This document shows positions 1-64,000 of a stretch of DNA of 64,000 nucleotides, one piece after another. The notes below the pieces were generated by a model. That model worked only from the letters and a program-made list of their open reading frames with translations, was not told the DNA's origin and ran no database searches. Numbering within the stretch: position 1 is the stretch's first letter; each line of letters starts with the position of its first letter. This stretch comes from Mustelus asterias. Lineage: Eukaryota. The stretch covers positions 77,996,001-78,060,000 of the forward strand of contig NC_135806.1 in assembly GCF_964213995.1 (NCBI RefSeq), read 5' to 3'. A program made the position numbers and the translations under genes.

Positions 1-439
1 TGCCCAGTGTGTCTAATAAGCATGCAATCTTTGTGTTACTTGTTCAGTTAAATGATTGCAACATGCAATCAATGCTAAGCACATTGTTGAACAGCTGCCA
101 GCAGTAGGCACAAAACTATAAGAGGCTAGCACGAGTTAAAGCCAGCTGGCACCAATTAAAGGGGTGCTGCATGTTGGCTGGGGCAGGTCTGAAACATAAT
201 CCTTCTCCACAAACCTACCCCCTGACACTCCATTCTCCCTTTTCAAACAGCTTGTTCTGCTGTGTCACTTCTGCTCATTCTGCTTCTCATGTTGTAGTTT
301 AAGGGGGATACAAACTTATACATGCAATCTTGCAGCAAGTGACTTGTAAAGAAACCATGTGTGCATGTGGCACACCATCTTCAGCAAATTTAAATAACTC
401 TGGCAATCACCAAACATTCCTACAGTCACAGTACGAGCC

Positions 440-597
440 AGCAGAAATCAACAGCACTGTGGGCGTACCTGCCACACATGGAATACATCAATTCAAGAGG
501 GCAGCATACTACCACCTTCTCAAGGGCAATTTAGGATGGGCAATAAATGTTGGCTGAATCAGTGATGCCCAGATCCCATGAACCAATAAAAAAAAGT
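440..597 (+). mobile_element. 3' tail of a CR1/L2-group LINE or its partner SINE (..AAGGGCAATTAGGGATGGGCAATAAAT.. tail)
   Basis: The same tail occurs at 39205-39665(-), 41668-41960(-), 43975-44990(-) and 56628-56800(+). Confidence 0.65.
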
Positions 598-765
598 CAG
601 TAATGAATCTGAATAAAGCTGATGATCTCTTTAAATAGCACTGGTGCTGGTGGGAAGTCTTCCTATTGCTGAATGTATATTCAGCTGTGCATGGTTAAGA
701 AAAGGCATTAGTTAGATTAGTTAGAGCTTTGAATTCTAAAATGACATAACTAGGGTCAAATCAAT

Positions 766-1814
766 GGGCCTGATTTTACCAAATCGCGGTAAAGTTGGGG
801 GTCGGGCCTATACCGCGATCTGCACCCGATTCCGAGCAGATCGCGGCTTTACCGACACCCGATTTGGGCGCGGGTCCGGTCTGCGCCCGAATCGGGCGGC
901 CCGCCGATTTAAATGCATTTGCATGCATTTAAATCGACTTAATGAACCGCGAGCCCAACTCTACCACCAAATCCCACTTTACTATCTTCTGGCCCAATCC
1001 GCATCCGTGCTGTTACCGACCTGCAAAATAAAAGTCTGAACTCGCCGCTGCAGCCTCCGAAGAGCGGGGTCAGAGACTGCAACGGCTCTCTGACCCAGGT
1101 CATCCTCTGGTCGGGATGGGGAGGGGGTGGGAGGAGGAGAGGGGGTGTGACGTATCATCCCCTGCGGTGGGTGGGGGTGGGGGGTGTGGAGGAGAGGGGG
1201 TGTGGCGACTCATCCTCTGGTCGAGGGGGGTTCCGCTGCGTGTCTGCGGCCGATCCTTCCTGGCACCATCACTGGTTCACTACCAGCCACAGCCATCTCT
1301 CCCGCTCTCTCGCACCTGCAGGGAAGAGTAATCTGTGGCTGGTAGTGTACCAGTGATGGTGCCAGGAGGTATCGGCCGCAAACAGGCAGCGGAACCTCCC
1401 TCGACCAGAGGATGATATGTCACACCCCCCCCCCCCCCACCTTCCCAGGGGATGATACGTCACACCCCCTCTCCTCCCCCCCCCCAGGGGATGATCGGTC
1501 TCACCCCCTCTCCTCCCCCCCACCCAGGGGATGATCAGTCAGCCCCCCCCCCACCAGAGGATGAATGTCAGAGAGCCGCTCTCTCCGCTTTCTGCCTTTT
1601 TTTTCGCGCCCGGGCACGTTGTCAGATTTTTTTTGAACTGCGCATGCGCAGTTCAGAGCTCCGATCGGTCCGCCAGCGCTAAGCCCCGCACACAGCACGG
1701 ATCGGGCCGGAGCCGGGTAAAACGTGTATGGGCGTGCGGCAAAGAGGATTCCAGGCGCGGATCTATTTGACGCCCAGATCTGGCACTTCGACTCAAAATG
1801 GTAAAATTCCCCCC
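766..1814. mobile_element. Non-autonomous DNA transposon (PIF/Harbinger-like) with an internal fold-back
   Basis: Imperfect TIRs GGGCCTGATTTTACCA / TGGTAAAATTCCCCCC with 3-bp AAT on both flanks. CpG-rich. Internal inverted repeat at ~1083-1578. Confidence 0.7.
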
Positions 1815-2019
1815 AATGTTGCATTTCGAGAGCCGCTACAAACACAATGGACTGAAGGGTCTCGTTCTGCACTGTAACAATTATGTGATATATGCTGACT
1901 GATGTCACAATTTGCCTACTCTGATGGACAATCCCTGCATGTGCCTTCACCAAAATTGAGTCCGTCACAGCCATCATTATAAATGTACTGAGCCCACAGA
2001 AGCCACTTTGGAGGCAAAT

Positions 2020-2515
2020 GGGGCGATTCTCCCATCCCACTGCACTAATTGTTTTAGCGCAGCGGGCCAGGAGAATCGCATGTCGGCCAATTCAAGGGAT
2101 GCCGGCCGAGGGTGGGTGGGAAATCGTCACTGCTTGAGGGGGGTGGGTGGTGGCTGGAGATTAGGTAGGCCGGGATGGACGGAGGGATGGGGGGGTTCGG
2201 GACTGGCCCACGAATGGACGGGGGGCTGTGATCGGGGTGGAGGGGGGGCTGCACTGCGGGGGTCATGGGCTGGCCAGCAATTCAGTGGCCAACAAAGGAG
2301 AGGATGACACTTCGGGGCCGCTGCGCATGCGCAGAGGCCCGCTGGTTTCAGCCTCTCCAGTGTGAATAGGCCCCGCCGCTTGAAAGCTAATAATATTCAT
2401 GCATTGCACAGAGTGTGGGAGATTCTTCTCTGAACTCCCACTGAAAAAAACAACGTGAATTACTCCAGTTTTCCTGCAAATTTGACACTTAGAATTTTTT
2501 GGAAGAACCACCCCC
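2020..2515. mobile_element. Harbinger-like MITE
   Basis: Ends GGGGCGATTCTCCCA / TGGAAGAACCACCCCC. Both ends match the inverted, longer copy at 60305-61268. Confidence 0.7.
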
Positions 2516-2529
2516 AAAATGTTACCCAT

Positions 2530-4727
2530 AGAGAACACGGAGTCCCACGTCAGCAATGGTGGCTGGTGACCTTGCAACCCTAACGACGTTTTCGGATGAG
2601 GGCTTGGAGTACCATGGTAGTCAGGGAATCTGGCACCGGTGCTTGGCCAAGGATCCACATGACTCCGGCAGTAGGCATCGTTGGTGCACACTTGGTGGGC
2701 CGTAAGGCCCCTCTCGAGTTGAACAATGCTCTGAGCCTCTTTGGGTACAGTTGGGGTTCGAGACTCCCTGTGGGTTCACAGACAGAGGAGTCACAGCTGT
2801 GGGGTGCAAGAACACTGAATAGTGATTGTTTACAGTGCACATTACCCTATCCCTAACTACACTGACTGCCTTCACCATGCCCTCTTGGTAAACTTTTTAA
2901 TCTTACATGACCTACCACTACGTCTAGGTGACCATCACCCAGGCTGCACTTCAGAGGTGGAGGTGGTCAACTGTGTTCCATGCTCCGTAGCCTGTGATGT
3001 CCTTAGCAGTTGTCCCCTGGTGGGCTGAGACCTGGAGGGCCTCATCCAACTTCAGCCCGCTGCCGGTGAGATGCACTGCTGTCAGGAAGGGAGGATTCAA
3101 AAGGGCTTAGGATGGCTGGAGTCGCCTGGCTGGAAGGCCGCGCATGGGCTCCTCCTTTAGGGTGCCCGTGGGCCCCTGGGACACTTCATGGGGCAAGGGG
3201 GCAGCTGGAGTGACCTTCAGAAGCCTCTGCATCACCTGGTGCTGCCATTCCTGGAGGCCTAACTGCGTCTGCACCATGATGTGCAAGTCCTCAGCGATAG
3301 CATTGAGTTTGGTCCAAGTTCTGGAATCGCTCAGTAATAGTCCTCAGAGACTGGGTCAAACTCTGGAGCTCATCAGCAATGGCCCATTGTGGCTGGGCTA
3401 TGCTTTTGAAGCGCACAGCCATGAACCTCTGTGCCTCCAGCATGCTCCTGGGGTCCTCAACAACTCAGCTTGCCTTGGACCCTGCCACCTATGTCTACCA
3501 TTTCCTGCCCCAGGCTTTCCACTGCGGCCACCACCCTTGCAGTATTGGCCTGGATGCCAATCAATGCCAGCACCATCTCCTGTTGTCTGTAGGCTGTGGG
3601 ACTCCTCCAAACAGCCTGGTGTTTGCAGGAATGTTGCTGACACCCCCTCCTGCAATCCTCGGCTCTGTCTCTGCATCTCCAGCAGTTTTTTGAGAACTGG
3701 TCTCAGTGGTTTGGCAACTGGTTGGAGGCCAGCTGTTTCCTCGGCTCTGGCAAACCTCCACCTGCCTGAGCCCTCAGATGGTCCCACTTCCACTTGCATC
3801 ACGGCTGTGTGGTGCGCGCCAGAAAGTGTCCCAGAAGCCTCACCACTAACATGTTCCACCGTGGTCACTGTATCTCTGTTGGTGGATAGTGCGGGTGATG
3901 CCTGTGTGAACTGGTCAGTGCCTTCCTTGGAGTTGTTGACGGAGGGTCTCAGCGGTGACCACCGGAGGGGGGGAGGGGGGGGGGGGGGGTGGGGGTGGGG
4001 GGTCACAGACTCCTGATGGCCCAGGCTCATTGGGTCCGTCTCCTGCAAAAGAAGACACATGGTTCAGTATCTGTCGGGGGTGGGGGCAATTGGCGGGGTG
4101 GATATCAGGACCGTGTCTCAGCAAGCAAGGGTTATGATAGTGGGGTGCCAGAGGGATTGGAGGATGGTTCTAGAGGGTTGGATGCTGGAAAGTTATGGGG
4201 TGTCAGAGAGTGGATCAACGTGGAGATTCCAGGTGCGACAGATGGGACTGTCAGATGCCAGGACAGGATGGAAACTCACCCTTGCTGGCCGAACGAGGTC
4301 GTACATTTTCTAGCAGCACTGCCCATTGACCCTCCATGTCAATGCACGAGTACTGACTGCTGCTGCCACCCCTTCCCACGCTGCATTGCCAACCTGACCG
4401 CTGGGTTGTCAAACCTCTCCTCTACGGTCCTTCAGTCGTCCCAGTTCTCCCTCTGTGAAGTGTGGGGCTGTTCTGTGGGTTGCCATCTTCCTGTCGTGAT
4501 TAACTGTGGCTACAGTGGGAGCATTTAAATGCAGCTCCCCGTGCTGTAGCTACTTCGGGTGAGTCATACACCTGGAGCCTCTATGATGGCGTGATTCACA
4601 TGGAGGTTCTTTCATTGCACTGAGTGTCGAAAGATTGTGCTGTGGAGCGTGCCTGAGAGACCTTCATGGTTCACCCCATTTTTCTCACCATTGTAACACT
4701 TAGAAATATTTTGGGAAAATCCCACCC
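2530..4727 (-). mobile_element. Degenerate PIF/Harbinger transposon relic with a Myb/SANT-like gene remnant and one TIR
   Basis: Pseudo-exon at 4280-4486(-), further low-complexity and coiled-coil coding remnant at 3398-4042. The terminus at ~4696-4727 resembles the MITE end at ~2484-2515. Confidence 0.65.
4280..4486 (-). pseudogene. Harbinger Myb/SANT-like DNA-binding protein exon, disabled
   Basis: MATHRTAPHFTEGELGRL..*..AAWEGVAAAVSTRALTWRVNGQCC*KMYDLVRPAR followed by a GTGAGT donor. Two in-frame stops. The F..E..L / W..VA..V / R..QC..K..DL pattern fits Myb/SANT-like trihelix domains. Confidence 0.7.
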
Positions 4728-4796
4728 ATTATCACCAAAAGTAATCAATTACTCAGCTGTACCTTGTGAACATTTCATTATAAATTACAATGATTT

Positions 4797-5116
4797 GGGG
4801 TGGCACGGTGGCACAGAGGGCAGCACAGTGGCTAGCATGGCTGCCTTACAGCGCCAGGGACCCGGGTTCAATTCCGTCCTCGGGTCACTGTCTGTGTGGA
4901 GTTTGCACTTTCTCCCCATGTCTGCTCCAGTTTCCTCCCACAGTCCAAAGATGTGCGGGCTAGGTTGATTGGCCATGCTAAATTAACCCTAGTGTCAGAG
5001 GTATTAGTAGGGTAAATATGAGGGGTGATGGGGATAGGACCTGGGTGGGATTGAGGTCGGTGCCGACTCGATGGGCCCAAGGCCTCGTTCTGCACTGTAG
5101 ATTCTATGATCTATGT
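4797..5116 (+). mobile_element. HE1-type V-SINE with CR1-like tail
   Basis: tRNA-derived head with A/B-box-like motifs, V-domain (GTGTGGAGTTTGCA..TCCTCCCACAGTCCAAAGA) and TTCTATGA tail. Confidence 0.9.
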
Positions 5117-6227
5117 TTTATAATTTATTTATTTTGAAAATTACTCTGGAATAATATTGAATAGGATTCAGAAAGAATAATTCTTGGTCTTCAAACCAAG
5201 GCAAGAACTGTGCTAATAGAACATAAAATTATTGCATTTGGAGTTAAGGAGAAAGGGACACAATGGACAGGATTCTCTGATCATGTTTGCCCTGTCACCG
5301 AAAATTGAGAATTTGGCATTCAGCCAAAACTTCATACACTGCAGCGGCACTGGAGAATACCAGCTGCAGGTGAGGTCAGAGGTTTGCAGCGAATATAAAT
5401 CTTTAAAATATTCAAAGCTGGCTACTGTGGACATATGCAGATTATTTCATTTGAATTTATTTCTTTAGCTTTGTAATCCATAAGGATCCAAGATAAATTC
5501 TCATCAAAAAATAGTTAACACCAGACTGATCAACTCTTGAAAGAACTTGTGGTTGAAATATTAATGACATGTTAAAAGAACATATTTGCTAATTATGTAT
5601 ACTATCAAACTCCATAATATATCCCCACACTTGTGATGGTATTCTGAGCTGTATTCCTGTATGGGGTGCATGGCACTAAATTTTGTGTTACTTCCAAAAC
5701 TAAAGATACACAGGTTGCATTTTAGAGTTATTTAGCTGATCCCACTGAACCCAGCAAGCCACTTTATTCAGGCAGGTACACATAGGATAGCTAAAATTGG
5801 TTAATATTTGCCACCTATCAGAAACAAGCCATAATGTTCCCTCACCTTTGTGCAGGGCATGAGGTAAACAGGGGTTTCAGTTTTAGCTTGGAGGTTTTAC
5901 CTGTGGCCATTCACCTCTCTATGGAGGTGAAGTACTGAAGAATCACAACTGTAGAAATTTCTATGGTCTATGCAAAGGGTTAGGCTCAAAAGGTCAAATT
6001 GCTTTTGTTTCACCATTGTTAATTTTACAAGCTTACTGCTTCCTTATGACATAAGCATATTAATGGCTTTTTCTATAGCACGGCAAAGAGTAAACATATG
6101 AGTTTGGATAGTTACCCATTCATGTTAGAAAAATGTATATATAACCCAAAATGGAATAGTAAAATTAATGGTATTCAATCATAAACATGAACAATGACCT
6201 TTTATTTCCTGTATAGGTTTAGCTTAC

Positions 6228-6341
6228 CTGTCCGTAGCATGCAGCATAATGTATAAGGGCAGGGTAACCATCAGAAGGGCTCAGCTCAGCAATGGCTTCA
6301 GTCTCGCTCATCAGCCAACGCAGACACTCAAGCTGCCCTTC
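6228..6341 (-). CDS. SNCAIP: Synphilin-1 fifth coding exon, ankyrin repeat (EGQLECLRWLMSETEAIAELSPSDGYPALIHYAACYGQ)
   Basis: 114 nt, phase 0/0, AG at 6343-6342 and GTAAGC donor at 6227. Similar to human NGQLECVRWMVSETEAIAEL...LIHYAGCYGQ. Confidence 0.95.
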
Positions 6342-7408
6342 CTATAATCATACAATTAAAGGTTAATTTTCAACACCTGAAGCATTCTGTAGTTATAAAA
6401 CAAAACTACTGTCTTTTGAAAGACATGTGGCAGCAAATGTGCTTCAGTAGCTGATTTTAGACTTTTGTTGATGCTCAAGGTTCACCTGGATGGCTTTAGA
6501 GGCTTCATATTAGTCTACTGGCAAATAACATCAAGGAATAGAAGGACGTATCCTGTTTTTTTTCAGCAAACACTCCTAGGATAGAACATTTTTTGGAGTC
6601 TGCGCTATTTTTCAAACAAGAAACTAATTGATGAGTTAGAATGTTAAACCTTGAAAAGAAACATGTCAGGTTACTGAACAGAGATATTCAAGATGCTTAA
6701 TGAGATACAGAAAGTAAACCAGAAAGTAATACTTTGAAATACTTAAGGGCAACAAGATAAGACCGAATAGGTTCGGAGCATGTAATTGGGGGAGCTGCGA
6801 AGTAACATCTTTACAAAGAATGTGAATAACACCTGACAAGATGCTAGGAAGAGTGGTTAAGGCATGAACTCATTTAACAAATTAAATGCAGTGTTAAAAA
6901 CACAATGAACTATGCACAATGAGAATAAAGGACTCAGAGAGTTTCATCCAAAACTATTGTGTTCTACCCATTCTGAAACTGACAACTGGAAGTGCAGCTC
7001 AGGAAGATTCTCCCGCATCTTTTCTCATTCCTTGTCAGGAGAAAAACCTAACATTCAGAAACTACATAGATGGATGAGCAAAATTCTGGAACAAATCCAG
7101 CCGATACTATATTTTAGGGTATAATCTACATTTCTGTCAATTCTTACATTAATATTAAATTGTACTCTGGATCACAGAGGTGGTTAGAAGAACACTTCCT
7201 CTGCCTATCTCACTTATCAGCTCTAGTATTTTGGAGGGTCTAAGGGGCATCCCAAATTCCATGTAAAACACCATTTATAGTTTCAGTGGGACCAAAATCT
7301 GCTGGCAGCAGACTGGGGGCCTTTTCTGGGCCCAGAGAAAGCCACAACACTAAAAATGGAAACAGGAATCAATCCTAGAATTCTGACTCCCCTTGGCATT
7401 GCAATAAG

Positions 7409-8078
7409 ATGTGGAGATGCCGGCGTTGGACTGGGGTAAGCACAGTAAGAAGTCTCACAACACCAGGTTAAAGTCCAACAGGTTTATTTGGCAGCACTAG
7501 CTTTCGGAGTCTCAAGCTCCTTCATCAGGTGAGTGAGGACTTGTGTTCACAAAAAGGGCATATAAAGACACAAATTCAATTTACAAGATAATGGCTGGAA
7601 TGCGAGTCTTTACAGGTAATCAAGTCTCAAAGGTACAGACAATGTGAGTGGAGAGAGGGCCAAGCACAGGTTAAAGAGATGTGTATTGTCTCCAGCCAGG
7701 ACAGTTAGTGAGATTTTGCAAGCCCAGGCAAGTCGTGGGGGTTACAGATAGAGTGACATGAACCCAAGATCCCGGTTGAGGCCGTCCTCATGTGTGCGGA
7801 ACTTGCAAAATCTCACTAACTGTCCTGGCTGGAGACAATACACATCTCTTTAACCTGTGCTTGGCCCTCTCTCCACTCACATTGTATGTACCTTTAAGAC
7901 TTGATTACCTGTAAAGACTCGCATTCCAACCATTATCTTGGAAATTGAGTTTGTGTTTTTATATGCCTTGTTTGTGAACACAAGTCCTCACTCACCTGAT
8001 GAAGGAGCTTGAGACTCCGAAAGCTAGTGCTGCCAGATAAACCTGTTGGACTTTAACTTGGTGTTGTGAGACTTCTTA
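7409..8078. mobile_element. Fold-back Penelope-like element derivative A (inverted pLTRs)
   Basis: Arms 7445-7722 and 7802-8079. The spacer is the antisense GIY-YIG C-terminus (KFRTHEDGLNRDLGFMSLYL*), matching ~50826-50888. TSD CATTGCAA(T/C)AAG. Confidence 0.88.
7495..7531 (-). ncRNA. Minimal hammerhead ribozyme motif (left arm of A). The mirror copy is at 7993-8029(+).
   Basis: cac-CUGAUGA-a-ggag/cucc-GAAA-gc-UA-gug: catalytic core, stems I and II, and a palindromic AGCU stem III. Activity untested. Confidence 0.75.
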
Positions 8079-8166
8079 CATTGCAACAAGTACAGGCATC
8101 CTCCCAGAATAATAAAGTGATTTCCTCCATAGTATTTGAGAGGAAGCCAGTACAGGTAAAGATAAT

Positions 8167-9118
8167 GGGGGGAGGGGGGGGATTTCTCCAGGCCCGCTAG
8201 CCCCGGTTGTGATTTGTGATGGCCCAGAGAATCAGGATTCGGCGGGAAAGCAGGTTGTGCACCTGTCGCCAAAGGCAGCGCGACCCTCCCAGGCTGCGCG
8301 ACTGGTCCCAATCGGGTTCCTGGCCAGAGTGGGCAGGAAGCCTATAAATATTTGAATACACCCATTTAAATGTCATTAGTGGGCTTGCAGCCCGATTCAA
8401 ATGGCCCCCGCTACTCACCCACCTCATAAGCAAGGACCCCTGGCGTGTTGAACCCCAAGGATTGAGGAAGCACCACCAACCCATCAGCAACGAAAGACAT
8501 CCTCCCCCCCACACACCACACAAGCATGAGGTTTATCCCACCTGACCCCCCACTCATCCCCTCTCCCCCCTCAGGAGGCCAAATATCAGTGACCCACTCT
8601 CAAAAAGATGGACTTGCTGAAGAAAGGAGTTGGGCCTCCTGAAGCAAGGAGTTGAGCTTTTTAAGGGAAAGTTAGGCCTCCTCAAGGAAGGAGTTGGGTC
8701 TCCTAAAGGAAGAAGATGGATATCCAGGAACACGCTTGAGGCTGGAAGACGGACCTTCTTAATGACACTGAAGCTGGAAGATTTACCTGAGATGCTCTCC
8801 CTCCCACTGCACCCCCCACTCACTGCTATAGTGTTCCAGGGTCCAGGGTTACTGGCTGCCTCCATCCAGATCACCAGAGGCAGCCCCAGGCTTTCTTCAA
8901 TAAGTCCTGATTTCTGTTGTTCCAGAAGCGTTCTGGACTGGCATGTTTTCCCACTGGTGTTGAAGAAGATCGGGTGTTGGGGTTGGGCCTTTGTGGGATG
9001 CAAAACAGTTTCACACCAGCCACCAGCAGAAGATCCAGCAGGAAATTCATGTTGGCGTAAAACCAATTCCCCCCTCCCCACCATTGAGCTCATCATGGGA
9101 GCATGGGAGAATTTGGCC
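8167..9118. mobile_element. Probable non-autonomous Harbinger-like DNA element
   Basis: GC-rich block with TIR-like ends (GG..GATTTCTCCA / TGGGAGAATTTGGCC). No clear TSD. Confidence 0.45.
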
Positions 9119-10028
9119 TTTGATTTAAATATATGCGAGCCACAAATTGATCAGTTGAGCTGTCTTTTCTAGGTGATACATTTCATTTTGTGACAATAAT
9201 GAGGTGCCCAACCATACATTCAAGGTGATCCATGAAAAGCTCAAGTACTTAAACGCTAACTTTAACTTGTACTGTATTATCAAAACTGCATTGAATCAAG
9301 GAATAAGGGTAATGTAACAGCAAATGGAAGATCAACACAAACTGGTCACTGAGTGATAAGTTGGCAAACTTACAATTCTCCATTACATTGAGCTCATAAT
9401 CTCAGCAATGTCAATGCAAGGAACAAAATGAGAAAATATAAATGTAATTCCTCACATTGAAAAAGGGAAAAATCAGAGGGAAATGTTGAATTGTTCCAAA
9501 TGGTAAAGGTCCAGATATAAGGTGGTGAATGATTTAGCAAAATCAGAGGATAAAAAAGGAGAAAATTAAAAGATATGCATTCGAAAAACAGTGGATGGAG
9601 AGGGGCAGGAGACACAATTGGGATCAGTATCTAAAGTAAAGTTTATTTATTAGTCACAAGTAAGGTTTATATTAACATTGCAATGAAGTTACTGTGAAAT
9701 TCCCCTACCCACTGTTTATCCATAAATTCACTATATACACCTGCAACATCATGCTCTTTTGGTGCTGACAGTGGTAGAGTATATGCTCCAGCCTAATAGA
9801 AAGAAAACCAAACTTATTTTAAAATACAATGGTGAGGAAGAAAGATACTTTGTCGTACAGATTTGCTCCATTTCCCAAATTTACCATAAGACCATAAGAA
9901 ATAGGAATAGAAATAGGCTGATCGACCCCTCAAGCCTGCTCCGCCATTCAATAGGATTATGGCTGATTCAACATTCCTCAGGTGTACTGTTCATGCAGCA
10001 TTCACTGGTTAATTCTCATGCAACCTAC

Positions 10029-10208
10029 CTTTACAGCTAATGAAGATGGGGTCAGTTTCTCATTATTCCGCTCCGTCAAGCATTCCTCTGCCATTAGGGT
10101 AGTCAGATGCTGCAAACACTCAAGGTGTCCTTGTGACGCTGCAATGTGCAGTAGATTATTTCCGTTTTCATCGTGAATCTTCTCCAGATTGTCAACAGTT
10201 AAATGCGG
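10029..10208 (-). CDS. SNCAIP: Synphilin-1 fourth coding exon, ankyrin repeat (PHLTVDNLEKIHDENGNNLLHIAASQGHLECLQHLTTLMAEECLTERNNEKLTPSSLAVK)
   Basis: 180 nt, phase 0/0, AG at 10210-10209 and GTAGG donor at 10028. Ankyrin motif GNNLLHIAASQGH. Confidence 0.95.
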
Positions 10209-10484
10209 CTAATTTTTACATAAGGAACAGAAAGATCAACCAAATGAAAACCTGTTGGATTTTATAATTTTTTTCTACTCACAACTTTTCAGTTCAGCTT
10301 CATATTTTTGTGCATTTAACCAGCGTGTCAGATCAGAAATTCATGTAAATTGATTTGGTTTCATCAGAACATATTTGGCAACTACTTAAAATTAGTTATT
10401 TCAGATTGACTAGGAGCGAATTAAACTTTAAATTATTTGAAATGTGTACCAAAGAGCACAATTAAAAGTTGGCATATTTTATAC

Positions 10485-11135
10485 ATATGAACATAAGAAC
10501 TAGGAGCAGGAGTAGGCCATCTGGCCCCTCGAGCCTGCTCCGCCATTCAATAAGATCATGGCTGATTTTTTCATGGACTCAGCTCCACTTTCCACTCCGT
10601 CCACTCACCATAACCCTTAATTCCTTTACTGTTCAAAAATTTATCTATCTTTGCCTTAAAAACATTCAATGAGATAGCCTCAACTGCTTCACAGGGGGCA
10701 GGGAATTCCACAGATTCACAGCCCTTTGGGTGAAGAAATTCCTCCTCAACTCAGTCTTAAATCTGCTCCCCCTTATTTTGAGGCCATGCCCCCTAGTTCT
10801 AGTTTTACTTGCCAGTGGAAACAACTTCCCTGATTCTATCTTATCTATTCCCTTCATAATCTTATATGTTTCTAGAAGATCTCACCTAATTCTTTTGAAT
10901 TCCAATGAGTATAGTCCCAGTCTACTCAATCTCTCCTCATAAGCCAACCCTTTCAACTCCGGAATCAATCTCGTGAATCTCCTCCGTACCCCCTCCAGTA
11001 CCAGTATATCCTTTCTCAAGTAAGAAGACCAAAACTGTACACAGTACTTCAAGTGTGGCCTCACCAGCACCTTATACAGCTGCAACATAACCTTCTTGTT
11101 TTTAAACTCCATTCCTCTAGCCACGAATACCAATA
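10485..11135 (-). mobile_element. 5'-truncated CR1 LINE (RT C-terminus, 3'UTR, TTCTTATG tail)
   Basis: ORFs LYKVLVRPHLKYCVQFWS and TRGHGLKIRGSRFKTELRRNFFTQR. Confidence 0.88.
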
Positions 11136-11324
11136 TATATACCAATGGACAACAATCTGGATGATAGAGTCAGAGTTATTCCAGCATAGGAGGAGATAAT
11201 TCTGCCCATCAAATCCATGCCAGCTGTCTGTAGAGCATTGCAGTCAGTCCCATTCCCCCATTTTATTCATGACGCCCTCAAATTTATTTCCTTCAAGTAC
11301 CCATCCAATTTAATTTTGAAGTAT

Positions 11325-13341
11325 TGAAAAAGCATTGGCCAGCAAGATTATGGAAAATCCCAAGACTTTTATACATATATAAAGAGCAAGAGGGTAGCCA
11401 GGGAGAAGGTTGGCCCACTCAAGGACAAGAGAGGGAATCTATGCATGGAGCCAGAGGAAATGGGTGAAGTATTAAATGAGTACTTTGCATCAGTATTCAC
11501 TTGGCGGATGATGAGTCTGGGAAAGGATGTGCAGATAGTTGAGTCATGTTGAGATCAAAAAGGAGGAGGTATCGGGGTTCTTGAGAAACATTAAGGTAGA
11601 CAAGTCCCCAGGACCTGATGGGATATACCCCAGAATACCGAGAGAGGCAAGTGAGGAAATTGCTGGGGCCTTGAGAGAAATCTTTGTATCCTCACTGGCT
11701 ACAGGGGACGTCCCAGAGGATTGGAGAATAGCCAATGTCGTTCCATTGTTTAAGAAGGGTAGCAAGAATAATCCAGGTTATTGCAGGTTGGTGAGCCTTA
11801 TATCATTGATGGGGAATTATTGGAGAGGATTCTTCGAGACAGGATTTATTTCCACTTGGAAATAAGTGGACGTATTAGTGAGAGGCAACATGGTTTTGTG
11901 AAAGGGAGGTCACGTCTCACGAACTTGATCAAGTTTTTCGAGGAAGTGACGAAGATGTTTGATGAGGGTAGGGCAGTGGATGTTGTCTACATGGACTTCA
12001 GTAAGGCCTTTGACAAGGTCCCTCATGGCAGACTGGTGCAGAAGGTGAAGTCGCATGGGATCAGAGCTGAGCTGGCAAGGTGGATACAAAACTGGCTCAG
12101 TCAAAGACGACAGAGGGCAGCAGTGGAAGCGTGCATTTCTGAATGGAGGGCTGTGACAAGTGGCGCTCCTCAGGGATCAGTGCTAGGACGTTTGCTATTT
12201 GTAATATATATAAATGATTTGGAGGAAAATGTAACTGGATTGATTAGTAAGTTTGCGGACGACACAAAGGTTGGTGGATTTGCGGATAGCGATGAGGACC
12301 ATCAGAGGATAGAGCAAGATCATAGAATCATAGATTCACTCCAGTACAGAAAGAGGCCATTCGGCCCATCGAGTCTGCACTGATCACAATCCCACCCAGG
12401 CCCTACCCCCATATCCCTACATATTTACCCACTAATCCCTCTAACCTACGCATCTCAGGACACTAAGGGCAATTTTTAGCATGGCCAATCAACCTAACCT
12501 AAGATATAGATCAGTTGGAGACTTGGGCGGAGAGATGGCAGATGGAGTTTAATCCGGTCAAATGTGAGGTAATGCATTTTGGAAGGTCTAATACAGATCG
12601 AAAATATACAGTAAATGGCAGAACCCTTAAGAGTATTGATAGACAAAGAGATCTGGGTGTACAGGTACACAGGTCACTGAAAGTGGCAATGCAGATGGAG
12701 AAGGTAGTCAAGAAGGCATACGGCATGCTTGCCTTCATTGGCTGGGGCAATTAAAAATTGGCAAGTCATGTTGACGCTTTATCGAACCTTAGTTAGGCCA
12801 CACTTGGAATATAGTGTTCAATTCTGGTTGCCACACTACCAGAAGGATGTGGCTTTGGAGAGGGTACAAAAAAGATTTACCAGTATGTTGCCGGGTATGG
12901 AGGGCATTAGCTATGAGGAGAGGTTGGAGAAACTTGGTTTGTTCTCATTGGAACGACAGAGGTTGAGGGGCGACCTGATAGAAGTCTACAAGATTATGAG
13001 AGGCATGGACAGAGTGGATAGTCAGAAGCTTTTTCCCAGGGTGGAAGAGTCAATTACTAGGGGGCACAGGTTTAAGGTGCGAGGGGCAAGATTTAAAGGA
13101 GATATACGAGGCAGATTTTGTACACAGAGAGTAATGGGTGCCTGGAACTCGTTGCCGGGGGAGGTAGTGGAAGCAGATACGGTAGTGACTTTTAAGGGGC
13201 GTCTTGACAAATACATGAATAGGATGGGAATAGAGGGATATGGTCCCCGGAAGGGTAAGGGGTTTTAGTTAAGTCGGGCAGCATGGTCGGTACAGGTTTG
13301 GAGGGCCGAAGGGCCTGTTCTTCTGCTGTAATTTTCTTTGT
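11325..13341 (+). mobile_element. 5'-truncated CR1 LINE, same family as 20396-24523, interrupted by an HE1 fragment
   Basis: [24 protein letters not shown] and KFADDTK motifs with frameshifts, and a TTCTTTG tail. Confidence 0.93.
12321..12500 (-). mobile_element. 5'-truncated HE1 SINE inserted in CR1
   Basis: Matches the 3' half of the other HE1 copies. AAGAT on both flanks. Confidence 0.85.
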
Positions 13342-14694
13342 CTCTGCTTCCATCACTCTCATAGGCAGCAGGTTCCAGGTCATTACCACTTGCTGCTGAG
13401 AAAAGTTCTTCCCTGCATCTCTTGCCCAACATCTTAAATCTGTGTCCTCATCAGTTATTCAGCTCTCCTCAGTCTCCTTTCCTCCAAGAACAATTGTATC
13501 TTCTCCAACCTAACCTTCTAGCTCAAGTCCCTCATCCCTGGAACATTATGGTAAATCTCCCTGCCCAGCACTGATAATAAACTGACTAGCTTGTTGTTCC
13601 TAGGAATATTCTTACTCCCTTTCTTGAACAACGGAGATATACGAGGGAAGATTGAAAGATTAGTGAGCGTCTTTTTAATATGCTACAGACTTTCCAAATA
13701 ATAATCCATTTGCTCTCCTGTCTTGAATCTGTTATGCCACAATACGTAATGCCTTTTATGGCATTCAAACTGTAGCTAACATTTTCTCCTCTATCTATAT
13801 CTGACTTTAATTAATGCTTTACCATCAAAATGCTATTATAATTATTCTATATAAATGATTCAGAGAGATTCTATACTGTACAAAATGTCACCAAACTGGG
13901 GCTGAAGTATTAAATGATGAAATTGGTTGGCAAAAGATCACAAATACTTAAATTGCAACTCTAAGTTGTCTGGGCGTAAAGAATTCTGCCGGCATGTCAT
14001 TTTGTGTTCTATTTTCAATGTAATTTAACTTTAACTGCATACAGAGAATTTGCTGATTAATATAGCAAGGTTTAATTTTTAAAAATTATCTTAACTTGTT
14101 GAATTATTTTTCAACACACTTCTGCAGTTCTTTGCTAAGTTATACTATGTGAATACACACTATCAGGAAATATTGAATGGTCTCAAATAATTGGGACGAC
14201 GGTGTACAAAGAAATTTCTCCAAATTTTGATTAAAATATGCATCATGATAAAATGTACTTTATACACATCATAGAGAACATTCATCAAACTTAATTTCTT
14301 TTAAAATAAAAATGAATTTCTTTGGGCCATTAGTATCCCATGAATTGAAAGGAAAGTTATGTTCACATTAATGCCTTTTATCTTTGCATCTAGAACTTCA
14401 ATTCAGTGCATTTAAAGATAAATGCTCTCCTTCTTGAGATGTGTGTTTCATTGTGCCAAGAGCTTTGTAAAAGGAATTATTTTTAAAAGCAACAGTTAAT
14501 AAATTCAGAAAGGTGTATGTCCTATGGTAATTGATCCAGCAGATGCAGTTCTATATGAACCAGTAAAAAATATTTAGCATAAGAACAAGGAGCAGATGTT
14601 AAGTAAGATGAAATTATTTATAATATACAACACAGAAACAGGCTATTCAGCATCCTCCCATCTGTCCTCATCTAACTCAACATCATAGTCCTCC

Positions 14695-17460
14695 ATAAGA
14701 ACAGAATAAATAGGAGCAGAAGTAGACCATACCATTCATCCATCATTCAATATGATCATGGCTGATTGTGGGTTTGATCTCAAACTTTTCCACCCGCTTT
14801 CGATAGTCCATGCTTCCCTGAGAGACCAAAAATCTTTCTATCTCTGAATTAAATATATCCAATGATAGGACATCCATAACCCTCTAGGATAGAGATTTCC
14901 AATTACTCACACCATTTGAGTGAAGAAATTTCTCATCTCAAACCTAAATGACAGGCCCTCTCATCCTGAAACTGTATCATCTTGTTCTAGATTCCCAAGC
15001 CAAGGGAAAAATCTTCTCAGTTTCTACCCTGTCAAGTCCATTCAGAATTTTTAATGTTTCAACGATACCATCTATCATTCTTCTAAACTTGAAAGAATAC
15101 AGACACAATTTACTCGCTCATCATCGGACAGTTCTCTCATTCCGGGACCAATCTAATGAACCTTTGCCTCCAATACAAATATATTCTTCCTTAAATATGA
15201 AGCTTAAAACTGCATAATATTGTAGGTGCAGTCTCACCAAAGCCCCACACAATTGTATTCTTTATTCTTGTTCTCAAGTCTCCTTGCAATGAAGGTTAAC
15301 ATGTCATTTGCTTTCCTAATTGCTTGTTGTCAGCATGCTCACTTTTTGTGTTTCTTGTACGTGTACACCCCAAGTCTATCTGAACATCAACAATTACAAG
15401 TTCTACGCCTTTTAAAAAATGTTCTGTTTTTCTATTCTTATGACTGAAGTGAATAACATCACATCCATATTACACTCCATCTGATACCTTGATGCCTACT
15501 CACTTAACCTGTCTATATCACTTTGCACCTATGTCCTCCTAGAGCTTGCATTCTTAACCAGCTTTGTATCGTCAGCAAACTTAATATACATTATTGTCTG
15601 TCTCCTTGTCTAAATCATTAAAGTAGCTGAAGCCCCAGCATGGATCCTTGCAACGCTCCACTAGTCACAGTCTACCAACTTGAAAATGCCCCATTTTTCC
15701 CCACACTGTGTCCTGTCTGTTAACCAATTTTCTACTTGTGCTAAACCATATGACTATATCTTGTGTTAAACCTGTTGTGTGGCACCTTATCAAATGTCTT
15801 TTGGACATTCAAGTATACCATATCTACTGGTTTTCCTTACAAGTTACATCCTCAAAAAACTTGATTATATTTGACAAACAGGATTTTCCTATTGTAAAAT
15901 CTAATCATAGTCTGCTTTTCTAAGTACAATTTACTACAGTAATGTATACCAGCTCTTTTCTGATTATTGATGTCAAGCTAACTGGCTTGTTCTTCCCTGA
16001 TTTCCCTCTCCCTCCTTTCTTGAATAGCAGTGTCACATTTGCTAACTCCCAATCTGCTGGGACCATTCCAGAGCCTCAAGAATTATGGATAATCATAGCC
16101 AGTGCATCCACTGTCTCTTTTACATCCTTGGAATGTAGGCCATCAGGTTCTATGCATTTGTCAGAGTTTAGTACCTTTAGTTTCTCCAGTACTTTTTCTC
16201 TGCTGATACTAATTACCTTATTTCCTTACTATTATTAGTCCCTAAGGTTACCCTCTATTTATGGTATGTAACTTGAGACTTCCATTCTGAAGACAGAAAC
16301 AAAATATTTGTTCAATGACTGCCATTTCCATATTATCCATGATAGAAACAGAGACAGGAGAAACTCAGGGCCCAGCGCTTACTTTAGCTACTTTCTTCCG
16401 TTTTATGTAGTTGTAAAAGCTCTTCCAATCTGTTTTTATATTCCTTGTTACTCTTGTATTCTATTTTCTCTCTATCACTTTTGGCAAACATTTTGGTTCT
16501 GAAGAAATCATATTGGACTTGAAACAATAACTCTCTTTCTCTCTCTATAGATGCTGCCAGAGCTGCTGAGTTTATTTGTTGACCGTTTGCTGGTTTCTAA
16601 AACACTCCCAATCCTCAGACTTATTACCATACTTTGCAACATTATAAGCTTCTTCTTTTAATCTAATATTATCTTTAACTTCCTAAGTAAGCAACAGATG
16701 GATCTTCCTCGCCAAGTTTTTGTTTTTCAATGGAACGTTATTTTTGTTGAACATTTTGAATTGTTTCTTTAAATGTTACCCACTGTTCATTTACCTCTAT
16801 AAGTTTTAGTCTACCCAAAAAACATTAGCCAGTTCTTCCCGCATACTCATGTAATTGGCTTTAAAGTTTAAAATTATTGTTTATGAAAGGAGAGTTTTGT
16901 TTTGAAACTTAACATGGAATTTCACTGTATGGTCATTATTTGCCAGTGGATGTTTTACTATGACATCATTAGTTAACCCTACCTCATTGCACAATACCAG
17001 ATCTAAATATCCATAGTTGGTTCCGCAATGAATTGCTCCAAGAAATCATCGCAGAAACATTCTATAAACTCATCTTCTAAACCATATTTGCCAATTTTAT
17101 TTATGGGCCTAGTCTATATGAAGATTAAAGTTCCCTACAACTATTAACATTGCCTTTGTTACAAGCTCTAATGATTTCTTGTTTAATGCTATACCCAACA
17201 GTATAACTACTTTTACGGAGCTTATACATTACTTCCACGAGCATTTTCTGACCCTTGCTACTCTTATTCTTCACCCATACTGATTCTAATGCTTGATTTT
17301 GAGTCAACATCCTTTCTCACTAATGTCCTTATGCTGTCCTCTGTTATTAGGGTACCCATCTTCCTTTTCCATTCTGTCTGTATTTTTGAAATGCTGTGAA
17401 CCCCAGAATATTTACTTCCCAACTCTGGTCGTCTTGTAGCCATGTTTTGTGATTAGATCT
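14695..17460 (-). mobile_element. Old, heavily decayed CR1 LINE
   Basis: Decayed 3'UTR tail near 14700, RT-like segments, and an endonuclease-like remnant (ESVWV..LVEVMYK, ORF 17125..17310). Boundaries approximate. Confidence 0.65.
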
Positions 17461-17907
17461 ATCTGTGCCTTAAGATTATTTACCTTACTGGGGATTTTGC
17501 AAGCATTCAGATGAATTGACTTCAATTTTTTTTTACTACTATTCCATGCATAGATCTTTACTTGGATGCACTGTTCTGTTTAACTCTCTGTCCCTTGTCA
17601 ACAAGTTTTTATCCACATTGATATCACAGAATTATTATGGCACAGGAGACCAGTTGACCCATTGAGCCTGTACCCACTCTCCAAATGAGCATTATGACTT
17701 AGTACCATTCTCCTGCCTTTTCTTCATACCCTTGCACAATGTTTCTATTCAAATAATCATCTATGCCCTCTTGAATGCCTTGATTGAACCTGCCTCCACC
17801 ATACATCAAGACAGTGCATTCCAGATTCAAACCACTCGCTGTTTTTTCACACATCACACTTGCTTACTTTTGCAAATCACCTTAATCTGTGCCCTCTTGT
17901 TCTCGAT

Positions 17908-18247
17908 CATAGAAATCATAGAATCCTACAGTGCAGAAAGAGGCCATTCTGCCCATCGAGTCTGCACCAACCACAAACCCACCCAGACCCTATCCCCATA
18001 TCCCCACATATTTACCCACTAATCCCTCTGGCCTATGCACCCCGGGACACGAAGGGCAATTTAGAATGGCCAATCAACCTAGCCCGCACATCTTTGGACT
18101 GTGGAAGGAAACCTGAGCACCCGGAGGAAACCCACGCAGACACAGGGAGAATGTGCAAACTCCACACAGACAGTGACCTGAGCCGCGATTCAAACCCAGG
18201 TCCCTGGAGCTGTGAAGCAGCAGTGCTAACCACTGTGCTACCACGCC
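17908..18247 (-). mobile_element. HE1-type V-SINE
   Basis: Head, V-domain and tail present. Short CGATC-like duplication. Inserted in a decayed CR1 3' end. Confidence 0.9.
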
Positions 18248-18565
18248 GATCCTTTTATGAGCAGGAATAATTTCTCTATATCTATTCTGTCCAGCCTCCT
18301 CATGATTTTAAACATCTATCAAATCTTCATTTAGCCTTCTTCCTAGGAGAACAGTCCCAACTTTTCCAATCTATCCTCATAACGGAAATGTCTCATCCCT
18401 GGAACAAGTTTTATAAAGCTCCTCTGCAGCCTCTCTAATGTGTTCATATCCTGCTTATACTGTGGTGTCCAGAACTCTACTCAATACTCCAGCTTGGTCT
18501 AACCAGTATCTTGTAGAAGTTCAAAATAACCTTTTTGTTCCTGTACTATGTCCCTATTAATAACG

Positions 18566-18987
18566 ATGTGGAGATGCCGGCGTTGGACTGGGGTAAGCAC
18601 AGTAAGAAGTCTCACAACACCAGGTTAAAGTCCAACAGGTTTATTTGGTAGCAAATACCATAAGCTTTCGGAGCGCTGCCCCTTCGTCAGATGGAGTGAA
18701 AATCTGTTCTCCAACAGTGCACAGAGACACCACATCAAGTTACAGAATACTAATTAGAATGCAAATCTCTACAGCCAGCCAGGTCTTAAAGGTTGTACCT
18801 TTAAGACCTGGCTGGCTGTAGAGATTTGCATTCTAATTAGTATTCTGTAACTTGATGTTGTGTCTCTGTGCACTGTTGGAGAACAGATTTTCACTCCATC
18901 TGACGAAGGGGCAGCGCTCCGAAAGCTTATGGTATTTGCTACCAAATAAACCTGTTGGACTTTAACCTGGTGTTGTGAGACTTCTTA
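18566..18987. mobile_element. Fold-back Penelope-like element derivative B (near-perfect palindrome)
   Basis: Arms 18602-18793 and 18797-18988 with a 3-nt loop. TSD CCCTATTAATAACG. Hammerhead motifs at 18658-18694(-) and 18896-18932(+). Confidence 0.88.
18658..18694 (-). ncRNA. Minimal hammerhead ribozyme motif (left arm of B). The mirror copy is at 18896-18932(+).
   Basis: ccau-CUGACGA-a-ggggc/gcucc-GAAA-gc-UU-augg. Stem I covaries relative to element A. Confidence 0.72.
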
Positions 18988-20395
18988 CCCTATTAATAAC
19001 GCCCAGGATACTGTATGCTTCATTAACTGCTCTCTCTCTCTGTTCATTAATTGCTGTCCTGCTACCTTCAATAATCAATGAACATATATGTTCTTGTACC
19101 GCCTTAAGAATTCTGTATGTAAATATATTTTTTCTATTGTCTCAAATTTGATCTTTGATTTCCAAATTGCCCTTCACTCAAACTCTCCTCTCCCTCTGTT
19201 AGTTTTTGCCATTTCTCCCTGCTCTGGTCATGGTTGCTCATGCATCCTTATGTTTGTATGCTGTAAAGCCTAGTTAAACGATTAGCCAGCATACTGGTCC
19301 CAACATGGTTCTGGTGTAGACCATCTAGCGGTCATTACCTTTGTGGTTCTGCTTTTTAAATTTAGGCCCTCACTGTTCATACACTTCTCAGAAGAACTTC
19401 TTTGGGGTGTGTGCATGTGCGTGCTTGTGCGCGTTCGGGCACGTGTGGTGTGCACGCGCTGAGTACACAGACCAGTACAGCACAGGATCAGGCCCTTCGG
19501 CCCTCCAAGCCTGCGCCAATCATGATATTGCCTAAACTAAACCCGTATGCACTTCCATGTCCATCCTATTCATGTATTCATCTAGATGCCCCTTAAATGC
19601 CGTTATCGTACCTGCTCCCACCGCCTCCTCGAGCAGTGCATTCCAGACATTCACCACCCACTCTGTAAAAAACTTGCCTTGCACATCTCCTCCAAACTTT
19701 TCCCCACGCACCTTAAACTTATGTCCCCTAGTACTTGACTTTTCTACCCTAGGAAAGAGCACCTGATTATTCACTCTATCCATGCCATTCATAATCTTGA
19801 AGACTTCTATCAGGTCGCCCCTCAACCTCCATCGTTCCAGTGAGAACAAACTGAGTTTATCCAACCTCTCCTCATAGCTAATACCCTCCAGACCAGGCAA
19901 CATCCTGGTAAACCTCTTCTGTACCCTCTCCAAAGCATCCACTACCCTTCTGGTAGTGTGGCGACCAGAATTGTACAATATTCCAAATGAGGCCTGACTA
20001 AGGTTCTGTACAGCTGCAGCATGACTTGCCAATTTTTATGCTCAATGCCCTGACCAATGAAGGCAAGCATGCCATATGCCTTCTTGACTACTTCATCCAC
20101 CTGCATTGCCACTTTCAGTGATTGGTGGACATGTACACCCAGATCTCTCTGCCTGTCAATATTCCTAAGGGTTCTACCATTTACTGTATAATTCCTATAT
20201 GCATTGGACCTTCCAAAATGCATTACCTCACATTTGTCCAGATTAAACTCCATCTGTCATTTCTCCACCCAAGTCTCCAATCAGTTTATGTCTTGCTGTA
20301 TCTTTGGATAATTCTCCTCACTATCCACAACTCCACTACCTTTGTGTCATCTGCGAACTTATTAATCAGACCAACTACATTTTCTTCCAAATCAT

Positions 20396-23300
20396 CCGGT
20401 CGAGGCGGCTGAGGGACTTCACTGGTGCATTCTGGGAGAAGTCGGACCAGCAACATTTAGAAGATCTGGGTGTCAAGGAGTGGTAAGCCTGAAACACTAC
20501 ATTAGTGTTTCCCTCCCTCCCTCCTCCCCTAACCAAAAAAAAAGGCCACTGTGAGAAGTGAAGGTAAGAGTTTTATAATTTTTTTCAAATAATTTCATTG
20601 GTGCTCGAAATGTCGGTCAGTGGGGTTAAGTGTTGCACTTGTGAGATGTGGGAGATCCGTGACGCTTCCAACGTCTCGGACAACTATGTCTGCAGGCAGT
20701 GCACCCAATTGCAGCTCCTTACAGAACGCATGGATAGGTTGGAGCAGCAGGTTGGATGCACTTAGGAGCATGAAGACGGAAAATGTCATAGATAAGAGCT
20801 TTAGAGACGTGGTCACACCGAAGGTGCAGGCAGATAGATGGGTGACCACCAGAAGGGGCAGGCAGTCAGTGCAGGAATCCCCTGTGGTCATCCCTCTCTC
20901 CAATAAGTGTACCATTTTGGATACTGTTGGGGTAGTTGGACTGTCAGGGAGTACCAGCTGCCAGCCAAAGCAGTGATACCATGGCTGGCTCTGTTGTTAA
21001 GCAGGGAGGGACAAAGAGGACGAGAGCAATAGTCATAGGGGATTCGATAGTTAGGGGTACAGATAGGCGTTTCTGTGGATGTGAAAAAGACTCCAGGATG
21101 GTATGTTGCCTCCCTGGTGCCAGGGTCCAGGATATCTCTGAACGGACAGAAAGCATTCTGAAGGGAGAGGGTGAACAGCCAGAGGTTGTGGTACATATTG
21201 GTACTAACGACATAGGCAGGAAGAGTGATGAGGTCCTGCAACAGCAGTTTAGGGAGTTAGGTAGAAAGTTAAAAAGCAGGACTTCTAGGGTTGTAATCTC
21301 AGGATTTCTCCCTGTGCCACGTGCTAGTGAGGCTAGGAATAGGCAGATAGTGCAGCTCAACACGTGGCTAAACAGCTGGTGTAGGAGGGAGGGTTTCAGA
21401 TATCTGGACCATTGGGGTCTCTTCCGGGGCAGATGGGACCTGTACAAGAAGGACGGGTTGCATCTAAACTGGAGGGGCACAAATATTCTGGCCGGGAGGT
21501 TTGCTTGTGTCACACGGGAGGATTTAAACTAGTTTGGCAGGGGGGTGGGACCCAAAGCAAAGGTGAATTAGCTGAAGGGGAACGAGAGAGTAGGGCCAGT
21601 AAGACTCAGAGAAACAGCAGGCAGGGTGGGATTGCAAATCAGAGAGGGTCTGGTGGACTGAAGTGCATTTGTTTCTATGCGAGAAGTGTAACAGGAAAGG
21701 CAGATGAACTTAGAGCTTGGATTAGTACTAGAAACTATGATGTTGTTGCTATTACAGAGACTTGGTTAAGGGAAGGACAGGATTGGCAGCTTAACATTCC
21801 AGGATATTGATGTTTCAGGCGTGTTAGAGGGGGATACAAAAGGGGCGGGGGAGTTGCACTACTGGTTAAGGAGAATATCACAGCTGTACTCCGGGAGGAC
21901 ACCTCGGAGGGCTCATACAGCGAGGCAATATGGGTAGAGCTCAGGAATAGGAAAAGTGTAGTCACAATGTTGGGGGTTTACTATAGGCCACCCAACTGCC
22001 AGCGGGAGATTGAGGAACAGATGTGTAGGCAGATTTTGGCAAGGTGTAAAAGTAACAGGGTTGTTGTAGTGGGATATTTTAATTTCCCCTATATTGACTG
22101 GGACTCACTTAGTGCTAGGGGCGTGGATGGGGCAGAGTTTGTAAGCAGCATCCAGGAGGGCTTCCTGAAACAGTATGTAGATAGTCCAACTAGGGAAGGG
22201 GCTATACTGGACCTGGTTTTGGGGAATGAGCCCGGCCAGGTGGTCGATGTTTCAGTCGGGGAGCAATTCAGGAACAGTGACCACAATTCAGTAAGCTTTA
22301 AGGTACTGATGGGTAAAGATAAGTGGAGTCCTCAAGTTAAGGTGCTAAATTGGGGGAAGGCTAATTACAACAATATTAGGCAGGAACTGAAGAATGTAGA
22401 TTGGGGGCAGATGTTTGAGGGCAAATCAACATCTGGCATGTGGGAGGCTTTCAAGTGTAAGTTGATAGGGATTCAGGACCGGCATATTCCTGCAAGGATG
22501 AAGGATAAGTATGGCAAGTTTTGGGAACCTTGGATAACGAGAGATATTGTGAGCCTAGTCAAAGAGAAAAAGGAAGCATTTGCCAAAGCTAGGAGGCTGG
22601 GAACACACAAAGCAAATGTGGAATACAAGGAAAGTAGAACGAAACTTAAGCAAGGAGTAAGAAGAGCTAAAAGGGGTCATGAAAAAGCATTGGCAGCAGG
22701 ATTAAGGAAAATCCCAAGGCTTTTTACACCTATGTAAAGAGCAAGAGGGTAGCCACGGAGAGGGTTGCCCCACTCAAGGACAAGGGAGGGAATCTATGTG
22801 TGGAGCCAGAGGAAACGGGTACTTTGCGTCAGTATTCACCAAAGAGAAGGACTTGGCGGATGATGAGTCTGGGAAAGGATGTGCAGATAGTTTGAGTCAT
22901 GTTGAGATCAAAAAGGAGGTGGTATTGGGGTTCTTGAGAAACATTAAGGTAGACAAGTCCCCAGGACCTGATGGGATATACCCCAGAATACCGAGAGAGG
23001 CAAGAGAGGAAATTGCTGGGGCCTTGAGAGAAATCTTTGTATCCTAGACTGGCTACAGGGGACATCCCAGAAGATTGGAGAATAGCCAATGTCGTTCCAT
23101 TGTTTAAGAAGGGTAGCAAGAATAATCCAGGTAATTGCAGGCTGGTGAGCCTTATATCAGTGGTAGGGAATTATTGGAGAGGATTCTTCGAGACAGGATT
23201 TATTTCCACTTGGAAATAAGTGGACGTATTAGTGAGAGGCAACATGGTTTTGTGAAAGGGAGGTCGTGTCTCACGAACTTGATCAAGTTTTTCGAGGAAG

Positions 23301-24523
23301 TGACGTAGATGATTGATGAGGGTAGGGCAGTGGATGTTGTCTACATGGACTTCCGTAAGGCCTTTGACAAGGTCCCTCATAGCAGACTGGTGCAGAAGGT
23401 GAAGTCGCATGGGATCAGAGGTGAGCTGGCAAGGTGGATACAAAACTGGCTCGGTCAAAGAAGACAGAGGGTAGCAGTGGAAGGGTGCGTTTCTGAATGG
23501 AGGGCTGTGACAAGTGGTGTTCCTCAGGGATCAGTGCTGGGACCTTTGCTGTTTGTAATATATATAAATGATTTGGAGGAAAATGTAACTGGATTGATTA
23601 GTAAGTTTGCGGACGACACAAAGGTTGGTGGATTTGCGGATAGCGATGAGGACCATCAGAGGATACAACAGGATATAGATCAGTTGGAGACTTAGGCGGA
23701 GAGATGGCAGATGGAGTTTAATCCGGACAAATGTGAGGTAATGCATTTTGGAAGGTCTAATACAGATAGGAAATATACAGTAAATGGCAGAACCCTTTGG
23801 AGTATTGATAGGCAAAGGGATCTGGGTGTACAGGTACACAGGTCACTGAAAGTGGCAATGCAGGTGGAGAAGGTAGTCAAGAAGGCATACAGCAAGCTTG
23901 CCTTCATCGGCCGGGGTATTGAGTTTAAAAATTGGCAAGTCATGTTGACGCTTTATCGAACCTTAGTGAGGCCACACTTGGAATAGTGTTCAATTCTGGT
24001 CACCACACTACCAGAAGGATGTGGAGGCTTTGGAGAGGGTACAGAAAAGATTTACCAGGATGTTGCCTGGTATGGAGGGCATTAGCTATGAGGAGAGGTT
24101 GGAGAAACTTGGTTTGTTCTCACTGGAGCGACGGAGGTTGAGGGGAGACCTGTTGGAAGTCTACAAGATTATGAGAGGCATGGACAGAATGGATAGTCAG
24201 AAGCTTTTTCCCAGGGTGGAAGAGTCAATTACTAGGGGGCATAGGTTTAAGGTGCGAGGGGCAAGTTTTAAAAGAGATGTACGAGGCAAATGTTTTACAC
24301 AGAGGGTGGTGGGTGCCTGGAACTTGTTGCCGGGGGAGGTAGTGGAAGCGGATATGGTAGTGACTTTTAAGGGGCGTTTTGACAAGTACATGAATGAGAT
24401 GGGAATAGAGGGATATGGTCCCCGGAAGCGTAGGGGGTTTTAGTTAAGTCAGGCAGCATGGTCGGTGCAGGCTTGGAGGGCCGAAGGGCCTGTTCCTGTG
24501 CTATAATTTTCTTTGTTCTTTGT
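20396..24523 (+). mobile_element. Near full-length CR1 LINE (5'UTR, ORF1, ORF2 endonuclease+RT, TTCTTTG tail), disabled
   Basis: ORF1 from ATG 20610 (CCTCEMW..CRQC, GDSIVRG, HIGTND, DGLHLN). ORF2 motifs ITETWL, YRPP, SDHN and FADDTK with stops and frameshifts. TCAT on both flanks. Confidence 0.95.
20610..21532 (+). pseudogene. CR1 ORF1 (Zn-finger/leucine zipper + SGNH/GDSL esterase), frameshifted
   Basis: Split over three frames. Esterase blocks GDS, GTND and DGLH are intact in ORF 20936..21532. Confidence 0.88.
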
Positions 24524-24645
24524 TCATTTATATATAACACGAACAACAAAGGTCCCAGAACTGATCCCTGTGGAACATCGCTAGTCACAGCCTTCCATTC
24601 AGAAAAGCACCCCTCTACTGCTACCCTCTGTCTTCTATTTCTAAG

Positions 24646-24747
24646 TAAGAAGTCTCACAACACCAGGTTAAAGTCCAACAGGTTTATTTGGTAGCAAATA
24701 CCATAAGCTTTCGGAGCGTGCTGCTCCTTCGTCAGATGGAGTGGTTA
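24646..24747 (-). mobile_element. ~100-bp Penelope pLTR fragment consisting mostly of a hammerhead motif (24701-24739)
   Basis: Nearly identical to the arm of element B. Flanked by TCTATTTC(T/C)AAG repeats inside the host CR1. Confidence 0.82.
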
Positions 24748-27242
24748 TCTATTTCCAAGCCAGTTCTGTATCCATCTTGCCAGCTCTCTTCTGATCCCAT
24801 GTGACTTCACCTTTCGTACCAGTCTACCATGAGGTACCTTGTCAAAGGTTTTACTGAAGTCCATGTATATAACATCCACTGGCTTTCCCTCAGCTATCAT
24901 CTTCATCATTTCCTCGAAAAACTCGATCATGTTAGTGAGACACAACCTCCCCTTCACAAAACCATGCAGTCTATCACTAATAAGTCTATTTGTTTCCAAA
25001 TGTGAGTAAATCCTGTCCCTAAGAATCTTTTCCAATAATTTCCCTACCACTGACGTAAAGCTCACCAGCCTATAATTTCCTGGATTATCCCTGCTGCCCT
25101 TCTTAAACAACGGAACAACATTGGCTATTCTCCAGTCCTCTGGAACTTCACCTGTAGCCAATGAGGATACAAAGATTTCTGTCAAGATCCCAGCAATTTC
25201 TGCCCTTGCCTCCCTCAGTATTCTGGGGTAGATCCCATCAGGCCCCGGGGACTTATCTACTTGAATGTGTTTTAAGACGGCCATCACCTCCTCCTTTTTG
25301 ATATCAACATGACCCAGAATATCTACACACTCTACCATAGCTCCTCATCCACTAAGTCTTTCTCTTTGGTGAATACTGAGGCAAAGTAGTCATTTAGTAT
25401 TTCGCCCATTTCCTCTGGTTCCATGCATAGATTCCCTCCACTATCCTTTCCCTGGCTACCCTCTTGCTCTTTACATATGTATAAAATGCCTTAGGATTTT
25501 CCTTAATCCTGTTTGCCAAGGACTTTTCATGACCCATTTTAGCCCTCCTATCTCCTTCCTTAAGTTCCTTCCTACATTCTTTATATTCTTCAAGGGTTTG
25601 GGGTACAGGTGATGGTGGTTGAGAAGAGAGAGGAAGAATCGGATGTTGGTCAAAGAAAGTAATGTAGCCAACAGACTGTAGGGCTTGGGGAAGGGGTCTA
25701 ACGAGTAGCTTGTTGGGTCAGAAGGAAGCACTCATTCTCCTCCTGTCTCAAAGCAATGCAGTAAAGGCACGCATCTTATGAATTCAGTCGTTCTTACTAC
25801 ATCTCAGCTGCTGGGTTTCATCGAAGCATAGCTTACACAACGTAAAAATCAAACCATTGTTAAACTAAAGGCCTTATTATCATATGAAAAATTGAAAAGC
25901 TGCTTTTCACACGTGGACTGATCACTTGCCCCTTAAGACCAGGAATGGGCAGATAGTAGTCCTGACAATATTCCCTCTAAGTTGCATGGATGTGTGACAA
26001 ATCACACAAAGATCTTTGATAAGGATCCATGTAATAGCCTATTGAATAATGTCAGAGCATGAAGAATGGGACAATATAGAATAGAATAGATAGCTATCCA
26101 CTGAGAGAAGAGAATAGGGGTATAGAGTAACTATTCAGAACTGCATAACATGGAAAGTGAATGGATCACATGGATCAGTGCTGGGACTGCTGTTGCTCAC
26201 AATTTATGTTAATAATTTTGACTTGGAGAGATACACAATTTCTAAATTTTCAGAAGATGCCAAATTATTGTCAGGGGCAGGATAATCAATAATGAGGAAG
26301 AATGCAACAAATTAAATGTTAATGAGCATACAAAATGGACATATAATTGACAAATTAATTTTAATATAGATCAGCGACGTATTACATTTTGGTATCTTCT
26401 GCAATTCTGAACAGTTACTCTTTACCCCTACTCTCTCCTATCAGTATTTCAGCCAGAAAACTATCCATTCTGATACTTGTCCCAATTCCTCATTAGGCTA
26501 TTACGTGGAAACAGTTCAGAACCCTTTTGTAAGCTACATTTACTCTATTATGCTTGTCTGTCATCTGTTACCTCTTCAAAAAGTCAATGAGGTAGATCAA
26601 GCAAGACTTTCTCTTTTGAAATATGTGCTGACTATTCATTATTATATTTTTGGTTTCCATATGTGTTTATATTTTTTTCTTTAATAGGAATTCCATTTTC
26701 TTTTCACGTTAAGTTGACTTGTCTTTCATCCCCTGGATATGTTCTATTTCTCTTCATAAATATAAGTAGAATGTCAGCCCTCTGGAACTGCACCTTTTTC
26801 TAATGAATTACCAAATGTGTAATAGTGCCTTTTCTTTCTCTTCCCTAGTGCCTTTTAAAAGGCATGGATGTAATCCAACCAAATCAGGGGCTTTATCTTC
26901 CTTGAGTTTGATTTGTTAATTTAATTTTTCTCCTCTTCAGTTGAAATTGTAATATAATTTCTAATTTCATCTTCCATCTCCTTGGTAAATACAGAAGCAA
27001 AATAATTACTCAATATTTCTGTTGTTTCACTACGACTGCCTGAGATTCTATCCTGGCTGTCCTTTAGTGGTGCTATTCCCATTCAAACTTTCCTTTCTTT
27101 ATTTTTGTGTGTAGAATACCTCACCATTTTGTTTTATGTTCCTTCATAAATGAAGTTCATAGTTCCTGTTTATTTTCTTCCTAATTTCTCTCTATTATTT
27201 CTTGCCATGCTCTCCCCTGCTGCCCATGTACAAATTATATAT

Positions 27243-27385
27243 AAGCAAATTACTGCCGATGCTGGAATCTGAATTTGAAACAAAAACAGGAAATGCTGGA
27301 AAACCTCAGTAGGTCTGACAGCATCTGTGGAGAGAGAACAGAGTTACTGTTTTGAGTCTGGATGACCCATCAATTGAAGAGCTCT
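27243..27385 (-). mobile_element. Decayed pLTR fragment of a second Penelope-like family
   Basis: Homologous to 60064-60198. The hammerhead core is degenerate. A related fragment lies at ~16496-16575(+). Confidence 0.55.
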
Positions 27386-28223
27386 TTCCTAACCCTTGAT
27401 TTTTCCTTCTTATCTTCATTCATCCATGGTGGCAGGATTTTGGTGCTGATACAGCGACAGGAATGGAGGCAGGAAGATGGAGAATTTCCTGGTGCAGTGC
27501 CAGACCTTAGCCATTTTAATGGAAGCAGCAAATAGTTTGTTAACTCAATTTTAAAAATCAGTTAAGTACATTAATCAACTGGAATTTTCCAGTCTGGCTG
27601 TGGGCTTCCTATAGTGTCTGGAGCCCAGCAGTTGTTTGGAGGTGGCCTGCTGGCAATAGACCAGTGGTTGGGTCAGTACTCCAGCATCACTGAGGCTCCC
27701 TGCATCCATCATACCATTCTGCCCTCAGCGGCCGGTCACCCTGTGGAATGATGGGGTGGGGGGAGGGGGGTGGAGGTGGGATCAGGATATTGAATATGAT
27801 AAGCCATGATCAAAACGAACAGTGGAGCAGGCTTGAAGGGCCAAATGGCCTACTCCTGCTTCTATTTTCTATGTTTCGTATGTTTCAATGTTTCCTTTCC
27901 TCAATGCTGGTCCAGAGACTGAGGCCACTACTTCATTTTTATAAGAAACAGTGAGAGTGCATATCAAGATCAAGGTGCCATCTCTCTCTTCCGCTTACAT
28001 GCAACTCCTGCTGCTGCTCCTTCAGTGCTGGAGGCCGTGTTGTTGGTCCAACTTCGAGAGCTCACCTATTTTTCTTAATTTGATGGTGAATGCAAGCACT
28101 GCCAAATAATTGGCTAATCCAATAAACATCGCTATTGGGTAGCTGTTCCTTTCACAGTGTGGGTGTCAGGAATATTTGATCCCACCTTTGAAGACCCCAA
28201 TCCCAATGTGAAAACCTACCAAT

Positions 28224-28352
28224 GGGCCGGTATTTTACTGTCCCGCCTGCCACGGGAATCGGAGCGAGCGAGGGGTGGACCATGGAACGTTCCATTGACC
28301 TCGGGCGGGATTTTACGGTTTCGGGACGAGTGAGACTGTAAAATCTCGCTCC
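28224..28352. mobile_element. ~130-bp MITE
   Basis: Imperfect TIRs GGGCCGGTATTTTAC / GTAAAATCTCGCTCC. CpG-rich against an AT-rich flank. Confidence 0.6.
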
Positions 28353-28496
28353 ATGGTGTCTCATTTGTGTTTTCTTTGTTCATGTTTCTTAAGCGGAATA
28401 TGTGTTTCCTTGTCTTTGTTACACTGTTTTAAAAGCTTCCCATTGCTATTCTATATCATTGTTTACCAATATTGTTGTCTGTTTTATTTTCACCCC

Positions 28497-28833
28497 GGCA
28501 CGGTAGCACAGTGGTTAGCACTGCTGCTTCACAGCTCCAGGGTCCCCGGTTCGATTCCCGGCTTGGGTCACTGTCTGTGTGGAGTTTGCACATTCTCCTC
28601 GTGTTTGCGTGGGTTTCCTCCGGGTGCTCCGGTTTCCTCCCACAGTCCAAAGATGTGCGGGTTAGGTTGATTGGCCAGGTTAAAAATTGCCCCTTAGAGT
28701 CCTGAGATGCGTAGGTTAGAGGGGTTAACGGGTAAATATGTGGGGGTAGGGCCTGGGTGGGATTGTGGTCAGTGCAGACTCGATGGGCCGAATGGCCTCC
28801 TTCTGCACTGTAGGGTTTCTATGGGTTTCTATG
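28497..28833 (+). mobile_element. HE1-type V-SINE (young)
   Basis: B-box GGTTCGATTCC, V-domain and TTTCTATG tail. Confidence 0.92.
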
Positions 28834-29064
28834 AAAGTCTCTATCAAGCTTCTTTCCTCAATTCTTATTCTCTCATAGAAATCATAGATTCCTTAACTCT
28901 CAAAAATTAGCATCTGCGTGCCTCTACTGATCTCTTAGTCATCAAGGTTGCCTTCCTAGTGCTAGGGCTATTTACACCTGATCTTATCTAGATGTCTGCT
29001 ATTCTTGTTACTGGGATAAAGGAAGCATCTCATCATCTTCTTTGAATGTTGGCTATAGCTGTCG

Positions 29065-31713
29065 CACAACACCAGGTTAAAGTCCCACAGGTTTATTTGG
29101 TAGCAAAAGCCACTAGCTTTCAGAGCGCTTGCTGCTCCTTCGTCAGGTGAGTGGGAGTTCTGTTCACAAACAGGGCATACAAAGACACAAACTCAATTTA
29201 CATAGAACAGTACAGCACAGAACAGGCCCTTCGGCCCACGATGTTGTGCCGAGCTTTATCTGAAACCAAGATCAAGCTATCCCACTCCCTATCATCCTGG
29301 TGTGCTCCATGTGCCTATCCAATAACCGCTTAAATGTTTCTAAAGTGTCTGACTCCACTATCACTGCAGGCAGTCCATTCCACACCCCAACCACTCTCTG
29401 CGTAAAGAACCTACCTCTGATATCCGTCCTGTATCTCCCACCACGAACCCTATAGTTATGCCCCCTTGTAATAGCTCCATCCACCCGAGGAAATAGTCTT
29501 TGAACGTTCACTCTATCTATCCCCTTCATCATTTTATACACCTCTATCAAGTCTCCCCTCAGCCTCCTCCGCTCCAGAGAGAACAGCCCTAGCTCCTTCA
29601 ACCTTTCCTCATATGACCTACCCTCCAAACCAGGCAGCATCCTGGTAAATCTCCTCTGCACTCTTTCCAGCGCTTCCACATCCTTCTTATAGTGAGGTGA
29701 CCAGAACTGCACACAATATTCCAAATGTGGTCTCACCAAGGTCCTGTACAGTTGCAGCATAACCCCACGGCTCTTAAACTCCAACCCCCTGTTAATAAAA
29801 GCTAACACACTATAGGCCTTCTTCACAGCTCTATCCACTTGACTGGCAACCTTTAGAGATCTGTGGATATGGACCCCAAGATCTCTCTGTTCCTCCACAG
29901 TCTTCAGAACCCTACCTTTGACCCTGTAATCCACATTTAAATTAGTCCTACCAAAATGAATCACCTCACATTTATCAGGGTTAAACTCCATTTGCCATTT
30001 TTCAGCCCAGCTTTGCATCCTATCTATGTCTCTTTGCAGCCTACAACAGCCCTCCACCTCATCCACTACTCCACCAATCTTGGTGTCATCAGCAAATTTA
30101 CTGATCCACCCTTCAGCCCCCTCCTCTAAGTCATTAATAAAAATCACAAAGAGCAGAGGACCAAGCACTGATCCCTGCGGCACACCGCTAGCAACCTGCC
30201 TCCAATCCGAAAATTTTCCATCGACCACCACCCTCTGTCTTCGGTCAGACAGCCAGTTACCTATCCAATCGGCCAACTTTCCCTCTATCCCACACCTCCT
30301 CACTTTCATCATAAGCCGACCATGGGGGACCTTATCAAACGCCTTACTAAAATCCATGTATATGACATCAACTGCCCTACCTTCATCAACACACTTAGTT
30401 ACCTCCTCAAAAAATTCTATCAAATTTGTGAGGCACGACTTGCCCTTCACGAATCCGTGCTGACTATCTCGGATTAATCCGCATCTTTCTAAATGGTCGT
30501 AAATCCCATCCCTAAGGACCCTTTCCATCAATTTACCAACCACCGAAGTAAGACTAACCGGTCTATAATTACCAGGGTCATTTCTATTCCCTTTCTTAAA
30601 CAGAGGAACAACATTCGCCATTCTCCAGTCCTCTGGCACCATCCCCGTGGACAGCGAGGACCCAAAGATCAACGCCAAAGGCTCTGCAATCTCATCCCTT
30701 GCCTCCCACAGAATCCTAGGATACATTTCATCAGGCCCAGGGGACTTATCGACCTTCAGTTTATTCAAAACTGCCAAGACATCCTCCCTCCGAACATCTA
30801 TTTCCTCCAGCCTATTAGCCTGTAACACCTTCTCTTCCTCAAAAACATGGCCCCTCTCCTTGGTGAACACTGAAGAAAAGTATTCATTCATCACCTCGCC
30901 TATCTCTACTGACTCCATACACAAGTTCCCACTACTGTCCTTGACCGGCCCTAACCTCACCCTGGTCATTCTTTTATTCCTCACATAAGAGTAAAAAGCC
31001 TTGGGGTTTTCCTTGATCCGACCCGCCAAGGACTTCTCATGTCCCCTCCTAGCTCTCCTAAGCCCCTTTTTCAGCTCATTCCTTGCTAACTTGTAACCCT
31101 CAATCGAGCCATCTGAACCTTGTTTCCTCATCCCTACATAAGCTTCCCTCTTCCTTTTCACAAGACATTCCACCTCTTTTGTGAACCATGGTTCCCTCAC
31201 TCGGCCATTTCCTCACTGCCTGACAGGAACATACCTATCAAGGACATCCAGTATTTGTTCCTTGAAAAAGTTCCACTTTTCATTAGTTCCTTTCTCTGAC
31301 AGTTTCTGTTCCCAACTTATGCCCCCTAATTCTTGCCTAATCGCATCATAATTTGCAAGACCCCCACCCCCCCCCCCCCCCCCCCCCCCCGGACTTGCAA
31401 AATCTCACTAACTGTCCTGTCTGGAGACAATACACATCTCTTTAATCTGTGCTTAACGCTCCCTCCATTCACATTGTCTGTACCTTTGAGACTTGATTAC
31501 CTGTAAAGACTCGCATTTCAACCAAATGATTTTGTAACTTGAGTTTGTGTCTTTGTATGCCCTGTTTGTGAACAGAACTCCCACTCACCTGACGAAGGAG
31601 CAGCGCTCTGAAAGCTAGTGGCTTTTGCTATCAAATAAACCTGTTGGACTTTAACCTGGTGTTGTGAGACTTCTTACTGTGTTTACCCCAGTCCAACGCT
31701 GGCACCTCCACAT
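29065..31713. mobile_element. Fold-back Penelope-like derivative C, interrupted by a CR1
   Basis: Left arm 29065-29200, poly-C spacer, right arm and tail 31393-31713. TSD TATAGCTGTC. Hammerhead motifs at 29111-29149(-) and 31586-31620(+). Confidence 0.85.
29201..31351 (-). mobile_element. Young 5'-truncated CR1 LINE with an uninterrupted 642-aa ORF2 (RT) segment
   Basis: ORF 29272..31200 contains all RT motifs ([25 protein letters not shown]) followed by the 3'UTR and GTTCTATG tail. Confidence 0.96.
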
Positions 31714-34700
31714 TATAGCTGTCACCAGACATATTCTCCCCCGATGCTGGGTAGATTACACATTATCACTCCCTTTATTAATTCTGGGTCCTGCTGTTAC
31801 CAGGCAAATCCATTACATTATCTTAAATCATACTGGTCACTACAGCCTAGATATTCACCTACTTTTCAATTCCCATTACTAGATCCAGCAGCAAATCCTT
31901 CCTTGAAGGAATTCTTACATATTGAGTTGGAATAGAGTCCTATACAAATTATAAGTGCACCATAGCCTTATTCCATTTACACAGCCCTGCTGGATAATGA
32001 ATTCCAGGCTGTTTGAAATTCCCCTAAAATTATCTTGTGTTTTTTTTAAAACTTATTTTCCTAATTTGGATGCACATTTCTTGCTCTACCATTCTTTCAC
32101 TATTAGGTGTTTTATACTCCACTCCTATTAGTAGGATTGATTTTTATCATTTTTTTTCTTCACATGCTATCTATTTTAGTCTTACTAATAGCTGTGTCAC
32201 TTATTTCTTCTGTTATTATTTCCATTAAATCATTTCTATTTTTCTTTTCTGAAGTTGCATGTCCTGCAATATTTAGTTCCCAGGTTTAACTTTTCTGTGG
32301 CCATATCTCAGTAATCTTTACTGTATCTGCTTCATCACAATGTATCATTGTCTTGGATTCTCCTATTTTATTGCAGATATTGTATGCATTGCTGTAGATA
32401 GTTTAACTCATTCTTAATGGCAGTTCCTCCTACTTTATTTTTAACCTTTTTTTGATTCCTGTTCTATAACTATTATTTCCCTGGTAATTTTTGTTGAGCC
32501 TTCTGTTGATTGATAAGAGATCTTAGATGCATCGCAGCTAAACATTTGCAACCTTTAGGCTAATGGTTGCCTGGAGTGGAAAAGGCAATGCTGATAAGAA
32601 ATGTAAGTCTACTGATGTAAAACAAGTTAAGAGATAACATTGTTTCCATACAAATCATCAGTCAGGCCTCCATCTGGAGCAGATCGTGCAGATCTGGTTA
32701 CCTAACTAAAAGTGTACTCTTGCTTTCAAGGGAGCACAAAGACATGAAACCAGAATCATTGTGGCAACAGAATCAAATCAAGAAAGGTTAAAGAAATTGG
32801 GCTTGTTTTCTTTGTAAAAAGAGTTCTGAATGACTTGAACAGTCAAGATTATGAAAAGGATTAGCAAAATGAAACCCAGCAAATTGTTCAAAATTGTAAA
32901 AGGTTCAAATATTGGTGACACAAGTTAAAAATGAGGAAGTTCAAAACAACTTCCTGTTCACAAGTCAGGTTGTTGAGTGCTGAGTCTTCATTTTGGGACC
33001 AAAATGAATCATGGAAAAATACAATATCCTGGCTTTACCCAAGTTTATTTATTTAAAAAGTGGACCTTGCTGAACCAAATGATGGCTGCAACATGATTCA
33101 CAAGTTGGCCAGAGTTTCCATAAATTTCTAACAGCATTGACAGGATAAAAGTTCAACTCTCATTCTTGTGGAATCTCATTATGAGGATACATTACAATCA
33201 AAGAGATCAGGGGCCAGCAGACAACTTGTTTCGATAACAAAGGGAGAGGCATTGAACCTTATTAAACCTGCAGAGGTGTTCAAAGTCACCATCTATCTCC
33301 CACGATAAACAATGGATTTTGACCAGAGGCACAAAAACTGCTCGTTAGCCTGCAACTGTCTAATTAATGGGCCACATCACATGACTGGCCTTTGCAAAGT
33401 TTTAATGTTCCAGACTCACAACTGAGTCTGCTATTTAAACTCAAGCCTGCAACAGTAAAGCAGGACTCCAGGCTGACCAACAGCCTGCATCAAGACTACA
33501 TTCCTTCCATTGCCCGCTGAACAGACTGAGTCTCCGGATGCCAACCTAATTTTGCTGTATCACCATCAACTTTAAAGGAATTCTGCAAAGTCCTCTTTCA
33601 GCTAGCTAAACTGTTGCTCCTCCGTGAAAGAACCCTCACTGGACTTTTATTTTCTGCACTCTGGCAATCCAGTGAAATGATAACCATATCTTTCTATAGT
33701 GCTTTTTCTTTTAATTTACTCATAGGTGCAAAAACTCCTCTTTTCTCTCTTCTCATTGTGTGCGTGTATATGAAGTTGCAACCATTCCCCAGGTTTGAAT
33801 GTGTGAATAAACTTTACTTCTGAATTAACCTGAAAGTAAGTTTGAGAGAAAATAAAAGAGTTCAGTTTTGTCCAGGAATTGTGGCAATTTGAGCTTAAGT
33901 GAGCTACATGTGGAAATACATTTGGTGAAATCTTCTATCCCCCAGGAGTCAAGGAAGAAAATGGGAGGGCCTGAAAATTAGGTTGATGTGTGGGCCAATA
34001 CCCAACGCCTTCTTACCTCTTCTGGAAGTGTCGGGTTTTCCTTCCTTTAAGGAAGGAAATCTGCTTTTCTTACCTGGTCTGTCCTACATGCGTCCCCAGA
34101 GCCACAGCAATGTGATTAACTCACAACCACCCTCAGCCAGCAACGCCCATGTGCCACGAATGAATTTTTAAAAAGTAACTTCTGGATGGGAAGGTTCATG
34201 GTCAATTTTCTTGATTTGCTTCAATTCAAAGCCTTTAATGGGACAGGGGGTGGCCACCGACAGCCACCTCCTGCCCTTGCTGCTCACCCCCATGGCCCCC
34301 TCCACCCTGCGAGACCCAGATATGGGATGGGGAGGAGGGGGGGTGGGTAAGAGAGGTCTAATTCCATTTCTCACCACTGTATAGTTGACTCATTACTAAC
34401 ATTTTACTGAATATTTAAGGAACTATCTCACTGGAGCAATCAGACATATCCATCAAATGTCAAGGAAACTGTATTTCAATCACTGTTGAAACTTTAAAAA
34501 CATTATCACCAAGGTAAATAGTTAATCAATTTTGATAAGTGCATATTTTGAAATTAATGTTGATATGACAGGATTCAATATGCAATTACATGCTGCCACA
34601 GAATCTATTGAACAATTACTATCTAAAACAAAGCAGAACACCATATCCAACTCATTAACTTATTTCAGCTGTGTACTACATATCAATTCAAAATCTATTT

Positions 34701-34789
34701 ATTTGGAAGCAGATTAACATGCTGCTTGATTGCATGGCTGGAACTGACAGATCATTGGACAAAGGTTAACTAACTATGACACTGCCATA

Positions 34790-35450
34790 GTTCAATATTT
34801 TCTACTCCTAGGGACAGGAGTAGGCCCTTTAGCCCTTCAGGCTTTCTCTGCCATTTGATAAGATCATACTTATTTGGTTGCAGCCTCAACTCCACTTTCC
34901 TATTTGCCCCCAATGACCATTGACTCCTTTGTCTGTCAAAAATCTACCTAACTCATAAATTCAATGACCCAACCTCCACCGCTTTCTAGGGAACAGAATT
35001 CCAGAGTAACAACCCTCCAGAGGAAAAGAAAATCCACATCTCTATCTTATTTTGTCCCATAGTTCTCGTCTGCCCCACAAGAGAAATAATCTTCCCAGCA
35101 TCTACCCTGTTAAAGTCCATCAGGATCTTTTTAATTAGATTACCTCCCATTCCTCTCAACTCCAATAGATATAGGTCCAACCTGTTCAACATTTTTTCAT
35201 AAGAATTTGATCTCAAGAATCAGTCGAGTGAACCTTCTCTGAACTGCTTCGAATGTAATTATATTATTTTTGAAGAGGAGTCCAAAACCCTACACAGCAT
35301 TCCAGATGTAGTCTAACCAAGGCCCTGTACAAATGCTGTAAAAATTCCCCATTTTTATATTCCATTCCCCTTGCAATAAATGGCAATACTCAATTTGTCT
35401 TCCTCATCACTTGCTGTATCTGCATACTAAAACTTTGTAATTCATGCACA
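34790..35450 (-). mobile_element. Decayed CR1 3' fragment
   Basis: Remnant SYEKMLNRLDLYLLE..WNSVP plus CR1 3'UTR. Confidence 0.65.
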
Positions 35451-35537
35451 AATTTCAATTCTTGTGAGTGCCGAAAAACACAGAGGTCCTGCAGTGTTCT
35501 CATCAGTTTAGTCAGATTCATAACTGAAAATTAATTT

Positions 35538-35886
35538 CATAGAAATCAGAGAAACCCTACAGTACAGAAAGAGGCCATTCGGCCCATCGAGTCTGCACCG
35601 ACCACAATCCCACCCCAGGCCCTACCCCCATATCCCTACATATTTTACCCACTAATCCCTCTAACCTACGCATCTCAGGACACTAAGAGGGAATTTTAGC
35701 ATAGCCAATCAACCTAACCCGCACATCTTTGGACTGTGGGAGGAAACCGGAGCACCCGGAGGAAACCCACTCAGACACGAGGAGAATGTGCAAACTCCAC
35801 ACAGACAGTGACCCAAGCCGGAAATCAAACCCAGGTCCCTGGAGCTGTTAAGCAGCAGTGCTAACCACTGTGCTACCGTGCTACCA
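35538..35886 (-). mobile_element. HE1-type V-SINE
   Basis: Reverse complement closely matches 28497-28833. Confidence 0.92.
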
Positions 35887-36429
35887 TACAATTATTTGAA
35901 ATAATTGTGGGTGAGTAAACCACAATGATGCCTTAAACTCTTATGGCTTTAATGTCAAGTGTTATCTTCTGAAAGTAACACAGTATTCTGAAGAAATGGA
36001 ATCCTCTCCCTAAAAGGCCAATTTTCATTTACAATTTTTAAAAAAAGGTTCACAACATACACAAGCTTCAGCTAACTTTTGTAACTATTGTAAAGCTTCA
36101 CTGACCACCAAAAATGCTGCTTTCTCAACTGGATTTAGTGAAGCGCACAATGGTGCAGCATTTCCATGTATAATTGCTAGGCAATCTGTTAGCTTTTTTA
36201 AAATTAAAGATGAAATAGCTTTTAGCAATATAGTTTTATTCTACAGCAGTACTGAAATTCCTTTGGAATCTCATTGGAATAGAAGTCATAAATTACTGTT
36301 AAAAAAAAACCCAGAGTAAATGAACAAAAATTTGACTCTGAAGTACAAAGAAAAAGTACCCAACCATTTTCCTTTTTTCCTAATCTCCATTTTTAAAACA
36401 TTTATAAACAATTGCGATAGTTCACTTAC

Positions 36430-37307
36430 CAGCAAAGAAATCTGTCCTTCTTTGACTATATTTAAAATGCTTTTAATGTTTTTTGCTTCATCACTGGTCT
36501 CTCCAGGTCGTCCCATACTAATCCCATTTTTATTGCTGTTTCCTTCTTCTAGCTTGCTTTCTTTTGGGTTTTGCAGAGACAATGTCCTTGGTCGAGAGTT
36601 TGGCACAGTACCACCAACCTTCTGTCCATGTGAATTAACAAACAAACTTGAAGTTCTGCTGGTCAAATTTTTACCCTCCACTTCAGCATTCTGTATTGTA
36701 TCACAGCCATCTGTTGATTGGGAGTTCTCTAAGCTGCCAGGTACATGTCTATGATGGTTTGTGACAACTGCTTTAGCTTTTTTTAACTCCAAGCTATTTA
36801 CTGGTGACAGAATACAAAACTGTGTCAAGTTGGTTGGCGAGTTCCCATGCTTCACTGTTGAACAGATCCTGCTGCCATCATCGCTCATTTCCATGCCTGA
36901 CTGATTCTCTGAGGCAACTTTTGTTAAAGGGCTACATCTCTGAGAAGGAAAGTGGTTTAATTTAATATAAGGCACATCCAAAATTTCATCCATATCCAAA
37001 TCATAGTGCTCAAGTTCACCAAGCAAAGTGCTGCTGCCAGTGTCTTTGATCTTAAAACACTGTCCATTGTTGTGACACAAAGTATTACGATCACTTGGAT
37101 TTTCAGCATCATCTTGCTTTTTGTAGTCATCTTTGAGTTCATGCTGTTCAATATCTCTATCACTTTCAGTGTTTTCTGGTTGGTGCTTTAGAGGTGAAAC
37201 TCTTTTCACAGGTCTGAATTTGCTGTACACATCTGTGGTGCCTTTGGCTTTTATTCCACTGGTAATTGATGATGATGTACCTCCAGAAGGCCAGTTTGAA
37301 CTAGAAA
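36430..37307 (-). CDS. SNCAIP: Synphilin-1 large third coding exon (VSSSNW...DVYSKFRPVKRVSPLKHQPE...ELEHYDLDMDEILDVPYIK...SILNIVKEGQISLL)
   Basis: 878-nt open frame that overlaps ORF 36286..37230. AG at 37309-37308 and GTAAGT donor at 36429. Contains diagnostic synphilin-1 motifs. Confidence 0.96.
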
Positions 37308-38141
37308 CTTAACATGTGATCAAAATCATTAGTAAGCAAAAGAGTTCAGAAATGTTTTTTGGAATAATCCATTTTCACAAAGATTAAGCTCCCCCAATGT
37401 TTCGCTTACAAGAGCCACTGCCTTTAACAACACTAAAAAAGATAATTCAGCCCTTAAACCTCTGCCAATATAAACCAAAAGTTTCAATTTACATATATGA
37501 AATACTTAATATATTACATGTGTGAAATACTTAGGAAGCCACATAATGCTTGCTGGCTCATCAGGCTGGTAGTATCCTGAGCAATCTCACCAAAAATTAT
37601 ATTTCTAAGTGAATCAAAAGTCTTTGTTACGTTTATAACAGGATCATCTCATTTGTTAAACATTTGGGTCTCAACTGGATAAAAAATATGATCTTCGGAA
37701 ATGAATTCCAATTGAAACTACATTAAAGCATATAAAAGAAACAGGAAATCAAATAAAATATTGGAGTAAAACATAGATATAATAGATAGGTTTTTGGTGT
37801 CACTCTGTGAGCTGTAAAAGAAAAGGTCCAACCTAGTCTTTGTGTGGATCGATGATTTTTTATATAGTAGTTCTGCTCTTGCAACCCATTGCTGAGGTAA
37901 TGGTGTGGTTAACGATTAATAAATAAGCACACTATTTCTGAACTTATGTGGAGTATGTTTACCACAAAATGGTTTCCTAGACTTATGCTAAAATTATACA
38001 AGTTTTGTTGATATAATTAACATTTGAAAAAAATAGTTTGTGTCTAAAATATAACTTTTTGCATGCATTTTAATGGATGTAGCATGAACAAATTAGTGGC
38101 GAACAAAATATTTCAACAGATTTCTCCTATATGAACAAGAG

Positions 38142-38460
38142 ACGGCACGGTGGCAGTGGTTAGCACTGCTGCCTCACAGCGCCAGAGACCAGGGTTTGAT
38201 TCCCAGCTTGGGTCACTGTCTGTGTGGAGTTTGCACGTTTTTCCCGTGTCTGTGTGGGTTTCCTCCTGGTGCTCCGGTTTCCTCCCACAGTCCAAAGATG
38301 TGCGGGTTAGATGGATTGGCCATGCTAAATTGTCCCTTAGTGTCAGGGGGACTAGCTAGGGTAAATGTATGGGGTTATGGGGATGGGGTCTGGGTGGGAT
38401 TGTGGTTGGTGCAGACTCGATGGGCTGAATGGCCACCTCCTGCAAAGTAGGATTCTATGA
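38142..38460 (+). mobile_element. HE1-type V-SINE
   Basis: Head, V-domain and CR1-like tail. Confidence 0.9.
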
Positions 38461-40282
38461 GAGCAATAACCATAATTCTAAGTCCCAATTGATTTGGCAA
38501 ATTTATCTACTTAAAAATACATAATGCAGTATTGTATCTCAATTTTGTATTGGATGAATGAATGAACTGACTTTTTAAACTTTTTATCAGCAGTTTTCAA
38601 CTTAAAGCCAAATCTAAATACAGTCATAATGTATCAGTGGGCACTTGCCTATTGAACAAAATTTATCAGGTTATGGACAATAAATTGTCTAAATGTGTAC
38701 TTTAATATACCTCATAAACTATGCATCATTTCTTTTATAATGGAAAAATAACTTGCAGCTTACCAAATGCATTGAAAAAGTTATAGCTTACTAACAGACG
38801 AGTAACTTAGTAACTTTATACAAGGAATCCATTGTGTTTTTTAGATCCACAGTGCACAAGAACTATGGTTCATAGGGCTGTGCTTTTATGTTGGTTTTAT
38901 TTACTTGTGAAATTCTTTCCAAGTGATATTGAAAAATGGATGCCAGATGTTTCCCAGCTGTTTTCTAATGACAGGAACCATTAAAGACCTTGATGCAGAC
39001 AAATCCTGTCCAGGGTTTATGAAAACAATCCGTTGCAAAGGCAGGTCTAGACCTTTAAAAGCTGCCAACATTTTGAACTTTCTATTATGCTAGCATTGTT
39101 CTTTACCCTACCATATACAAACTGTTCAAAGAAAATCTTTGAAACGTCTTCTGTAGTAAAATAGTTAAGAAACAATGGTCCAGTACAAAACTGGTTTTTG
39201 AAAACTTATTTATTTATTCATTCAGCCGTGGGACATGGGCATCTCTGGCTAGCCAAAATGTATTGCTCAGTCCTAGTTACCCTTAAAGTGGTGGTGGTGA
39301 GCTGCCTTCTTGAAATGCCGCAGTCTGGTTTGACCCACAATGCCATTAGGGAGGGAATTCCAGGATTTTGACCCAGCGACTGCAAAGGCTTTGATGGCTA
39401 GGCCAGGATTTATTGACCATTCTTAATTGCCCTTGAGAAGGTGGCGGTGAACTGTCTGTCGTCTTGAATTGCTACAGTTCATGCGGTGTAGGTACTCGGG
39501 ATGGTGAGTGACATGGAGGTGAATTCCAGGTGGTAGTGTTCCCATGTGTCTGCTGCTCTTGCCCTTCTAGATGATAGTGGTCAAAGGTTTGGAAGGTGCT
39601 GTCCAGGGAACATTGGTGAGTTCCTACCATGCATCTTGTAGATGGCATACACTGTTGCTACTGCTACTAATATTTCCCAGATTAATAAGTGCGACAGGTT
39701 TTATTTATTAAGATGGTATTTTATAAGAAAAGTGGTTAGTCATAGTCAAGAAATAGGACCAATATGACAAAGTTAACCGGGTAAATTGGCTACATCACTT
39801 TGCTTCCATATTCTACTATTCTTAACTGAGCATATAAACAATAACTGAAAACATCAAAACATCTAAAAGATCCCTTTCCTTTCCACCTCAAGAGGACTCT
39901 ATCTCAGTTTCTGCATAACACTAGGGGCAGGATTTAATGGTCCTTCATGGGTGGGTTTGCAAGTTGTTGGGGGGGAGGCATAAAATACTGAGAGTGCTTT
40001 TCCCACTGCCCACTTGCCCACCTCAATCTAACCATGATTTAGGAGACAGTGGGCAAGTCCTCGGGCTGCCCGCCCACCTTTGTGCCAATTGAGGCCTTTA
40101 AGTGGCCAATTAATAACCACTCAAGGGCCACTTCCCACCCAGTTGTAATTTTCGTGGCCAAGAGGTGGAGGGTAGTGATAGGTGGGAAGCCTGACAGGTT
40201 GGAACTTGGATGGGAATGAGGGTGTGTCTCCTTCAAGGGTCCCCTTTTCCAATCACCTCCAATGGGCTGTGTTTCTAGACTC

Positions 40283-40349
40283 ATGATGTGGAGATGCCGG
40301 CGTTGGACTGGGGTAAACACAGTAAGAAGTCTAACAACACCAGGTTAAA
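40283..40349 (-). mobile_element. Terminal fragment of the Penelope pLTR family
   Basis: Matches 7408-7473 and 18565-18630. Confidence 0.75.
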
Positions 40350-40933
40350 GGAGGGATCATAATTAATGAACAGGCTTGATTTCAATCCTGTGGTCCACTG
40401 CAACCTAGGTTGTCCATTACTGGTCTACATTTTACATGCAATTTTATATCTAACTTCTTTATATGTAACTAAAACCAATGAAAAGACTAGCTTTCAATAA
40501 TTCTTCTATTTTAATTGATTAACCATTGTCAGCTAGCCAAAGTATTGTAGAAAAGAACACCAATAATACGTTAAAATATTTTGCATTGGGCAGGTGTGTC
40601 ATTGCACAAATGTCTTTAAGTACATGAATTAAAATAACCATTAAACCACTTTGTTTTATCACGAGAAAAGGCCACTCAAGTATCTAATCCCCAATATATC
40701 TTCACATAAGCTCTAAATGTCTTCCAAAATGCCATGCAATGTGGATAATGTTGATCATTGAGAATGTGCATGATGATGTCCTACCAGAAGTTTCAACGAC
40801 ACAGAGTTTTGCAACTAAAGCTGGGATTTTCCAGCCTACCCACAGCGGGTTTTCCGATGATGAAGGTGGCTTGCCATTGGTTGCTGGTGGGATCTTCTGG
40901 TCCCACCAGCTTTATAAGTCAATGGCCATTGAT

Positions 40934-41221
40934 GGATGGAGCTATTACAAGGGGGCATAACTATAGGGTTCATGGTGGGAGATATAGGAAGGATATCAGA
41001 GGTAGGTTCTTTACGCAGAGAGTGGTTGGGGTGTGGAATGGACTGCCTGCAGTGATAGTGGAGTCAGACACTTTAGGAACATTTAAGCGGTTATTGGATA
41101 GGCACATGGAGCACACCAGGATGATAGGGAGTGGGATAGCTTGATCTTGGTTTCAGATAAAGCTCGGCACAACATCGTGGGCCGAAGGGCCTGTTCTGTG
41201 CTGTACTGTTCTATGTTCTAT
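40934..41221 (+). mobile_element. Short 3' fragment of the young CR1 family, inserted in a MITE-like element (~40820-41287)
   Basis: Near-identical to the 3' end of 29201-31351 (..DGAITRGHNYRV..RMIGSGIA*). Confidence 0.9.
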
Positions 41222-43974
41222 TTCTGTTGATTACCGGCTGCACCATTGGAAGATCCTACTGGTGGGAAGGGCAGAAAAATCCACTCTAAGAGGTTCTACA
41301 AGTGAGTTAAGGTAATCCTGCTGGCAAACTTAACTAGCAAAATAAATTTCTTCATTAATACAATATTTTGCATTTTCCCTCATTTATTTTAAGGTGATGC
41401 ACCACAGCCTAGTCAATAATGAGTTAGAAAAGCTACTTACACAGATATTACTGGTTACAGTTGAGTGACCTTCCTGGTGATTTTAGTATCATCCAACCAG
41501 AAAAGATGGAAATATATTTTAGTAGCACAATTATTAAGCCAAGCTAAGTGAGTGCATTAGAAAAGATAGCATCTTTAATAAACATATACAGTAAAAGGAA
41601 TAATAGTCAAAAGGGAGGGCAACTAAAGATCATTAAGAAAATCTTCTGGTTGAGACAGAGGACAGGTTTTTTTTCATTTACTGGATGTGGGCATCGCTGG
41701 CTAGGTCAGCATTTATTGCCCATCCCTAGCTGCTCTTCAGAAGGAGATGGTGAGCTGCCTTCTTGAACTGCTGCAGTCCCTGAGGTGTAGGTATACCCAC
41801 AGTGCTGTTAGGCAGGGAATTCAAGGATTTTAACCCAGTGACATTGAAGGAACAGCGATATATTTCATGTCAGGATAGTGAGTGACTTGGAGGGAACCTC
41901 CAGGTGGTGGTGTTCTTAGGTATCTGCTGCCCTTCCTTCTAGATGGTGTTGGTCATGGGGATAATAATAGTTAGGATAATAAGGACTTTGCATCTATCTT
42001 CATAAAGGAAGAGGATGCTGCCAATATAACTGTAAAAGAGGAGAGAGAGTAGAAAATTGGAAAAATAAATAAATAGATAAAGAAGGTATTTATAAAGTCA
42101 GCAGCTCTCAAAGTAGAAAGGTCACCCAGTCCAGATGGGGTCTGGTTGCTGAGGGAAGCAAGAGAAGAAATAGCAATGGCTCTCAATACAATGTTTCATA
42201 CCTTCTTAGATACAGGAATGGTGCCAAAGAATTGGAGGGTTGCAAATTTCCAGTCATGTACAAAATTCTACTGGCAATATCACGAGTTGTGCTGGCATTT
42301 TCTAATGGGACACCAATTCAAAATTGGCCTTCATTTCCCAGTTCTACTAGAGCTCCCTTTTGTGAATGGAGGGTTAAATCTGGTATCTGTAGGTCTGATA
42401 TCCCAATGTCGGTGTGGGGAAACTTTTGAAGACAATAATCTGGTACATAATTAATTGGCATTTGAAAGAAATGAAATCTAGCAGATTTGTAAAAGGCAAA
42501 TCATATCTGACAAACTTGATTGAGTCTTCAGTGAAGTCATGGGGAAGATTGATGAGGATACTGTGGTTGATGTGTGTGTGAACTTTAAAAAGAGGTTCGA
42601 TAAAATGCCACATAATAGACCTCGTTAGCGAGATCGAATCTTCTGGCATTCAAGGGTCAGTGGCAGTTTATCTACAAAATTGGCTCTGAGACAGAAAGCA
42701 GAAAGTAGTGATAAACAGTTGTTTTTCAGACTGGAGGGAGCTATTCAGTGGTATTCCACAGTGGTTGACGCCAATGCTGCAAATCTTTTTGATAGACATT
42801 AATTAACTGAATGTGGGGAATAAAAGACATAATTTCAAAGTAAAGATAGACGGGAAATGAGATTTGATGAATGCAAATGTTTTTGAAGGAAGAATGAGAA
42901 GCAAAATAATTTCCTCTACTTAAAGTGGCCATGCTCGCAAAAATGCGAACTGCTGCTATATGCAATTGCTGGTATAATGTTTGACAGACTTTTTTGGTGA
43001 GCATTACTGTCATACACTGAAGAGCCATGAAATTAAAACTGATATACCTATAACAAAATGAGAAAATGCAAAAGATAAAACATTTCTGTAGGAGTGCACA
43101 GCTGACCAATCTTGGAGGTTCTGTATTTCATGCATGTTAGGAAAATTCACTTTGTCATTTTTATCTGTATATGTAGCTCACCTGCTTTAATGCTGATTGA
43201 AAGAACTATTAAAATGATCATTGAGCAACTAACAATCCTGTTCAAGTTTGACCTAACATCATAATAGTAGCTAGTGTCAGTCCAGTGAGCTGATTCTTGC
43301 CTGGTTGAGCAAACTAGTGAGCAAGCACGACTACTCTGAACAAATGGAATGTTTGAAATTGATGTTAATGTTGTTTTTGAAGGATATAAGTGATTGTCAA
43401 TTTTAAATATGGATACTTTTATGGTGGGAACTGTAAAAACAAACTGATATAATTTTAAAACAGTGCAGGAACAGAAAGACATATTTCACATACCCAAATC
43501 CTTGAAGCAGGGAGGAGAAGTTATCAGGTTGTTAAAAATAGTCAAAGGGATCAATAAAAGCGTACCGTACAAAAGCAAGAAGGTTGTGCTAAAGCTTTAT
43601 GCTGGAGCTTTTGTGTCCAATTCTCGGCATCATGCCTTAGGAATCAAATCAAGGTTTTGTAATGGGCCAAAGTAGATTGACCAGAATGGCATCAGGGATG
43701 GGGGACGTCTGGCTATTTGACAAAACAAAGGAAGCTGTGATTGTTTTCATTTTCGTTTGAGCAGAGGGAGGCTAAGAAAGAGAGGAGTTTGACATTATGA
43801 ACTGCTTTGATAGAGTTGAAACAGTTTCTACTGGAAGGAAGGTGTGTAGCCAGAGAATACAGACAGTAGATCATTGGCAAAAGAACCAGGAGGAGAGGAG
43901 TTTTTCTTTAATGCAGTGAGATTTTATGTTCTGGAATCCTGCGTCTAAAATAGTGGTGGATGCAATTTATTTAA

Positions 43975-44995
43975 AAATTCTTTGATGGAATATGGGTGTC
44001 GCTGGCTAAGCCAGCATTCATTGCTCATCCCTAATTCCCATTGAGAAGGTGGTGGTGACCTGCCTTTTTGAACTGCTGCAGTAGTAGGCACACCCACAGT
44101 ATTGTTGGAAAGTGAATTGCAAAATTTTGAGCCAGTGACAGTGAAGGAACAGTGATATACTTCCAAGTCAGGATGGTGTGTGGTTTGGAAGGAAATTTGC
44201 CTGGATGTTGGTATTCCCATGCATCTGCTCCCTTTGTCCTTCTAGGTGGTAGAGGTCACAGGTTTGGAAGATGCTGTCAAATGAGTCTTGGTGAGTTGCT
44301 GCAGTGAATCTTGTTGATGGTACACACTGCTGCCGCTGTATGCCGGTGGTGGAGAGATTGAATGTTGAAAGTGGTGGATGGAGTACCAATCAAATGGCTT
44401 CTTTGTCTTGGATGATGTTGAAACTCTCGAGTGTTGTTGGAACTGCACTCATCCAGATAAATGGAGAGTTTTCCATCACATTCCTGACTTGTGCCTTGGA
44501 GATGGTGGGCAAGCTTTGGGGAGTGAGGAGATAAGTTGCTCACTGCAAGATTCCCAGCCTCTGTCCTTCCCTTGTAGCCACAATATTTATACAGCTTGTC
44601 CAGTTCAGTTTCTGATTAATAATAAGCCTCAGGATGTCAATGGTGAGAGATCCAGCAATGTCATTGAATGTCAAGGGGAGATAGCTGAATTCTCTCTTGT
44701 TGGAGATGATCAGTGTGTGGTACTTGTATGTCGTGAATGTAATTTGCTATTTATCAACCCAAGCCCAAATGACTGAGCTCTGTTACACATGGGCACAAAC
44801 GGCTTCAGTAGCTGAGGAGTTGTGGAGGGAACAAACACTGTAAATATTAGCGAATATCACACTTCTGACCTTATGATGGAGGGAAGGTCATTGATGAAGT
44901 AACTGGACTTGGTTGGGCTGAGGACACAACACAGAGGAACTCCTGCAGCAATGTCCTAGGACTGAGATGATTTATCTCCAACAACCACAATCAAA
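43975..44995 (-). mobile_element. Decayed 3' part of a CR1/L2-group LINE distinct from the main CR1 families
   Basis: RT C-terminal remnant (YK.QVR.VME.SP..WMSA.PTTL-like) followed by the GGGATG.GCAAT tail family. Confidence 0.7.
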
Positions 44996-45441
44996 TTCAG
45001 TCTTAACTTTGAAAAGGAAAACAATTGTAGAACTATGCAGAAGGAGATGGGCTGACTAGAGACCTCTTCCAAGGAGATATGGCCTCCCTACTTCTGTGAT
45101 ATGATTCTATGATTCCATGAATCAAATCAACTATTAGCATTGCATGCTGCAATGCATTTTGGCAGCACAGTCCACAATTATCTGAGCGAATTCGCTAAGA
45201 TCATTGTGGACTAGGCCTCTCTCTACTCAACACTGCTAGTGGTTAGGTGGATTGGCTATGCTGAAATTGCCCATTAGTATCCCAAGATGTGTAGGTTAAA
45301 TGAATTATGAAATGGGAAATGTGTGACGTTATGGGGATAGGGTGGGGAAGAGGGCCTGGGTAAGATACTCTGTCAGAAAGTTGGTGCAGACCTGATGGTC
45401 TGTATGGCCTCTTCTGCACTGTAGACTGTAGGGATTCTTTA

Positions 45442-46285
45442 GGGCAATCCTACCTTCTCGTCCCACCGGTTGATTGGCAGAGCAAGCCGGTAAGATCACG
45501 AGAGAGGCAAATAAATAAGGTTTGCGCCTGATTTCTCACCTCGCGTGTTATTACCAGCACTGGATATCCGATGAGATCAGCCTCACAACCAAAATGTGGA
45601 GGGGGGGCTGGGGGAGGGGGGAAAGATGGACAATCGACTGGGTCGGGAGGACAAGCGATTGGCCGGTCCATACAGCGGGGGGAGTATTGGCTATGGAGGC
45701 CAGCATTAGTTTTGGCGGGGCGGGGCGGGGGGGGTGTGTGGATAGTGACAGATCTCTCTGTTCTGTGCAATGCGCAATCTGCTGTGAACTGCTGGCTTTC
45801 ACGGAGCTTAGGCCTCATCCCCTCCCCCTACTGGCGGGAAACAGGTTTAACAATATTTAAAGCTTATTTATTAGTCATAAGTAAGCTTACATTAACACTG
45901 CAACGACGTTACGGTGACAATCCCCTAGTTGCCACACTCCGACACCTGTTCTGTACATTGAGAGAGAATTTAGCATGGTCAATCCACCTAACCTGCACAT
46001 CTTTGGACTGTGGGAGGAAACTGGAGCACCTGGAGGAAACCCACGCAGACATGGGGGAACGTGCAGTTCAAGAAGGCAGGTCACAGAGTCACTCAAACCG
46101 GGAATTGAACCTGGGTCCTTGGCGCAGTGAGGTAACAGTGCTAGCCACTGTGACACCGTGCCGCCCTATATTTTTTGCTCAGAGTGTCGTAAGATTGGAT
46201 TTTTAACTCGCCCAAAATAATTGGTGCGATTATCTCCCATTTTCACGTTCTTTTGGCACTTTGAACTTTTTTGATAGGATCCCCC
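45442..46285. mobile_element. Harbinger-like MITE inserted in an HE1 tail and containing a V-SINE
   Basis: Ends GGGCAATCCTAC / ATAGGATCCCCC. The HE1 tail resumes after it. Confidence 0.55.
45858..46166 (-). mobile_element. V-SINE with alternative 3' tail
   Basis: HE1 head and V-domain, then the tail ..GTGTGGCAACTAGGGGATT..GTGTTAATGTAAGCTTACTTATGACTAATAAA. Confidence 0.85.
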
Positions 46286-47883
46286 TATGATTCTACGCAT
46301 TTCCAAACATTCAATACATAATCAAAATTACATGTGAAAGCAGAAGCTCTCTCCTTTAGCATTCAAAAGCCTGATTTTCAAGCAACAGCAGCAATCGGGT
46401 AGAAACAATTAGGAATATAGAGAGAAGACCAAAAAAGGCAGTGTCAAGAGCAGTGATTTGGGTTGGGAAAGGATAGCACCATTATTTACAATGGAAAGAG
46501 AGAGACAGATAATATTAAAGTTAGGAAGTGGTGAAAAACAGCACCCAAAAGGGATGAGGAGGACTGAGTGACAGGGAAGAGAACAGGAGCACTTGCTTGA
46601 CAGAAAACATGTGACAGTTAAACTGAGGGGACTGAGGGGGGTGCAGGAAGGTGGACAGGGTTCAAATTACACATGAGCAATGGGCAAATTTGCTCCAGAA
46701 AGTCTCCCAAAAAGGCCAAGACAAATTCAATCATTGAGCAACTAATGAGAATAAGGTAAACCCCTCCCCCCATTCTGTACTAGTGAGAGACAGAATCCGT
46801 AAGGAGCTGCTCCTCCAATGGCAGAGGAAATAGGGTGAAGAGCATCAGTGTGGAATGGGAGATATAACAGAGGGTGATGAGTTGGATGGGAGCATTGTAC
46901 CTGTGAACTAGGTTGAAGGAATTAGAGTAATTGGGTTATGAGAGGAGTAGTGGTATGGGGAAAACATATTGATCATAGGAAAGTGGCTTTTGAGGCAACT
47001 GGTAACTTTTTGTAGGCTAGTTGAAAATACAAATTTCCTTTCTTTTTAAAAAATTTATTTAAAAGCCTATTGACCTGTTAAGTGCCCTGGATGCAAAAAG
47101 GGTGCACAAGCATGCAATACATCAAGCAGGCATAGGCAAGCACATTCCCTGCCAAAATTACACTCTCCATCATTCTGGTAAAGGCTGAAGTATACGTGTC
47201 TCGGGCCCAAGCCTGAAACAACCATTGAGCTCTTTTCCTACGGGAGGTGTTTATGGGGTGATGCGTGTGCAGAGGCGAGGGTCTAATCACTCCTTCAGGA
47301 TCCCTTCTTGATAATAGCTGTGTCGAACGCAGCCAGCACTGCCGCATTCAGGATAACCAAGCCTACGCACAACCTTAAAAGGACCATTCGAGGCTGCCAC
47401 TGAAAAAGTAACTTTATTTTTAAAAAATGATTGTGGAACGAGGCAGAGTGCTCTTTTAGATTCCGCAGCAGTCATGAAGACCATTGCTGATCTCTTACAA
47501 ATAACTCCTTCACTTCAGAGACCAGCGAAGAATTAGCCCAAAATTTAAATATCATTCCAATGCAGGAGGCAGTATCCTTAGCTCAGTGGAATGATTTAAA
47601 TGAGGCCCCAGATTGTGTGCGCCTCAGGTCTAAACTGTGCCGAGTTTGTACCAGCAGACTGGCACTACTTTCAATCCCTTTGTCTCTTATTTTCTGTTGT
47701 CTTCGTAAACACTCAGCAGGACAGATGAATGTCTTGTGAGAATTGTAAATGCAAATATTTATGTTTGGAGCAATACATGGGATTAACATATTTTACCTGA
47801 TTAGTTTTTAATTCCAATCAACTACATGTACATAACACAAACTAGGCAAAGCCAAAAATACATAAAACGAGTATATGAAATAC

Positions 47884-47956
47884 CTATTCGGCCTTCATTT
47901 TGCAAATCAGATCTCTTGTATAGTTCAGGAAGAGCTTTTGCTGAAGAGCTTCCAAA
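47884..47956 (-). CDS. SNCAIP: Synphilin-1 second coding exon (FGSSSAKALPELYKRSDLQNEGRI + 1 nt)
   Basis: 73 nt with AG acceptor at 47958-47957 and GT donor at 47883-47882. Phase 0 to 1 fits both neighbours. Similar to human YSVTSLKTIPELCRRCDTQNEDRS. Confidence 0.9.
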
Positions 47957-49359
47957 CTAGAGAAACATAAAATGAGGAGAAAAATTAGAGAAACACATAT
48001 TGTATGCATCAACTATTTTCCCCAGCTGCAAGAGTAAATAGTCCCGCACATTGTAAGCGGAGTTTGAAGCCAGATATCCAGAATGTAGAATTTGCTTTTT
48101 CAGGTTCCATTTCAAGATCAAAAGGCAGAAATGTTCTGCAGTAAATCATATCTCAACATCACTGAAAATAAAAATATTAAACAAAACCTTTCAACATTTT
48201 GCATAATTTATCAAGAATGAGATACTTCAGGAGCAGCAGTCAAATTATCTGAATGCTGAGCCAGCAATGCCTTCCCAAGTGGATTGTCAAAAATGCTTGA
48301 AACATTGTCCACCACATTTCAAAGAGTGTTTGTCAAACTTCCAAACTATCTACAAAACTCACCTGACTTGGCTCAAGTTAGTTATGACTCTGAAATCTGT
48401 GCTCAGCATGCTCAAAACTCCCATGTTTGAATCCTTCCCAATCAAGTTTTCACCCATCACACCTGTGAAACAGTCTTTAAGGTTATAAATTACATTGTAT
48501 ATATATTCCTCTCATCCTCATCGACCTTCTTTATTCATTGATATAACAGACCACACCATCCTCCTACAAAACTTCTCCTCAGTCGTCCAGTTGGGTGGGA
48601 CTGGACTTGACCAGTTCTTTTCTTATCTACCTAGTCGGAGCCACCTTCAATGGCATACTTTCCCACTCCTGCACTGCTATCTATGGAGGGGTTGTAACCT
48701 TATCTACACATGGCCCTTTGGCAACATCATACTAAAATACATCAGGTACCACAAATTCACTAATAACACCCACACTATTTCACTACCAACACTCTTTACC
48801 TATTGACTGCCTCAGATTTCCGTTGCTATTCATCACAAGTATTGGATCAGCAGAAATTTACTCCAACAAAACATTGGATCAATTAAATTATCTTAGTCTC
48901 TGCCACAAATTCCATTGCCTAGACACCCCAGTTCTCTACCTGATCACTCTCTGAGGCCGAACAAGATCTTTCTCAATCCTACTGTCCTATTTGATGTTGA
49001 GCTGAAATATTACCCCATAGCCTCTCCATTACTAAGACTATTTACTTTTGACTCATTACCAGCCTCATTTCATCTGATATAGAAACATTCATCCATGCAT
49101 CTATTATTACCTCTAGATTCAACTGTGCTCATGTTTTAGCTAGCCTTTCACCTAGTATCCTCTGCAACTCTCAACACGGAAGTGAGAGAAAGGTAGAGAG
49201 AATGTGTGGTGTGCGGGAGAGAAACAGACGTGAGGGAGAGAGAAACATTACCTATGCAAATCAGTCACACTAAACCCATCCTCGCACCAGTGAAATTCAT
49301 AATAGAGACTGCCTTTGTCCATATTTAAGATAGAATTCTTACAATCAGAACATACTTTA

Positions 49360-49637
49360 GGGCAGCATGGTGGCACAGAGGTTAGCACTGCTGCCTCACA
49401 GCGCCAGGGACCCGGGTTCAATTCCCTGCTTCGGTCACTGTCTGTGTGGAGTTTGCACTTTCTCCCTGTGTGTGCATGGGTTTCCTCTGGGTGTTCCGGT
49501 TTCCTCCGACAGTCCAAAGATGTGCAGATTAGGTGCATTGGTCACCTGAACAGGCGCCAGTGTGTGGCTACTAGGAGATTTTCACAGTAACTTCATTGCA
49601 GTGTGAATGTAAGCTTACTTGTGACTAATAAATAAAC
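49360..49637 (+). mobile_element. V-SINE with alternative 3' tail
   Basis: Same structure as 45858-46166 and 58299-58576. Confidence 0.87.
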
Positions 49638-49801
49638 CTTTTAAAAAACTTTTAAAAATTGAGACAGAATTACATTTACATTCTTGTTGAATGATCTCCT
49701 GAATTTTTATCCTGCTTCACCTGAAGACTACAAATAACCTTGAAGTTATGTGAAATGCTGTCAGTAATCAACAAGCAGATTATTTATTCCAAAAGATATC
49801 T

Positions 49802-50985
49802 ATTAGATACATCGATGACATTTTCTTCCTTTGGACTCACGGTGAACAATCACTGAAACAACTATATGATGACATCAATAAGCTCCATCGCACCATCAGA
49901 CTCACCATGGACTACTCTCCAAAATCGGTTGCATTCTTGGACACACGCATCTCCATCAAGGACGGTCACCTCAGCACTTCACTCTTCTGCAAGCCCACGG
50001 ATAACCTCATGATGCTCCACTTCTCCAGCTTCCATCCTAAACACGTTAAAGAAGCCATCCCCGACGGACAAGCCCTCCGTATACACAGGATCTGCTCAGA
50101 TGCGGAGGATCGCAACTGACACCTACAGACGCTGAAAGGCGCCCTTGTAAGAACAGGATATGGCGTTCGACTCATCGATCAACAGTTCCGACGTGCCACA
50201 GCGAAAAACTGCACCGACCTCCTCAGAAGACAAACACGGGACACGGCAGACAAAGTACCCTTCGTCGTCCAGTACTTCCCTGGAGCGGAGAAGCTACGAC
50301 ATCTTCTCCGGAGCCTTCACATGTCATCGGTGAAGACGAACATCTCGACAAGGCCATCCCCACATCACCACTACTTGCCTTCAAACAACCGCTCAACCTC
50401 AAACAGACCATTGTCTGCAGCAAACTATCCAGCCTTCAGGAGAACAGTGACCACAACACCACACAACCCTGCCATAGCAACCTCTGCAAGATGTGCCGGA
50501 TCATCGAAACGGATGCCATCATCTCACATGAGAACACCATCCACCAGGTACACGGTACATATTCTTGCAACTCGGCCAATGTTGTCTATCTGATACGCTG
50601 CAGGAAAGGATGTCCTGAGGCATGGTACATTGGCGAGACCATGCAGACGCTACGACATTGGATGAATGGACACCACTTGACAATCACCAGGCAGGAGTGT
50701 TCCCTTCCTGTTGGGGAACACTTCAGTAGTCAAGGGCGTTCAGCCTCTGATCTTCGGGTAAGCGTTTCCAAGGCGGCCTTCAAGACGCACAACAACGCAG
50801 AATCGCCAAGCAGAAACTGATAGCCAAGTTCCGCACACATGAGGACGGCCTCAACTGGGATCTTGGGTTCATGTCACACTATCTGTAACCCCCACAGATT
50901 GCCTCGGCTTGCAAAATCTCACTAACTGTCCTGGCTTGAGACAATTCACACCTCTTTAACCTGTACTTAACCCTCTCTCCACTTG
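49802..50985 (+). mobile_element. Penelope-like element fragment (RT C-terminal half, Cys-rich linker, GIY-YIG endonuclease, start of pLTR), Neptune-like
   Basis: RYIDDIF, FLDTRI, CKPTD, HPKH, PCHSNLCKMCR and NVVYLIRC..WYIGET..R..GH motifs, ending GLNWDLGF. Frameshifts and stops present. Confidence 0.92.
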
Positions 50986-52039
50986 CACCTCTCCACTTGC
51001 AGAATGCAACTTTCAATTGGCCCATTTAGGGGATTTAACATGGTGGCCAAAATTCTTTCATTACAGAAAAATCTTATAATGGCAAGAGCATTAAACTACC
51101 CTCCATGGTTATAATAATCCCCAGTGAGGGATTGGAGTTGAAGAAAAATACAGACAATATCAAGATTATGAAGGAGATGGACAAAATATTATTTAGAAAA
51201 ATATTTACAAAAGAAAATTAGATGGATATAAGAAATTGCAGAGGAACGGGACTTTAAGTGGATATCTCTTCACGACCAGGCATAGACATGTTGGATGCAA
51301 TCTTATGACTCATGCCAATTAATTATTAGTGTTTAGAATTCAAATTACAAATTAGTAAGTTAGAGGTAAACCAGCAAATACTTTTAAAAAGTAACGGCAG
51401 AATAATTTTAGCTAGGAAATTAAATGAGCAATATAAATAGCTTGAAGGGCAAGTGAAAAGAGAAGGGACTGAGGGATACACTACAAAGGAGGAAAGACTG
51501 ATAGGGCAAAAACTTGATATACAGATACCCTAATCCTTTATCTAATTAGTACCCCTTAGTTAAGTTATAGTCTGAACAGAAGATACAATAATTGGAAAAT
51601 ATCATGAAATTTATTGTTGAGAAATATGAAGTGGGCGGATTAAATTTAATGCAGACAGGTGTCAAAAATATGAAACTCACTTATCTAAAGCAAATGTATT
51701 GCCTAGATAGCACCGTTTTCAACCTAAGAAGATGGTAAGAAACAGCGATGGCATTAGGGGCAAGAAAGCAGATAGCAGAATATAGTTCATCATATCCTGT
51801 TTAAAATGAAGATAATTGCACCTTCTCCACAATCAGATGTCGGACTGAGAACATGGAAATGTTTTTGAGGTTGGAAAAAGTGGTGGGGAGATGGAACTAC
51901 ATGTCATCGGCATGCGATTGGAAGATGGCCTAGATTCTGTGTTTAATGTCACTAAGAAACAGCATATGGATAAAATAATAAAAGTAAGCAAATTGGAAAG
52001 GGAAGTAAAGTTAATGTGAGGGAGGTCATTTAATAGCAT

Positions 52040-52700
52040 TCTTAAATGAGCATACGTTTTGTTAAAGGGCAGAAAGGGAATTGGTGACCACCAGGCAGAG
52101 TAGAGGAAAGCAGATAGTGCGGGAGTCCCCTGTGGCCACCCCCTTTTCTAACAGATATACTGTTTTGGATAATGTTGGGGGAGATGACTGTGCAGGGGAA
52201 AGTAGTGGTAGCCAACTTCATGGCATCACGGGTTGATCTGCTGCACAGGAGGGGAGGAGGAAGAACGACAGGGCCATAGTAGTAGGGGATTCGATTGTAC
52301 ATTTCTGTGGCCACAAAAGGGACTTCAAGATGGTATGTTGCCTCCCTGATTCCAGAGCATGGATGTCACTGAACAGCTGAAGGGGGAGGGCAGACAGACA
52401 GAAATCATGGTACATATTGGTACCAATGATACAGGTAGGAAAAGGAATGAGGTCCTGCACGCAAAATTTAGGGAGGTAGGAAATAGATTAAAAAACAGGA
52501 CTCAGAGGTTAGTAATCTTTGGATTACTTCTGGTGCCACACACTCATGAGTTTAGAGATAGAGTTTAGAATCTGACGAATAAAGCAGATGAATCTAGGGC
52601 ACAAATTAAAACTTGGGGATACAATGTAATTGCTGTCTCTGAGACATGGTTGAGAGAGGGGCAGGATTGGCAACTGAATATTCCAGGATGTAGGATCCTG
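52040..52700 (+). mobile_element. Decayed CR1 ORF1 esterase and ORF2 start fragment
   Basis: VGDSIV, VHIGTND and SETWL remnants homologous to 20800-21810. Confidence 0.8.
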
Positions 52701-53539
52701 AGACCAGCCCTGAGGTCAGCTCATTTCACTTGCTGTACATTATCATGACTTGCTAAAGCTGCCAAGATGCAGCCATCTATATGGCTCGCTAAAATGGATC
52801 TTTGCCAATGAATGAATACTGTATGGACACTTTACATATGTGCTACTTCCCAACTTAAACCTTCCTATGGAAGGCCCATGGTGGACCATCTCTTGCAGCA
52901 TTAACAACCAGTTAGCCAACATTTTCTCACATGACAGTATTTTAAAGTCACCTCCCACACAGCCTTGCAATCTTTTACCTTCCTTTTTTCTCACGCAGTG
53001 ACTGGTGTCACTTTATATAGGGCCAAAGTTGTGAAAAGCTCGCCTCCACATTTGGGCCTGCCTTCGCACTGTTTCCAGGGTTGGCATGTCTGACTCCAGC
53101 CTGTACCTGCCCCCACCCAGATTAAAACTGCTCCTCTTACACCCACTTTTTCCTGAGGCAGCCTTGCGGAATCAGGATTTGTCCTGATTCCCACTACCTA
53201 CCTCAAAGATGAAAATCCAATCTATTTAATTCTCTGGGTCTTTTTTGCTTTTAAAGTTCCTACTGTATTTAGCTGCTATTCTTGCTACCATGCAAAAAAA
53301 AAATTCCCCTGGTGCACAAAATTGTGCTGGGTTGATTCCAGTTTCTTTGTTGCATAAATGCTTAGCAACCAACAAATCTTGCAGCTGTAAACAATCTTAG
53401 GAAGTCTGATCATTCCATGGACTTGTAAAATATAAACGATAGCACTGCTGAATCTAAGGATGGACTGGTTAGAATTTTTTTGGGTATGGAAGCATTAAGC
53501 ATTAAGTTTCAGCAATTATGAACTTAGCATATTGCTCCT

Positions 53540-55640
53540 TAACATAGGAGCAGGAGTAGGGGTAGGCCATACAGCCCTTTGAGCCCACTCCACCATTCAA
53601 TAAGATCATGACTCATCTGGTAGTGGTCTTAACTTAATTTTCCTGTCTGCTCCCCATAACCCTCAACTCCTTTGTCCATTAAAAATCTGAATCTATTCAA
53701 GGTAGAATTAGACAATGTCCAAGTTCCATTGCTTTCTGGGGAAGACAATTCCACATACTAACAACCCTCAGAGAAACTAATTCTCCCCATCTCCATCTTA
53801 TTCTTAAACTGTCTCCCCTAGTTCTATACTATTCCATAAGTGGAAAGATCCTCCTGGCATCTACCTATCAAGTACCCTCAGGATCTTATATGTTCCAAAA
53901 GGATCACTTCTTACTCTTCTAAACTTCAAAGGGAATAAGTCAACCTGTTCAACCTTTCTTCATGAGATAAGCCCCCTTCGCAGTAATGAATCAAGTGAAC
54001 ATACTCTGAACTATTTCTAACACCATTATTTTTTTTCAAATAAGGAGACCAAACTGTATACAGTATTCCAGATTCTCACCAAAGCCCTGTAAAACTTCCC
54101 AACTTCTATATTCCATTCCCCTTACAAAACAACAACTTTCCATTTGTTATCCTAGTCACTTGCTGTACCTGCATACGAACATTTTGTGATTCATGTACCA
54201 GGACACCCAGATCCCTTTGTGCCACTGAGTTTTGCAATCTCTCTCCATTTATATGGTACACTGCTTTACTACTCACCCTGACAAGTTCTTATTTTCCCAC
54301 ATAATATCCATCTACTAATTATGTTCCCACTCACGTAATCTGTCTCTCCCTTTGCAGACTCTCTGTCTCCTCTTGTTAACTTCTTTCCCTGCCTATCTAG
54401 GTGTCATTTAGCTACCATGCTTTCAGTCCGTTCATCCGAGTCATTGATGTAGATTGTAAATAGTCGAGACCCCAACATTGATCTCTGTGGTATTCCACTA
54501 GTTACAGATTGCCAACCCAACAATGTCCCATTTATCCTTAGTCTCTGACTCAATCAAACCTTTATCCATGCTAATGTGTTACCTCCTACACTATGTAATC
54601 TTACCTTGCGCAGTAACATTTGATGTGGCACCTTATCAAATGCCTCCTAAAAATCCATGTACACCACATCTACAGGTTACCCTTTATCCACTTTGTTTGT
54701 TATTTCCTCAAACATTTCTGATAAATTTAGCTAAACGCGATCTCCCTTTCATAAGCCATGTTGACTCTACCTGATCACTTTATGATTTTCCAAGTATTCT
54801 GCTGTAATATCCTTAATAATGGATTCCAACAATTTCTCTGTGACAGATGTTAGGCTAACTAGCAGTTTCCTGCTTTCTATCTCCCTTTTTTGAATAAAGG
54901 TGTTACATGAGTTACTTTCCAATCTACCTGGGTCATTCCAGAATCTAAGAGATTTTGAAAGGTTATAACCAATGCATCCACTATCTCTGCAGCCACTTCT
55001 TTTGATATGAAAAAAAACTCCATCAGTCCTCACTATGTGCACAAATCATTAAAGGGGCCAGAGCAGATTGAGAAATTTTTGAAGCATACAGGATCCTGGG
55101 CTTCATAAGAGCACAAAGAACAAAAACAAGACATCATGATAACCTTATATAAAACACTGGCTTGGCCTCAACTGGAGTGTCATGCTTTGCCCTGGACTTC
55201 AGGAAGGGTGTAAAAGCCTTAAGACAAGTTGCAGAAAAGGATCACGAGAATGGTTCCAGGGTTGAAGAAGTTCAGCTCCAGGGATAGATTGGAGAGGTTG
55301 GGGCTGTTCTTAAAGAAAAGAAGATGAAGAGGAGATTTGATAGTAGTGTTCAAAATCATGAGGGGTCTGGACAGAGTAAATAGGGAATAATTATTCCCAC
55401 TGGCCAAAGTCCAGAGCCAGAGGACACCGAGTTAAGGTGATTCATAAAACAAGCAATGATGAAACAAGGAAAAACTTCTTATGCAGCAAGTGGTTAGGAT
55501 TCAGAATGTGCTGTCCTGAGAGGGTGGTGGAGGCAGATTCAATCATGGTTTCTAAAAGGGAATTGGATAATTATCTGAAGAGAAAAAGAAAACAGGATGG
55601 GCAGAACAGCCTCCTTCAGTGCTGTAAACATTCTGTAACT
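53540..55640. mobile_element. Two decayed CR1 fragments: minus ~53540-55030 and plus ~55040-55640
   Basis: VSLTSVTEKLLESII remnant, CR1 3'UTRs and ELDNYLK remnant. Boundaries approximate. Confidence 0.65.
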
Positions 55641-57696
55641 CTATTGTTTACTAGAAATCTCTAGCTATAACGGTCTTGAAGTCAGTTCCACTCATTCTCC
55701 ATTCCACCTTTATTTAAAACATAAATGTCAACATTACTTATCCATCATACAAAAAGAATACACAGGTCCATTTATGATATCAAATCAAACGACCTGTGGA
55801 TAAGGTAGACATGTAAACGTACAACTCTGTCACTGATAGATTACATACTTGAGTCTGCTCAGTGTTTCAATGCATCTTCACACCAGGACCCAGTTTAGGG
55901 AAGTTTCATAGCTCATTCCTGGATTCTGCTCACAGCTCTCTTGCTGTTGCTAAAGGTTGCAGCTAAATGGAATTGAGACTCTGATATTTACTTTGACTAT
56001 GAAGAGAGCAGGAGTCATGATTTCCAGACGGGAAACCTGGTAGTATACTTTTTCCAGACATCCTGTTGAAATTAACTACAGGATATCTTTCAAACTTTTC
56101 TGAACAGGTTTGCCCCCGACAGGCATAGAGATTAATAACCAAGGTTGGGGGAGGGGAACTAGGGGGTGGGGGTGTACAGAGATAGAGAACCACAGACCGC
56201 AGTGAGAAAGGAAAAAGTCAAAGACTGTGCTGGGAGTGAAGTCAGTGATCATGGATGTGTAAATATATTAGTTTTACCTGAACACATGCAGACACACTTA
56301 AACCAGGTTATCAGAATGTTCTCAGCACAATAATGCAAGAACAGCTCAGAGAGATGATGCAATGCACTAATAAGAGGAATTATTTCACTACTATGATATA
56401 GTTCCTTAAGAAAACTTATATTTACTATAATTGAGCAGGTATTAACATAACGGGTGGGATTTCCTGAACTCGTCCGTGGCTGTCCCGCTGCAAGTGAGAA
56501 TGGAAAATTTGGTGATTCCGCTAAAACTCCATTCATTTTCAATGGCACCAGAGAATCCCAGCCACGAACAAGGACAGAGGGTTCTGGCGAATAATTCAAA
56601 TACATATAACCCAAATTCTGCCAACGTTATCCAGTCTGGTCTACATGTGACTCCAGAGCCACAGCAGTGTAGTTGACTCTTAAATTCCCTCTGAAATGGT
56701 CTAGCAAGCCACTTAGTTCAAGGGCAATTAGGGATGGGCAATAAATCCTGGCCCAGCCAGCGACACCCACATCCCATAAATGAGTAATGAAAAAAATATA
56801 CCAGCTAACCAATCAGCACCTATTTCTCCTGTAGTATAAATTGTGATAATTTGAAATTTGGTATTCTTGTATTTATATTAATAACTACAAGGCAAAATGC
56901 TTTGGTAACAGGTCTCTCTTTCTAGTAAGATACTTACGTCTAAGCCTAGTACCCGAGGCAGAAACTATATTTTCTTCATGCAAGTTGAGATAAGGAATTC
57001 TTTACAGTTGAGGATAAAGGCAATAATTTATTCCTCATTAGCACAATCAAGCACTTAAAAAGAGAAACCTGAAATTACTGATCAAAAAGCCCAAGGCAAA
57101 TTTGTCCTTCGTTTACAGGACTAATGATTTTGCAAATCTAAAATAACCCCATGAGAAATAATTATAGTACAATTGCTTTTGTGAAAAGAACAGAACATGC
57201 ATTGACTATTCAATAACAAATTGCACAAATATTCCATGAAAATCTGACATTTGACCAATATCTTATGCATATGGATTCAAATGTCAAAATGACATCTATA
57301 AGATCATGATCTGTAAAACTGTGAAGCATTTTTAAACTACCTGGTTCCTGTTAAGTTTCAAGTATTCCAAGATAAATAATCAAACAAGGTTACTTTAAAA
57401 GTTAAAGTTGTCATTAATGCATCTTGCAGATCCTGAAAAATTATGGTTTTAAGACTTATTTTGTTAGTTTAGCAGTTTTACTTAATCCAGCATGAGTTGT
57501 GAATGATAAATGAATTCTGCAGATTTTAAATGAATTTGAGGAAAAGATAGTTGTATGCAAATAATGGCATACCATTTTCCTGACCAAAATTTAAAAATAA
57601 AACCTATGACAAGCCCACCTTAGTGTTCAAGTACTTCTGACAATGTGGTATTTTAAAACAGGATAAACCTTATAAAATAATAAAAATATTACTTAC

Positions 57697-57753
57697 ATTA
57701 ACATCATCACTAAAATCTATTGCATCCAAATCTAAATACTCTGGAGTATCCAT
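57697..57753 (-). CDS. SNCAIP: Synphilin-1 first coding exon (MDTPEYLDLDAIDFSDDVN). The exon with its 5'UTR part spans 57697-57800.
   Basis: ATG at 57753 in a strong context (aaaATGg). 57 coding nt, GTAAGT donor at 57696-57691, AG acceptor at 57802-57801. Resembles the human N-terminus MEAPEYLDLDEIDFSDDIS (recalled). Confidence 0.93.
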
Positions 57754-57770
57754 TTTTCGTCAAAGCACAT
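57732..57770 (-). promoter_or_regulatory. Out-of-frame upstream ORF overlapping the SNCAIP start (MCFDEKWILQSI*)
   Basis: uATG 17 nt upstream of the main ATG with A at -3. It ends at TAG 57734-57732. Translation is not shown. Confidence 0.55.
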
Positions 57771-58298
57771 TTTGGGCAACTTCTTACTGAGTACAATATC
57801 CTGGAAATATAAAAATTATACTGTAAGAACACAATTACAGATACATGACTAATCTTATTACTTTTTCCAAGATTTTGTGCGACCCAAAAGTATAATTACA
57901 CTTGAATGAAGTTATGAGTTACAAACTGCAGACAATCCTAAACTTTCTTCCAAGTATGAAGTATTTTCAGTTACTTGAAGGAATAACCATTGGCCAGGAC
58001 AAAAAGAACTTCTTGCTATCCAAAAAACATGGAGTTGGACCCTTCATGTCCAACTGGGCAGGCAGGTGGGAGCTGGATTCAAGTTTCTTCCAAAGACATT
58101 GTAGATCTGTTGTGTGTAGAAATTTATTGTTGCTTAAAAGATGGCTATAAAACTTTAGTAAAAGACTAATTTAAATTTCCTTCTGTAGAAAATACATTCT
58201 CACTTAAAATTATTGATTATATAAACCTAATCTGAATAGTTAGTGACCAACTGAGACAGTGGCATGTAAAGTAATAAAATAGTCTGCAATGCCACACT

Positions 58299-58576
58299 GG
58301 GCGGCACAGTGGTTAGCACTGCTGCCTCACAGCGCCAGGGACCCGGCTTTGATTCCCAGCTTGGATCACTGTGTGCGGAGTCTGCATGTTCTTCCTGTGC
58401 CTGTGTGGGTTTCCTCCGGTTGCCTCCCATAGTCCAAAGACGTGCTGCTGAGGTGCTTTGGCCATGCTAAATTCTCCCTCAGTGTACCTGAACAGGCGCT
58501 GGAGTGTGACAACTAGGGAATTTTCACAGTGACTCCATTGCAATGTTAATGTAAGCCGACTTGTGATACTAATAAA
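58299..58576 (+). mobile_element. V-SINE with alternative 3' tail
   Basis: Head, V-domain and CCTGAACAGG..GTGATACTAATAAA tail. Confidence 0.85.
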
Positions 58577-59136
58577 GAAACTTTGCCATTTTAAACACAA
58601 ATATTTGAAGATAAGAAATAGGAGTCATAGTAGGCCATTCAGCCCTTCAAACCTGTCCCACCATTCAATAAGGTCATGGCTGATCTTCCATCACATCTCC
58701 ACCATCCCACACTATCTCCATGACCTAGTATCCAAGTATATATCGACATATCTGGAATACATTCAATAACTGAGCAGCCAGAGCCCACTGGGGTGCAGTA
58801 TTCCAAAGGTTCACAAACCCGTGAGCGATGAACTTTCTCATCACAGTTATAAATGGCTGACCCTTAATTCTAAGACTTGTTACTGCATGTTCTGAACTCC
58901 CCAGCCATGAGAAACATCCTACCAGCATCTAAACTGACAAGCTCCTTAAGAATTTTGAGTTGGAATTTGATCACTTCTTATTTTTCTAAACATATGGGTC
59001 TATAAACCTAGACTATTCAATCACTCCTCATAAGACAATCTCAGCATTCCAGGAATCAAGCTCATGGACCTTTGTTGCACTCCCTTTGAGGCAAATTTTC
59101 CCTTCCTTACATAAGGAGAGCAAAACTCTACAGAGT

Positions 59137-59873
59137 GGCCAGGATTTTTCACCCACGTTTGCTGCGGACGCAAACAGCAATGTGGGCACAAAATCCTGCG
59201 AGAGGCCAAAATGAATCTCGCTGGTAAGATCTCGCAGCACAGTCACCCCATCCTGCCATTGACGTAATGAGGTTCCACCCAGGAAAGTCAGGAACCTCAT
59301 TTAAATATATTTACATGTAATTAGTGGGCTTCCCTGCTGTATCGCCCCCCCAACATTGGGATTTCCCCCCTTGCCAATGTGACATCCAATTGGTGAGATT
59401 TACAACAGGTTTTTAAAAACATGAATCAGGCAAAGGAAACCCCCTGGGGGAGCACAGTTAAGTATGACCCCCCCCCCCCGCCACCCCTCCCGGGGGAGGT
59501 GCATGCCTGGGTAGTACCCAAGCACTATCTCCTAGAACTGTGCCGGGGCACCGCCAAGGGCCGTGCCGGCAAAGGTTCTCCTGTTTGGAGGGGGCTTTCC
59601 CCATGTGTGTGTAAGGGAGTTTTCTTTTTATCCATTGACGATTGGGATGCCCTTTAAAATTGGCTCCCTGATCTCTGGAAAGCCAATGTTGCCAGCTCTT
59701 TCGGAGCCTGCCTCAGCAGCGTGATGATGTGGGACACACCTCCAGGAGTTTTTTTTTTCCCCGCAGAGTGCTGGACAATATGGTGAGAAAGGCTGGCTGT
59801 GCAGCTGAGGAGCTGCACATCACTTTTCTCACCTGGACCAACACTTAAGAAGAAAAAATGGAAAATTCCACCC
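59137..59873. mobile_element. Harbinger-like MITE inside a decayed minus-strand CR1 (~58610-60055)
   Basis: Ends GGCCAGGATTTTTC / GGAAAATTCCACCC with 3-bp AGT on both flanks. Confidence 0.65.
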
Positions 59874-60063
59874 AGTAATAAAAAAATATTTTTATACTCC
59901 ACTCCCTTTGTAATAGGTTTAATATACCATTTGATTTTCTAATTGGTGCTGTATCTGCTATATTATCTTTGTGATTTGTGTACAAAGACATTCGGATCCC
60001 TCACAATTTATTAAAAATCTGTTTTCCTATTTTCCTACCAAAGTTTGTAACTTCACATAAGAT

Positions 60064-60198
60064 AAAAGCAAAATACTGCAAATGCTGGAATCTGAAACAA
60101 AATAGAAAATGTTGGAAAATCTCAGCAGGTCTGACACTATCTATGGAGAGAAAATCGAGCCAACGTTTCGAATCAGAATGACTCTTCGTCAGAGTTCT
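60064..60198 (-). mobile_element. pLTR fragment of a second Penelope-like family with a hammerhead motif (~60156-60197)
   Basis: CUGACGA-a-gaguc/gauuc-GAAA-CGU-U with palindromic ACGU. Stem I is imperfect. Confidence 0.62.
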
Positions 60199-60304
60199 AC
60201 ACAAAAAGAAAGTAGCTAAAATAAATATTGGTCCCTTAGAAGCAGAGGCAGGAGAAATTATCATGCTGCATGAGGAAATGGCAGAGGCATTGAACAAACA
60301 TGTT

Positions 60305-61268
60305 GGCCGGAATTCTCCCAAAAAATTCTGAAGTGTTGAATTTGTGTGAAAACTGGAGTAATTCGCAGTTTTTTTCCAATGGAAGTTCAGAGAAGAATCT
60401 CCCACACTCCGTGCACTGCAGAGGCCACCAGCATGAATATCATTAAAAACTGAGGTGTGGGGCCTATCCCACTGGAGAGGCTGAAATCAGCACGCTGAGC
60501 GGGCCACCGCGCATGCGGCGATCTGTTAGTGCCGAGATCAGTGCATGCACAGTGGTCCCGCACTGACGGCCTCCTGATTGCTGACTAACAGCCTCGCGAC
60601 CCCCGCAACACCTGCTCTCCGCCTCCTACAGTCTGATTGCTGGCCCCCCTTACCATTTCTGGGCCCAGGCCTGAGCACTCCCCTCTTGTCCCGGCCCACC
60701 CCGATCTCCAGCCCTCCCCGACCCCAATTCCCCCCACCAACAGTTGCTGCCCCCTACTCCTCCACCACGGTCCCGAGGGGCATTGGCACTTTGCTCCTTG
60801 GGCAATGCCAGGGGGCCCAGGCTGGCACTGTCAGGCTGCCAATTCCCAGGGGGCACCCTCTCCCCACCGCCTGACCCTCTGGGGCGGGGGGGGGGCAATT
60901 GCCCTCCCCTTCACTCCAGCAGGGTCGGGCCGCTTGTTCCCCGTTAGAGGGGAGCTACTCTAAACCCCTCTGGAGTGAACCACTCTGGCAGGGGGGACGG
61001 GGGAGGGTGGATGAAGAGGCTAGCAGGCCTGGAGACATCAGTCCCAGGCCCGTTAATCACATTGAAATTTCATTAAAAATAATATTTAAATTACTTCCAC
61101 GCCTCCTCGCCAATTTCCGGCATGGAGCAAATGCCGCAGGAAATCCAACGCTGGGAGACGATATCAGGGCGGGAACGCATGCGCAAATCCTGCACATTGT
61201 CCGCCACGAGATTCTCCCGGCCCACTGTGCTAAAACAATTAGCGCAGCAGGATGGGAGAATCGCAGCC
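60305..61268. mobile_element. Harbinger-like non-autonomous element, longer inverted relative of 2020-2515
   Basis: TIRs GGCCGGAATTCTCCCA / TGGGAGAATCGCAGCC. It interrupts a plus-strand CR1 remnant. Confidence 0.72.
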
Positions 61269-62081
61269 ATTGTGTCTGTCTTCATAGCAGAAGACACAAG
61301 TTTCATAGCAAAAACAGACGGTAACCTAAAGGCAATAGAGAGTGAGGAAAGTAAGGAAATTAGTATCAGCAGAAAAAAAAATTGGAGAAATTTAAGGGAC
61401 TAACATCTGACAAATCCCTGGGATCTGATGGTCTACACCCTAGGTTCTAAAAAAGATGGCTGCAGGGAAGCGGATGTGCTAGCTACAATTTCCAAAATTC
61501 CTTAGATTCAAGAATGGTCCAATCAGATTGAAGGCTGGCAAATGTTACATGGTATTTTAAGGAAGGAGGGAGAGACAAAATAATGAATTATGGGTCATTA
61601 ACGGGGTGTGGGTGTCACTAGCAACTTGTTGCCCATCCCTAAATGCCTTGAGAAATAGGGAGTTAAAATGTGGTCAATTGAAAAATGGTTTGTAAAGACC
61701 TGCCATAGCCCTTTGCTTTGCATGTACATAATCCATTAAGGTTAAGTTCGGTTGCTAGTATGGGCTTTATCCTGTATTACATGCACTAATTGTACTAAAT
61801 GCTGAGATTACTTTGGTGATTTTATGCAATGCATTGGTTCATAGTCTTGATGGTATCAGAAGGTAAACAAATGGAAAGCTAATGTTTCCACCCACTTGAA
61901 GTCTAATAATTCCACCCCTTAAAGTAACGTAGAAACATTTTCATAACTGCACAAAGAAGTGCTTAGTTAGATGGCTTCTTGTCACAAAATAATTCAGGCC
62001 TTTTTGTCATTGGCCACTCTCATCCCTCTACATTACCCTCAGTCCCATAATCTGTGTCATTGATACACATTGTAAATATCA

Positions 62082-62376
62082 GGCGGCACAGTGGTTAGCA
62101 CTGCTGCCTCATAGTGCCGAAGACCTGGGTTCAATTCCGGCCTCAGGTCACTGTCTGTGTGGATTTTGCATTTTCTCCCCGTGTCGGCGTGGGTTTCCTC
62201 CAGGTGCTCCGGTTTCCTCCCACAGTCCAAAGATGTGCGGGTTAGGTTGATTGACCATGCTAAATTAACCCGAGTGTCAAGGGGATTAGCAGGGTAAATA
62301 GGGCCTGGGTGGGATTGTGGTCGGTGCTGATTCAATGGGCCGAATGGCCTCCTTCTGCACTGTAGGGATTCTGTGA
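62082..62376 (+). mobile_element. HE1-type V-SINE
   Basis: Head, V-domain and CR1-like tail. Confidence 0.9.
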
Positions 62377-64000
62377 CCCGTGGTCCAAGCTCTGATCCTG
62401 ACAATACTACACTAGTTACGCCCTGCCAACATAAAAATTACCCTTTTACTCCTATTCTGCTCGCTGTCTTTCAACATACTCCTCAACCAATGCAAATATA
62501 TTATGCCTAATCCTATGAATTCATAATGACTATTAGATCAAACCCACTGATTTTTGTACTATTAGCTCATCTATTTTATTTTGAATGCTTTGCGTGTTAA
62601 GATACATTGTAATGCCTTTCACTTCAACGTTTTTCTCTCCTTCAGCTTGGATGTTAATGCTTCATTACTTTTATTAAGGTCTCTGACCCTCCTTCTCCCA
62701 TTCTGCTTATTTTCACCTAAACCACTAAAAATCTCTACAGCCTTGAAATTTCTCTTGCTGTTTTTGAATTCACCCTTTGCTGAATCATCTTCCTCTCTCC
62801 CGCCTCCCGCCACCGCCCCCTCCACCCCCCCACCAATTTCCTTCATTAGTTTAAACCCTTATCTACTACAGTGATCATTCAATTCACTAGGATATAGGCC
62901 CCAGCCCTGATTTCGTGGAGCATGTCCCATGGGAACAGTTCTCTATTTCCCAAGTAGTAGTGCCAATGCGCAATAAATCAAAACTCCTATATCCCATACT
63001 ATTTCAGTCATTTTAACCTTCTATTCCTATTTCTGTCTTTTGTCAATGGGTCTTAGGTGAAAGACAACAAGTGGATCTTGCTCAAGTGGATCAATTTCTT
63101 CACCAGCCACAAGGAGAGGTCCTTAATCCTAGCAGGGTAACCTTCAGAACTTTTGGTCATGGCGAGGGACTCCCCAGAAAGCCACTAGCAAACCCAACAG
63201 GGTTACTGATTGAAGACAACCCCAAATATACACAATCACAACCATGAGGACACACACGCACACACACATGCATCATAAAAGTAGCATGTGTTTATGTTTT
63301 ATGATTTCAAGCGTTTTTACTGCACATGCTTTTCCTCAGGCTGAAGAATTGAAACAGTGCAAGTCTGTAATCCTTTTAGTGCACTGAAAAAAAAATCTGG
63401 TAGTTTAGTAGAATTAATTTGTTGTTGCTTTAATGTCCACAGTATCCGATTTCTCTTATTTTACTCCAGTAAAAGTGCAATGTAGGATACTGAGTACGTG
63501 CCTTTTCGGATAGAATGTGCAAGGGCAACTCTTCACCTATATGTGGCTTAAGAGCAGCTTAGGCAGTGTCTTTTCTCCTTGATAGCATAGATGTGTGTGT
63601 CTGTCTGACCAGAATATGCCTTATTAAAGTTCCCATCAGAAATCTTGGGTGGAATTCTCCCAGCTGGGACTAAGTCCTGCAGCAGGGGTAGGACAGTTTC
63701 CCACTGCGGAGGCCAATGGAAAACAATGTCATATCTTCTATATCTGGCATAATTAATTATGCATCTAAGGTTTTTGCGCTGTCTTGCGTGGTGGGGCAGG
63801 CTTGATGGTGCATGAACCACTGTCAGACCTGGGTGCCATATTGAAAAGACACACAACTTCACTGACCCAGCATTGAAGAAGATTGACCTCCTGAAGAAAG
63901 AAGGTGGACCTAATCAAAGACATTGAAGTTGGAGGACCACCTAATAGATGCTTCCCGCACCCACTGTTGTGGTGTCCCAGGGTTGTTGGCGGCCTCCATT

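Follow-up and report, generated by a model that had tools for sequence, protein, structure and literature searches.

Three insertions, A, B and C, found in SNCAIP introns within a 64,000-nt stretch of Mustelus asterias DNA (the window), are very probably independent, truncated insertions of a highly abundant Neptune/Nematis-type Penelope-like element (PLE), each of which likely arose when the two cut strands of the target primed reverse transcription at RNA sites ~35 nt apart and the two copies were joined in the centre. On a wider reading, over which the evidence leaves us evenly divided, the quarter-million insertions of this family are a fossil record of a dimeric RT-endonuclease that primes both strands at two fixed sites of one RNA, and of a hammerhead that cuts a share of the templates in vivo. 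The mirror-image layout of A, B and C and their hammerhead are in themselves already published PLE features.

As the original prediction had it, A, B and C are TSD-flanked insertions with inverted arms, the 3' ends of the element pointing outward, and in 3/3 a single unpaired tail is present on one side only. The features of the window are as follows.

57753-57697, 47956-47885, 37308-36430 (the largest), 10208-10014 and 6341-6228, minus strand: five SNCAIP exon matches
7409-8078: insertion A, a fold-back with arms 96% complementary; TSD of 12 bp with 1 mismatch at 7397-7408 and 8079-8090
7409-7444, minus strand: unpaired 3' tail of A
7409-7805, minus strand: tailed arm of A, with the final ~27 codons of the GIY-YIG ORF, the pLTR and the tail
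7494-7532, minus strand: minimal hammerhead of A in SNCAIP sense, predicted cut 7498/7497
7802-8078, plus strand: tail-less arm of A, with 4-nt microhomology to the tailed arm at 7802-7805
7992-8030, plus strand: minimal hammerhead of A on the other strand, predicted cut 8026/8027
18566-18987: insertion B, arms 99% complementary; exact TSD of 14 bp at 18552-18565 and 18988-19001
18566-18793, minus strand, and 18794-18987, plus strand: tailed and tail-less arms of B
18658-18694, minus strand, and 18896-18932, plus strand: hammerheads of B
24644-24748, minus strand: copy D, a single tail-less arm; 11-bp TSD-like repeat at 24635-24645 and 24749-24759
24701-24739, minus strand: intact hammerhead of D in SNCAIP sense, with no partner arm of its own
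about 29065-31713: insertion C; TSD of 10 bp at 29054-29063 and 31714-31723
from 29065, minus strand, and ending at 31713, plus strand: tail-less and tailed arms of C, the tail at the right-hand end
29110-29150, minus strand, and 31585-31621, plus strand: hammerheads of C
29203-31349, minus strand: RT-encoding LINE fragment (Pfam RVT_1) of ~2.1 kb, nested in the left arm of C
40286-40350, minus strand: copy E, a 65-nt stub with the tail and without the hammerhead; no TSD seen by eye
49804-50983, plus strand: ORF remnant of the parent element, with the C-terminal part of the RT, linker and GIY-YIG in three frames and the start of a pLTR

Copies D and E were absent from the original list and bring the window to five insertions. 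The largest SNCAIP exon has 100% identity to the NCBI-named synphilin-1 protein of Mustelus asterias, and A to E and the ORF remnant are all placed between exon matches, A between those at 10014 and 6341, and B and C between those at 36430 and 10208, which bears out the predicted intronic location. Sequencing contigs aligned on A have loose ends at 7408 and 7442-7444, in an alignment swamped by paralogues. The LINE fragment inside C, bracketed by near-identical 8-mers (29195-29202 and 31350-31357), is likely a later insertion; it belongs to a young CR1-like family, has a 646-aa open frame and is 96% identical over 301 nt to a copy at 40916-41216.

The parent element can be recognised from its coding remains. 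The remnant at 49804-50983, from which hammerhead and tail are absent, has 79-87% amino-acid identity to a 490-aa frame in copy L153; Pfam detected no domain in the broken Penelope ORF pieces of the window, and in the L153 frame it finds RVT_1 (E 4.6e-10) followed by a C-terminal GIY-YIG match (E 0.001) that at 19.7 bits falls short of the Pfam cut-off of 22.6. Two cysteines lie between GIY and YIG in L153 (CCHH motif, VYLIRCRKGCPEAWYIGET) and the linker that joins RT to EN, CHSNLCKMC, fits CX2-5CxxC, both of which are given as defining features of Neptune/Nematis-type EN+ PLEs in passages of PMC8557442; by these motif definitions the family is of that type. A pLTR with hammerhead, partial tandems, an inverted copy and a one-sided tail are all present. 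What separates the arms of A is, as had been noticed, the ORF at 50825-50983 in its antisense end (92% over 159 nt; tblastn match 7810-7748). The Penelope origin is upheld. In four copies with tandem tail-to-ORF junctions (L168, L099, L054 and L196) the ATG of the ORF directly follows the tail, and the tail is therefore the last piece of the 5' leader.

In a random sample of 120 evenly spaced 10-kb stretches (1.2 Mb) there are 89 insertions, which scales to ~270,000 genome-wide; 48 are fold-backs, 20 of them with both arms spanning the hammerhead, and 41 are not. Among 162 abutting arm pairs 139 are tail-out, one is tail-in and 22 lie on the same strand, and once the tail-out pairs are freed of 13 that lie at the edge of a locus and of 33 whose 3' end is damaged, 93 fold-backs remain for counting tails. 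Exactly one tail is found in 88/93, two in 3/93 and none in 2/93; in sets chosen independently of the tail the figure is 55/59 (p = 1.7e-12 against 50%), and further copies follow the same rule (46/47 and 23/24, with four damaged ones dropped). The rare two-tail fold-backs are L018, L099 and L168, two of which adjoin a long element in tandem or have no TSD. Another irregular copy, L297, has a tailed arm with a head-to-tail duplication of the 5' part of the hammerhead, ending in AGC just before the cut.

A TSD of at least 11 bp (11-16 bp) flanks 58/93 fold-backs, compared with 0/300 swapped-flank controls, and was not found in the other 35. The outer ends are tightly placed, the tail end within -3 to +2 of the last base of the tail and the tail-less end between -30 and -44, and no strong target-site consensus was seen. 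Microhomology to the target averages 1.7 nt at the tail-less end (n = 52) and 1.5 nt at the tail end (n = 58) against a null of 0.64, a null that was built for the tail-less end only and with a TSD search that permits shifts. The tail of A (window 7409-7490, minus strand) is predicted to form a long stem-loop with a segment 40 nt upstream (GUUGGACU/AGUCCAAC), with a fold z of only -1.7; the tail-less end coincides with the 3' foot of the apical hairpin in this predicted structure, which is weak against shuffles throughout (z -1.6 to -1.7).

The two arms of a fold-back are closely related, with a mean divergence of 3.3% (maximum 7.7%) compared with a median of 15% to other copies (41 pairs), and both arms belong to one subfamily in 41/41; the partner arm is the closest or tied copy in only 24/41 pairs, which fits one template or two of the same subfamily. 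At the centres are found overlaps of 1-8 nt or short inserts, several of which are copied from nearby sequence. Such overlaps and short inserts are what is expected of microhomology-mediated end joining.

These junctions point to a likely series of steps. The endonuclease would make a staggered double cut; a first primer would start at the tail end, just before the ATG of the ORF, and a second ~35 nt upstream, after which microhomology-mediated end joining would connect the two cDNA ends. For roughly one fold-back in three, the two cDNAs would have ended at a shared template position, likely a single RNA 5' end. Priming twice, with each strand and each RNA site used once, would account for both the inverted pLTR and the one-sided tail. 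This two-strand model is likely, as read from the junctions that the process left behind and not from any intermediate or enzyme.

The lengths of the arms bear on how the inversion was made. Among the 88 one-tailed fold-backs, 26 have the longer arm on the tailed side and 30 on the tail-less side, the latter exceeding its partner by up to 1.4 kb, whilst 32 are symmetric within 12 nt, compared with 4.8 in shuffles (maximum 14). If instead a single cDNA, or an antisense template, had snapped back on itself and been copied back, symmetric centres would be in excess, as indeed they are (14/88 within 3 nt against 1.4 expected), and centres would recur at palindromes such as AGATCT and AGCT, which they do; self-priming of this kind has been argued for rotifer Penelopes in passages of Arkhipova et al. 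2013 (PMC3846280). Copy-back cannot, however, yield a tail-less arm that is longer than the tailed one, as is seen in those 30, and the tail-less end has the target microhomology of a primed end. Self-priming is therefore unlikely as the general source, although it could explain part of the symmetric class.

It would seem still less probable, indeed very improbable, that the fold-back is a non-autonomous element which replicates as a unit in the manner of a retrozyme or MITE, an idea to which tiny fold-backs in their thousands (one pattern has 5,987) and the identity of some centres lend a certain appeal. An arm-end pattern has 2,083 exact matches genome-wide, and among the 100 of these that were listed there are at least 18 opposite-strand pairs, all with different spacings (61-3,601 nt). 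In the 88 one-tailed fold-backs inner breakpoints are spread from -36 to -2,597, and both agree within 3 nt in only six pairs, all with arms below 135 nt and with different junction letters, and arm lengths grade continuously from less than 50 nt up to 2.9 kb into the ORF. The palindromic AGATCT centre does recur (306 matches), but in the 25 copies fetched of the 50 listed the TSDs and tail-less ends differ, and centres that are asymmetric are found either way round with respect to the tail (L290 and L291, or L281/L282 and L283); the best reading is that joining took place repeatedly at a self-complementary site. A replicating fold-back family had been offered in the original prediction; since breakpoints and centres differ, so that the copies have inversion points of their own, it is largely refuted for the sampled copies. 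The shark fold-backs resemble the non-LTR retrozymes in passages of Li et al. (bioRxiv 10.64898/2026.07.22.740005) in being non-coding, hammerhead-bearing and PLE-derived, but those are head-to-tail tandem units with tandem hammerheads, whereas the fold-backs are head-to-head, with variable breakpoints, graded length and no fixed shared unit.

Priming from both target strands thus remains the preferred origin, and it has parallels. In L1 twin priming a second primer comes from the other target strand and produces an inversion with a microhomology join, the second primer landing upstream so that nothing is duplicated. The shark element would likewise use a second-strand primer and a microhomology join, but with both primers near the same 3' end, so that this end is duplicated as a palindrome.

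EN+ PLE insertions as described in passages of Arkhipova 2013 (PMC3846280) and Craig 2021 (PMC8557442) are alike in their head-to-head inverted arms, single 30-40-bp tail, TSD, heavy 5' truncation and C-terminal GIY-YIG. In those passages, unlike here, the tail is optional and self-priming or resolution by a nuclease is favoured; the shark family has ~270,000 copies, follows the one-tail rule almost strictly and has junctions of the primed type at its two ends. The nearest biochemical parallel is the Poseidon element PAc of Anolis (Frangieh 2024, PMC11167929), the protein of which cuts and extends both strands, with RT starting at two sites that bound the tail and with a predicted dimer. PAc differs in that its ORF begins within the hammerhead and includes the tail, whereas in the shark family the tail ends just before the ATG; set beside PAc, the shark family also has 1-2 nt of target microhomology at both ends. 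The main text of PMC11167929 does not derive inverted insertions from two-strand priming. Furthermore, in the full-text literature open without subscription, supplements and key older papers aside, no paper gives two-strand priming as the source of inverted PLE ends, and none reports a genomic excess of 5' ends at the hammerhead cut. Passages of PMC8557442, PMC11167929 and PMC4209133 pose as open the integration of PLEs, inverted ends with a one-sided tail and in vivo cutting by minimal hammerheads. Counts at the level of a whole family make two of these questions testable, the two-strand origin of the inverted arm and cleavage in vivo; in the shark family the counts separate integration models, and two exact priming sites and a cut site can be named for bench tests.

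The hammerhead itself has the core CUGANGA..GAAA-GCU-H in 6/6 arms of A, B and C, stem I having 3-4 bp and stem II 4-5 bp, and the minimal, dimer-type form with a palindromic AGCU stem III that was originally proposed is borne out. Among 245 intact motifs stem I has 3-4 bp in 232, stem II 4-6 bp in 234 and stem III is AGCU in 237. At the first pair of stem I, 148 have C-G, 86 U-A and three G-U, and eight are unpaired there, so the predicted covariation between subfamilies is there; at the sequence level it is one inherited compensatory change, and it points to selection in the source elements. The minimal type I hammerheads in passages of PMC4209133 are alike in their type I core, extra base after A9, short stem I, palindromic stem III and covarying families, and pairs on opposite strands 100-700 bp apart are already described there; sharks are not named in those passages, and no genomic 5'-end excess at the cut is given. 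An Rfam scan detected no hammerhead up to E = 5, the monomers fold no more stably than shuffled sequence (z +0.3 to +0.5), and a dimer fold is possible but, at -11.5 to -21.9 kcal/mol, lies far above the minimum predicted (-25 to -28 kcal/mol).

A hammerhead is present on both strands because both arms copy the same 3' end. The original prediction went further and proposed that sense hammerheads in SNCAIP pre-mRNA are masked by their own antisense arm, and that this arm is transcribed first. For A the first part stands as a prediction, the fold being fully paired with the sense hammerhead hidden (MFE -527.8 kcal/mol, z -49), but D carries an intact sense hammerhead with no antisense arm of its own; the order of transcription is true here but is not specific, since it holds on either strand for any tail-out fold-back. 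The masking modelled for A is likewise what the geometry gives for either strand, and any masking within host pre-mRNA would be a side effect.

That the inserts form a selected self-masking ribozyme or dsRNA module regulating SNCAIP is highly improbable, even with the full masking predicted for A and with three double-hammerhead fold-backs in the 64-kb window where 1.07 are expected (p = 0.09, not significant). There is no excess of insertions, five being observed against 4.7 expected by chance; D is without a masking arm of its own and a LINE splits the arms of C. Among 115 inserted arms sampled without regard to the motif, changes are seen in 2.9% of core positions (37/1,265) and 2.5% of control positions (73/2,875; p = 0.46), the cores decaying like control sequence. 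With centres that differ between copies and cores that decay like the control, there is neither a replicating fold-back unit nor a sign of a selected masking module, and this part of the original prediction is not supported. Nothing special was found about SNCAIP itself, and the insertions are ordinary at this locus. Incidental editing of dsRNA from such inserts is plausible and would not demonstrate function. As judged from its sequence, the hammerhead is an inherited pLTR motif, apparently selected in the source elements and decaying in inserted copies.

The 5' ends of the arms carry a possible trace of hammerhead cleavage. They were marked genome-wide, in one subfamily group, by a match to 24 fixed letters followed by two mismatches upstream. 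At the predicted cut (0/-1) there are 1,222 such ends, compared with 378 at -3/-4, 366 at -5/-6 and, as a raw count, 223 at the foot of stem II. On the other side, 1,310 ends at +3/+4 are as high as at the cut, about three in ten of the listed matches there coming from a local palindrome, and 881 lie at +21/+22 in a pool about twice as large. Expressed as rates, with denominators from the random sample of only 27-61 matches each, this is 1.4% at the cut, 0.44% at both -3/-4 and -5/-6, 1.4% at +3/+4 and 0.47% at +21/+22. By eye, 13 of 100 listed cut-site matches belong to an uncut GTGTGG variant, and variants or deletions may account for as many as 33, a correction from these 100 that shrinks 1,222 to about 820 and leaves an excess of at least two-fold. 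A bigger group of 5' ends is found upstream of the cut, at a distance of 29-38 nt. In the fetched arms, where counts are small, 14 ends fall in the seven positions from 0 to +6 and five in the eight positions upstream, and in 50 listed of the 5,987 tiny fold-backs 12/100 arms end at 0 and 30/100 at +4/+5.

RT stalling at the strongest stem was considered as a cause of the excess and rejected, there being no peak at the foot of stem II (223 ends); pausing at stem I or III may contribute. The sharp drop 5' of the cut and the missing stem II peak agree with a few percent of templates being cleaved and then trimmed slightly, and on these end counts it is rather more probable than otherwise that a small share of templates is cut by the hammerhead in vivo before being copied. 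In the anole PLE no RNA-seq reads start at the cut, and cleavage is unneeded for insertion in vitro (Frangieh et al., PMC11167929).

A separate group of arms (L100, L160, L200 and L205), all of one subfamily with C at the cleavage position, starts exactly at ACTCACC, six bases before CUGA. GG precedes each of these four and is lacking in long copies, and the GG and ACTCACC start may mark a capped transcription start.

Finally, the window holds an unrelated second repeat end with a hammerhead, CUGACGA..GAAACGUU, at 60051-60210 (core at 60192, minus strand) and at 27231-27366. It has 42 matches in the 1.2-Mb random sample, several of them as inverted pairs, and is likely to represent another Penelope-like family.
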